Notes under the pieces: model-generated
Seen by the model: only the letters and a program-made list of their open reading frames with translations
What the model was told of the DNA's origin: nothing
The model's database searches: none
Position numbers and translations under genes: made by a program
In this document: one piece after another, positions 1 through 64,000 of the stretch
Numbering within the stretch: position 1 is the first letter of the stretch
Layout: each line of letters starts with the position of its first letter
NCBI GenBank assembly: GCA_030390025.1
Contig: CM059431.1
Location: forward strand, 129,644,001-129,708,000
Origin: Squalus acanthias
Lineage: Eukaryota
Reading direction: 5' to 3'
Length of the DNA: 64,000 nt

Positions 1-47
1 GCTCTTGGACCATCATTTCCAAGGTTATATTCAAGAAAAATAACATT

Positions 48-796
48 GGCTCCAATATTAATGGGGAGGCAGGAAGGGTGCGGGGGAGCCCGGTACCGGG
101 CGAAGAACCCAGCAAGGCCAGGGATTTGGAGGCCTTATCGATCTGAATGTCAGTGCCTCATTTAAATAATTTTGTGCAGACTCCCGCCCAACAGCCAGAC
201 AGATTGACTGATTGGCCAGCGGGTGGGAGCGGACATTTAGCAATAGGAGGCTGCAGTCGGCGACCCGTGGGAACCTGTGGATCTCGGCAGTAGGTGGGGG
301 TGGAGGGGGAGCCTCAGGCTGTGATCAGGATGGGGGTGGAGGAAGGCTGAGGCCATGATTGGAAAAGGGCGAGGAAGGCTGAGGCCACGATTGGGAGTGG
401 GGAAGTGGGGAGGTCAAAGCTGGGGAGGTTGAAGGCTTCCTTGTGAGGCCTGGTGGGGAGCAGTCCTGCTACTCTGGCCCACAAGGATCTTCAAACCAGG
501 TCTGGTCCTCTTCTGGCCAAACAGCTCCTCCCATGTGTTGCTGCTGCCTGGCAGCATATACTTCCTGTGTTGATGTTAAAAATAAGTGGCCGCGCCAATG
601 ACATCATCGACCCGTGACTTTTGCATATGAAGTAGACCTCCGCCTGCTTTTAGCGGGAGTCTTGTCCTGAATCTGTAAATATTTTGGCGGCCAGGAATGA
701 GGTCAGGTTGCTCGATTCCGATATTTTAACGCCTCTCCCCCCACCCCCACGACCCTCTTCTGCCCGTTTGGGGGGAGCAGGGTTAAAATAGAGGCC
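48..796. mobile_element. Probable non-autonomous Harbinger-type MITE
   Basis: Imperfect TIRs GGCTCCAATATTAA and (reverse complement) GGCCTCTATTTTAA, flanked on both sides by ATT (45-47, 797-799). GC-rich subterminal sequence resembles the other MITEs here. Confidence 0.5.
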
Positions 797-1365
797 ATTG
801 TTTCTATTGACACATCTCATTTTGTCTATTGTATATTAAAGTGCTCTCTTTATTTTGGGGATTATTTAGAATTGATAATATAAATTTACGAGACTATGTA
901 CAGAAATTTATACAGAAAATGCTCCTCTAGAGAATACATTTATAACTTTGGGTGCCTTTTAGGATTCAATTCTAAACAGATTAGCAAACCATAAGGTTAT
1001 TAATTTTATATTTCTCTGTAGCTATTCACAAAAGGACAATGCTTCCTTTAAGAAACAAAGTAATCGAACAGATCATCAAACTACAAAACAAGACAAAACT
1101 AACTTGTTGTTGATAATATTTAATTTGTCCCCCATTTATCAGTTAATATTCTTCTCTTTAACTTCTCCACTTGGGTAACTATTTTGTGCCTTTTTGCATT
1201 ACTATTTCCTTGTAACTGATGAAAAATGCTTCCCAGCCAATCAACACATCACCTCTACACCTTTCACTGAAGGCCCACCAGAGGTAACAATCTCATCATC
1301 TGCTGAATCGTGGATGCAAACCTCTTTTTTTACATGACATGGCAGATTACACTGCTAAACCATTT

Positions 1366-1715
1366 TTTAATTCATTCATGGGATGTGGCCATCGCTGGCA
1401 AGGCCGTCATTTATTGCCCATCCCTAATTGCCTTTGAAAAGGTAGTGGTGAGCTGCCTTCTTAAACCGCTGCAGTCCATGTGGTGAAGGTACTCCCACAG
1501 TGACTTTGTCGTAGTGTTTGGTACAACTGAGTGGCTAGGCCATTTCAGAGGGCATTTAGAGTCAACCACATTGCTGTGGGTCTGGAGTCACATGTAGGCC
1601 AGACCAGGTAAGGACGGCAGATCTCCTTCCCTAAAGGACATTAGTGAACCAGATGGGTTTTTATGACATTACTGACACTAGCTTCAGTAACATAACCACT
1701 ATGCTACCGTTCCCG
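1366..1715 (-). mobile_element. tRNA-derived SINE (internally deleted) with a LINE-derived 3' tail
   Basis: Minus strand starts with a tRNA-like head (GGTAGCATAGTGGTT). The tail (...GGCAATTAGGGATGGGCAATAAATG...CATCCCATGAATGAATTAAAAAA) matches the 3' end of the LINEs at 40557-41026 and 58711-60516. Confidence 0.75.
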
Positions 1716-1939
1716 TATATGCATTATCAGTATGCCTCATGACTGAATTAAAATGTAAATCTATCAATCTAACATATATATATATAATATATGTGTGTAT
1801 GGGTGTGGTCTAATGGTACTTCACCTGAAGGTGGCGCTGTAAACAATGTGACCAATTGATAGAAATGGGGTTGGATCTCGTGTTACATGAGGGCTACCAA
1901 ACCAACAGACAAGAATCACAACCATTAGCCTCAGTTAAA

Positions 1940-2250
1940 ACTTTCCCCACCCCACCACCAAATGAGCAAATATTTGGAGATCAATCCACCCTTCACCGCT
2001 AAGAAGGTTTCAGCAGATAAGCCCTCATCCCATCAGAAAGATTTCAGTCCTAACTCCCCCACCCCAACAAGCTAATTTTCAGTGATCAACCCCCCCCCCC
2101 AAATGAGCAATATTTTAACCCTAACTCCCTCCCCACCACCACAATGAGCAATGTTTCAGTCCACTAACCCCCTTGCCATGAAGCAAGATTTTGGCCAATA
2201 ATCTCCACTCCCCAATGGATGCATTTTCTGTTTTAACACACCCATTGGAT
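1940..2250. repeat. Degenerate minisatellite, units of about 40 bp
   Basis: Recurrent unit of a C-run, then (CA)AATGAGCAA-like, then ATTT/TTTCAG, then TAAC. Confidence 0.5.
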
Positions 2251-2998
2251 GCCAATCCCTTCCCCCCAACCTCCACTAGCTGTTCATGCCTCAATCCAAA
2301 TTCCTCTCCTTGAACTCTCCCTTTGCCCCTCACCCACCTCATCCCCTCCGTGCTCAGCTTCACCTCTTCTCCCTACTTCCCCTGCCCCAACCCTCCCTCT
2401 TCTCCCTTCTTTCCCTCCACTTCTCCCCCATTGGTTTCCGCACCCTCTAACCCTGCTTGACCTGAAAATAAATCAAATTGGTCCTATCTAGCCATTAGCA
2501 ATGCTACAGATCAACTAGTACTATACATCCTAATATCTATGTGCACTGTCCACACTACATGACATCCTGTTGTCAATTTTTTGTCACACTGTGTTATATT
2601 CCTATGTCTGTATTTATGATGGGTCAGAATTTGCTCTCAAAATAACAGTGAGGCTAATGGCATTCGCCATTATTTAGGAGCAAATGATACACCAACTTCA
2701 GGCGAGGGGGCAGATGCGCGGTTAAACTCAAATATCCAAAAGTTGCTGTCTGAGATGCGCTGCTCCGTCGGTACCTTCACGAAAATGGCATCTCGCTGTC
2801 TGCCTCGCCATTGAAAGGCATTGAAAGGCATGAAGTTGCAGTACTTGCATGGTAGATACAGACTAAACTCGCCACAGAAAGTTAAGTCTTGTCCATTTCA
2901 GCCTAAGTATTAATTACTGCCAGTCAAACTCTTTGGTTGGTAAAAAAACACAAAAGTTAAAAGAGCTTGCAATCACATCTCTGCATTCTGAACACATA

Positions 2999-3844
2999 GG
3001 GCTGGATTTTGTGAATGGAGACGAGTTGGAGGCGGGACTACTGCTTGTTGTGTCAATGTTCCGCCTCCATCCTCGCCTGACCAACCAGAGGGATTTTCCC
3101 CTGATTGACCTTGTTAAGCCCTCCCTGCGGGCTCAGCAGGCCAATTAGGGAGGAAGTCACTGACAGAGCACGTCAACATCAGATGTGTTATCTGTCAAGA
3201 CTTCTTGAAAGAAGAAATGTCAGCGTTTGACAGCTCTGTGAGGCTGTCAAACACTGACATTCTGTGTAGTTTGATGAGTCCTTGTGTTCAGGACTCATCA
3301 ACCTTTCAACTTTGTAAATTTCACATGGCTGTTGGTTCGGAGGTTCCAACAGCCAGTCTGTGAAATTGACAAGGAGGATGTCGGCTCTCCCGATCCAGCG
3401 CGGCTGAAGGCTGTAGGAAGAAAACAAGGAAAGTGAACATTTTTTAAAACTTATCACTCACCTTGCACACTTACCACTCCACACTTGCACCCATCACTCA
3501 CCTCTACATTTTACTTCCAGGTGCCTCTGACCGCTGCAGACCTCCTTCACGTCTCCTCCAACCCGGCGGGGTTCTCCGAGGTCGGGAAGCCTTCACCTGT
3601 GAAGGTAAAATGACACTAATCCTTTTTTCTGCCTGTTAACTACCTGTTAACAGGCAGTTAAAAGGATTAAATGCCTTTCCCGCCTCCAGGAGACGGGACC
3701 CGAGGCAGCACATCTTTCCCGCCTCCTGGCAAAAGGGCGCAGAGGCGGGATGGGGGCGGGTTTGCCATCCACCCCCACTTTCTCCTAATTTACCAGCTGT
3801 CCCGCCTCCATGCCCACCTCCTCGGGGCTTGAAAAATCCAGCCC
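2999..3844. mobile_element. Non-autonomous Harbinger MITE (846 bp)
   Basis: Perfect 12-bp TIR GGGCTGGATTTT / AAAATCCAGCCC and 3-bp TSD ATA (2996-2998, 3845-3847). Confidence 0.9.
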
Positions 3845-4591
3845 ATACACTTTGCAAGTTTTCCAACAGGCAATCTATGTTGAAGGGCAAATGTGTGTCC
3901 CCTCATCCTGTGAAATTTGAGAGTTTCTTTTCTTTTTTCCAAAAGACTTTAAAGAAACTAAAGATTGAATTCTCAAAATGTTTTATTTTATTTTAGGCAA
4001 GTGATGAATTTATATGAATACAGTATGTTACAATTATGCTTTTTCTATTATGAACTCCTCATAGAAAACAGAACCAGCATATGTTAACATAAATCATCAT
4101 GAGAGAGACATTGGAATAACAAAATCAGTTCATTTATTCATTGATGTTTAGAAACAAGGGAGGAAAATTTATAGCCGCCACAACAGTTGCTGGTGTCAGC
4201 GCAGCTTCAGGTTAACGGCTGCTGAAAATGGACGAAGTGCTACCGGAGAAAAATTTGTGTTGGGGGCGAAAGATTTTTAGCCCAGTGCTAACTTGCCATG
4301 TAAAACGCCCTCCTGGTGGCATTAGTGCTGCCATGGGAGTCCCATCCAGGAGCGGCGTTCGATGTTCCAACAGCCTCTGGAAGCGAGGCAATGACGTTCG
4401 CTAGAATTGTGGGAAATTAAAAGGGCAAAAAAAATTAAAATTAAGTGAAAAAATGCAGTTTTCAGCCATTACTGCCTTTTAAAACAAAATTAACTTTAAG
4501 AAGAAGTCCCAAATAGGAGTCTTCAGCACTTAAAGCTGAATTCCCTTCCGCACCTAAATAAAATAAGAAAAGTGCTTCAGCACTAGCACAA

Positions 4592-5470
4592 ATGGCTCAG
4601 CAAGCCAGGGAAGGGGCACCCAGGGTCTTGCATGCAGCACTCCAGCTTTGTGCAGGGGGTCAACCCTGCAAAAGAAGTCCTCTACCCACAGGGGCCAGGA
4701 GGCCCTCCAGAAAGAACGATATGGGACCACATCACCGACGCCGTCACTGCCAGCAGTGTCGCCCCCACCATCTGGCTCCAGTGCCCAAAGAAGCTTCAGG
4801 ACCTCATACCATTGGTCAAGGTCAGTGAATGCATCTTCAAAAGCCATCTCCTACCAACTGCACCACTAGCCTCACTCACTGCTCAATGCAAGACTCCCCT
4901 CCACCCCCAATCACTCACCTACCAACAATCTGCACCAATCACGAGGCACATCTCCCATTCCTAGCTTCACCTCACCCCCTTGGAGAAGACAGTGCAGGCC
5001 ATTCTTGGAGAGGCATGGCTGAGCCCTTGACCAGCGGCGGGGCTGAAAGGATACAAGATGCTGGTATCCTCATAAGTTATCCTCCTTATGGCATGCACCT
5101 CTTGCTTTCCTGCCCTCCCCTCACCACAACTTCACCCTTGTGCCTTCCTCATTTCACACACCCAAGAATTGCAGCCTGCCCAGCCAGTGCTTGGCCAAGA
5201 ACAGGGAGAGGAGAGTGAAGAAGAAGAAGAAGAAGAAGAAGGAGAAGGAGAAGAAGAACAACAACAACAAGAAACACCGTCACTCGATTTTACACTCCCA
5301 GCCACCAGCTGGTCAACCAGCAAGGCCCATTTGCAGTCTCCCCCACTGAAAGTCAGCAGCCTTCCACCAGCCATGCTGCAGCCACTGGGGTAGCACTGCG
5401 TAAGAGCACTAGGATAGGCAAAGGTACACGCAAGACAGTCACGAAGAGAATGCATAAGGGGGATGAGTTG
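4592..5470 (+). pseudogene. Harbinger Myb/SANT-like gene remnant (H1)
   Basis: MAQQAREGAPR... and LQCPKKLQDL (Myb helix 3), donor AAG/GTCAGT at 4820, acidic exon-3 remnant; frameshifts and deletions. Confidence 0.75.
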
Positions 5471-6406
5471 ATTTCTTGAAGTCATATTGAATGGATAGAT
5501 GTATAAAGTTGGATTGGAAAGTTTGCTTTGTGGTGGCTTTTATTTCAGCATCGTGGCCAAGAGGACGCTGTGGTGGTCAGTTACAGAGGGAAGATAAGGT
5601 ATGGGACTAAAGTTGAAAGGGGAATTGGGGTTGTGGTCACTGGGACTGCAGGCGTATGATTCCAGCCCAGATATCCCGGCAAGAAAGGGGCTGTCTGGGT
5701 TGCATCCTTCCTTCTGCTTCCTCCTCTTCTGTTTCTTCCTCTTCTGTATCTTCCTCTTCCCTCTGCGAGAGGATGCTGTAAATCTGAAATTACAGCATAA
5801 AATGCTGGAAATACTCAACAGGTCAGGGAGCATCTTGACCTGAGATGTGGGCCAGAATTTTCCCGCTGCTCTGCGTGCAGGTTTGGAGGTGGGTCTGCAG
5901 TAAACGTTACATAAAAAGGTTGCGCGTTGGGAACCACCGTCATCCCACCTCCTCGCACTTTTAACTCAGGCGTGTTTGCCAGCACAGCATGGACCCGAAC
6001 AGCAGAGGCGGGCGACCTAATTAAGCTCATTAAAACCCTGTTGTCTGACCCTTAACAGTGTTTTTAACCAGACCTTTTGAATTTTACTGGATGACCACGG
6101 GAATCACGCAGCTCGGGAACCACGTCTGCCAACCTGAGGCAGAAGCTCAGTGGATCATTGTGCGAGGTCATTAATGCAGAGCATGGAAGTCCAAATAAAT
6201 ACTCCCACTTTACACCTCATTATTTGCCGAAGTGAAAGGCTCTTGCTGACTCCATTTTGAGCATAGATTTAGGTGTCTTGAGTTTGCAAGTCTTTTCTGC
6301 AACCTCGGAAGCCACTCTCACCTCATTGATACTAACTATCACAAGATTGACAGATTGCTTCTCTGAATTCTACTTGACCTGCCATCTATTACATCAGCAT
6401 GGGTGA

Positions 6407-6600
6407 TGTCGTAAGAATGAGCCTTACGCGTGGTAAACTTAAAATAAGCTTTAATCAACTAAAAAGGTGCTACATACAAAAGAGGTCTTACTCTATGCCT
6501 CTCCAGGATCCAACTGATCAGTCCAGTATTTATCCTGGACTAATCACAGGAAGTGATGCAATAAAGTTCGAGTCACAGGAAGCTGTATTGTGTTACCACA
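6407..6600 (-). repeat. Gypsy 3' LTR
   Basis: Direct repeat of 10618-10811; preceded on minus by the purine tract GGGGGGGGAGAA. Confidence 0.95.
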
Positions 6601-6687
6601 TTCTCCCCCCCCAAAAGATTAGGAGGCCGGGATGCTCCCTCCATTTCGTAGCCACTGGACGAGGGAGAGCCACACCCGTTTGGGTTC

Positions 6688-9600
6688 TCATAGCGGTAGA
6701 GGGCCCCTTGCCCGTTTACCCGCCGCGGGCCGTGGACCAGAGTCCGAGTGATCCAGCCCGCTCTGTGAGGGGTCAGGACGATCCTGACTGTGTACTGGTG
6801 CCCGAACGGGTGTCGGGCAGGGCTGTGGCAGATCCGTTTCCGAGCGTACGGTACAGGGTGGATCGTGGCTGCGCGTGCGAGCCCCGACGGGCTCATAGTC
6901 AGTCTGCCCCAGGTCGGCACGCTGGAGTGAGGTACCAGCCGGCGTCAGATCCAGATTGTGATGAGAGGCACCTGGCGAGCCCAGAGATGTGCCTGGTACA
7001 ATATCATCCCCTGGTGTCCCTCTATGTTTCGGCGGGCAGGGAGCCAGATCCCGCAATGACACGGTAGATTCCCGACCGTCAGGATACCGAATATAGGCGT
7101 AGGTAGGGTTGACGTCAGTGAGCTCAACCTCATCTACCAGGGGGTCATTCTTAGACGCCCGGACATATCTTCGGAGTAGGACTGGTCCCGGTGCAGTCAA
7201 CCACAACGGGAGAGATATCCCATAGTATGAGCGACGCTGAAATCGGAAGAACCGTTCATGAGGCGTCGTATTTGTGGCGGTCGAAAGGAGGGACCGTGTG
7301 GAGTGTAATGCGTCTGGAAGTACTGCTTCCCATTGCTGGTTGGGTAGGCCCCGAGATCTCAAAGCCAGACGTACCGCATTCCAGATGATAGCGTTAAAAC
7401 GCTCGACTTGCCCATTCCCGACCGGATGATAAGGCGTCGTTTTGCTGGCAGCAATACCCCGTTCCGAGAGATAGGCCTTGAGTTCTCCTGACATAAAAGA
7501 AGGGCCCCGATCCGAATGAACATAGGATGCCATGCCACAGAAAGCAAATACCTGCTCAAGGCAGCTGATAACCGTGGTCGTCAGCATATTGGGGCAGGGA
7601 AAGGCAAACGGAAAACGGGAATACTCATCGACCATGGTCAATAGATAAGTGTTGCGAGTTGAAGAGGGCAACGGCCCCTTAAAATTGATGCTAAGCCGTT
7701 GCATTGGCTGGGTCGCATGTATGAGTATACCCCCCGAGGGGCGGAAAAACCGAGGTTTCAATTCCGCACAGACTCTGCAGTCCGAGCACATCTTCTTTAC
7801 ATCCCCGGTAGAGAATGGGAGATTTCGGGACCGCACGAAGTGTAGCATGCGAGTAACGCCCGGATGACACAACCCATCATGGATGTCTACGAGCGTAGAG
7901 GGTGCCATGGCGGAGCAGAATGCTCGTGTGAGGGTATCCGGAGCCACATTCTCCTTGCCAGGTCGATAGTGGATGGTGTAACCAAAAGAGGCCAATTCCA
8001 GCCGCCAAAGCTGGATTTTATTATTTTTAATTTTGGTCCGTTTTCGATTATCGAGCATGAAGGCGACCGATCACTGGTCCGTGATTAAGGTAAAGTGCTG
8101 GCGAGCTAGGAGATGACTCCACTTCCGTACTGCCTCTATGATGGCTGTAGCTTCTTTCTCGACTGGAGGATAATGTAGCTCAGCCCCTTGAAAAGTCCTG
8201 GACAAAAATGCCACCGGACGACCTTCCTGATTCAGAGTGGCCGAGATCGCCACCTCCGAGGCATCACACTCAACAACAAAAGGAAGACTCTCATCGATGG
8301 AGTGAAGAGCCACTTTCTCCAACTGTTTTTTCAGGAGGTTAAAGGCTGCAACAGCTGCTGTGTCTAGTGGGAATGTGCTGGCCTTCAGTAGAGGTTGGAT
8401 TTGGTCCGAGAAGTTAGGAATCCGCAAGGAGGCCGGATTCTTAGGTGGCGGGAGTTCTTGGAGTGGGCGAAGCCTTTCAGGGTCAGGTTTAATGATGCCA
8501 TTGCCCACACAATAGCCAAGGATGTTGATGGTTGGTTGTGACTCAATGGATTTAGCCGCATTTAATGTCAAATTACAGTGCTGGAGTGCATCCCAAAATC
8601 GTTGGAGATTGGCGTCATGTTCCCGCTGATTGCGACCTGCGACAGTAATATTGTCCAGATAAGGAAACGTATCCTTCAAGTCTTCCTGTTTGACCAGGTC
8701 ATCCATTGCTCGCTGGAAGACAGCCACTCCATTAGTGACCCCAAAGGGGAGGCGACGAAATTGATACAGCCGTCCATTGGCTTCAAAGGCCGTATACTGC
8801 TTGTCTGAGACCTTCAAGGGTACCTGATGATAGGCACTTTTCAGATCATATGTTGAGAACACCGTATACTCAGCCAGTTTATTAACCATATCATCGATGC
8901 GCGGCAATGGGTATGCGTCCAAGTCCGTATATTGATTGATGGTCTGTGAATAGTCAATGCACAGCCGTTTCTTGTGAGGTTGTAGAGGGTTCTTAACAAT
9001 AACGACCTGGGCGCGCCATGGCGACGAACAAGGCTCGATGATATCCTCTGCTAAAAGCCGAGAAATCTCAGCCGCAATAAAAGACTGGTCTTCCTGACTG
9101 AAACGTCGTGACTTTGTTATAATCGGTTTGCATCGAGGAGGGATACTGGCAAACAGTGAGGGTTCATCCAGTGAAGCTGCTGACAATGCACAGAACGGTA
9201 ATCGAGGTCGTATATTAGAAATAGTGAGTTCAGGTTTGGATCCGCCGAACTCAATGGTGAGCTTCTTATGCTGCTTTTGAAAATCCAGCCCTAAGATAAG
9301 ATCACTACATAAGTCCTTGAGCACCGAAAGCCGGGTGGAGGGATACCTGTGACCGTGAAGTGTTATTTCAACCATACAAAAGCCAGAAATTCTGGTATTA
9401 AGTGATGACTGAGCCATCGCAACTGCCTGGTCCGATGGGAAAACATGTAGCTTTAACTCTGCAACAATCTGTTCCCTAATGAAACTATCAGTGCTACCTG
9501 AGTCAATTAAGGCATCTAAAGTATGTCCATTAATTGATGCTTTTGTAGCTGCATGGAATAGGTTCTGAGGACAAGCAGCTGTAATTGGTGTTGTTGCACA

Positions 9601-10539
9601 AAGAGTGGCTGAAACTCTAGGTGTGTTTCTTCGAGAGGAAACCCGAGAGGAAGCACGATAGATTTTAGCCGGAACATCTTGATAGGCCCTTACCGGGGCA
9701 GTTCGGTAGGACTTAGCTTGATAAGCCCTCGTAGAGGCTCTTGATAGGCAAACCTTTGCAAAATGACCCTTTTTGTTGCAATGACTGCAAAACACATTGC
9801 GAGCAGGGCAGAATCTCCGAGGGTGAAACTCATCACCACAAAAGAAGCATTTCTTAGATTGCCAAGAGGCTGCCACAGTGGGGTCATCATCCTCTTCATC
9901 AGTGAAGTCATCAGATTGATCGTCAGGGATAAAGTCCTCCCTAATAGAGTTCACCTGTGGCCTCTTAAATTGCCTGACTGTAGTTAAGGCAGTAGACCGA
10001 GGTCTGGGCACTGTATAAAGGTCTGCATTTCTTTTTGCCAGATCTAGAGAGCAAGCCATGTCATAAGCTCTCTGAAGCTCAAGTGTCTTACTTTCCAGTA
10101 GACGCTAGCGTATAAATGGGGAGGCAAGCCCGCAGATGAAAGCATCACGGATCATTTCTTCACGGTACAGCTCAGCTGAGGCCGCCTGAAAGTTACAGTC
10201 CATACTAAGTCTGCGAAGCTCTTGGAGGAATTTATCAATGGATTCCTCCGGCCCTTGTTGGGCTGTAGCTAGTAGATGTCTGGCATAGACCTCATTCGGT
10301 GTCTTAGTATATAGTCTCTTAAGCATCCGAATTGCTTCCTCGTAACTGTCCCATTCCTCCACATACTGAAATACATTCGGGGTGACACAGTTGATGAGTA
10401 TCCGCAACTTTGAGTCATCATCAGCCTTGCAATACTCAAGAAAATTGTCAAACGTGCGATACCAGTGTTTCCACACCTTACCGGCTGCTAGGGTGTTTGG
10501 GTCCAAGTCAAGACGCGATGGTTTAAGGATGTTTTCCAT
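6688..10539 (-). pseudogene. gag-pol: Gypsy gag-pol, single frame with in-frame stops
   Basis: ORFs 10105-10539, 8071-10059 and 6688-8058 are in one frame. CCHC knuckles, protease LIDSGS, RT (YLDN), RNase H (CDAS), HHCC and integrase core. Short in-frame deletion at PASLR/IPNF. Confidence 0.92.
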
Positions 10540-10617
10540 GATGGGTGATTCCCTGGATCCTTAGTTCCGAGTTCGTCCAAAAAGTTTGAGTGCGAAGTTT
10601 TCCAAAGTTGATTAAAT

Positions 10618-10811
10618 TGTGGTAAGAATGAGCCTTATGCGTGGTGAACTTAAAATAAGCTTTAATCAACTAAAAAGGTGCTACATACAAAAGAGGTCTT
10701 ACTCTATGCCTCTCCAGGATCCAACTGATCAGTCCAGTATTTATCCTGGACTAATCACAGGAAGTGATGCAATAAAGTTCGAGTCACAGGAAGCTGTATT
10801 GTGTTACCACA
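10618..10811 (-). repeat. Gypsy 5' LTR
   Basis: Direct repeat of 6407-6600, upstream of gag on minus. Confidence 0.95.
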
Positions 10812-12296
10812 GGTGACTTACCTTGGTCCTCAGAATCGGACCAGGATGAACCCCAACACCAGCAGCAGCAGGTACACTAGCAGCAGCAGCAACAACAACA
10901 GCAGCCTTCTCCTCAACGACCTGATGCTCCACAGGATAGAGGGCATCAGCGCAGGGCTGCACTGCACCGGAGGCGATACCCCCAACACATGGTATACAGG
11001 CAGAGGATGAGCTTCCTCAACATGACTGAGCAGCAGTGCCAAAGCAGGCTCAGGCTATCGCGCCAGGTCATCGCAGACATTTGCAGCTTGCTGGAGCAAG
11101 ACCTGCAGTCCAGAGGTCCTGGTGGACACACCTTACCTGTGGCTGTCAAAGCCCTCAACTTCTTTGCCTCAGGCTCCTTCTAGGAACCTGCAGCAGACAT
11201 TTGCGGCATCACGCAGTCGGCTGCCCACAGGTGCATCACACAGGTCACCGATGCCATATTTGACAACTCAGCCAATTATATCAACTTTGCCACTGATGAA
11301 GCCAGTGTTACTGAGCAGGCGATTGGCTTTGCCACATTGGCTGGCTTCCCACGGGTGCAGGGCATCATCGACGCACACATGTGGCCATCAGGGCACCCCC
11401 ACATCACCCAGGAGTGTTTGTGAACCGCAAGGGCTTCCACTTCCTCAATGTGCAGCTTGTCTGCAACCATAGGAAGATCATCATGCATATGTGCACCAGA
11501 TTCCCTGGCAGCTGTCATGACTCTTTCATCCTGCGCCAGTCCACCCTCCCTCAGCTCTTCGCACCGCCAAACACACTTACCGGCTGGCTGCTTGGAGACA
11601 AGGGCTATCCACTGAAGACGTGGCTCATGACATCCTTGAGGAGGCCAAGTACTGAGGCTGAGGAGTGGTATAATGAAAGCCACATGTCCACCGGATGTGT
11701 CATAGAGCAAACAATAGGCATGCTTAAGATGCACGTCAGATGCCTTGACAGATCTGGAGGAGCCCTTCAGTACACACCAGCCATGGTCTCCAGAATCATT
11801 GTCATCTGCTGCGCACTGCACAGCATAGCACAGCAACGAGGATTCGCACTGCATGAGGAACAAGGCGCAGAGCGCACAGCCTCTTCAGAGGAGGAGGAGG
11901 AGCAGGAGGAACCTGAGGTCCAGATGCCAGCAGCACTGGAGCACATTACTGCCCAGGAGGCCAGGGATGGCCTCATCATGGCCAGATTTACTTAACTTGC
12001 TGCATTACACCCATATGGCTGCCACATGCTGTGCCGGGTTCCCCCGCCCCACCAAAAAAACCACCATAAAGCATCCCTACAATGACCAAGCCATTCCTTT
12101 CACACTGACACCGATTGCTGGAGTTAACGTTATGTCTCACCATTTACTACAACTCACTAAGCCACTTCCAAAGTAGCATACAAGAATGGGCATGACCGAA
12201 AAGAGGTGAAAATAAATAGTTTTATATGTGTCATAACATTACCGGAACCTTAACAATAACACTTCTTTAAACACCCACGTGCTTACCTTTGTGCAT

Positions 12297-14124
12297 CTAC
12301 TTCTGTGCCATTTTTCGTTTACGCATGCTTCTATGAGGTGCAACCCCTGTGGCTTCAGCAGAGGTAGAGACAGCCTGCTCACTTCCCTGCTGCAACTGCA
12401 TAGACACTTTTGGCGGATGTCCTCTGTGTTCTGGAGCCTGTGATGACCCCGCCAAAGTCTGCTCCTCCTGCGACTGTGCAGGGGCAGACTTGGCCATCGC
12501 TATCCGAGGAGGCATCTGGGGCTCTGACTGAGGGGGGGGGGGGTAAATGTGGGGAGAAGTGTGGGCACTTTGAGAGGAGTCCCCACTTCCATGTCCCCTC
12601 TCACCATCATCCCTCTCACGGGTCACCTGTACTTCCCTGCTAGCAAGGAGCTGAAGAGCATCTTGCTGCACAGCAGTGGGGCCATGAGGATCCAAGTCTA
12701 TGTTTACATCCCTTCTAGAGAGGAGGTCTATGAGCCTCTGCCATCTGTTGTTCATAGATAGCATCTGCTCATTTGAGTGGCGCATTAGCTGCTCCATGCA
12801 GGTGGCCATCCGTTCCATGGAAGAGCATACCATCCCCATCGTCTGCGACATGGTGGTGGTCATGTTGGAGATGGACTCCTCCATTCTCTGCACATTTGCA
12901 GACATTGTGGCCACAAAACCTGTCAGAGCCTCCTGCACTTCTTCCTGCACCTCCAGGATCATCCTCTTTCTCGATGGCCCCCGAGGCTCAGCGTCTGCAT
13001 GCAGCTGAGTAGAGCTGGGAGCATCCTGCACCTTCCAGCGAGGAGTCTCCACTGCTGTCCTTGTCTCCACCATCTCCTCTTGCTCACTTGTGACTTGTGA
13101 GACACCAGGTGACAACACTACTCTATCTCGTGTAGGACCCACCTGAGGTGTACATATCTGCGCTGGTGCTGGGTGCGCTTAGGTCTGGTGATGGTGCACC
13201 CTCAGGGGCTGGAGGCTCCTCTGAGGAGTCATCTTCCTCCTCCGGCTGGACAGTGGCGGGGGCTCTTAATGGACCTGTCGGAGAGTAAAGAGATGATTTA
13301 GAAATGTTATATTAAGAATGGGTAACGATACCATGATGACCATTGAGTGACTGCTGTATGCCATGTGGCTGTATGAGATGTAATTCTGTCACCAGGTTGC
13401 TGAGAGGTCCCCCTCTTTCCGTCTCCCACTGCCAGCAGCTCTGCAACTCTTGACACCTCCAGGGCGACCTCCTCTGCTGCAGTCAAAGTGGCGAAGGATG
13501 AAGCGCCACCTCCGGTTCTCTCCCTCTCCCTGTTGTTGTGCGTTTGTTTCTCCTGCAAGGAGGAAAAGAAGAGAAGTTTGAGTGAGAGTGATGGTATGAG
13601 TGTAAAGGAATGTGTGGGTTACATCTGTAGAGGGCTACTATGAGGGATTGTGGTTCCAAGGCCAAAGTGCCAATGCCAAATGGCCTCCTTGTGTGGTATG
13701 ATTGCATTGGCATGAGGGTGAGTGTGAGGGGTGGGTAGTCAGAGGGGGATGTGAGTATGTATATAGAGAGGGATGGGTGAACGTGAAAGGTATGTTGGTG
13801 TGAGTAATGATGTGCAGGAGCAGGCTTGGGAAAGCAGAGTGATGGGGATGTGGTTACAAGCACAGCAGGATGAAGGTGAGTGTGGCTTTGTACTCACCTT
13901 TCCTGATCTCATGAGATAATTGAAGCGCTTCAGGTCCTCCTGACAACACCCCTGCTGTTCACCTCCTCTTCAATTTGGAGCCAGGCTCTTTTTGTCTCCT
14001 GGGGAGGGCTCTTCCGCCCATCAGCAGGGAAGAGGACCTCCCTGTGTGCTCTGACTCCCTCCAGAAGAATATGTAGGGAGTCATCTGAAAACCTGGGTGC
14101 AGTCTTCTCTCTTTGTGAAGCCAC
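12297..14124 (-). pseudogene. Harbinger Myb/SANT-like gene (H2); exons 14124-13898, 13552-13393, 13274-12297
   Basis: APRFSDDSLHILLEGV...KRAWLQI Myb domain, exon 2 HNNRERERTGGG, canonical GT-AG sites. Start codon is GTG and exon 1 has a lesion. Confidence 0.88.
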
Positions 14125-16072
14125 GTTTTCAAGTCTGAACAATAAGTAGATCATGCAAAATCCTCCCTGCACACTCCTAGATGAACCTTTAAATGCGATG
14201 TGGCCAAGGCTGCTTTAAATATCCCCGCTGGAAATAAGTCATCAGACCCGCACCATTTAATAGGGCCGGGAAACACACAGGCCTGCCTTAATAGGCTCCT
14301 TTAACTGAGTAGCGGGATGATCAGAACAACGCGTTCCGACACGCCACGCGGCCCGCACGCACCCGACCCAACTCAGAAGGGAAAATTCCAGCCGCGAACT
14401 CTATTTTTCTCTCCACGGCTGTTGCCTGACCTGCTGAGTATTGCAGCATTTTCTGTCTTCTCAGAGATATTCTTTTACCATCCGAGGCCTTTCAAGCATC
14501 CAGCAGCACTCCCTACACACTTAAAAAACTTTTAACATCTATTGCAACAAGCCACTACTTCAGTAAAATAAAAAAAAAGTCCAAAAGCTTAAATGCAAAC
14601 TTAACTGAAAGATGTGTATGTCCCTTTAAGAGTTGCTGACAGTGCCTCTGTGAGTCTGCTGCACGCTGGGTTTGCATGGCGAGCTTAGGACCCAGCGCTG
14701 AACCCAGTGCAAAGATCCATGTTCGCCGTGGTGACGTTAAGTCGGCGTTGCATGGTGACTGACGTCACCGTTCCCTCGTTTTAATTTGCAGGGCGATGGA
14801 TGTTACCGGCAGCACTGCTGGGCCTGGGAAAATGGAGGACGCTGCGGGACCCGCCACCAGCTGGCGAAAAAGCCGCCGCCGCCCTCTTTTCGCTATTTGT
14901 TGCTGGTAATGGGTGGCGTAAATCCCCCAAAATTTTAGCCCAAGACTTTTAAAGTCATCACTTTTGATTATATGCATCAGTTAACGAAAATTTCCCCAGA
15001 ACCATTTTTGAGCCTTAACTTTTTTATTTAATTCAAAAGAATTAGAAACTGCATAAACATGAACATTCTATAGAGTAAAAGTTGTTTATGGAAATTTACG
15101 TTTAATAAAAACTGTAGCAAATTCATTAATAATAAAATCAGTATTTTCAATACTGATGTTCTTCCCCCAGTTATATTTCTTGGGTGTTGGTTGTAGGTCA
15201 CCTTTTCCTTTGGAGGAAGAGAAAGACAATGTTAAGTGTATGTGAGTGGCACAAATGATTTCCCTATATGAGCGCATGCATTCAACGATGATGAGATGTG
15301 GAGTTGCATTGTCCCTTTAACTCATGTGTTATTGAAGACTAACAGTAGCCCTTGTGGCGAGCAATGGGGGTTGCCACCGTGGTTTTGAGTAAAGAAAATG
15401 CTCAAGCATTAGCAGAGGTTGCCCTTTGCAGACACAAATTTCCCTGCCACCCATATAGTTAAATAGAAAGTATATAGGTAAGGAGGTGAGTAAAGGCTCA
15501 CAGAATGGTAGAGGATTGTAGAGGCAAGGGTAGGCTAAGAATCTGCTGGAGCAGGATGGTGAGCATCGTGAATTGGATTTTTTTCCTCACCCTTCAGTTC
15601 CAATAAATTTTGCGTGCAAATTACTGGAAGTGTGAATTGCTAACAGCGGAGCAAGGCCAGCATCTGGGACCTTGGTGAACGACAGGACCAATAATCTATC
15701 TCCTTAGCCAATTAAATTTAAGGATAGAGAAAGAAACAGAGTGAATGACGGAGAAGGAATAGGGTGAATTAGAGTCAAATTAGATACAGAAAGAGAAATA
15801 AAGGCCGTGATTTTCTGCTTGGAGGCGGGTTGGCGTCGGGAACATTAGTCGGTGGGTTCCGGTCCCGCTGCCAGCCCCAGCCGGCCTGCTGACACAATTT
15901 TATGTTAATTGGGCTAGTTAAGCCTGCCGTGTGCGTTACCCACCCTGATCACAAGGTGCGGGTCTGCTGAACTGCTCTGCTGACGCGTTTGCAGCCGGTG
16001 TATTTAAAGGGGCCATTTCACAATTAGATCTCAGGTCGTTTCTGATGCTCCTGACTGGTGCTGCTCTCCACG

Positions 16073-18386
16073 ATGTCTGCTCGCTTTAACGAAGAATCCC
16101 TCCATGTTCTTGTGGAGGGAGTCAGAGGACGTCGGGAGGTCCTATACCCATCTGATGGAAGAAGGAAGCCTCCTCAGCAAACAAAGGCAGCCTGGTGGCG
16201 AATAACTGAGGAGGTCAGAGCCAAGTCCATGTTCAGAGGCACCTGGGTCCAATGCAAGAAAAGATTCAATGATCTCCTGCGCTCTGGAAAAGTGAGTATA
16301 AAAGCACACTTACCTTAACTCTGTTGTGCCTGTCATCACATCTCCATCACTCTGCATTGCCAACCCTATTCCTGCACATCCTAACTCAACCCAACATCCC
16401 TTGCACCATCACCCATCCCTCTCTCCCTATGTACAGAATCACTTCCCCATCTAACTATGCACCCCTCACACCCACCCTCAAGGTTATGCAATGACAACAA
16501 CTAACAACTCAAAAGGATGGATCTTGGTAATGGAAACCCACTCCATCACAGTCTTCCTCTAAACATCTATCATATCCATTCTTTACACTCATTCCATCAC
16601 TCTCACTGAAGCTCCACCTCTTTCCCTCATTGCAGGAAAAGAGAGCCCACAATAAGCGGGAGAGGGAGAGAACAGGAGGAGGACCACCATCCTTCCCACA
16701 GCTCACCCAAGCTGAGGAGGCCGCTCTCGACATTGCGGGATCAGTGGAACAGCTCGAAGTGGGGGACGGAGAAACGGGCTCAGTAGAACAACCTGGTGAC
16801 AGAATGCTTCTCCATCCATCTTATTTGGCTTTCATGAGTGACACAAATGGGATCTGATGTCAATAGAAATTGAATGCTCATCATGTGCACAATGGGATGT
16901 TTCTGCAATCTACATATCACATGTCTAACTCATGTCTTTAATCTCGCACAGGACCATCAAGAGCCCCCCTCCCTACTGTCCAGGAGGAAGAGCAGGAGGA
17001 CTCCTCAGAGGATGCTGCATCCTCTGAGGGAGCAGCGTCAGCAGAAATGAGCACACCCAGCGTCAGCACAGAGACGCACACCTCGGTGGGTCGTATGCGA
17101 GATAGAGTAGTGTTGTCACCTGATGTATCACAACTCACGAGTGAGCAAGAGACAGGAACAGCAGTGGGGAGTCCTCGTTGGAGGCTGCAGGACGCTCCTA
17201 GCTCTGCTCAGCTGCATGTAGACGCTGAGCCTCGGGGGCCATCCAGAAAGAGAGCGGTGCTGGAGTTTCAGGAACAAGTGCAGGAGCCTCTGACTGGGTT
17301 TGCAACCATGGTGACAGCGAGTGTGCAGAGAATGGAGGAGTCCATCTCAAACATGAGCAATGCCGTGGTTCACGCAATGGCGAATGTAGGTACCGCCATG
17401 GCAAGGATGGCAACCTCCATGGAGGACATAAATCGCCAGACTCAAAACAACATGGTGACTCTTCCAAATAGATGGTCAGCTATGGAGCATAGATGGGCAT
17501 CTATCGTGGAGAGGAACCAGAGGTCTATGGATGTCCCCGTTATGAGGACTGTCAGTACAGGGACGGGTCCTCATGGCCCCACTGATGTGCAGCAAGGTGC
17601 TCTCCAGCTACTTGCTAGCAGAGAAGTGCGGGTGCCATGAGAGGGATGATGGTGGGAGGGGACATGGAAATGAGGGCTCCTCTCCAAGCGCTCACACTGC
17701 CATCCTCTTGCCAACTCCTCGGTCAGAGCCCCAGATGACTGCCTGAGCAATGATGGCCGAGTCTGCACCTGTGCAGCTGCAGGAGGAGCAGACTTTGGCG
17801 GGGCCTTTACAGGTTCCAAAACCCAGAGGATGACCGCCAAAGGCATCTAAGCAGGTGCAGCAGGGAAGTGAGCAGGCTGTCTCTATATCTGCTGAAGCCA
17901 CAGGGGTAGCACCACGTAGAAGCACGCGTAAGAGAAAGCTGACACAGTGGCATAGTGGTTAGCACTGGTGCCTCACAGCGCCAGAGACCCGGGTTCGAAT
18001 CTGACCTCGGGTGACTGTCTGTGTGGAGTTTGCACATTCTCCCCGTGTCTGCGTGGGTTTCCTCCGGGTGCTCCGGTTTCCCACAGTCCAAAAATGTGTG
18101 GGTTAGGTTGATTTGGCTATGATAAATTGACCCTTAGTGTTAGGGGGGATTAAATATGTGGGGTTATGGGGATAGGATGGGATATGTTAGGGGGAATTAA
18201 ATACGTGGGGTTACGGGGGTAGGGTGGGATATGTGTACTGTGGGGATTAAAGCAGGGATAGGGTACTGGATTTGGATGATCAGCCATGATCGTATTGAAT
18301 GGCAGAGCAGGCTCGACGGGCCGAATGGCCTACTCCTGCTCCTAGATTCTATGTTTCTATGTTTCTATGTTTCTGACACATAAATA
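16073..18386 (+). pseudogene. Harbinger Myb/SANT-like gene (H3); exons about 16073-16291, 16636-16795, 16952-17946 plus 18381-18386
   Basis: ARFNEESLHVLVEGV...WVQCKKRFNDL. Premature stops in exon 3; a SINE interrupts the last codons (RRSTRKRKLTHK*). Confidence 0.88.
17947..18372 (+). mobile_element. HE1-like V-SINE
   Basis: tRNA A/B boxes (GTGGCATAGTGG; GGTTCGAATC), V-type core (GTGTGGAGTTTGCACATTCTCCCCGTGTCTGCGTGGGTTTCCTCCGGGTG), CR1-like tail (TTCTATGT)n, 8-bp TSD CTGACACA (17939-17946, 18373-18380). Confidence 0.9.
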
Positions 18387-18603
18387 ATCACAAGGATACT
18401 CACTTAGGTGTTCTGCTCGAATTCAATGTTAAGTTTCAGTTCTTTTATTCTGTTGGAATAAATTAATATGGTATGAATGTTTGACATCGTTGCCATATGT
18501 GTGCTCACAATCTGAGGTGGCACAGTGAAGGGTGAGGGCACCTTTTACGTCCAGCAATGCAGGTGACAGTGGATATAGAGTTAACACCACACACTTACAG
18601 CCT

Positions 18604-21600
18604 CAACAACAACAACAACTTGTATTTATATGGCGCCTTTAACGTAGTAAAACGTCCCAAGGCGCTGCGCTGGAGTATTTTAAGACAAACAATTTGACAC
18701 CGAGCCACATAAGGATAAATTAGCGCAGGTGACTAAAAGATTGGTCAAAGAGGTAGGTTTTAAGGAGCATCTTAAAAGAGGAAAGAGAGGTAGCGAGGCA
18801 GAGAGGTTTCGGCAGTGAATTCTAGAGCTTAGCGGTTAGGCAACAGAAGGCACGGCCACCAAAGGTTGAGCGATTATAATCAGGGATGCTCAAGAGGGCA
18901 GAATTAGAGGAGTGCAGATATCTCGGGGGGGTTGTGGGGCTGAAGGAGATTACAGAGATAGGGAGGGGCAAGGCCATGGAGGGATTTGAAAACAAGGATG
19001 AGAATTTTGAAATCGAGGTGCTGCTTAACCGAGAGCCTAATGTAGGTCAGCGAGCACAGGGGAGATGGGCGAACGGGACTTGCTGCGAGTTAGGACACGG
19101 GCAGCTGAGTTTTGGATGACCTCAAGTTTACATCGGGTGGAATGTGGGAGGCCAGCCGGAGTGCATTGGAATAGTCAAGTCTAGAGGTAACAAAGGCATG
19201 GATGAGGGTTTCAGCAGCGGATGAGCTGAGGCAACGGCGGAGACTGGTGATGTTACGGAGGTGGAAGTAGGCGGTCTTTGTTATGCTGCGGATATGTGGT
19301 CGAAAACTCATTTCAGGGTCAAATATGACACCAATGTTGCGAACAGTGTGGTTCAGCCTCAGACAGATGTTAGGGAGAGGGATGGAGTCAGTGGCTAGGG
19401 AACAGCGTTTGTGGCGGGGACCAAAAACAATGGCTTTCGTCTTCCCAATATTTAATTGGAGAAAATTTTTGCTCATCCAGAACTGTATGTCGGACAAGCA
19501 GTCTGACAATTTAGACACCGTGGAGGGGTCGAGAGAAGAGGTAGTGAGGTAGAGCTGGGTGTCGTCAGCGTACATGTGGAAACTGACGCTGTGATTTCGG
19601 ATGATGTCGCTAAGGGGAAACATGCAGATGAGAAATAAGAGGGGTCCAAGGATAGATCCTTGGGGGACATCAGAGGTAACGATGCAGGAGTGGGAAGAGA
19701 AGCTATTGCAGGTGATTCTCTGGTTACTATTAGATAGATAAGAATGGAACCAGGTGAGTGCAGTCCCATCCAGCTGGATGACGGTGGAGAGGCGTTGGAG
19801 AAGGATGGAGTGGTCAACGGTGTCAAAGGCTGCAGACAAGTCAAGAAGGACGAGGAGAGATAGTTTACCTTTGTCACAGTCACTAAGGATGTCATTTGTG
19901 ACTTTGATGAGTGCCGTTTCGGTACTGTGGCAAGGGCGGAAACTTGATTGGAGGGATTCAAACATGGAATTGCGGGAAAGATGGGCACGGATTTGAAAGC
20001 CAACACGTTCAAGGACTTTGGAGAGGAAAGGGAGGTTGGAGATGGGGCGGTAGTTTGCAAGGACGGAGGGATCAAGGGTTGTTTTTTTGAGGAGAGGGGT
20101 GATGACGGCAGATTTGAGGGAGAGGGGGACAGTATCTGAGGAGAGAGAACCGTTAACAATATCAGCTAACATTGGAGCCAGAAACGGAAATTGGGTGGTC
20201 AGCAGTTGGGTGGGAATAGGATCGAGGGAGCAGGAGGTGGGTCTCATGGACAAGATGAGCGCAGAGAGGTCATATGCGGAGATTGGAGAGAAACTGGAGA
20301 AAGATGTGAGTTCAGGGCTAGGGCAGGGGGGAACCTTAGAGGAAGTTTGGCCCAGTGGGCTAGGGGAAGGAAGGGAAGTGGCAGAGGCAACTGAATGGAT
20401 GGTCTCAATCTTAGAGATAAAGAAGTCCACGAGCTCCTCACACTTGTTATCGGAGGTGAGGGTGGATGAAACAGGGGAGAGGGGTTTAAGAAGACGGTTA
20501 GCAGTAGAGATAGGAGCCAGGGTTTATCTTTGCATTCCAGAATGATCCTGGAATAGTGAGCAATTTAAGCAGACGAGAGCAGGGCCCAATAATGCTTTAT
20601 GTGATCCAGCCAGATCTGGCAGGAATGGCTAAACGAGTTGTCCGCCATATCCGTGCGAGTCTGCGTCCCTTGGACTTAAGGGAGCGATGATGAGAGCCGT
20701 ACCAGGGGGAACGGCCAGGGTGAGAGAGGGTAATTGTTTTAGTAGGGACTAGGGCATCAAAGGTGATGGTGAGGGTGTGGTTGAGCAGATCGGTAGCTGC
20801 AGAAATGTCACGGTGAATGGAGGGCCAGAGGCTGAACAGTTGGGATTTCATAAGTGCAGTTGTAAGAGAGTTGGGAGAGAGTTTTTCCAGGGGTAGACAC
20901 AGAAGGAGGTAGAGTTGTGGGGGGGTGGGTGGAAGGGGGATGTGGGTGGAGAGCGATACGAGGAAATGGTCAGAGATGGCCTTATCTACAATTGACATGA
21001 TGAGAGTAGCGAGGCCACGAGAGATGGCAAGGTCGAGGGGATGGCCGTGAATGTGGGTTGGGGAGTTTACATGGAGGGAGAGATTAAGGGAGGATAGGAG
21101 GCTAGTGAACTCAGAGGAGAGAGAGCATGATGAATTGAGATGGAGATTGAAATCACCGAGGATAAGAAGTCGTTTGGTGCAGAGGCTGAGGGAGGAGAAC
21201 AGTGAAGATATCTCAGTAATAAAAAAATGTTGGTACTTGGGTGGGCGGTAGAGAACAAGGATTTTAAATGAGAAGCGAGAGGGGTGGAATAAGGTGAGAT
21301 GCTCAAAGGAGGAGAAACCGCCGGGGGAATAGGGGGACAGACCAAGGTGTGATTTGGTGATGAGAGCCACACCGCCACCATGGCGGTCTGAGCGGGGCAA
21401 GTGGTGGAAGGTATAGCCAGTTGGGGAGGCTTCGTTTAAGGGTAAGGTGTCATCACCCCTCAACCAAGTTTCCATCAGGGCCATGATATCAGTGCAGTCA
21501 TCCACGATAAGCTCATGGATAGCAAGGGCCTTTTTCGCAAGTGAACGGACATTCCGGAGGGAGATGCGGAGAGGGTCGGTGATGGCTGCCCCACTGTCAG

Positions 21601-21947
21601 CGTCCACAGGGTCAGCGCTGGGGGGATGAGTTGGATGGGGAGGAGATTGGCAAGATTTTCCTGGGCGAAAAGGTCGTCGAGAGAGTAGGATGGAACAGTT
21701 GGGGTTGCTGCTCGTAAGGCGGCAGTGACGAGTGCCTCGATGGGCCCTTCATAGGATGCCAAGAGAGGCACAGAGGGAAGCTGTGGGCTTATCTAAGAGG
21801 GAGTCAAGCCTGAGACGGCGGCAGGAGAGTAGGAAGGTCGAAGAGTAATGAAGGATTGGGGTAGGGATTTGGGAGGTCAGTGTATCCGAGAGAGGAGAGA
21901 TTAAAGCAGGCATGACGACAGGAGAGTGTGGTCAGGGAGGGATAGAG
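18604..21947 (-). mobile_element. L2-clade LINE with frameshifted ORF2 (APE endonuclease and RT)
   Basis: APE in 20597-21607 (LILGDFN, SDHF), RT in 19090-20430 (PQGSILGP, YADD), L2-type 3' end with (TTG)n tail. 5' boundary approximate. Confidence 0.92.
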
Positions 21948-22086
21948 AACTCCCAGCGAGGTCATGCGGTTCCCCAGACAGTTTCCATTAGCTCCAATAC
22001 CCAAACTGTTTTTACTGAGGTTGATCCCACCTTCCTTCACAGCCTTTTCCCCCTTACAAGCCCAGACATGTCTTTTAAAATACCAA
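21948..22086 (-). repeat. LTR fragment of the retrovirus-like element
   Basis: 139-bp match to 32336-32474 with about 9 substitutions. Confidence 0.85.
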
Positions 22087-22596
22087 GGGGTAAAAATTCA
22101 GTTGGTTGCGCCTCCCGTTAGCGCCTTAAAAGGGCGCTAATGGGGCGTTAAGGCGCTAACGTCCGGGCGCAGCGCTGTTTGCGCCGCTCGAGAACTTAAC
22201 TTGAGATTGTGCGGCGGCGCTAAAACTTACCGCTGCGACCACCTGCGCGCGCAGATTGTGACGTCATTCCGTGGTGCAACGCCCTTGGGGCGCCCCGGAG
22301 CGGAAATTGAGTGGCGCCCCCTGTCTTACCGCCTGGCGCTTCCAACGACCGGAAGACTGGAACGTTATCAATCGGTGTGGGGCTGGGGGGGGCGCTATTT
22401 AAAGGGGGCCTCTTCCTGTCTTTTTCTGTGGTCGACATTTATGCACCACTCGTTCTGAGAGGGAGAGAGAGATTCGGAGAGAGAGAGAGAGACTTCTACA
22501 TTGACTCAACGCTTTGTGAGGTAGTTTTGCCTAGTTCATCCTAACTTTGCTGCTACTTTCGTTGCTGTACCTCATTACTTTTCTGGCAAAGAGAAT

Positions 22597-23757
22597 ATGG
22601 GGGCTGCAATGATTGGGGGCGTCGTCCTGCTCCAGCTCAATCGGAGGATAGTGAGACGCAGACAGAGAGTGGCAATGATGGCCAGACGGAGGAGGGCCAT
22701 CAGGCGCATGTACAGGAGAGCTTACCCTCCCAGGGTATATCGTGAACAGCTCTCCTACATCCACATGTCCGAGGAGCTGTGTTTGCGAAGGCTGCGATTC
22801 AGCAAGGAGGTGGTCACTGAGCTCTGCCACCTGCTGCAGCCAGATCTGCAGCCTCAGCTGAGGTCCAGGACGTCTCTGTCGGTGGCAGTGAAGGTCACAG
22901 TGGCTTTGAACTTCTACGCCACTGGCTCATTCCAAGCTGCTGTTGGGGACCTCGCCAATATCTCCCAGTTTGCGGTGCATCGCTGCATCCGGCAGGTCAC
23001 CAATGCCCTCTTCACAAGGAGACGAGACTTCATCTCCTTCCCTATGACCCCAGACAAGCAGCATGACCGTGCTATGGGCTTTGCGAGGGTAGCGGGCTTC
23101 CCCATGGTGCAGGGCGCCATTGACTGCACGCATGTGGCTTTGCGTGCTCCGCGAGAGAATGCAGAGGAGTTCCGGAACAGAAAGGGGTTCCATTCCTTGA
23201 ATGTGCAGTTGGTCTGTGACCACAGACAGGTGATTCTCACTGTCAATGCCCACTATCCGGGCAGCTGCCACGATGCTTTCATCCTGCGCCAGAGTACTGT
23301 GGCAGAAATTTTCGAGGCACCGCATCAGCCAGTTGGTTGGCTTCTGGGGGACAAGGGGTACGCATTGAGCACCTGGCTGATGACACCGCTCCGTGCGCCA
23401 AACACCCCTGCTGAGCTGCGGTACCAGGAAAGCCAACAAGCAACCAGGAACATTATTGAGCGCACAATCGGCGTGCTCAAACAACGATTCCGCTGTCTGG
23501 ACCATTCCGGAGGAGCCCTGCAGTACTCGCCTGAGCAAGTTTCCAAATTCGTAGTGGTGTGCTGCATGTTGCACAACATGGCAATCCTCAGGACGCAGCC
23601 AATGCCACCAGGCCTTGCAGCACCACAAGAGGAGGAGGAGGAAGAGGAGGAACAGGCCGAGGACGATGATCAGCAGCAGCACCAAGGCAGGAGGGCGGCC
23701 CACAATGGTCAAACTGCAAGGGCCGTCCGTCAACGACTAATAGCAAGCCGCTTCTAG
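22597..23757 (+). CDS. Intact HARBI1-like Harbinger DDE transposase (386 aa)
   Basis: Uninterrupted ORF with GAIDCTH, NRKGFHSLNVQLVCD, PGSCHDAFI, LLGDKGY, IERTIGVLKQRFRCL and LHN, plus an acidic tail. Confidence 0.95.
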   Translation: MGAAMIGGVVLLQLNRRIVRRRQRVAMMARRRRAIRRMYRRAYPPRVYREQLSYIHMSEELCLRRLRFSKEVVTELCHLLQPDLQPQLRSRTSLSVAVKVTVALNFYATGSFQAAVGDLANISQFAVHRCIRQVTNALFTRRRDFISFPMTPDKQHDRAMGFARVAGFPMVQGAIDCTHVALRAPRENAEEFRNRKGFHSLNVQLVCDHRQVILTVNAHYPGSCHDAFILRQSTVAEIFEAPHQPVGWLLGDKGYALSTWLMTPLRAPNTPAELRYQESQQATRNIIERTIGVLKQRFRCLDHSGGALQYSPEQVSKFVVVCCMLHNMAILRTQPMPPGLAAPQEEEEEEEEQAEDDDQQQHQGRRAAHNGQTARAVRQRLIASRF

Positions 23758-24051
23758 GGCCCCTGCCATTGCTACAAACACGAATCAACCCAGCACGCAA
23801 CCCCTAAGCCGGCCAAGGCACCAATAATTCCAACCACCAGCCATGTATATTTTGAATACAGAAACTTATTTATTGTACAAACTCTGTGTGTGTCAATTCC
23901 TCATGACAAACTCATAGAAATAAACACAAAAAAACAGTCAATAACATAACTGGTTCTCACAACCTGGAGATAATGTCCAAAACACTAAACAAAAGTTGGG
24001 CCATGAACCTCGGCCTTTAATAAAAAAATGACCAGCATTTTGGCACACCTC

Positions 24052-24990
24052 CTACTTTTTGCCCTTCGAGGGTGATCTCCTTCCCTTGCGCACTTCCCCC
24101 CTTCTAACCCTACAGCTCCTCCGTAATGGGACCTCAGTGGCTGCAGCAAGGCTGGTGGAAGGCTGCTGCTCGTCAGACCCTGACACTGCAGATGCCCCTG
24201 AAGGACGGCCTCGACCACTTCTGGGCCTGGAGGGCCCGGCTGCAGACTGCACCAACTCTGTATGGGAAGCAGCAGTCTGTCCTACAGGCGGTGGCAAATG
24301 CAGTGGAGAAGTGACAGTGTTGGCAGCAGGAATGCTGTCATCGTGAGAGAGGACAGCAACTCCCTGCTCGCCCGACACACTGGCACTCCCACGGGGCAGC
24401 ACTTCAGCATCCGGAGCAATTTGCCGGAGAACAGATTGCTGGCCTGCTGCGGCGCGGTGACAGCCCCGGGGACATGTGCACGAACCATCGAGGATGGCAG
24501 CAGTCAGTGCTCGCGTGGCCTCAATCTGAGTCTGCATGAGAGCAGTCTCAGATGGGTTCCTGGCAGCCAGTGACTGAATTGCAGCACTAAGCTTTAGTGT
24601 GGCATCCGCCTGTGCTACAGCGAAGTGCTCCACACTCCTTGCCAGTGCCTCAATGCATTCGGGCACCCTTCCCACTGCACCCATGAGCTCAGTGTGCATG
24701 CCCACCGCCTGGCTGTTCATTTCTGCAATCAGCCGCTCCTCCTCTGCGTCCATTGCATTAGGAGTGTCTGGCATACTCTCCCTCTGGGGAGAAGGCTCCC
24801 GTTCTTCCCTCCCCCCGCCATGGCGTGGCTGCAGCCCGCTGGGTCCTGGAGCTTCACCATCATCAGCCCCTTCCCCCCTGCTCCCCCGTTCTTCCCTCCC
24901 CCCCAATGGCGTTGCTGCAGCCCGCTGGGTCCTGGAACTTCACCATCATCAGCCCCTTCCCCCCTGCTCCCCTCCGGGGAAGGCGTGTTC
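24052..24990 (-). pseudogene. Harbinger Myb-like gene, exon 3 only (H4)
   Basis: Similar to exon 3 of H6 and H7 (GMHTE, QQSVLRQIA, LSHDDSIP, PLRRSCR); exons 1-2 are missing. Confidence 0.8.
24796..24972. repeat. Tandem duplication of about 87-90 bp in Myb exon 3
   Basis: Two copies of GCTGCAGCCCGCTGGGTCCTGGA.CTTCACCATCATCAGCCCCTTCCCCCCTGCTCCCC. Confidence 0.85.
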
Positions 24991-24996
24991 CCAGTG

Positions 24997-25921
24997 TGGC
25001 CTTAGCAAGGTCACCTTGCTAAGGCCATCCCCACGCCTCCACTACTCGCCTTCAAGCAGCCGCCTAATCTCAAAAGTACCATCGTTCGCAGCAGATTACC
25101 CATCTTTCAGGAGAACAGCAACCAAGACACCACACAACCCTGCCACGGCAACCTCTGCAAGACATGCCAAATCATGGACACAGATACCATCATCACACGT
25201 GAGGACACTACCCACCAGGTACACGGTACATACTCATGTGACTCGGCCAACGTTGTCTACCTGATACGTTGCAGTAAAGGATGCTCCAGAGCATGGTACA
25301 TCGGCGAGACCATGCAGACACTGAGACAACGTATGAACGGACACCGCGCAACAATCGCCAGGCAGGAGGGTTGCCTCCCAGTCGGGGAACACTTCAGCAG
25401 CCAGGGGCATTCAGCCTCGGATCTGCGGGTAAGCGTTCTCCAAGGCGGCCTTCGGGATACACGACAGCGCAAAATCATAGAGCAGAAACTGATAGCCAAG
25501 TTCCGCACTCATGAGGATGGCCTCAATCGCGATATCGGGTTCAAGTCACGATACAGAACGTGACTTGACATCATGGCCGGTCTTCCCAGGTGTTTTTTTT
25601 TTAAAAAGACTAACACAAGAACCAACACAAATTGACAGGTTATGCAGCCAGCAGGTGGTTTGACACGTTGGACCCCCTGGGACACATCTCATTGTCTTGG
25701 CTGTGCTCTTAGTGTGTCTTTGATGTAGGGAAAGATTTGAATAGATTTTGTCTGTGTTTAAATTGTGAATTCTGGGAGATTCTCTCACTGCTAACTTACC
25801 TGAGGAAGGAGCGACAGCTCCGAAAGCTTGTAAAATTAAATAAATCTGTTGGACTATAACCTGGTGTTGTGCGACTTCTCATTTTTGTCCACCCCAGTCC
25901 AACGCCGGCATCTCCACATCA
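24997..25921 (+). mobile_element. 5'-truncated Penelope-like element (GIY-YIG endonuclease and 3' region)
   Basis: ORF 25174-25563 NVVYLIRC...WYIGET...RMNGH...GLN is a GIY-YIG domain; hammerhead motif downstream. Confidence 0.92.
25796..25833 (+). ncRNA. Minimal type I hammerhead ribozyme
   Basis: TTAC-CTGAGGA-A-GGAGC-GACA-GCTCC-GAAA-GCTT-GTAA: conserved core, stems I and II, palindromic AAGCTT stem III. Confidence 0.85.
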
Positions 25922-28900
25922 TGGTTAATGTGGAACCACTTCATGCGGCGGGGCATCTTTATGGCGTAGACCATGGGGCTTGCCTTGTCGACAATGCTGT
26001 ACGGCCCCATGTACAGTGGTTCAAAACTCCCTACCTGGGCAAAATTCCTAACCATGACCTGATCCCCTATCTCCCACTCATGGTGCTTGCGGGGTTCTAG
26101 CAGCAGTCGGTTACTCCGATGCTGTTTTCCCATGTTGCTAGCAGCCTGCCAGTGAACCTGTTTAAGGTGTTCAAACAGATTCCTGACGAAGCTGTCCCGG
26201 TTCACCTCTCTGAGCTGACCCTCCGTGAGCACCGGGGCTAGCACATGGGTGGGGGTCCGCATAATCCTACCAGTCATGAGCTGATGTGGGGAATACCCCG
26301 TACTTTTTGACTGGCTGGCTCGGATCCCCATTAGGACCAACGGTAAGATTTCTACCCACTTCTTGGGTGAGTCTCCCGTTTCCTTCCGTAGCCTTTCTTT
26401 AATGGTACGGTTTAAACGCTCCACAGGACCCGATGACTGCGGATTGTGGGCGACGTGCCATTTCCCTTCAATGCTGAGTACCCAGAGGGTCTCTTGCATG
26501 ACCTGCCTGGTAAAATGGCACAAGCCGTACCCAATGTGGTAGCAGTATGGCATGGGAACGCTTCCACCCACTTTGAGAACACATCCACCAGGACTAGGCA
26601 GTAATTAAAGCCTCCCTGGGCGGTGGGTAGGGGCCCAATGTAATCGACCTGGATCGACTGCCATGGTTCCTCTACCCTCCTGATGTGTCCCATAGATACC
26701 TTTCTTTTCTGGGGGTCTGGGTTGTTAGCAGCACACACCAAACAGCCGGCACAAAACTCGCGGACCTCTTCCCTGAGTCCTGGCCACCATCCTGTCTGTT
26801 CCACCCGTTGCCAGGTGGTCTCAGGTCCGAGATGCCCCGCTCCTGGACCCTCATGGGCCAGTTGGAGGAATTCCCTTTGGTGCTGCTGCGGCACCACCCA
26901 CTGCTCCCCCCTGAACAGCATGCCTTCCTTAACGGTGATGGCTGCTGTGCCGTACGGGCCCTCTATCTTTTCCCCTTTTTCCAGGGCGTTCAGGACAGCC
27001 TTGAGGACGGTATCCTGGGCTTGGGCCTGCTTTAAGTCCGGGGCCAAGGCTACCCCCTGGGTGCCTCCCTTGCTCCGGATTGCGGCTACCGGACCTGTTT
27101 GGTATGGATCCCAGAATACCCCTTCCCTGGCCCCCTGTTTGGCCAGGTCGTCTGCCTTACAGTTACTCTCCCACCTGGGCTCTGTCTTTGAATGGACCTT
27201 GACCTTATGGATATAGACCTTCCCTTCCTCCCCCACAGCCGCCATGATTTTCTCCAACAGGGGCTTTATGGTGAGGGGTCTCCCATCAGCGGAGGTATAT
27301 CCGCGACGGGACCAGATGGCCAGGTACTCCGTACACGAATTGCATATGAACATGCTGTCCGAGCAAATCATGTATGGGGTAGGGAACTTCTCGGGGTGTG
27401 TAACCACGTACACTACCACAGACAGTTCAGCCTGCTGGGCGCTCATGGTGCTGGGGAGTTTAATTGCCAGGGCAATGCCTGCCTCCTGGTTATAAACTTC
27501 ACACCCTGTGAGTCGCTCGCCAGCAGATACTGTGCTCGAACCGTCCACATAGATTTTGCGGCCTGTGGGGTGTATCCCGGCCCGAAAACCTATGTTGACT
27601 TCCCATACCCCTTCAATGGAACACCAGGGCAGTCCCTGGGTAGATCATGTTGGCTGCGAGCTTCGGCTCGCAGAGACCTTTCACCCTTCGGTCCATCTGG
27701 GAGAGAAGCAGGGTTCAGCGAGCAATACGGGCACTGCTCACTGTCCCGTCTTTGATTCTCCCATCTAGGAGCATCTGGGTGGGTGTGTGATGGGTGAGGA
27801 GGGTGATGGGAGACGTGCCTGTGAAGATCAATAATCTTTTCACAGCCCAGTGAGTGGCGAGGAGGTGCCTCTCACAGTTGGAATAGCCCTTCTCCACATC
27901 GGTGAGTATCCTGGAGGAGTAAACCACCGGTCTCAGCCGGTCATGCCTCTCTTGGAGCAGCACGGCACTCAGACTGCCCCCGCTGGCTGCCACCTCCAGG
28001 AAAAACTCCCTCTCCCCATCAATGGCTCCTGGAGCCGGCGCAGTCTGCAGATCTTTTTTAACTTGGGAAATGCTGCCTCGCAACCCTCGTCCCATGCCCA
28101 CTCTACACCCTTATGTAGGAGTCGGAGCAGAGGGGCTGCGGTGACTGTGTAATCCTCAATGAAATCTCTGCAGTACCCGGTTAGCCCTAGAAAGGATCTC
28201 ACTCCTGTGACTATGTTGGGGGCTGGTAACTCCTGCACTGCTTCCCTCCTAGCTTTGTCAATGGCCCTTTCCCCAGCGCGCACAGTTAGCCCTAGGAATT
28301 TGACTTCCTGTTGGCCGATCTGTACCTTCTTTGGGTTTACTTTGAAGCCTTCTTGCAGGAGCAGCTCCAGCAGTTCAGCCAGTAGTAGACCGTGTTCCTC
28401 TCCCTCATCGGTGAACAGGAGTAGGTCATCCACATACTGTACCAACTGCCGGGGCTGGCTGAAGCCCTTCAAACAATTCACCATGCATTGGTGAAAAATG
28501 CTCGGGCTGTTGTGGAAGCCCTGAGGTAGGCAGTTCCAGGTATACTGTTGGCCTTTAAAAGTGAAGGCGAACTTGTACTGGTCCTCTCTTCGTAAAGGGA
28601 TGGACCAAAACCCGTTGGAAATGTCCAGCACTGTGAAAGTGGTCGCAGATGCTGGGATACTTCCAATGAGGTCAGCGACGGCTGCTACCGTGGGTGTACA
28701 GGCGGGAATGTTGCGGTTGAGTACCCGATAGTCCACTGTGGCCCTCCAGGAGTTGTCCGGTTTTCTAACCGGCCACAGTGGAGAGTTTACGTGGGTGGCT
28801 ATCGGTCTCAATACCCCCTGTGTTACTAAAGAAGCCATGGCCTTTTCTATGTCTGCTTCCACCTCCCTGGGGAAATTGTATTGCTTCTGTGGTCAGGTCA

Positions 28901-29501
28901 TGGGGCCCCCGCTGACACTAACCTCGACCCCGTTTACCCTCCCACAATCGTGCTTGTGAGTGGCAAATGCTGCGAGGTGTGCTCGCACAAATGCCTGGTA
29001 TGCCATTGGAGTGTTACTGACCATTTGTTCGAGGTCATAACCTTCCTTTGGTTTCAGGGTGCACAAGGTCCCCTTGCCCTGTTTCCTTGGGATGACTGCC
29101 ACTTCACTTTCTCTGCCTGTACATGCTCCCCACAGACAGTGGTTCCTAAGATCCACTAGAATCCTGTGGCCTGTGATAAAGTCAGCCCCCAGGATCCCCG
29201 TCCCTTCCCGTTCCCATTTCATCAGGACACAGGTCCACTTGGTGTGGAGTGTTCCTAAATGAATGGACAGCGGGATGGAGAATGAGCCAGTCTGCTCGTT
29301 ACCTGTAAACCCCACTAAGCTGTACGGGACCCCATTAGACAGAGGTGAGGCGGCGGGGTTGGCTGAATAGACTATGGTGCTGGAAGCTCCAGTATCTAAC
29401 AGATAAGTCCCTTTCACCTTCTCCACCTCCATCCTAACGAGTGGTCTCTTCCATGCATCATACTCCAGGGGACACAGGTAGACAGGCTGCGCTGGCTCCA
29501 G
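25922..29501 (-). pseudogene. pol: Retroviral-type pol
   Basis: LLDTGAS; PQKQY..., LDISNGFW, YVDD; degenerate RNase H (EVAAS); RNase H (DGSS, SAQQAEL, SDS); HHCC, QVDYIGP, VERLNR, GPY. Frameshifts and a deletion in the integrase core. Confidence 0.9.
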
Positions 29502-31321
29502 TCATAAGTCTGCGTTGGGGGGGCAGATGGGGTGAAAGCACCAGTGGCGGTGGCTACTTTCCCTGGGCCGTTTACTAGAGCTCGGATTGCAGCCACGACC
29601 GAGTCTAACGTGGGGGAAGAGGTCGGTGCTTTGGTGCTTGGGGCAGGAGTTGGGGAGTTCTTCCCTGTTATCCTTCCACGGATTCCTACAGTCTTTTCTC
29701 CAATGCCCACTCTTCCCGCACCCGAAGCAGTTACGCTTCGTGTCGGAAGGGTTACCCCCTTCCTGGTGCCACTCTTTCTTTTTACTAGGCTTTATTTTGT
29801 GTACCTTTCCCTTAGGTGGGTGCTCTTCTGTCCCTCTACCGTTCCGGTAAGCCAGGGTCAGTTGTCTGACCACTGTTTCCTCGGTGACCCGGGGGTCTTT
29901 CGGGTCAAACCACAGCTCAGCCTTGGCCCTGCTCCGTGGCAAGCTGTTTGCCACTAGGCTTCGGAAGCCAGTGGGCCAGCTCATCCTGATTCAGGTGAGC
30001 CTGGTCGAGAACTCCATTACATGCACTCCTGTACACAGGCCACAGTCGGTCTGCGAAAGCCTGTGGGGTCTCCCCTACTAGCTGTGTTGTCTTCCCCACT
30101 CAGGAGAAGGGACTACCATCATTCATTCCCATGGCCTCCAGAACTCCCTCTTGGATAGCAGCGTACCCACCCTGCCCTCTTTTACTCGCTGCGGAGAGGG
30201 ACTGGTAGATTTTGCTATCTAGGGAGAACAGGAGCATTTTTGCCATCTCGGCATCATCGCAGTGGTTGATGCCCACTGCCTGTTCCACTTCCATGAAGTG
30301 GACCGAGGGGTCCCCCTTTTGGGTGAGCTTGCCCAGGTGGCTTACCATAGCCCTAAGCTGTTGGGTGCCATGCGGAGCCACGAATTGGCTTTCAAGGGGT
30401 CCTTGACCCCCACCACCACCGGGCGGGCCAAACTTTTGCTGCCGGACCAGGCACATCGGCCCCGGCTCCGACCTTTCCTGCATTGGTTCACCCACCGCTC
30501 CCTGCTGCCAAACCGAGTCAAAACCCGACGCCACAGGTGGTGGTGTGCACTCTCTGCCGGCCTCACAAATCGCCAGTCCCTCCTGTTGCCCAACCGAGTC
30601 ATTCCTCGGCGCCACAGGTGGCGTCCAAACAGTTTCCCCTTGCACTTCCAGGTCCACCCGGGCCGCACCCGGGCTTAGTAGGCATACCATGCCTTTCGCC
30701 CTGGACAGAGCAAGATTCAAACTCTCGATTTGTTTCTGGCAGGGGCCGTGATCTCCCACCTCATACACCCTAGTGCTTGCTATCTTGTAAGCTGCCTGGA
30801 CGTGTCTCAACCTCTCCTCCTGCTCTCTTACTTGCTTGGCAAGGCGGGCGTTCTCTTCCCGTAACACCAGTTCACTGGTTTTAGCTTCGGTGACCTGACA
30901 CTGAAAATATTCCTGTCTGTTTCTATGTGTTTCCACTAGCTGCATTTTTTTCCTGATTTCAGGTGGTTAACTCTGCTAATAATGTCTCCCCTGCTAGAGC
31001 TCTTGCATGAGACAGGTGGGCTGATTCCCACAGTTCTGCTTTAAGTGCCTCAACACGTTTGTCTAACAGCTGGATCTGTCACTGGGAGCTTACCAACCAG
31101 ATGGCTTTCTCCACAGATTTCTTGTGGTCCTTGCTCTCAGTCCATTTAGCTGCAGTGTCTATTGGACGCTCAGCACGCAACAGACTGAGTACCCACTTCT
31201 TAGTTATGTTCACTTTCTCGAACACATAAGAGGAAATCCTCTCTTCCATCTTGGTTCTCTCCTCAAAAACAGTGTCCACTGCATCACATCCCTTTTGCCA
31301 AGGTCCTGCCGCGGTCGCCAT
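29502..31321 (-). pseudogene. gag: Retroviral-type gag
   Basis: Fragments 31079-31321, 30100-30945 and 29502-29984: coiled-coil-like region, capsid-like region, CFGCGKSGHWRKDC knuckle. Confidence 0.85.
31303..31320 (-). promoter_or_regulatory. Primer binding site, tRNA-Arg
   Basis: TGGCGACCGCGGCAGGAC, 3 nt after the LTR-terminal CA. Complementary to the 3' 18 nt of vertebrate tRNA-Arg(TCG) as recalled, not searched. Confidence 0.85.
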
Positions 31322-31323
31322 TA

Positions 31324-32519
31324 TGTAGGGGGTGGTGTTTGTGTGTCAGCTTCACCTCTTACTTCTGAGCGGTTCGAATCGCTCCCACTCCCTTGGTTCT
31401 AGACCTTGGACTTATTTGGGGGTTGTGACAAAAGTGCAGCAGACAACTGGTTTGGTGCAAGAACTTTGATCTTTATTCAAGAGAGTAAAACATAACACAA
31501 CAATCTTAACACTAATAAAATGGGGAACATATCGGTACATATGAGGGAAATCACATTAGAAGAATACCTCACCCCTCCCAGTCCCATTATACTACCTAAG
31601 TTGGGCTCTAGAGAACCAGGGATAATGCTCACCAAACGAATCCTTGACAGTTGAGATGGTTCGCGGTTTTGGGGTTCGCTGTAGTACCCACTTTTCCTCT
31701 GTTAGAGATAGGGTTTTGAGTCTTTTTAAGTAAAAAGTTTTGTAAGGCCCTTGTTGCCGCAGGGTGTCTGATGGTCACTGGGGCTGTTGCTCTGGTTTCT
31801 TCTTGCTTCTAGAGCTGCTGGCCTTCTCGGTTGAATTTCTTTCTGTTGCCCCCTCGCCTTGTTGAACGGTCTGATTCTGAGCTGTCGACCTCTTGGCTGG
31901 ACACGTAACTGCTTGTTCCTTGAACTGCTTGTTCCTTGCTGCCTGCTGCTTGTCTGTGTGACTCCTGTGCTTCCGCTGTCCTGCTTGTTGCTTGAACTTG
32001 AGAAAAGCAGGCCTTCAATTATACTAATTGAAGCCTCCTTTGTTGCGCGCCAAATCAAATCCCGGTCATTGTAAGATTTTGGTGGGCTCGTTAACAGTAA
32101 CTGGTTTGTGAAGGTGTGAAGTGGTTTCGGGATGGTCTCATCCTGTCGATCTGCTTGCTTGATTGTAGCTGATTGTTCTCACGTTGTGAGTTTCTTGACT
32201 GGGCCTGGGATTTCTATAGAGTAGGCCGAAATGATCTGTTTTATGCATGTTTTTAATGGGCTCTGTAAATTTGGGTGGAGACTGCTTTTCCTCGGGTTTA
32301 TTGTAAGGATGTTAATGTCTGATAGGGGCCGATTTAACTCCCAGCAAGGTCATGCGGTTCCCTAGACAGTTTCCATTAACTTCAATACCCAAACTGTTTT
32401 TACAGAGGTTGAACCCACCTTCCTTCACAGCCTTTTCTCCCTTACAAGTCCAGACATGTCCTTTAAAATACCAAATCTTGGTTTTTGCTCTAAAATGTCC
32501 TTCGGTTAGGCCCAATACA
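31324..32519 (-). repeat. LTR of about 1.2 kb
   Basis: TGTA...TACA termini, AATAAA on minus at 31472-31477, adjacent PBS, partial second copy at 21948-22086. Confidence 0.8.
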
Positions 32520-32769
32520 TTCCACCACCCTGAAATAGATAGAAAAGAGTCCAAAGTCTTTTTCCTTAGGGTTTGTCTTCGAGTTTTGGGGGATCTGTGA
32601 ATTTTGAGAATCTTACATATCTGAACATTGTGAAACCCATTGAAAATGTTGGAAAATAGGAAAAGGCTGTCAAAATAGCAGTTAACAAGCACTTAACAAG
32701 GAGTTAAGTGCCTTAAATCCCTTACCTGCCACTTGGTGTCGGGTCTGTTGTGAAATCGCAGACCCGACA

Positions 32770-35215
32770 TAAGAACATAAGAAATAGGAGCAGGAGTAGG
32801 CCAATTGGCCCCTCGAGCCTGCTCCGCCATTCAATAAGATCATGGCTGATCTGATCCTAACCGCCAATCTACTATCTATCACAGAACCATCTCCTGCATC
32901 TAACAGAATTGCACACACGAAATAGGAGCAGAATCAGGCTACACGGTCCCTGGGCCCGCTCCACTACCCATAGGGCCATGACCGATCCGAACCTAGACTC
33001 ATGTCCAAATTCCTGCCCGCTCCCCGTAACCCTTAATGCCCTTTACTTCTAGGAAACTGTCTATTTCTGTTTTAAATTTATTTAATGATGTAGCTTCTAC
33101 AGCTTTTTGTGGCAGCATATTCCATGGACCTACCACCCTCTGAGTGAACTAGTTCCTCCTCATCTCAGTTTTGAAAGAGCAGCCCCTTATTCGAAGACTA
33201 TGTCCCCTAGTTCTAGTCTCACCCGCCATTGGGAACATCCTCCCCGCATCCACCCGATCCAACCCCTTCACAATCTTATATGTTTCAATAAGATCGCCTC
33301 TCATTCTTCTGAACTCCAATGAGTAGAGTCCCAATCTACCCAACCTCTCCTCATATGACCACCCCCTCATCCCCGGGATTAACCGAGTGAACCTTTTTTG
33401 CACTGCCTCGAGAGCAAGGATGTCTTTCCTTAAGTAAGGACACCAAAACTGTATGCAGTATTCCAGGTGCGGTCTCACCAATACCTTGTACAACTGAAGC
33501 AATACCTCCCTATTTTTATATTCTATCCCCCTAGCAATGAAGGCCAACATTCCATTTGCCTTCTTAATCACTTGCTGCACCTGCATACTAACCTTTTGAG
33601 TTTCGTGCACCAGGACCCCCAGATCCCTTTGCACTTCAGTACTCTCCAGTTTCTTGCCATTAAGATAATAAATTGCTCTAGGATTTTTCCTGCCAAAGTG
33701 CATCACCTCACACTTTCCAGTGTTGTATTCCATCTGCCAAATCTCTGCCCACTTACTTAGCCTGTCTATGTCCCCTTGCAGGTTTTTTATGTCCTCCTCA
33801 CTCACTACTTTCCCTCCCATCTTTGTATCATCTGCAAATTTTGATATGTTACACTTGGTCCCTTCCTCCAAATCGTTAATATAGATTGTAAAGAGTTGGG
33901 GACCCAGCACTGACCCCTGTGGAACACCACTAGTTACTGATTGCCAGTCTGAGAATGAACCATTTATCCCAACTCTTTGCTTTCTGTTAGATAGCCAATC
34001 CTCTATCCATGCCAGAATATTACCCCCAATCCCGTGATTTTTTACCTTAAGCAATAATCTTGTGTGGCACCTTGTCAAATGCCTTTTGGAAGTCTAAATA
34101 CACTACGTCCACTGGTTCCCCTTTATCCACTCTATATGTTACTTCCTCAAAGAACTCCAGCAAATTTGTCAAACATGACTTCCCCTTCGTAAAACCATGC
34201 TGACTTTGTCCTATTAAATTATGATTATCCAAATGTCCTGTTACTGTTTCCTTAATAATGGACTCCAAAATTTTACCTACCACAGATGTTAGGCTAACCG
34301 GTCTATAGTTACCAGCCTTCTGTCTACTGCCCTTTTTAAATAAGGGTGTTACATTAGCAGTTTTCCAGTCTGCCGGGACCTTAGCGGAATCCAGGGAGTT
34401 TTGAAAAATTATTACCAATGCATCTACAATCCCTACCGCCACTTCCTTCAAGACTCTAGATGTAAGCCATCAGGTCCAGGTGATTTATCCGCCTTGAGTC
34501 CCATTATTTTACCGAGTACCACTTCCTTAGTGATTTTGATCGTGTTTAGCTCCTCTCCCCCTATAGCCCCCTGTTTGTCCAGTGTTGGGATATTCTTAGT
34601 GTCCTCTACTGTAAAGACTGATACAAAAAATTCATTCAGTGTTTTTGCCATCTCCATATTTCCCATCATTAATTTCCCGGTCTCATCCTCTAAGGGACCA
34701 ACATTTACTTTAGCCACCCTTTTTCTTTTTATATAACTATAAAAACTCTTACTATCTGTTTTTATATTTTTTGCTAATTTACTTTCATAATCTATCTTCC
34801 CTTTCTTAATCAATCTTTTTGTTATTTTTTGCTGCCTTTTAAAGTTTTCCCAATCCTCTGTCCTCCCACTAGATTTCGCTACCTTATATGCCCTTGTTTT
34901 TAGTCGAATACTATCCTTAATTTCTTTACTTAGCCACGGATGACTGTCCTTTCTTTTACACCCTTTTCTTTTCAGTGGAATATATTTTTTTTGGAAGTTG
35001 TAAAATAACTACTTGAATGTACTCCACTGATCATGTGTCGTCTTACCCTTTAATCTATTTTCCCAATCCACTCTACTCAATTCCGCTCGCATACCTTCAT
35101 AGTCTCCTTTATTCAAGCTTAGCACGCTTGTTTGAGATCCAACCTTCTCACCCTCTAATTGAATATGGAATTCAACCATGTTATGGTCACTCATTCCAAG
35201 GGGATCCTTTACTAG
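32770..35215 (-). mobile_element. 5'-truncated CR1 LINE
   Basis: RT fragments (GVPQGSVLGP, FADD, RPHLEYC), (TAAGAACA)n tail on +, GACA at both junctions (32766-32769, 35216-35219). Confidence 0.93.
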
Positions 35216-35978
35216 GACACGCTTGAACCTCACACAGAGGCGGGTTCACAGCGGGTTTCCAACCTGTCATCAATCATTGCGACTTTAACAGCTGACCCGC
35301 CTCCAAACCCGCCCTCTGAGCGCCAGCAAAATCGCGGCCAAAGAGAGAGAGAAGAGACAGAAGGAAAAGTAAGAAAAATACCTCTAGGAACAATTTAGTT
35401 CCTGCAGGAGTGAGTCAATTATTCCCTTTCTGGGCCTCCAAGGGTGAGTGACATGCCAGGACCATTAATCACCCCATTAATAGGGTCCTTACACCATGAA
35501 ATAGCAGCCCGAACTTTCAATGGCAAGTTTATTCCATTTTGCAGTGCAAATGCAGCAATTTCTTGACACGTATGGGGAGTTTGGTGGCGAGCTCTGGTTT
35601 TTACCAGGCAAACGGCACCAAACAATCCAGTAATGTAGCGATTCGCAACTCACGCCGTATCTCACCTTTGCCACATTGCAAACTTTTACACATTAATAAC
35701 GGCATGCGGCGTGAACCCGCTGTTATTTTTGCAGCAAATTCTGGGTCATGGTGACTCAGTTTGAGCACCCTACTTTGAAAGGATCTCAAGGCCATGAAGA
35801 GGGTACAGAAGAGATTTAATAAGATGATATTGGTTTTGGTTACGAGGAGAGACTAGAGAAACTGGGGCTCTTTTCACTAGAAGGGAGAAGGTTACAAGGA
35901 AATTTGATAGAGGCGTTCAAGGTTAGGAGTTTTGGTAAGGTACATAGAGAAAACCTACTTCTACTGACCAGTGAGTTA

Positions 35979-37720
35979 GACCGCGATTTTGCTAACCGCG
36001 GCAGTTCCGTGGTGGGTGACGGCGGTGGCAGGTCCCGACCCCGCTGCTGTCTCCATCCGGCCTCTGAAATGAATTTGCCTTCATTGGGCTTGTTAAGCCC
36101 ACGCAGCGCATTTCCCGGGCAATTAGAGGAAGCGGGTCTGGTGACGTCATTTGATGAAGTGTCATCAGCCGGTTTCCATAAAGGGACCATGGCCAACTTA
36201 ATTTTGACATTTGTGCTGTCAGCGTTCTACAGCATTGAGGTGCTGCAAACACTGACAATCACTGCAGAGGTGCAGGGCTGCACCCAGGCTCTCCCATGAC
36301 TCCCTCCATATGCTTATGGAGGGAGTCACAGCACGTAGGGAGGTTCTCGTCCCTTGCTATGGGCGGAAGAGACCTCCCTAGGAAATCAACACAGCCTGAT
36401 TGCACATTGCAGAGGAGGGTACAAGGTGGTCAGGAGGACCTGGGTGCAATGCTGCAAATGTTTCAATGATCTCAGTATATCACGAAACATTAGTACAAAG
36501 CCACACTCAACCTCATCCTGCTGTGCCTCTCATCACATCCCCATCACTCTGCCTTCCCTACCCTACTCCTGCACATCCTTACTCACACCAACTTACCTTG
36601 CACCTCCACTCATCCCTATCTACATTATTACATCCCCATCTTACTAGCCACCCTTCACACTCACACTCATCCTAGTACAATTATACCAACTAACAACACA
36701 CTTGGGTGTTTTATCCAATGTTCATGTAACGTTTCTGTTAATGTGGTGTCAAACATTGAAACCTTTATTTTCAAAACTTTGCGTTCTTGGACAGATTTGT
36801 GTGCACCTTTGGAAGTGGCTTAGTGAGTTGCAGTGTATGGTGAGACATAATGGTACGCCCCGCAATGGTGATGTGTGTGAAAGGAATGGCTTGGGCATTG
36901 TAGGGATGCTTTATGGTGTTGGTGTGGGGTGGTGCCAACCTGGCGCATCATGTGGCAGCCAGGGTGTACAGCATTAAGTGAAGTAAATCTGGCCATGGTG
37001 AGGCTATCCCTGGCCTCCTGGGCAGCAATGTGCTCAGGTGTCCTGTGCAGCATCGGGTGATTGCAGAGAAGGTTGGTGTTGCTGTTGGTGCTGCTGGTGT
37101 GCCTGGTGCTGCTGGTGTTGGGGCTGATCGTGGTGGGATTCTGAGGACCAAGGTGAGACAGTATAAAGGGCACCCTGGAATAGATGGCAGGTGAAATAGA
37201 GATGACAGAAGCAATCTGTCAATGGTGAGAGAAGTAAGAGGTCAGACTGGATGGAGATTTGTGTGAAGACTTGCAGCATGGTGAATCTGTTGTGTAAATG
37301 CAGTGAGGAAGAGCTTGTGGTTGAAGGAAGATATCCTGTAAGGTGGGAGCTTTTACTTTACATTTTAAGCTGTCAACTCAACAGCTGATTCAATGGCCAA
37401 TGAACCCCCGCCTCAGCTTCACAGACGTGATCCCCGAGCAGCGAGGATCCCATGGGCGAGCACGTAAAATCAAAAGGTGAGCTCAAATGTGTTCTTAATC
37501 CTCTGTTAGCAAGGTCATAATGACCTGAATTGGGTCCCCTGCTGCTACATGTCGAGTCTGCTCAGCGCTGACAGACCCGACATCAGGGAAAGGCGCGTGG
37601 TGGCGGGTTTGCAGCGGGATCCCAACCCGCTTGGTGAAAAAAACACTTTCCCACCTGACCCACCACCGATCGCGCCCACTGACCCCCCCCACCCCGCATC
37701 CCCCCCGGAATATCAAGCCC
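35979..37720. mobile_element. Harbinger H5, internally deleted, inserted in a plus-strand CR1 fragment
   Basis: TSD TTA (35976-35978, 37721-37723). Myb exon-1 remnant (RTWVQCCKCFNDL); transposase N-terminus fused to its C-terminus (EHIAAQEARDSLTMARFT) on minus. The flanks rejoin as a CR1 3' coding sequence. Confidence 0.82.
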
Positions 37721-37756
37721 TTAGTGACTAGCGCACATAAATTTAAGATCATAAAG

Positions 37757-38206
37757 AAAAGACTTGCGTTTAGATAGCGCCTTTCATGAACACCGGATGT
37801 CTCAAAGCGCTTTACAGTCGATGAAGTACTTTTGGCGTGTAGTCACTGTTCTAGTGTAGGAAACAGCAGCCAATTTGCACACAGCAAGCTCCCACAAACA
37901 GCAATGTGATAATGACCAGATAATCTGTTTTTGTTATGTTGATTGAAGGATAAATATTGGCCAGGACACCGGGGATAACTCCCCTGCTCTTCTTCGAAAT
38001 AGATCCATGTAATCTTTTACGTCTACCTGAGAGAGCAGACGGGACCTCGGTTTAACGTCTCATCTGAAAGACAACACCTCCAACAGTGCAGCACTCTCTC
38101 AGCACTGCACTGGAGTGTCAGCCTAGATTTTTGTGCTCAAGTCCTTGGAGTGGGTCTCGAACCCACAACCTTTTGACTCAGAGGCGAGGATGCTACCAAT
38201 TGAGCT
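37757..38206 (-). mobile_element. SacSINE1-like Deu-domain SINE
   Basis: tRNA head, Deu-type core (GATGAGACGTTAAACCGAGGTCCCGTCTGCTCTCTCAGGT), L2-like tail. Confidence 0.85.
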
Positions 38207-39479
38207 CATCACCAAAAATACGAAAGGAGAATTTTTTTTAAATACAGAGAGTTATTAAGGCCCAGAATCCTCATCACAAAGATTGCTGGAATTGGAATCC
38301 ATAAGTTTTTGAAGTTACATGGTTGCTGGAACGTAGGAAGTAGGAATGCTAACCTTCCAAGAATTGAAGACTAATCTCCAGGACACTGCTGCAAACAACC
38401 CAGGAGAAAAATCATAGGGGCAATAAAAGATTTTTTTTTTTTTTTTTTTAATTTTCTTTGAACGCTTCTGTTTATTAGTTATAAAAATATCAGACATGGG
38501 AAAAAAGGCTGTTGACTGATAGTGAAAAATCGGGTAATGAAGAGTTTATTCACTTTCCGATTGGCATAGGAAGGTGGTGCTCCATGAGGATGGACATGGG
38601 GGGCGGGGCAGTTGGAGCAGGAGATCCTGTGATGAAACCTCCAGGAATATATCCAACCAGAATTTGGAACCCCAGTAGGACGTGTATAGCCATGATTCCC
38701 CAGACATTGAGTGTGGGGCAGGCTTGATGGACCTACTGGTCTTTTCCTGTCCATTATTTTTGTATGTATTACATATGAAAGGGTGCTGTGAATGTAAAAA
38801 ACAGGAGAGAAACTGCAGAGTGACCAAGGGGAGGGGAGCCACAGAAGCATTGGTCTTGGAGGAGATGGTGGAGGGGTTTAAGGGAGCAATTTGTCCTGGA
38901 GAAAAGGAGTCCATTGGTTGTCCTTCCCGCCAAGCTGATATTGAAGTATCAGGAAGATTTATTTGAGGACAGCAAGACACAGAATTGCTTAGCATAGTTA
39001 AGCCAGATCTGGTGATCCATGATTAGTCCAGATACGCTAAAAGAATGAGCATGATTGAGGATAGGTGGGCAGAGAATTTAGTGGAGAGGGGTGTAGATGG
39101 AAACCACCAAGAATGAGAAGTTGCTCAGTCCAAGAGTTTAAGGGAGGAGAAAAGGGAGAACATCTCTGGTGAGAAAGTTGGCATAGGACTTGGGAAGGTC
39201 ATACAAAAAGGAAGATTTTAAGTAATACAAGAGGAATGGAAGAGGCAAGTTGCTTGAGAGAAACAGAGGTGACAGTTGAAGAGGCCAAGGTGGGAGAAGT
39301 TGAATCTGTTAAAGCAGATAAACCACAGAGAATCTAAACAAAATTTGGAAGTGGGCAGAACTATGGCACATGAAATACAATAAGTGATAGATTCCAGACA
39401 CTGGAGTGACAAACTTACTTAATGAATGGTGTTAAACTAGGTAGGCTAATAGTTCTGGGAGTAATAAACAACACTTACT

Positions 39480-39649
39480 GAGGTAGTTCTTGACTTTGTG
39501 CAATAGTGTAAAACAGGTGATAGCAAGTCAGCAGCCCGCTTTACATCTCTCCCAATTTTAATGGAAATAAAAATCAGGAGAGATGTAAAACAGGCTACCA
39601 ATTCGCTATCACCTGATTTACACTATCGTACAAAGTTACGATCAACTCC
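39480..39649. mobile_element. 170-bp fold-back MITE
   Basis: The whole element is an imperfect palindrome; 3-bp TSD ACT on both sides. Confidence 0.8.
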
Positions 39650-39777
39650 ACTGTGTCCAGTCACTGCAGAGTAAATTAGCATACTGAGCAATACTGCCAA
39701 AGTCAGTAACGTATAAAATCTGAAAGTTGTGCTGAAGCTATATAGTGGTTGGGTCAGACTACATCTCAACTACTGTA

Positions 39778-40260
39778 CATGGAAACAGGAATAGGCCATT
39801 CAGCCACTCGAGCCTGCTCCATCATTCAATTAGATCATGGCTGATATGTACATCAACTCCATATCCCTTGAGATCATTACAAAAATCTATCAATCTCAGT
39901 CTTGAAAGCTCCAATTGTCTTAGCATCCACAACCTTTTGGGGGAGAGAATTTCAGATTTATACTACCCTTTGTGTGGAAAAAGTGCTTCCTGATACCCCC
40001 TCCTAAATGGCCTAGCTCTCATTTTAAGATTATGTCCCCTTGTTCCTGATTCTCCCATCAGAGGAAATAATTTCCCTCTATTTACCCTATCAGATCCTCA
40101 ATTAGATCACCCCTCAATCTTCTATACTCAACGGAATACAAGCCATGTTTATGCAACCTGTCCTCATAATTTAGTGTTCTGAGTCCCGGTATCCCAGTGA
40201 ATTTGCACTGTCCCCCTCCCAGTCCAATATATCCTTTCTGTGGTGCAGTGCCCAAAACTA
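39778..40260 (-). mobile_element. CR1 3' fragment
   Basis: Similar to the 3' part of 32770-35215. Confidence 0.75.
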
Positions 40261-40556
40261 CTCTATTCTGTTCTGGTCACCAAAAACACAACTGAAGTGA
40301 TGCAGTGTAGGGCCACAATATCAGAATATCCCTAATATCAGAAACTGAGTTATGAGAACAGACTGAAAAGGGAAATAATGAGAAGGCACCTTAGAGGTAC
40401 CCAAGATACCAATCAAATAGAAAAGTATATCTAGAGCAATATTTCAAGTTAAACCATGATTGCAGGACAAAGAAACATTAGGCATAAACTAGTATGTTGC
40501 AAGCTCAAGGCTGATGTCAGGTAACACTTTTTGCTGTAATTAATACCTGGACAACA

Positions 40557-41026
40557 AGTCTCAAGAAGCTTGACACCATCCAGGACAAAGCAGTCCACTT
40601 GATTGGCACCCCATTCACCAACTTAAACATTCACTCCCTGCACCACCGGCGCACCGTGGCTGCAGTGTGTACCATCTACAAGATGCACTGCAGCAACTCG
40701 CCAAGGCTTCTTCGGCAGCACCTCCCAAACCCACGACCTCTACCACCTAGACTGACAAGGGCAGCAGGCACATGGGAACACCATCACCTGCAAGTTTCCT
40801 TGCAAGTTACTCACCATCCTGACTTTGAAATATATCGCATTACTTCAACGTCGCTGTGTCAAAATCCTGGAACTCCCTCCCTAACAGCACGGTGGGAGTA
40901 CCTTCACCACAAGGACTGCAGCAGTTTAAGAAGGCGGTTCCCACCACCTTTCAAGGACAATTAGGGATGGGCAATAAATGCTGGCCTTGCCAGCAACGCC
41001 CACATCCCAGGAACGAATAAAAAAAA
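40557..41026 (+). mobile_element. LINE 3' fragment, same family as 58711-60516
   Basis: HSLHHRRTVAAVCTIYKMHC coding sequence and the same 3' tail. Confidence 0.88.
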
Positions 41027-41955
41027 CTAAGGAATTGCACAAGGGTGAAAAGTAAATACTTTTGGTGTAAATACTACTAATGGTGTCCACTACTTTTTGA
41101 TAAATGTATTACTTCACTTACCATTCTTTTGTGGTGTCTCTCATTTCAGCTTTGCGCTGTGATATGGCCTACAAGAGGGATGGAATGATGGGGATGTGGT
41201 GAGCAAAGGGGATCTGGGGTTTAAGTCATCCTGGTGAGAGTCTGGAGGTCTGTTTGGAGGGGGTGGCAGAGTTCTGTGACCACCTCCTTGGTGAAGCGGA
41301 GCCAACTAATACACTGCTCATCGCTTAATTGAAGGTAGGAGAAGTGCTCTCGGAATACCCTCGGAGGGTAAGGCCTCCTGGTGAGAGGCCTGATGTCCCT
41401 CCTCATCTCTTTGCGCACATGTTCCCGTATTTCTCGCTGCCTACGCTTCCTCCGCCATAGATCCTGGAGGGTGAGGTGGCATGCCAGTACAGCCCCCATT
41501 AATGTTACCAAGTGTAGCAGTTTGAATCTTTGAATAAATGTAGCTACGTTTTAGTTGCCAGAAGACTCCTGATACAAAAGAACCTTGAAATTACTGAATT
41601 AAACTGTTGCAGTGGGTGAAAGTAAGAAAAAAACACTGAAACTGCACTAACCTGACAGCTGCAAGAGATTACTGATGATCCCTTTAAATAACGTCCCTGG
41701 AGCCGGTATCCTGGTGCTGCACGCCAGCTCTCCCTGTTGGTGTTTACTCCAGGCGCTGAGGTAGGTGGCGAGAATCAATTTAGCAAATCGGGTGGTCAGT
41801 AAGCGTTGCACACTCACGGACGTCATGATCTAACTGTCGTTGACGTTCCCAGCAATACCTCTTACCGGCGGCGCTACGGGAGGGCCAGATTTGGCATGCA
41901 GTGCTGGATTCGCCTCACCTCGCGATACTGGTCTACCGCTCCACCAGCGCCACAG
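41027..41955. mobile_element. Harbinger remnant of the H7 family
   Basis: Matches about 58075-58257 and 60965-61680; transposase N-terminus MGAVLACHLTLQDLW...RRPYPPRVFRE on minus, followed by a deletion. Confidence 0.82.
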
Positions 41956-42718
41956 AGTATTAAGTGTGGTGAGACAATCAGCAACTTCTACTTACATGCC
42001 ATTACAAAAAACATACACTAGTCTGCTTCGGGAAGTCCTTAATGTGAAAGTATAAATCTGTCTGCTATCTGCCCTGATGAAATAGGGCATAGGTATTCTC
42101 CCTTTACAGACTTTCTGGGGCTTGACTGACTGCCTTTTTAGTATTTGTCCTGATTTTAAAAATCTTTCTTCAAAGACTAGTAGAGATCAAAGAGATCGTC
42201 AACACCAAGGTGCTCGACATCTTCTTGAATGAAGAAACATTACAAGTTGCCTAATGTTTGGTCTCTGAAAGAAAACACTTCCTATTTCACAATTAATTAC
42301 CATTCATCTGCCTACGGAATCACAATTCATGGGGCTGCCTCCCCACCACCCACAAAAATATGCTTTTAAATAGCTTTTGTTCAGAATACATTTTAAAATT
42401 CTGTGTGGGAGAAATTGGATTAAGTCAGGAAACACGCGTGGGTATCGTAATGTGCGATCTGTCCGTGCCCGTTGAAAGTGGTGCAGGAAGCACGCAAAAT
42501 TCGTGCTGGCTGTTCATTAGCATGATTGCCGTGCTGAGCCTAGCGCTAATCATTGCTGGTTGGTTCAGCGCTCAACAGGGGGACCAATATCAGGTGCCGT
42601 CTGCTGTCCAATTAAAGTTTGGACAGCAGTCGGCACCTGCAGAGTGAAAGGCTCTCTGCACTTCTTAAAGGGAGGTGCTTTGTTGCAGAAGCACCACACT
42701 GTCACTGTAGCTGCAGCA

Positions 42719-44606
42719 ATGTCACAACAGTGGAGAGAAAGGGGACCTCGCTTCTCAGATACAGCACTGGAGGCCTTGGTCCAGTGGGTATAAAAAAGAA
42801 GACAGGTCCTCTACCCGCAGTGGGGCAGGTGGCCTTCGAGACAGAATGTTAGAAGGCAATGGGAGGAGACAGTGCAAACCATCAGTGTTGCCCTCAGGAT
42901 CTGGATCCAGTGCCACAAGAAGTTTAATGACCTCACAGGAGTGGTCAAGGTGAGTGAATGCATCTTCAAATGCCATATCCCATCAACTGCACCACTAGCC
43001 TCACACACCGCTCAATGCACCACATCTCCATCACTCACCTACCAACAATCACTAGCAATCACGACTCATATCTCACAATCATAGCTTCACCTCACCCTGA
43101 CATATACCACTGCTGCAAGCCTCACACCCACATCTCACACCTTGCACACAATGTCAGTTATTCAACAATGACAGACACATCACCCAAACACATTGCACCG
43201 CACTCACTGACACACTTCCCTTTCTCTTGCAGGAAAAGGTGGCGAATAACTAGTGTGAGCAGCAGCAGACAGACTGGGGGCAAGCTTGTCTGCACACCTT
43301 ACTGCGCTGGAGGAGACTGTGCTGGACATAATTGGAAGGGCCGTCACTGAGGCCATGGTGAGCGGTGAGGTTGAAAGCATTGATGATGATAATATGCTCA
43401 TACCTAATCCTTTTTCTCACATCCCACATCATCCCTCAATCTCTTCTCACTTACAAGCTGCTGATGGTGTAAGCATGCACATCTTGCTTTCCCGTCCTCT
43501 CCTCGCCACAACCTGACCCTTGTGCCTTTCTTCTTTCAGATACCCAAGAAGTGCCAGCAGCCCAGCCAGTGCATGAACAACTAGAGGAGGAGAGTGATGA
43601 AGAAGAGGCACCATCACTCGATCTGACATTCCCAGACACCAGCTCAGAAAATGGCACTGCGCGAAGGGTAGTATAGAGGCGGGATCTACACGTGGTGAGT
43701 CACTAGGCACGAGTGGGCTGCAGCCAGGGCAGGGGGAAAGGGTAGCACAGGTGCACAGGACTCAGATGAGGACTTCGATGTGGTGGCCTTCAGAAGAAGG
43801 GTGATGGGCATTGCTTGGTGCAATGGCAGGCCTGCCAGAGAACCTCGTCAGCATCAAGGAACATGGAGGAGTCTGGTTCCAACATTGCACAGGGCTTTGC
43901 ATGGTGCTTGGAGGCCATGATTTCCAGCATGGAAGTGATAGGGAACTCCATTAGAGCACTTGTGGACCCAACCATAATGCTGGGTGTGATGGGCGATGTC
44001 GCAACTTCCATTGCAGCACAAGTGGAAGCGACCCAGCGTCTAAGTGCTGCAGTGGTAGCTCAGACTGCGCTCATGCAGGCTCAGCTTGCTACCACACAAG
44101 CTCAAACTGAACTCATGCAGTATCAGCTTGCTGCCATGCAAGCTCAGACTGCTGCCATCATGGCTGAGTTTACGAGTGTGAAAAGGGGCTTGCAGGGTCT
44201 CATAGCAGTCCAGCAATCTGTCCTCCAACAAATGGCTAGGAATGCTGAGGCACCGCCCCAGGGGAACGGCAGTGGCTGCTTTGAGCAAGAACCTTCTGTC
44301 CTCTCTCAGGAGGGCAGCATTCATACTCCCACCATTGCCACTCTGCCAGTGCCCTTGCTGCTGCCTGTCAACCAGCCAGCCCAGACTGTTGCTGCTCAGG
44401 CCGAGGTGGTGCATCTACAGCCAGGCCTTCTAGGCCCAGAGCTGCTCGAGGTCATCCTGCAAGGCCATTTGCCGTGTCCCCCACGGAAAGTCAGCAGCCT
44501 TCCACCAGCCATGCTGCAGCCACTAGAGTAGCACTACATATGAGCACTAGAATAGGCTAAGAAACATGAAAGACAGACACTAAGGGAATGCACAATGGTG
44601 ATTAGT
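42719..44606 (+). pseudogene. Harbinger Myb/SANT-like gene (H6); exons start at 42719, 43233 and about 43540
   Basis: RERGPRFSDTALEALV, WIQCHKKFNDL, donor at 42949/42950; many stops. Confidence 0.85.
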
Positions 44607-44771
44607 TGACTTTGTTATGTAAGATTTGAAATAATCATTTATAAATTATGTTTGGAATGTTTGTTGTGTGGTAGTTTTCATTGCAGCATTGTGCCCAAGA
44701 GGATGCTGTGACGTTCCATGACAGAAAGATAGTAAAGTGGGGAAGTGTTGAGCAACGCGGATCTCATTCAT

Positions 44772-45891
44772 TCATTGGAACTGGAGTCTGATGAGGCGCT
44801 CACGGACAGCCCGTCCGGAACGGGAATTTGCTGCCTGCTTCCTCCCTCCTCCTCCTGTTTCTCCTCCTGTTCCTCCTGAGGTGGTCGCAGAACCGTGGTG
44901 GCAAGGGCTGCGCCCTCATGATGACCAAGTTGTGGAGGATGCAGCAGACCACCACGAAATGGAACACCCGCTCTGGTGTGTACTGGAGGGCTCCTCCCGA
45001 GTGGTCAAGGCAGTGAAACTGTTGCTTCAGCATCCTGATGGTCTGCTCAATGAGGTTCCTCATGGCAGCATGGCTCTCATTATATGTGTGCTGGCCATGA
45101 CTGGTGGGTTTGCGGAGGGGAGTCCTCACCTAGGTGTAGAGCGGATAGCCCTTGTCTCCTAGCAGCCACCCTCTGGCTCAATGAGGTGGCTGGAAGATTG
45201 CTGGCACAGCAGACTGGCGCAGGATGAAGGCATCATGACTGCTTCCAGGATACCGGGCATGCACCATCATGATGTGCTGGGCGTGGTTGCACACCAACTG
45301 CACATTAAGAGAGTGGTAGCCTTTGCGGTTGAGGTACATCTCAGGATTGATAAGCGGTGCCCACAAAGCCACGTGTGCATTAGATTGGGCCCTGCACCAT
45401 GGGGAAGCCCGATATCCTGGCAAAGCCACATGCATGTTCCTCCTGCTTCTCTCTGTTGAGAGAGAAGACAATGAAGTCCATTCTCCTGGAGTACTGTGAC
45501 CTCCCGGATGCAGCGATGGACGGCAAACTTGGAGATGTTAGCTATGTTGCCTGCTCCAGACTGAAGGATCTGGTTGTGAAAAAATTCAGGGCCACGGTCA
45601 CCTTGAGGGCCTCTGGCAGCGCTGTCGTCACCCTGCTCTGAGGCTGCAGGTCTGGTTCCGAGAGGTGGCAGAGTTCTCCTTGGTGAAGCGGAAACTCCGA
45701 ATACACTGCTCCTGGCTTTAATGCAGGTAGGAGAAGTGCTCTTGGAAGACCCTAAGGTAAGGCCTCCTGCTAAGAGCCATCCTGCCCCTCCTCCTCCTCC
45801 CTCTGCGAGCAGCTTGTCCTCTTCTTTGCTGCCTCTGCTCCATCTCTCTGTCATGCTGCAGCACGAGGGGGACTGTAACTAGAGCTCCCAT
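44772..45891 (-). pseudogene. HARBI1-like transposase pseudogene (H6)
   Basis: NRKGYHSLNVQLVC, PGSSHDAFI, IEQTI, LHN; frameshifts. Confidence 0.9.
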
Positions 45892-46559
45892 GACTGGGAG
45901 CAAGTGGTCTGACCAGCAATGTTCCCTTTAAGGAGTGCTCTGGAGGTCCCGTGCAGCCGGCTCACCAGCTTTTAAACAGAAATGCCGCGCATGCGCGGAA
46001 TTTTGAATGGGCCGCACAGCCCGTTAAAGGTGGCGCACAGCCCAAAACAAAAATTCAGGAGCAAGGCCTTCTCCACTTACAGCACCACTCAATGTCACCT
46101 CACCAACTTTAAATAACTGTAGAAAGCTCCAAGGAGTTCTACAAGCTTACACAGAGCCAGTAGAAATCAAAAAGCAAGCTACCTGAAAGTTGTTGATGAT
46201 CCCTTTAAATATCATTGGTGGGGGGGTCTCTCGTGCAGCTGAATGCATGTTGAGCTGTGCATGCTTTGGAGAGAGAGTACAGTTGAGCGGCAACATCCAA
46301 AATAGCAGTTCATGCGTTACACGCTGATTGATGTCACGATCTGCCTCATTTGCATTCTTCTGCCGCACACAGGCAACGGCCGCACTACCGACCTGCCCAA
46401 GCTGGCGACCGTCATGGCCCATGCCAGAAGTGGCTGGAACCGAGGCCGCCACCATTTTTCTGCTGAATCCAGCCTTAAATGCCAGCGCTAAGAAGGGGAA
46501 TTTTGCAGCCTGTGTGTCCAAGTCTTTTTTGTGGGGAAATAACCAAAGAATGCCAAACT

Positions 46560-47350
46560 ATGACAGAACATTTTGTCTATGCCGTCTCTATGCTCAAGCA
46601 ATCCAAAATGAATCCCATTGCCCCACACTCTCCTCATACCCTTGTATCTTTCTGCTTCAATTATTTATCCAATTTTCTCTTAAAAAGGTACAATGGTTGC
46701 TGCCTCAAACATTCCCAGTTCCATGCTCCCGCACATTTGTGTAAAGAAATTTCCCATAATCTCTCTCCTCATTCTCAGTGATAAATTTAAAATCATTACC
46801 CCTCATCACTAACTCCCCAACCAGAGGAAATAGTCTCTCTCTATTCACTATCAATCTCAATTTTAAAAACTGCTACTAAATCTCCTCTTAGCCTTCTCAA
46901 GTCTCTCATCATAAATAGAGTTTCCCATCCCTGTCATAATGTTGATGAATCTACAGTAAACATGCTCTACAGTTTTACTGTCTTTGTTATAAAGGGGTTC
47001 CCACAAATGCACACAATGATGGTCTAACCAATGTTTGGTATAAGTTCACTAGTATTTACTCTTTACTCTATGCCCTCTATTTATAAAACCCAAACTATTA
47101 CTGGCCTTTTCTATGGCTTTATCTACTAGCACTTTCAAGAAATTATGTATTGGATTCCCTTGGTGTCTATTCATCCACACCCTTCTATTGTGCATACTCC
47201 CATTCTCGTTTTTTCCTCCCAAAATGTATTACCTCACACTTATCAACATTAAATTGACTCTGCCACCTGCCTACCCATTCAGCTAACCTGTGTCCTGCAT
47301 AAATCTTTTATAGTCCTCCTTGTTTGCCAAACCTCCTACTTTTGTATCAA
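46560..47350 (-). mobile_element. Old degenerate CR1 fragment
   Basis: Diverged similarity to the other CR1 3' regions. Confidence 0.55.
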
Positions 47351-48158
47351 CAAATTGAGTTAGTGTTTCCTATACCCAAACCCAAATCATGTGGTCTCAA
47401 GATCCAAAAAAGGTAATGGCCCAGAATTTCTGGTAAAAGTAACGGTGAGACTATCAGCGCTCACCGGTATTAAAGTGTAAATGTGACAGCAACTTCTGGC
47501 AAACACACATGCACAGTTAAATGCAGAAATCAGGAAGTTGGTGCCCGAGTTGCCCTGCTCCTCAGAAGCTTTGTTGTAACAGTATCTCACCGAGAGACTC
47601 GGCATTGAAACATATGGAAAGGCACAAAGTTGTGGTACTTACGTGATAGATACCCACTAAACTTGGCAGAAAAAGTTAGGGATAAAAACAGAAAATGCTG
47701 GAAATACTCAGCAGGTCAGGCAACATCTGTGGAGAGAGAAACAGAGTTAACATGAATCATTTGAATACATCCACAGAAAGGTCACGGTACACTGAGCACT
47801 GCACATGTGAAATAAAAGGGCAATACAAAACAGAAAACCAAGAAGAGGCAGAAACATATCACAAGCCAAGGAATGGAACACAAGTCATAATAGCCATGTT
47901 GGTGCTCAAGAACTGGAATGGCGATGAACCATGCAGATGTTCACCACTTCCCCTGTAAAGCTACAATCTATCCCCATGCCACCACCAAAGTTGGAATGAT
48001 GAAGCTTCCCAATGAAAATCAAAAAGGGACTTGCTTTATTTGAAAAGGTGTCACCAGCAACTCTAACAGTTGCAGCCCGATCAAAATCTCACCAGTACTA
48101 AGGCTGCCATTGCCCAAGGTTTTCAAGAACTGACAACACAGCTGCAGCAATAGAGTGT

Positions 48159-48918
48159 GGGCTCGATTTTGCCAGGCCCGAGGAGGCGGGAATGGAGGCG
48201 TGTGGGGTGTTAAAATTGCAAAAAACCAACCCCACCTCCATCCTGCCTCCGAGCAATTTTCCCAAATGCGTGGTTTCTGATCCCGTCTCCATCCTGCCTC
48301 CAAGAGGCGGGATAGGCCCTTAAGGCCCTTAACAACCACTTAATTGCCTCTATAATCCCATTTTGAGAGGCCTTTCTGATTTTAACACTTTTCCAACGTG
48401 ATGCACGCCTCCTCTGAAACACGACGGTGAAATCTGGCGATACCACACTTGGATTGCTGACTATCAGCTGCAGGTCCACCATTAAGAGGGAGATTTGATC
48501 AATCATCATTCTGGGGGAACTTTTAGCAGTCATAACCATTGTTATGGAACTTTGGAGCCTGGAGCCTGGAGCAGCGGCAGTGGTGGCGGCGGTGGTGGTG
48601 GTGGTGGTGGTGGTGGTCAAAAATTCTGGGAGCAGACTTAGGTCTCCTGCTGCTCATTTTGCCTCCAGGTCCCTCTCACAGCAAAGGCCAAAAGCTTCCC
48701 AGTCTTTGCAGACCTTAAATGCAGCAGCAATGATGACATCATCAGAGGCGACTTTCAGACTGAAAACACTAATTGGGTCATGGGTTCCCACATGCTGGAA
48801 CTCAATTGCCCAATTAGGGGAAAATCAAATAATTCTCCCACATCCAATTGGAGTCGGGTGGCTAACACGAAAAGTGGATAACACGACCCCAGCCTGCCCC
48901 AATGACAAAATCGAGCCC
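48159..48918. mobile_element. Harbinger MITE with an internal (GGT)n tract
   Basis: Perfect 13-bp TIR GGGCTCGATTTTG / CAAAATCGAGCCC. The left-flank TGT recurs only after the adjacent CR1 (49573-49575). Confidence 0.85.
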
Positions 48919-49572
48919 ATAGATTTATACAGCACAGAAAGAGGCCCTTCGGCCCATCGTGTCCGCGCCGGCCATCAAGCCCTGTCTATTCTAATCCCAT
49001 TTTCCAGCACTTGGTCCGTAGCCTTGTATGCTATGGCGTTTCAAGTGCTCATCTAAATGCTTCTTGAATGTTGTGAGGGTTCCTGCCTCTACCACCCTTT
49101 CAGGCAGTGAGTTCCAGATTCCAACCACCCTCTGGGTGAAAAAGTTGTTCCTCAAATCCCCTCTAAACCTCCTGCCTCTTACCTTGAAACTATGCCCCCT
49201 GGTTATTGACCCCTCTACTAAGGGAAAAGTTCCTTTCTATCTACCCTATCTATGCCCCTCATAATTTTGTACACCTCAATCAGGTCCCCCCTCAGCCTTC
49301 TCTGCTCCAAGGAAAACAACCCCAGCCTGTTCAGTCTCTCTTCATAGCTGAAGCGCTCCAGCCCAGGTAACATCCTGGTGAATCTCCTCTGCACCCTCTC
49401 CAATGCAATCACATCCTTCCTATAGTGTGGCGACCAGAACTGCATACAGTATTCCAGCTGTGGCCTAACTAGCATTTTGTACAGCTCCATCATAACCTCC
49501 CTGCTCTTATATTCTATGCCTCGGCTAATGAAGGCAAGTATCCCATATGCCTTTTTAACCACCTTATCTACC
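48919..49572 (-). mobile_element. CR1 3' fragment
   Basis: RPQLEYCMQFWSP...LRGDLIEVYKI coding sequence and CR1 tail. Confidence 0.9.
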
Positions 49573-49726
49573 TGTTGGTTTCCTGCCTCATGTATGGCAA
49601 TGATAATGGAGGAAGGACCAAACGGTTGCTGCTTTGGCTGCAACACCTGCCCCTACGTGCTCTTCACCAAAAAAAATAACAGTAAATATCCCAAAAGAAT
49701 TTGACAATGTGTTGGGTAGAGCTGTT

Positions 49727-50469
49727 GGCCCAAAAATTAGTGAGTGAGCCTTCGTGCGAGGGTAAGGCCTTCCCGCAATCTCTCACTGCGCGCTGGCTTT
49801 TTCAGTCCGAGCTCGCACGAACTTGATGTTCTGGACAGCATCTGTGCAGTGCTTTCGTAGCCCACAGGCGTAGTTAATTCGTGCGAGCTGTGGGATCACG
49901 TGACTCAGTTAGAGCCAATGGCAGCACACCATCTTTCATTCATAGCTTTCACAGCACGGCTGTGAAAGCTATGAATACTATACCCCCCCAAAAGAACAGC
50001 TAAACCTCAATTAAATTTTAAAAAAAACCATCAGATTAATAAAATAAGTATAGTTAAATAAATTAACCATTTTAAACAAAAAATTAAATTTTTGAAAAAA
50101 TTTAAAATCTTTTAAAAAGTTATAAAAATAAACTTACCTGTCTTTAAAGTCTCTAAAAAAGATATACCTGTTAAAAAAAAATCAAAATAATACTTAATTA
50201 AGTACTTACCTTGTTAAAAGAGGGTCTTACGCCTCCTTTCTTTATGTCTAAAATCTTCCATGCTTACCTGCGCGTCCAAAGCACTAAGTGCACTGCGTGC
50301 GCGCAGCCTGTAGCGCGCACGCGGTTCACCTAGGAACCGCCCCCTTTTGAAATCACCAAGTGCCGGTTTTCAGCGCATGCGCAGTGCATGCAGAAAACCG
50401 GCAATTGGAGACAGAATACGCGAGAGTACACAGTGCGTACTCTCGCGTAGCGGCACTAATTTTTGGGCC
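49727..50469. mobile_element. Harbinger MITE (743 bp)
   Basis: Perfect 16-bp TIR GGCCCAAAAATTAGTG and TSD GTT. Confidence 0.92.
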
Positions 50470-50869
50470 GTTGTTTCTGAAAGTGTTAATTCGACAGCAG
50501 AAAGTGTGCTAAATGTGGACCTCTATGGGAATGTTTTGTGCACTTACTAGTGCTTAACTGCTTAAACTCCATCTGCAAGACATCATACATTTTTCTATAT
50601 CACTGGTTCCAACATGGGCAATGCCTTTTGGCTGATCTTGTTTTCTTTCTTAAGTTTATCCACCCATTCTGTGAGGTCCTTCACCCGGTCATCAGGGAGA
50701 CAACATACCATTCGGGATTCAGTCATGATAGCAAAAAAGGCTATTTATGCCCTTGACTATGGAATCTTCCACTACTGCCACTCTTTTAATCCTGCCTCTT
50801 ATCCCTTTGGGTAGTGCTATAATGTTGTTCCGGACCAACCTCATAATTGTCCAACACCAAATATATATT

Positions 50870-51443
50870 AAATAAAATCAGAAAATGCTGGAAATACTCA
50901 GCAGGTCAGGCAGCATCTGTGGAGAGAGAAACAGAGTTAACGTTTCAGGTCGATGACCCTTCATCAGAACTGGAAAAAGCTGGAGGTGGAACAGGTTTTT
51001 AAGCAAGTGCAGGGGCAGGGAAAGGGGGGAGAGGAGGAAAGAACAAAAGGGAAGGTCTGTGATAGGATGGAAGGCAGAAGAGATTAAGAGACGTTAAGAG
51101 AGATTAAGAGATGGTGCAAGGCAAAAGGAGATGGTAATGGGACAAGTTAAGAAACAAAAGATGGCTCTAGATGAAGTGTAAATGGCACTGGCAGAATGAA
51201 GGACAGCTGCCATGTGGGAGAGAGAAATAAATAAATAAATGAATAAATGGGGGGGAAAAAAGGATAGGGGCAGAGGTTATGGTCTGAAATTGTTGAACTC
51301 TATGTTGAGTCCAGAAGGCTGTAAAGTGCCTAATCGAAAGATGAGGTACTGTTGCTCAAGCTTACGCTGAGCTTCATTAGAACAGTGTAAGAGGCCGAGG
51401 ACGGTGAGGTCTGAGTGGGAGTGGAGCGGAGAATTAAAGTGAC
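50870..51443 (-). mobile_element. Penelope-like 3' fragment
   Basis: Minus strand encodes a GIY-YIG C-terminus (RKLEQQYLIFRLGTLQPSGLNIEF), followed by a hammerhead motif. Confidence 0.85.
50935..50971 (-). ncRNA. Minimal type I hammerhead ribozyme
   Basis: AGTT-CTGATGA-A-GGGTC-ATC-GACCT-GAAA-CGTT-AACT with palindromic AACGTT stem III. Confidence 0.85.
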
Positions 51444-52269
51444 CAAATATATATTGGATAGTTCCAATAACTCAGAGGTTTCTTGAACCAAACAATACTG
51501 TCTTCCTCTGCTGCTCCTGCCCATGGTCACCCACTTCTCCCTTTCTACATATTCCATATTCTGTAGTGTCTAGCACTGCCTCTTAGGCAACCAAATTCTG
51601 GAAAGTACAATCCAACAACATTTCAACCCATCTAATGCTGTGAAGTATGTCCAATTGCTGCTCAAGCAGAGATTCTCTGCTGAAGACTCAATTTTCTGTT
51701 TCTTAGTGCAAGTGTGGGGCAGGCTTGGTGGTCTTTTCCTGTGCGTCATTTTTGTATGTTCATGATGGCTTCGAAATTCGGGAGCACCCATTTTTGCGCT
51801 CAAGGTCCTTTCAAGATTTCGCTCTTGTTTCTAAACTCTCTCTCATAATCAATGTAATTTTGAAGGTATTGTACCCACTACTGAATATTATACCAAGGTA
51901 AAATTATCCATTTTGACTCATATGATCTCCATAAGCATCCCAATATATGATTAACCTTGTCAATAATGTATGGACAGAATTTATACTTTGTGAATGATTT
52001 TTAACTTCAATCAACTTCCTAAAGGGCCTCCATTCATAATAATGGCAATTCCTCTACCAAAATTGGTTACCATAGTTTAATGAATATTAAAATCCACCAT
52101 CCATTTAACATTTAAAGGGTTCTGTTATAACAACCCTTCTGTTGTATCTGGTGCTCTTTGTATGTATAGTTAAAAATACCCTGACCTCAAATAAAAATGA
52201 ATCAATGGCATAACTCAAAGCATAAAAATGGGGTTTTGAGTGAAGGTTTTCTGTAGTTGGTGGATAGAT

Positions 52270-52600
52270 CCTTGGGGAATTACTGACATGGGCAGAGAAG
52301 TCATTGTTGGAGATGCTCTGGTTACCATTGGATAGGCAAGAGTGGAGCAAGTGAGGGCAGTCCCAGAGCTGGACAACAAAGGAGAAGTGTTGGTAGATGA
52401 TGGTGTGTTCAACTGAATCAAAGGCTGCAGAGATGTCATGAAGGATGAGGAGGGATTGTGCACCCCAGTCACAATCACGGAGGATGTAATTTGTGACTTT
52501 AATTAGGGCCATTTCAATGCTGTGGCAACGGAGGAAACCTGATTGAAGAGATTCAAACAAGGAGTTGCATGAAAAATAGGCATGGATTTGGGAGACAACA
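52270..52600 (-). mobile_element. L2 RT fragment
   Basis: FESLQSGF...ALIKVTN...DISAAFD. Confidence 0.8.
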
Positions 52601-52607
52601 ATACATA

Positions 52608-53313
52608 GGGGGAGAAATTCATTATAACCCTGTTTGGGGCGCTAACTTTTAAAAGTTGAGAAAATTAGCATCAGGCACTAACGTTTCTAAACTTCTAAAA
52701 AATTTGGTTTTGCGCTCCAGGAAGGAAATGGAGCGCTAAATCAAGCGCTCCACTTCCTTCTTGGAGCGCAATCGGCAGCAGGCGGGGCGGAGACTTCAGC
52801 AGTGCTGCAAACTGGGCCGTGCAGCGCTGCCGCGTTCAAAGGCTCCTTCCCTCCCTTAAAGGGAAGGGCCATCGCTGCAGGCTCTGCAATAGAAAAAGTA
52901 CCTACCTGGACCACCAAAGCAGCCGTGATTGTGCGCGGTCAGCCCGGCACTCAGGAACCCCCAAAAAAAACTGGAACAAGAAAGGTAAGTGTTTATTTTA
53001 CTTACCTCGGCCACCTCGTCTATAATCATCGCCCCCGAAGCGGCCGGCCGCCCGATGCACACCTCCTGCAGCTGTCGGTGCGTTCGACCGGCACTGCTGC
53101 AGGGGGCGGAAGTCAATTTCGGGTCCGGGGCACTACCGGGGCAATGCGCATGGCGCTGACGTCACAATCTCCGGGTGAAGGAGGTCAGGGCGTAACACCG
53201 TAGCACCGCTGCAAAACTCCCTCCCAATATGACGGGAGTCGATGTCAGCACTGCACCCGGTCGCAAAGCGGGGACGCTAACGGGAGGTGCAAAGGCACCC
53301 AATTTCGCCCCCC
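52608..53313. mobile_element. Harbinger MITE related to H7
   Basis: TIRs GGGGGAGAAATT / AATTTCGCCCCCC with ATA flanks; the first 140 bp or so resemble 55853-55995. Confidence 0.85.
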
Positions 53314-53940
53314 ATAGAATCATACAGCACAGAAGGAGGCCATTCAGCCCATCGTGCATGTGCCGGCTCTTTGAAAGAGCTGTCCAAATAGTTCCATGCC
53401 CCTGCTCTTTCCCTATAGCCCTGCAATTTTATTTCAAGTATATCCAATTCCCTTTTGAAAGTTACCATTGAATCTGCTTCGACCACCCTTCCAAGCAGTG
53501 CATTCCAGATCATAACTTGTTGCATAAAAAAAAAAAATTCTCATCTCCCCTCAGGTTTTCTTGCCATTAACTTAAATCTGTGTCCTCTGGTTACCAATAC
53601 CCCTGCCAGTGGAAACAGTTTCTCCCTATCTGCCCTATCAAATCCTTTAATCATCGTAAACACCTCAATTAGATCACCCCTTAATCTTCTATATTCAAGG
53701 TAGAAGCTTAGTCTATGCAACCTGACTTATAATTTAATCCTTTTAGCCCCGGTATCATTCTGGTGAATCTGCACTGCACCCCCTCCAAGGCCAATATATC
53801 CTTCCTGAGGTGCGGTACCCAGAACTGAATGCAGTACTCCTGATGGGGTCAAGCCGGAGCTCTGTACAGGTGTAACAACTTCCATCCCCTTGTATTCCGG
53901 CCCACTTTAGATAAAGGCCAGCATTCCATTAGCCTTTTAA
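53314..53940 (-). mobile_element. CR1 3' fragment(s)
   Basis: CR1 tail and degenerate C-terminal coding sequence. Confidence 0.75.
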
Positions 53941-53964
53941 ATTAATTTAACATCCCTCTCCACT

Positions 53965-54930
53965 TAACTGAAAAAGAAGGAATCGCCACAGAAGAATTGT
54001 TGCAGCCAAAAGAGGATACACACCTCATCTTGCCCTGATGTCAAATCAGCTCTACTGGGCTGGTTGAAGTGCACTAGAGCAGCTAACCTTCCTGGGCTAT
54101 CAGACCTCACCTTTCTAGAAAACGCAAACAAATTTGCCAAATAATTTTGAACCAACCCGTTTCCGCTTCATGGTTCAGCCGCTTCAAAAACAGCAATCAA
54201 ATCCAGGTCCATATATTTGGCAAATTATGTTCCCACAGAAATCAGCAGCAACTGGGTGAGCGATAAAACTCCTGAAATGTTATTTGTTTTAAGACCAGAA
54301 GACATCTTTAATACTGATGAAACTGTTGCCTTTTCAAAAGAGAGCTGAACCAAGCTACACCAAAGGAGAACATTAACTTTCATGATTAAAAAAAAACCTT
54401 GAACCAAAAGCTGGCCAGCTATTTTGTCGTAATTTCTACCAGCATAACTAGAACATAAAAGCTGTTGCTGATTGCAAATTTTATAAAACCTCCAATATTT
54501 TCATAAGTTTGTAACTTTCTGTAACCTACAGAAACTAAAAAGTTGTGGATAACTGGTGCACCTTTAAGAATGGCTGTTTTAATTTGACCAAAGCATGGCA
54601 GCGTAAGGCAGAATAATCATGATTTGCTATTTGTGGGACTCAAAGTGTCTGCATCTAATTTGGGATGCTACGAATATTTTTACTACCAAAAATGACATCT
54701 ATGATCCAGCCAACAGATGCTGGTGTGATTTATGCTATGAAACACCAGTACAAGTGTTTGGTGTGAAGTCATTGCTTTGCAATGAAGTATCTGATCCACG
54801 ATGCAGAAACAGGTTGGCACACCCTTTTTGTTGGATGATTTTTGATGGATGTTCTGCAGGCAATCCTTGTGATCGTGGGAGGAGCTGACAGCAAAATTCA
54901 TTGCCAACTGCTTTTGGCAAAGTAAATTCA
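53965..54930 (+). pseudogene. pogo/Tigger transposase remnant
   Basis: Fragments read PDVKSALLGW (CENP-B-like HTH), WFSRFK, DIFNTDET and MTSMIQPTDAGVI. Confidence 0.8.
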
Positions 54931-56205
54931 TTCCACCAGAGGAAATTGCTGCATCTGACAGTCAAGAATCTCCCACAGGCACTAGAGGCCAACTCTGAAG
55001 TAGCAAACATGAGCAAATAAGTTCTTTGCCAAGAGAGGAGGTTTGAAATCAGCCAACGTTGAGTCTTGATGTCAGGTTTACTAAGCAACAGAAATTGTTT
55101 GTGCTGTATGGAAGGATGCTACCATGAGTGGGAATGAAATTAATAAATATAACTGAAAAGGAACTAGCCCCACCATGACCACAGCATCCAACTGTGCAAA
55201 ATGGCTGAGGTAACAAACCTGATGTCACAATGGACTTTTCTGTTACAGAGTAAAGAACTTTATGAACAAAAGTGCAGGAAACAAACAACAATCAGAATTT
55301 TAACTGCTCATCTATTTCATTGCTGTTTGTAGGATCTTGTATGCAAATTGGCTGATGCATTTCCGTACAGTGACTACACTTTAAAAGTACTTCAGGATAT
55401 TCCACAGCACATCACAGCCAACAAAGGTATGCAACGTGCAATATAAATGCTATTTTGTTGTTTCTTGTATAGTGCTCAAGTTTTGATCACATGCATTTCA
55501 ATCATTTTTTTAAATAGTGTCCTTGTAATTTTGTATGGTGTTTCATTAGCATTATTACATTTTCACTAAAGAGTAATTGGAATGTCTTTGAAGCAAAAGT
55601 TAAGATTAGGTGGTGCATTAAGATATAATTAAGACTACACCCCTATGGATTAAAACAGTAACAGGATAGATTCCAGAATAACTTTCAGAAGTGGGGTTAT
55701 CAGGGCAAGCATGCATAAACCAACATAATATGTGAAAATGTAATTGAAATAAGCATTGAGGTGGGTTGTGGTTCATAAATGGAACAATTAGAACTTTTAC
55801 ACACCAAAGACTTACGTTCAGGATATGCCAATACTGAGCCATTAAATACTTAGGGGGAGAAATTCAGTATAGCCCAGGAATGGGCGGTAACTTTTGAAAA
55901 GTTTGAGAATTAGCGCCAGGGGCTAATGCTTCAGACTGCATGCAAAATTCAGTCTCATTGCACAAAAAAAGGATTGGAGCGCTAAATCAAGTGCTAATGG
56001 TCTAGCTCAGTGGCGTTAAACTCAAAGCGCTGACCAATATCAGGTGCAGTCTAATCACAAGTCATCATTGCCACAGGCTCATTCCAGTTCTTAAAGGGGA
56101 GGTTCATTGATGCTGCAGAACTCCATTCTCATCATTGCTGGCTGTGCAGCCGTCTCAGCCAGCAGGTTAAGGAGAAGGTGCCGGACAACTCAAGCAGCCA
56201 TAATG

Positions 56206-58093
56206 ATGGCAGATCCACGCCCCAGGGAGAGAGCACGCAGATTCTGCGACCATACATTGGAGGCGTTGGTGTTCGCAGTGGAAAGACGGAGGGCAGTCCT
56301 CTACCCGGCAAATGGCAGGAAGCCCTCACCACAAGTCTTCCGCACCATGGGGAGGGAGGTAGCCCAGCATGTCTCGGGCAGCACTGTGGTCCCCAGGACC
56401 CACACACAGTGCAGGAAGAAATTCAATGACCTCACTCGGGTGGTCAGGGTGAGTCAGTGCTTCAACAAATGCTACTTACCACCATCTGAACCACAGTCTG
56501 CACACACTGCCCAAAGCACTATACCCCCTGCACTCACCCACCAACAATCTCTACCTACCAACACTCACACCCACATCTCACACATTGCACACAATGACAG
56601 CTATTCAACTATGGCAGGCAAATCACCCAAACACATTGCTCCACGCTCACTCACACACTTTCCTTTCTCTTGCAGGCCAAGGTGGCTCACAACAGGAGGG
56701 AGCAGGAGCACACAGGCGGGGTCAAGCCGATACCCAAGCACTGTCTGAGCTAGAGACTCAAGTGCTGCAAATTATTGGGCACCAGGCGGTGGGCGCCGTG
56801 GCCACCGACGGCGTTGACCCCCCTGGGGACAACAACGGTATGTTCATCCCTACTCCTCCTTCTCACATCGCACTTTGCCCTCACCCCACAAGTCTTTCGC
56901 ATTTTCCAGCTAATCATGCTCTATGCATGCATTTCTCCCTTCCTGCCCCCTCTCCTCACCTTAACCCGAATCTTTTGCCTTTATGCTTTCAGATAATGAG
57001 CAAGCACCTGAGCAGCCACTCCCTGAGGGTACCGTTGAGAGCGAGGCGGGAGATGAGGAGGAGGAAGAAGACACCGCGTCACTGCATGTCTCACCCGCAG
57101 GCACCAACTCAGATACTGGCACTACGTGCTCTTTGGAGGCTAGTATAGTAGCGGGATCTGCACAGGGTGATGCACTGGGGACAAAAAGGCTGCAGCAAGG
57201 CCAGGGGGAAAGGGTAGCTCGGGAGCCAGCTCCCCGGAGGGCGAGTTCGTGCGCGAGTTCTGCTGCACAGGACTCAGATGAGGACCTCGATGGGGATGCC
57301 TTTAGAAGAAGGGTGATGGGCATGCACACAGAGATGATAGGTGCAATGACAAGGGTGCCCGAGAGCCTCTCAGCAATGGTAAAGAGCAAGGAGGAGTCCA
57401 CCTCCAACATTGCACAAAGCTCTGCGCACACCATGGAGCCCATCATTTCCAGTCTGCAAAGGATGGTAGACTCCCAGAGAGACCGTGGCAACCCAGACCT
57501 CATGCCGCATGTGATGGGCGATCTGGCAGCTTGCATTGCAGCACAGGCGGAAGCAATGTAACGTCTTAGTGGTGTAATGCAGTCTATGCTTGGTAGCATT
57601 CAATCTCAGACTGCTTGATACAATGCAAGCTCTGACTGTAGCCATCGTGGCTGAGTCTACCATCGTCAACCGGGGCTTTCACAGTGTCGCAGCAGGCCAG
57701 CAATCTGTGCTACAACAGATTGCTAGGGATGCTGAGGTTCTGCACCGGGGGAGTGGCAGTGGGTCAGTGGAGCAAGAAGTTGCTGTCCTCTCTCAGGATG
57801 ACAGCATTCCTGCTCCCACCACTGCCACTCTGCCATTGCCCTTGTCACTGCCTGTCATCAAGCCAGCCCAGACTGCTGCCGCCCATGCTGAGGTGGTGCA
57901 GTCTACAGCCGGGACTTCCAGGCCCAGAGCTGGTCAAGGGCGTCCTGCAAGGCCATCTGAAGTCTCCCGCACGGACACTCAGCAGCCTTCCACCAGCTGT
58001 GCTGCAGCCATTGGGCCAACACTTCGTAGGAGCACTAGAGTAGGCAATGGCACAGTAACGAGAGCCACGAAGGGATTCCACAAGGGTAAATAG
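56206..58093 (+). pseudogene. Harbinger Myb/SANT-like gene (H7); exons 56206-56448, 56676-56837, 56993-58093
   Basis: RERARRFCDHTLEALV...RTHTQCRKKFNDL; frameshift in exon 2 and a stop at 57559. Confidence 0.88.
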
Positions 58094-58256
58094 GTAATAT
58101 TGTTGTTGCAAATATGTGTTCAGTGATTATTGATAAATTTATTAATTCAGTTTGGATTATTTTGTGGTGTCTCATTTCAGCTTTGCGCTGTGATATGGCC
58201 TGCGACAGGGATGGAATGATGGGAATGTGGTGAGCAACAGGGATCTGGGGCTTAAG

Positions 58257-61228
58257 TTATTGGAACCACAGTCTGATGAGGCGATCATGGATCACCCTTC
58301 CGGAAGGCCGATTGAATGGCTGCCTCCTCCCTCGCTCCTGTTCCTCCTCCTTGTCCCCCTCGTCTTCCTCTTCCTCCTCGTTCTCCTCCTCACCCTCTTC
58401 CTCTTCCTGAGGTGGTCCCACAATCCCTGGTGACAAGGGCTGGGCCCTCATGATGGCCAAGTTGTGGATCATGCAGCAGACCACAACAAAATGGGATACC
58501 CGCTCAGCCAAGTACTGCAGGTCTCCTCTCCTCTGCAGCAGAACCATTGCTTGAGCACCCCGAATGTCTGCTTGAAGATGTTCCTGGTGACGGCATGGCT
58601 CTCATTATTTGAATGCTGGGCAGGAGTGTTGGGGTTACGGAGGTGAGTCATGAGCCAGGTGGAGAGCGGATAGCCCTTGCCTCCGATCAGCCAGCCGCGA
58701 GCTTGACGTGAATGGTGGTGGACCATTAAACAACTAACGGGAGGAGGAGGCTCCATGAATATCCTCATCCTCAATGATGGTGGAGCCCAGCACGTGAGTG
58801 CAAAAGACAAGGCTGAAGCGTTTGCAACCATCTTCAGTCAGAAGTGCCGAGTGGATGATCCATATCGGCCTCCTCCTGCGCTCCACACCATCACAGAAGC
58901 CAGTCTTCAGCCAATTCGATTCACTCCACGTGATATCAAGAAACGGCTGAGTGCACTGGATACAGCAAAGGCTATGGGCCCTGACAACATCCCGGCTATC
59001 GTGCTGAAGACTTGTGCTCCAGAACTAGCTGTGCCTCTAGCCAAGCTGTTCCAGTACAGCTACAACACTGGCATCTATCCGACAATGTGGAAAACTGCCC
59101 AGGTGTGTCCTGTCCACAAAATGCAGGACAAATCCAGTCCAGCCAATTACCGCCCCATCAATCTATTCTCAATCATCAGCAAAGTGATGGAAGGTGTCAT
59201 CGACAGTGCTATCAAGCAGCACTTACTCACCAATAACCTGCTCACTGATGCTCAGTTTGGGTTCCGCCAAGACCACTCGGTTGCCGACCTCATTACAGCC
59301 TTGGTCCAAACATGGAAAAGGAAGCTGAATTCCAGAGGTGAGGTGAGAGTGACTGCCCTTGACATCAAGGCAGCATTTGACCGAGTGTGGCATGAAGGAG
59401 CCCTCGTAAAACTGAAGTCAATGGGAATCGGGGGGAAAACTCTCCACTGGCTGGAGTCATACATAGCACAAAGGAAGATGGTTGTGGTGATTGAAGGTCA
59501 ATCATCACAGCCCCAGGACATCGCTGCAGGAGTTCCTCAGGGCAGTGTCCTAGGCCCAACCATCTTCAGCTGCTTCATCAATGACCTTCACTCCAACATA
59601 AGGTCAGAAATGGGGATGTTCACTGATGACTGCACAGTGTTCAGTGCCATTCACAACTCCTCAGATAATGAAGCAGTCCATGCCCGCATGCAACAAGACC
59701 TGGACGATGTTCAGGCTTGGGCTGATAAGTAGCAGGTAACATTCACACCACAGAAGTGCCAGGCAATGACTATCTCCAAAAGCGAGAGTCTAAACACCGC
59801 CCCTTGACATTCAATGGCATTACCATCACTGAACCCCCCACCATCAACATCCTGGGGGTCACCATTGACCAGAAACTTAACTGGACCAGCCACATAAATA
59901 CTGTGGCAACAAGAGCAGGTCAGAGGCTAGGTATTCTGCAGCGAGTGTCTCACCTCCTGACTCCCCAAAGCCTTTCTACCATCTACAAGGCACAAGTAAG
60001 GAGTTTGACGGAATACTCTCCACTTCCCTGGATGAGTGCAGCTCCAACAACACTCAAGAAGCTCAACATCATCCAGGACAAAGCAGCCCGCTTGATTGGC
60101 ACCCCCTCTACCACCTTAAACGTCCACTCCCTCCACCACCGGCGTACCGTGGCTGCAGTGTGTACCATCTACAAGATGCACTGCAGCCACTCGCCAAGGC
60201 TTCTTCGGCAGCACCTCCCAAACCCGCGACCTCTCCCACCTAGAAGGACAAGGGCAGCAGACGCATGGGAACACCACCACCTCCAAGTTCCCCTCCAAGT
60301 CACACATCATCCTGAAGTATATCGCCGATCCTTCATCGTCGCTGGGTCAAAATCCTGGAACTTCCTACCTAACGGCACTCTGGGAGTACCTTCACCACAC
60401 GGACTGCAGTGGTTCAAGAAGGCGGCTCACCACCACCTTCTCAAGGGCAATTAGGGATGGCCAATAAATGCTGGCCTTGCCAGCGACACCCACATCCCAT
60501 AAACGAATAAAAAAAAGTGCTGGCACACCGGTCTGGCGCAGGATGAAGGCATCGTGGCTGCTGCCAGTATAGCGGGCATTCCCATTGAGGATTCACTGTC
60601 TGTGGTTGCACGCCAACTGGACATTAAGTGAATGATAGCCTTTGAGGTTACAGAAGATCTCAGGATTGTTATGCGGTGCCCGCAAAGCCACGTGGGTGCA
60701 GTCAATGGCGCCCTGCACCATGGGGAATCCCGCTATCCTGGTAAAGCCACATGCACGTTTGTCCTGCTTCACTCTGGTGATGGGGAAGGAAATGTAATTC
60801 CTTCTCCTACTGTAGAGAGCCTCTGTGACTTCCCGGATGCAGCGATGGACAGCGAACTGCGAGATGTTAGCTATATCTCCTGTTGCAGACTGGAAGGATC
60901 CGCTGGTGAAGAAATTGAGGGCGACGGTGACCTTGACTGCTACTGAGAGAGCTGTGGTCGCCCTGATCTGAGGCTCGGGGTCTGGTTGCAGGAGGTGGCA
61001 GAGTTCTGTGACCATCTCCTTGCTGAAGCGGAGCCTTCTAATACACTGCTTCTCACTTAATTGGAGGTAGGAGAAGTGCTCTCGGATTATCCTCAGAGGG
61101 TAAGGCCTCCTGTTGAGAGCCCTCATGGCCCTTCTCCCTGTGGCAACATGTTCCAATCTTTCTCGCTGCTTCCACTCCCTCCGCCATAGATCTTGGAGGG
61201 CGAGGTCGACTGCCAGTACAGCCCCCAT
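58257..61228 (-). pseudogene. HARBI1-like transposase (H7), split by a LINE
   Basis: N-terminal part 60517-61228 (GAIDCTH); C-terminal part 58257-58710 ([14 protein letters not shown]). Confidence 0.9.
58711..60516 (+). mobile_element. 5'-truncated non-LTR retrotransposon (clade not determined)
   Basis: RT motifs LDIKAAFD, GVPQGSVLGP, FTDD; AATAAA and poly(A) 3' end. Confidence 0.92.
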
Positions 61229-61782
61229 TAATGTAATGTAGCACTTTGATATGTTGTGAGAATAAATGTAACTAATTGTTAGTAGCCACAACACTCCTGA
61301 TACTAATCAAACTTTAAATGACTGAATTAAACTGTTGCACAATATCAAACTGACAAGGAAGCAGTGAAACAGCACTAACATGATAGCTGCGACTCATTAC
61401 TCATGATCCCTTTAAGTAGCGCCCCTGGAGCCGGCATCTGCCTGCTTGACACCTCCTCTCCCTGTCGCTGTCGAGGCGAGGCACTAAGGCAGGGGGGCGA
61501 CAATGAATTTTGCAGATCGGGCGCCCAGTGAGCGTTGCACGCCTGGCGCCAAGGTCCCTGGTGGTAATTCATAGCGCCGGCGCTACGGGGGGCCAGATTT
61601 GGCATGTGTCACTGGATTCACCTTGCCCCGGTGCTACTGCATCAGTGCCCCGGCGCTACTGCATCAGTGCCCCCGCCAGGCGCTAACTAGAGGCACTAAC
61701 CAACTGAATTTTTCTCCCTTAGTATATTAGAGCTGATTAGTACTCAGTATGCTACTAAAATCAGACTATGTGTATTGTATTG

Positions 61783-63870
61783 AAACATCCTCCCTGCAGC
61801 CAGTCTGTCTAGCCCTGTCAGAATTTTATACGTTTCAATGAGATCCCCTCTTATTCTTCTAAACTCTAGTGAATACAGGCCTAGTCGACCCAATCTTTCC
61901 TCATACGACAGTCCTGCCATCCCAGGAATCAGTCTGGTGAACCTTCGCTGCACTCCCTCTATGGCAAGTATATCCTTTCTTAGGTAAGGAGACCAAAACT
62001 GCACACAGTACTCCAGGTGTGGTCTCACCAAGGCCCTGTATAACTGTAGTAAGACATTCTTGCTCCTGTACTTAAATCCTCTTGCAATGAAGGCGAACAT
62101 ACCATTGGCCTTCCTAACTGCTTGCTGCACCTGCATGTTTGCTTTCAGTGACTGGTGTACAAGGACACCCAGGTCCCTTTGTACATCAACATTTCCCAAT
62201 CTATCACCATTTAAGTAATACTTTGCCTTTCTGTTTTTCCTACCGAAGTGAATAACTTCACATTTATCCACGTTATTCTGCATCTGCCATGTATTTGCCC
62301 ACTCACTCAACTTGTCTAAATCACCTTGAAGCCTCATTGCATCCTCCTCACAAATCACAATCCCACCTAGTTTTGTGTCATCAGAAAACTTGGAAATATT
62401 ACATTTGGTTCCCTCATCCAAATCATTGATATATATTGTGAATAGCTGGGGCCCAAGCACTGATCCCTGCGGTACCCCACTAGTGACTGCCTGCCACCCC
62501 GAAAAAAGACCCATTAATTCCTACTCTCTGTTTCCTGTCTGTTAACCAATTTTCAATCCATACCAGTATATTACCCCCAATCCCATGTGCTTTAATTTTG
62601 CACACTAACCTCTTATGTGGGACTTTATCAAAGGCCTTCTGAAAATCCAAATACACCGCATCCACTAGGTTCTCCCTTATCTATTCTACCAGTTACATCC
62701 TCAAAAAACTCCAGTCGGTTTGTCAAACACGATTTCCCTTTCATAAATCCATGTTGACTTTGTTTAATCCCATTGATATTTTCTAAGTGTCCTGTTATCA
62801 CATCCTTTATAATAGACACTAGCATTTTCCCTACTACTGATGTTAGGCTAACCGGTCTATAGTTCCCTGTTTTCTCTTTCCCTCCTTTTTTAAATAGTGG
62901 GGTTACATTTGCCACCCTCCAATCTGCAGGAACTGTTCCATAATCTATAGAATTTTGGAAGATGACAACCAATGCATCCACTATTTCCATGGCTACCTCT
63001 TTTAGTACTCTGGGATGCAGATTATCAGGCCCTGGGGATTTATCGGCTTTCAGTCCCATTAATTTCTCCAGCACTATTTTTTTACTAATACTAATTTCCT
63101 TTAATTCCTCCTTCTCACTGGACCCTTGGTTCCCTAGCATTTCTGGGAAGTTATTTGTGTCCTCTTCCATGAAGGCAGAACCAAAGTATTTGTTTAATTG
63201 CCAAGCCATTTCCTTGTTCCCCATTATAAATTTTCCCGTTTCTGACTGTAAGGGACTTACATTTGTCTTCACTACTCTTTTTCTTTTTACGTACTTGTAG
63301 AAGCTTTTACAGTCCACTTTTATGTTCCTTGCAAGTTTACTCTCATAATCTATTTTTCCCATCTTAATCAATTGCTTGGTCCTTTTTTGCTGAACTCTAA
63401 ACTGCTCCCAAACCTTAGGCTTGCTACTTTTTCTGGCAACTTTATATGACGCTTCTTTGGATCTAATACCATCCTTAATTTCTTTTGTTAGCCATGGTTG
63501 GGCCGCTTTTCCTTTTGTGTTTTTGCGCCAGAAAGGAATGTATAACTGTTGCAATTCATGCATTCGTTCCTTAAATGTTAGCCATTGCCTATCCACCATC
63601 ATGCCTTTTAATTAAGCTCCCCAATCTATCATAGCCAACTCACTCCTCATACCTTCGTAGTTTCCTTTGTTTAGATTTAGGACCCTAGTTTCGGATTGGA
63701 CTTCTTCGCTTTCCATCTTAATGAAGAATTCTATCATGTTATGGTCACTCTTCCCTAAAGGACCCTGCACAACAAGATTATTAATTAACCCCTTCTCATT
63801 GCATAATACCCAAACTAGGATAGCCTGTTCCCTAGTTGGCTCCTCAATGTACTGGTCTAAAAAACCATCT
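61783..63870 (-). mobile_element. CR1 LINE ORF2 fragment
   Basis: KSPGPD, NYRPVSLTS, GVPQGSVLGP, FSDD; frameshifts, truncated at both ends. Confidence 0.93.
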
Positions 63871-64000
63871 CATACACACAAAAAAACCATCTCATACACA
63901 CCTACGAGATGTTAATCCCCCTACCCCCAACAATCACAATGAAATAAGCTTTCTCAACTCAGACTTTAAGTTACTGCATAGCATTATGGTTTTGTAATGT

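Follow-up and report, generated by a model that had tools for sequence, protein, structure and literature searches.

Probable self-priming of reverse transcription in a Ty3/Gypsy lineage without a chromodomain

How reverse transcription is primed in an LTR retrotransposon whose primer-binding position lacks TGG is the question raised by one locus in the window, i.e. the whole 64,000-nt stretch of Squalus acanthias DNA analysed here. The answer favoured below is self-priming with the element's own RNA, as in Tf1, within a separate Gypsy lineage devoid of a chromodomain; based on sequence comparison and computation, this reading is considered very probable.

The element and its self-complementary pair

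The locus is a full-length Ty3/Gypsy LTR retrotransposon of 4,405 nt on the minus strand, recognised by its TG...CA LTR pair, target-site duplication, polypurine tract and PR-RT-RH-IN order. The 5' LTR (10618..10811) and the 3' LTR (6407..6600) are each 194 nt long and show three differences. They are bordered by the 5-bp target-site duplication TCACC (10812..10816 on the 5' side, 6402..6406 on the 3' side), and a polypurine tract adjoins the 3' LTR (6601..6612). A single Gag-PR-RT-RH-IN frame (6688..10539, minus strand) contains the Pfam domains of the protease, RT, RNase H and integrase in Gypsy order. In this copy, two in-frame stops (10105-10107 and 8071-8073) interrupt the frame, the region between RT and RNase H is shorter than in homologs, and the RT active-site motif reads YLDN.

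The element is inserted in or beside a decayed Harbinger-like transposon (10812-11995, plus strand, and 12297-13178, minus strand), of which a DDE_Tnp_4 frame (11315-11995) and an opposite-strand frame of 293 aa without Pfam match remain. Concerning the two-LTR loci described below, most families have AA as the last two bases of the polypurine tract, immediately followed by TG, a hint that the cDNA ends may carry extra bases.

The preliminary description of this locus had claimed that a tRNA primer site is lacking and that the 11 nt in its place are the reverse complement of a segment of the element's own LTR, and both claims hold. The LTR end is followed by a one-base spacer (A, 10617) and then by the primer-binding position TTTAATCAACT (10606..10616, read 10616-10606 on the minus strand), which is exactly complementary to the LTR segment AGTTGATTAAA (10661..10671, read 10671-10661), the putative self-primer. 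This segment begins 54 nt before the LTR end and ends in an ATTAAA hexamer (10666-10661). The pairing extends over exactly 11 nt, its flanking bases being unpaired. After dinucleotide shuffling of the LTR, 11 nt of complementarity to a stretch that begins 0-5 nt past the LTR was obtained in 5 of 20,000 shuffles. A second copy of the segment and hexamer lies in the 3' LTR (6450-6460, minus strand), where the downstream pairing partner is absent. An Rfam search over 10500-10850 gave no match. As a site without TGG makes priming by a tRNA 3' end impossible, and as TGG is found neither here nor in any of the 21 LTR families described below, such a primer was ruled out.

Within the 3.7 Gb genome of S. 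acanthias, the exact 11-mer pair with a 30-55 nt gap has 3,192 copies, compared to 0 for a reversed control, and the junction between LTR and primer site occurs 3,413 times. A DNA search returned 893 candidates, and the best 30 of these 893, which were fetched, all retain both 11-mers. A protein search added two further families (L031, L032), and the identical 11-mer pair is common to at least three families with different LTRs (the window type, L031 and L032). Among LTR variants at two positions, 1 of 26 was compensated in the primer site, compared to a chance expectation of about 0.07 derived from 22 primer-site-only variants in some 3,200 copies; the compensated copy is changed in the 5' LTR only. 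In that respect, locus L159 carries a compensated change in the 5' LTR and the primer site that is missing from its 3' LTR, the two LTRs being 95% alike, and may be a recombinant.

Some copies have an unusual arrangement. Three junction copies at a spacing of 4,247 nt (C1:566513-575072) suggest a tandem array of the element, and several young copies of the L032 family (among L037, L034, L045, L046 and L051) lie within tandem repeats, one of them with a telomere-like flank.

Relatives, covariation and phylogenetic position

A search with the RT-RNase H region gave 120 listed single-ORF polyproteins of 1,186-1,551 aa with 52-72% identity, from hosts including Palaemon, Trichuris, Actinostola, Narcine, Clavelina and Ischnura (shrimp, nematode, sea anemone, ray, tunicate and damselfly, respectively). 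The absence of a chromodomain, also claimed in the preliminary description, was borne out by the Pfam search of the window Gag-Pol pieces, where none was found, and by the 120 listed homologs, none of which possessed a Chromo or a Tf2-type SH3 domain. Among deep lineage members, 0 of 10 had a chromodomain, compared to 3 of 3 chromodomain-element controls. On the S. acanthias genome, the Chromo profile gave 16 matches and a DUF4939 search none, and control genomes were likewise without DUF4939 match. Two scans of viral contigs returned nothing, and one further scan only distant caulimovirus-like elements.

In 85 of the 115 homologs with a located RT motif (120 examined), N replaces the second D of the motif, though the family is young and abundant. 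A YVDN motif is present in Cer7-Cer12, where the text seen of PMC554778 calls its activity untested.

An alignment of 74 homologs used as query led to 67 metagenome loci and 10 MAG loci. The latter, ten contigs in bacterial MAGs (L137-L146), bear the eukaryote-type retrotransposon and most likely represent host DNA that was binned with them. Of 80 loci examined, 34 were testable, 42 having no Gag start and 4 being too short upstream. Ten or more contiguous pairs, with a primer site starting 2-3 nt after the terminal CA, were found in 30 of the 34 testable loci and in 20 of 21 LTR families, whose RT-RH identity to the window element ranges from 47% to 81%. Four loci did not satisfy this definition: L071 and L077, each with a single mismatch, L113, where the CA has been lost from beside an intact duplex, and L105, with 7 contiguous pairs. 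These observations concern the subclade down to L139, for which the duplex is known. Among 22 two-LTR loci, 16 had an LTR end, set independently by the LTR pair, that was at most 3 nt from the CA chosen for the scan, and two more of these have a 3' LTR cut off at the contig end.

For the covariation analysis, one representative per LTR family was picked after the duplexes had been seen; L097 was omitted in favour of L127, and L032 alone was taken from the 29 copies L032-L060. The 21 families carry 15 different 11-mers, and Watson-Crick pairs occupy 227 of 231 cells (positions +2 to +12). Permuted partners gave 170±6 Watson-Crick cells (maximum 201), and none of 100,000 permutations, which ignore kinship, reached 227. 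Chance as an origin of the match was thus ruled out by the LTR shuffles and these partner permutations. Both strands have changed at eight positions (+5 to +12), and when primer sites were combined with LTRs from families of a different 11-mer, none of the 396 combinations gave 11-nt pairing. Beyond the central helix, pairing was above permutation at +13/+14 (37 of 42 cells), weakly so at +15/+16 (24 of 42), and not further out. The paired LTR segment is 10-19 nt long and the loop 23-67 nt across families; a stop of the pairing at 10-19 nt is as expected if this is the primer length. At the level of single loci, both LTRs of L078, of a family otherwise resembling L082, carry a single-base substitution for which the primer site shows the complementary one. 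In L071, the two LTRs also share a change, but its primer site does not match it; this is compatible with a first-generation mutation and does not count as support. The conservation and covariation that the preliminary description had proposed to look for in relatives were accordingly observed.

As controls, elements of other lineages were inspected. The Mag-type element L136 of the same genome has a TGG site and only 4 self-pairs. In a similar scan, two of three chromodomain elements showed 9-10 self-pairs at CA+3, with loops of 85-94 nt.

The RT-RH trees (68 rows under LG+G4 and 41 rows under a mixture model; 12 rows with short RT-RH cover and L140 were left out) placed the lineage on one side of a long branch at 100/100, with a separate chromodomain branch (100/98). 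In the integrase tree, from which three rows were dropped, the lineage also falls outside the chromodomain branch, and the Mag-type branch, with L136 and its homologs as reference rows, is likewise apart from it in both RT-RH and integrase trees. Identity between the lineage and chromodomain elements over RT-RH is 27-33%. Nesting of the lineage with six rows of the chromodomain-bearing fungal-type set was rejected (AU p = 0.011), and a sister position to the whole chromovirus branch was not (p = 0.36). By domain content and by these trees, in which Tf1/sushi-ichi is represented by chromodomain-bearing fungal-type stand-ins from viral contigs, the branch is long and the deep nodes lack resolution, the lineage is not a member of Tf1/sushi. 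The RT phylogeny called for in the preliminary description therefore places it outside the chromoviruses, and the suggestion of self-priming outside Tf1/sushi is supported by covariation, trees and domain content. Self-priming in this lineage would either have an independent origin or be older than the chromoviruses.

The helix, the proposed priming route and its alternatives

No G·U pair was found in the 231 cells of the central helix, compared to 11 of 67 pairs in the adjacent hairpin stems; L097, outside the family representatives, has one G·U in its duplex. A helix conserved for structure only should tolerate wobble, and its absence agrees with a primer site that is renewed from the primer at each cycle, as judged from sequence variation.

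A small hairpin of the window element (10648..10660, minus strand) immediately follows the primer strand on its 3' side, where the cut would fall. Hairpins of at least 4 bp occur at this place in 14 of the 21 families, compared to a mean of 3.4 families and a maximum of 8 after shuffling. The predicted folds contain the central duplex and this hairpin, and helices joining the neighbourhood of the primer site to U5, of the Tf1 'pretzel' type, are inconsistent across families. In the window element, the predicted mean pair probability of the duplex is 0.93-0.95; for RNA starting at the segment, 20 of the 21 families reach at least 0.87, and adding up to 100 nt upstream altered the value little, with one value down to 0.69. 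The 92-nt region as a whole folded no better than shuffled sequences (z = -1.2).

Of the 21 families, 13 have A(A/T)TAAA at the end of the paired LTR strand, a 14th deviates from it by one base, and the remaining 7 have no canonical hexamer there. It is plausible that the duplex would mask a poly(A) signal in the 5' LTR, a modelled role that fits the conserved geometry. Concerning the transcription start, a T-rich run precedes the segment, which begins with a conserved A-G-T register, presumably akin to an initiator. The window family and L032 have a putative TATA-like motif 74 nt (10738..10745, minus strand) and 90 nt upstream of the segment, respectively, which would imply an earlier start; none of the 21 families has such a motif at -25 to -30 of the segment.

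Under self-priming, transcription would start at the segment or a few bases before it, by analogy with Tf1. The RNA would fold back over a loop of 23-67 nt, allowing the segment to pair with the site after the 5' LTR, and would be cut at the 3' end of the segment, after its terminal AAA, probably by the RNase H of the element, leaving a free 3'-OH. From there, RT would extend through U5 and then jump to the 3' end of the RNA. In the 3' LTR, the hexamer ending the segment would probably serve for polyadenylation, with an overlap of 10-30 nt remaining for the first jump, and it would be paired in the 5' LTR only. Plus-strand synthesis would recopy the primer, so that the primer site would stay an exact complement of the LTR.

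Exact complementarity and covariation would be accounted for equally well if an LTR-derived primer came in trans from the second packaged RNA or from an LTR transcript that is short or ended prematurely, without fold-back and cleavage, and the coincidence of the primer end with a poly(A)-type hexamer would suit such a transcript. However, the loop kept at 23-67 nt and the hairpin conserved at the primer 3' end fit a local fold, which is moreover predicted at high probability, and a primer in trans is considered improbable. The hexamer also bears on the idea that the duplex only hides the poly(A) signal of the 5' LTR, or regulates translation, with priming by something else. Its recurrence at the end of the paired strand in 13 families, and one base off in a 14th, agrees with such a role, as does the upstream TATA-like motif of vertebrate families, which would place the signal inside the transcript. 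Yet 7 of the 21 families lack the canonical hexamer there, the lineage would be left without a primer, and neither the constant start 2-3 nt past the LTR end nor the absence of G·U from a duplex whose neighbouring helix commonly has it would be explained, making this possibility slightly more doubtful still.

A 5' tRNA fragment ending in the D-loop was also weighed as primer, with the LTR match as a relic or decoy. The genome contains 42 matches to the D-arm motif, which we take to be that of tRNA-Ile, and the D-loop pairing covers this tRNA-Ile-like motif alone. One fetched copy pairs over 10-11 nt, including G·U, with 9 of 21 primer sites; at the window site, which is among them, the pairing energy is -10.6 kcal/mol, compared to -11.0 kcal/mol for the LTR segment. 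At the other 12 sites, however, the pairing is only 3-7 nt, and for 11 of them the LTR of the same element offers at least 10 nt. A copied primer should moreover leave an exact complement, which was found in 0 of 21 families, and ARAGORN did not call the two fetched copies tRNAs. This is the least probable of the three alternatives. With respect to the tRNA comparison proposed in the preliminary description, the exclusion of a 3'-end primer thus stands, with the qualification that nine sites show wobble-containing pairing with a tRNA-Ile-like D-loop. Self-priming remains the preferred reading.

Comparison with known systems

Self-priming is regarded as the hallmark of the Tf1/sushi chromoviruses; a single parallel, in plant Copia elements, has been predicted. 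A non-chromodomain animal Gypsy lineage with the same logic would mean that the mechanism arose again or predates the chromoviruses. As the sister position was not rejected, whether self-priming preceded tRNA priming becomes a testable question. A more detailed version, which we put forward tentatively and rate as possible but doubtful, is that tRNA-free priming evolved independently of Tf1/sushi in an old, long-branched Gypsy lineage of several animal phyla, present in thousands of copies in this vertebrate genome. The primer strand would end exactly on the poly(A) hexamer, a single helix thereby serving both to form the primer and to mask the signal of the 5' LTR. In the vertebrate families, the start may lie about 50-60 nt upstream, and the primer would then be an internal cut product and not a 5'-terminal 11-mer as in Tf1. 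From the known mechanism, such elements should escape silencing by 3' tRNA fragments. Annotation tools requiring a tRNA primer site would miss or mislabel them, and the duplex offers a simple diagnostic for the lineage.

In the literature searched, no report of self-priming in a non-chromodomain animal Gypsy lineage was found. Searches on MolGy, Saci-2/lennie, YLDN-type motifs and shark Gypsy elements yielded no name assignable to the lineage, and Atlas look-ups gave generic names. The portions seen of PMC6934838, PMC3601003, PMC3587641, PMC6238403, PMC12471100, PMC8556966, PMC8220671, PMC5006619, PMC10886601 and PMC554778 did not assign it either. The lineage may already be named, e.g. as MolGy or the LGF clade.

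The Mag lineage (L136 and K02A2.6-like proteins) resembles ours in its compact size (4-4.9 kb), single ORF, double zinc-knuckle Gag and lack of a chromodomain; the likeness extends to the 5-bp target duplications of our lineage, found in the window and in most two-LTR loci. L136, however, has a TGG site and no self-complement, and the trees separate both groups. The Saci2/lennie elements of flatworms are also animal Gypsy elements with a Gag-Pol fusion and primer sites that vary between families, according to the text seen of PMC12471100. Compared by description only, they differ by the 4-bp duplications (5 bp here) and tRNA primers reported in that text, and a supplementary primer-site figure of the same paper may bear on the comparison.

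Based on the parts seen of PMC6317226, self-priming has been predicted for the Tcn1 clade of Gypsy chromoviruses and for the plant Copia TAR clade, including Houba and Osr-1, from a complement of at least 10 nt starting 0-5 nt after the LTR. Our lineage bears the same predictive signature, which in TAR was thus already known outside Tf1/sushi (PMC6317226, same parts). Those elements are plant or fungal chromoviruses or Copia elements, whereas ours is a non-chromodomain Gypsy lineage with animal hits.

The proposed mechanism is modelled on Tf1. According to the text seen of PMC7175516, pairing at the Tf1 primer site involves the first 11 bases, and RNase H cleavage takes place behind base 11; copying of the Tf1 primer site into cDNA is stated in the part seen of PMC11042837, and self-priming is described for the Tf1/sushi group in those of PMC10085805 and PMC4600332. 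Like Tf1/Tf2, Tj1 and the Tf1/sushi group, as far as the seen parts of PMC7175516, PMC10085805 and PMC4600332 describe them, our lineage has no tRNA site, a 5'-LTR segment of about 11 nt complementary to the site after the LTR, and the Ty3/Gypsy domain order. Unlike Tf1/sushi, it has neither a chromodomain nor a Tf2-type SH3 domain, forms a separate long-stem clade and has an RT motif that is mostly YLDN. In contrast to Tf1, it possesses a hairpin at the primer 3' end and a poly(A)-type hexamer ending the primer strand, and the three-duplex 'pretzel' of Tf1 is not seen as a conserved fold among its predicted structures.
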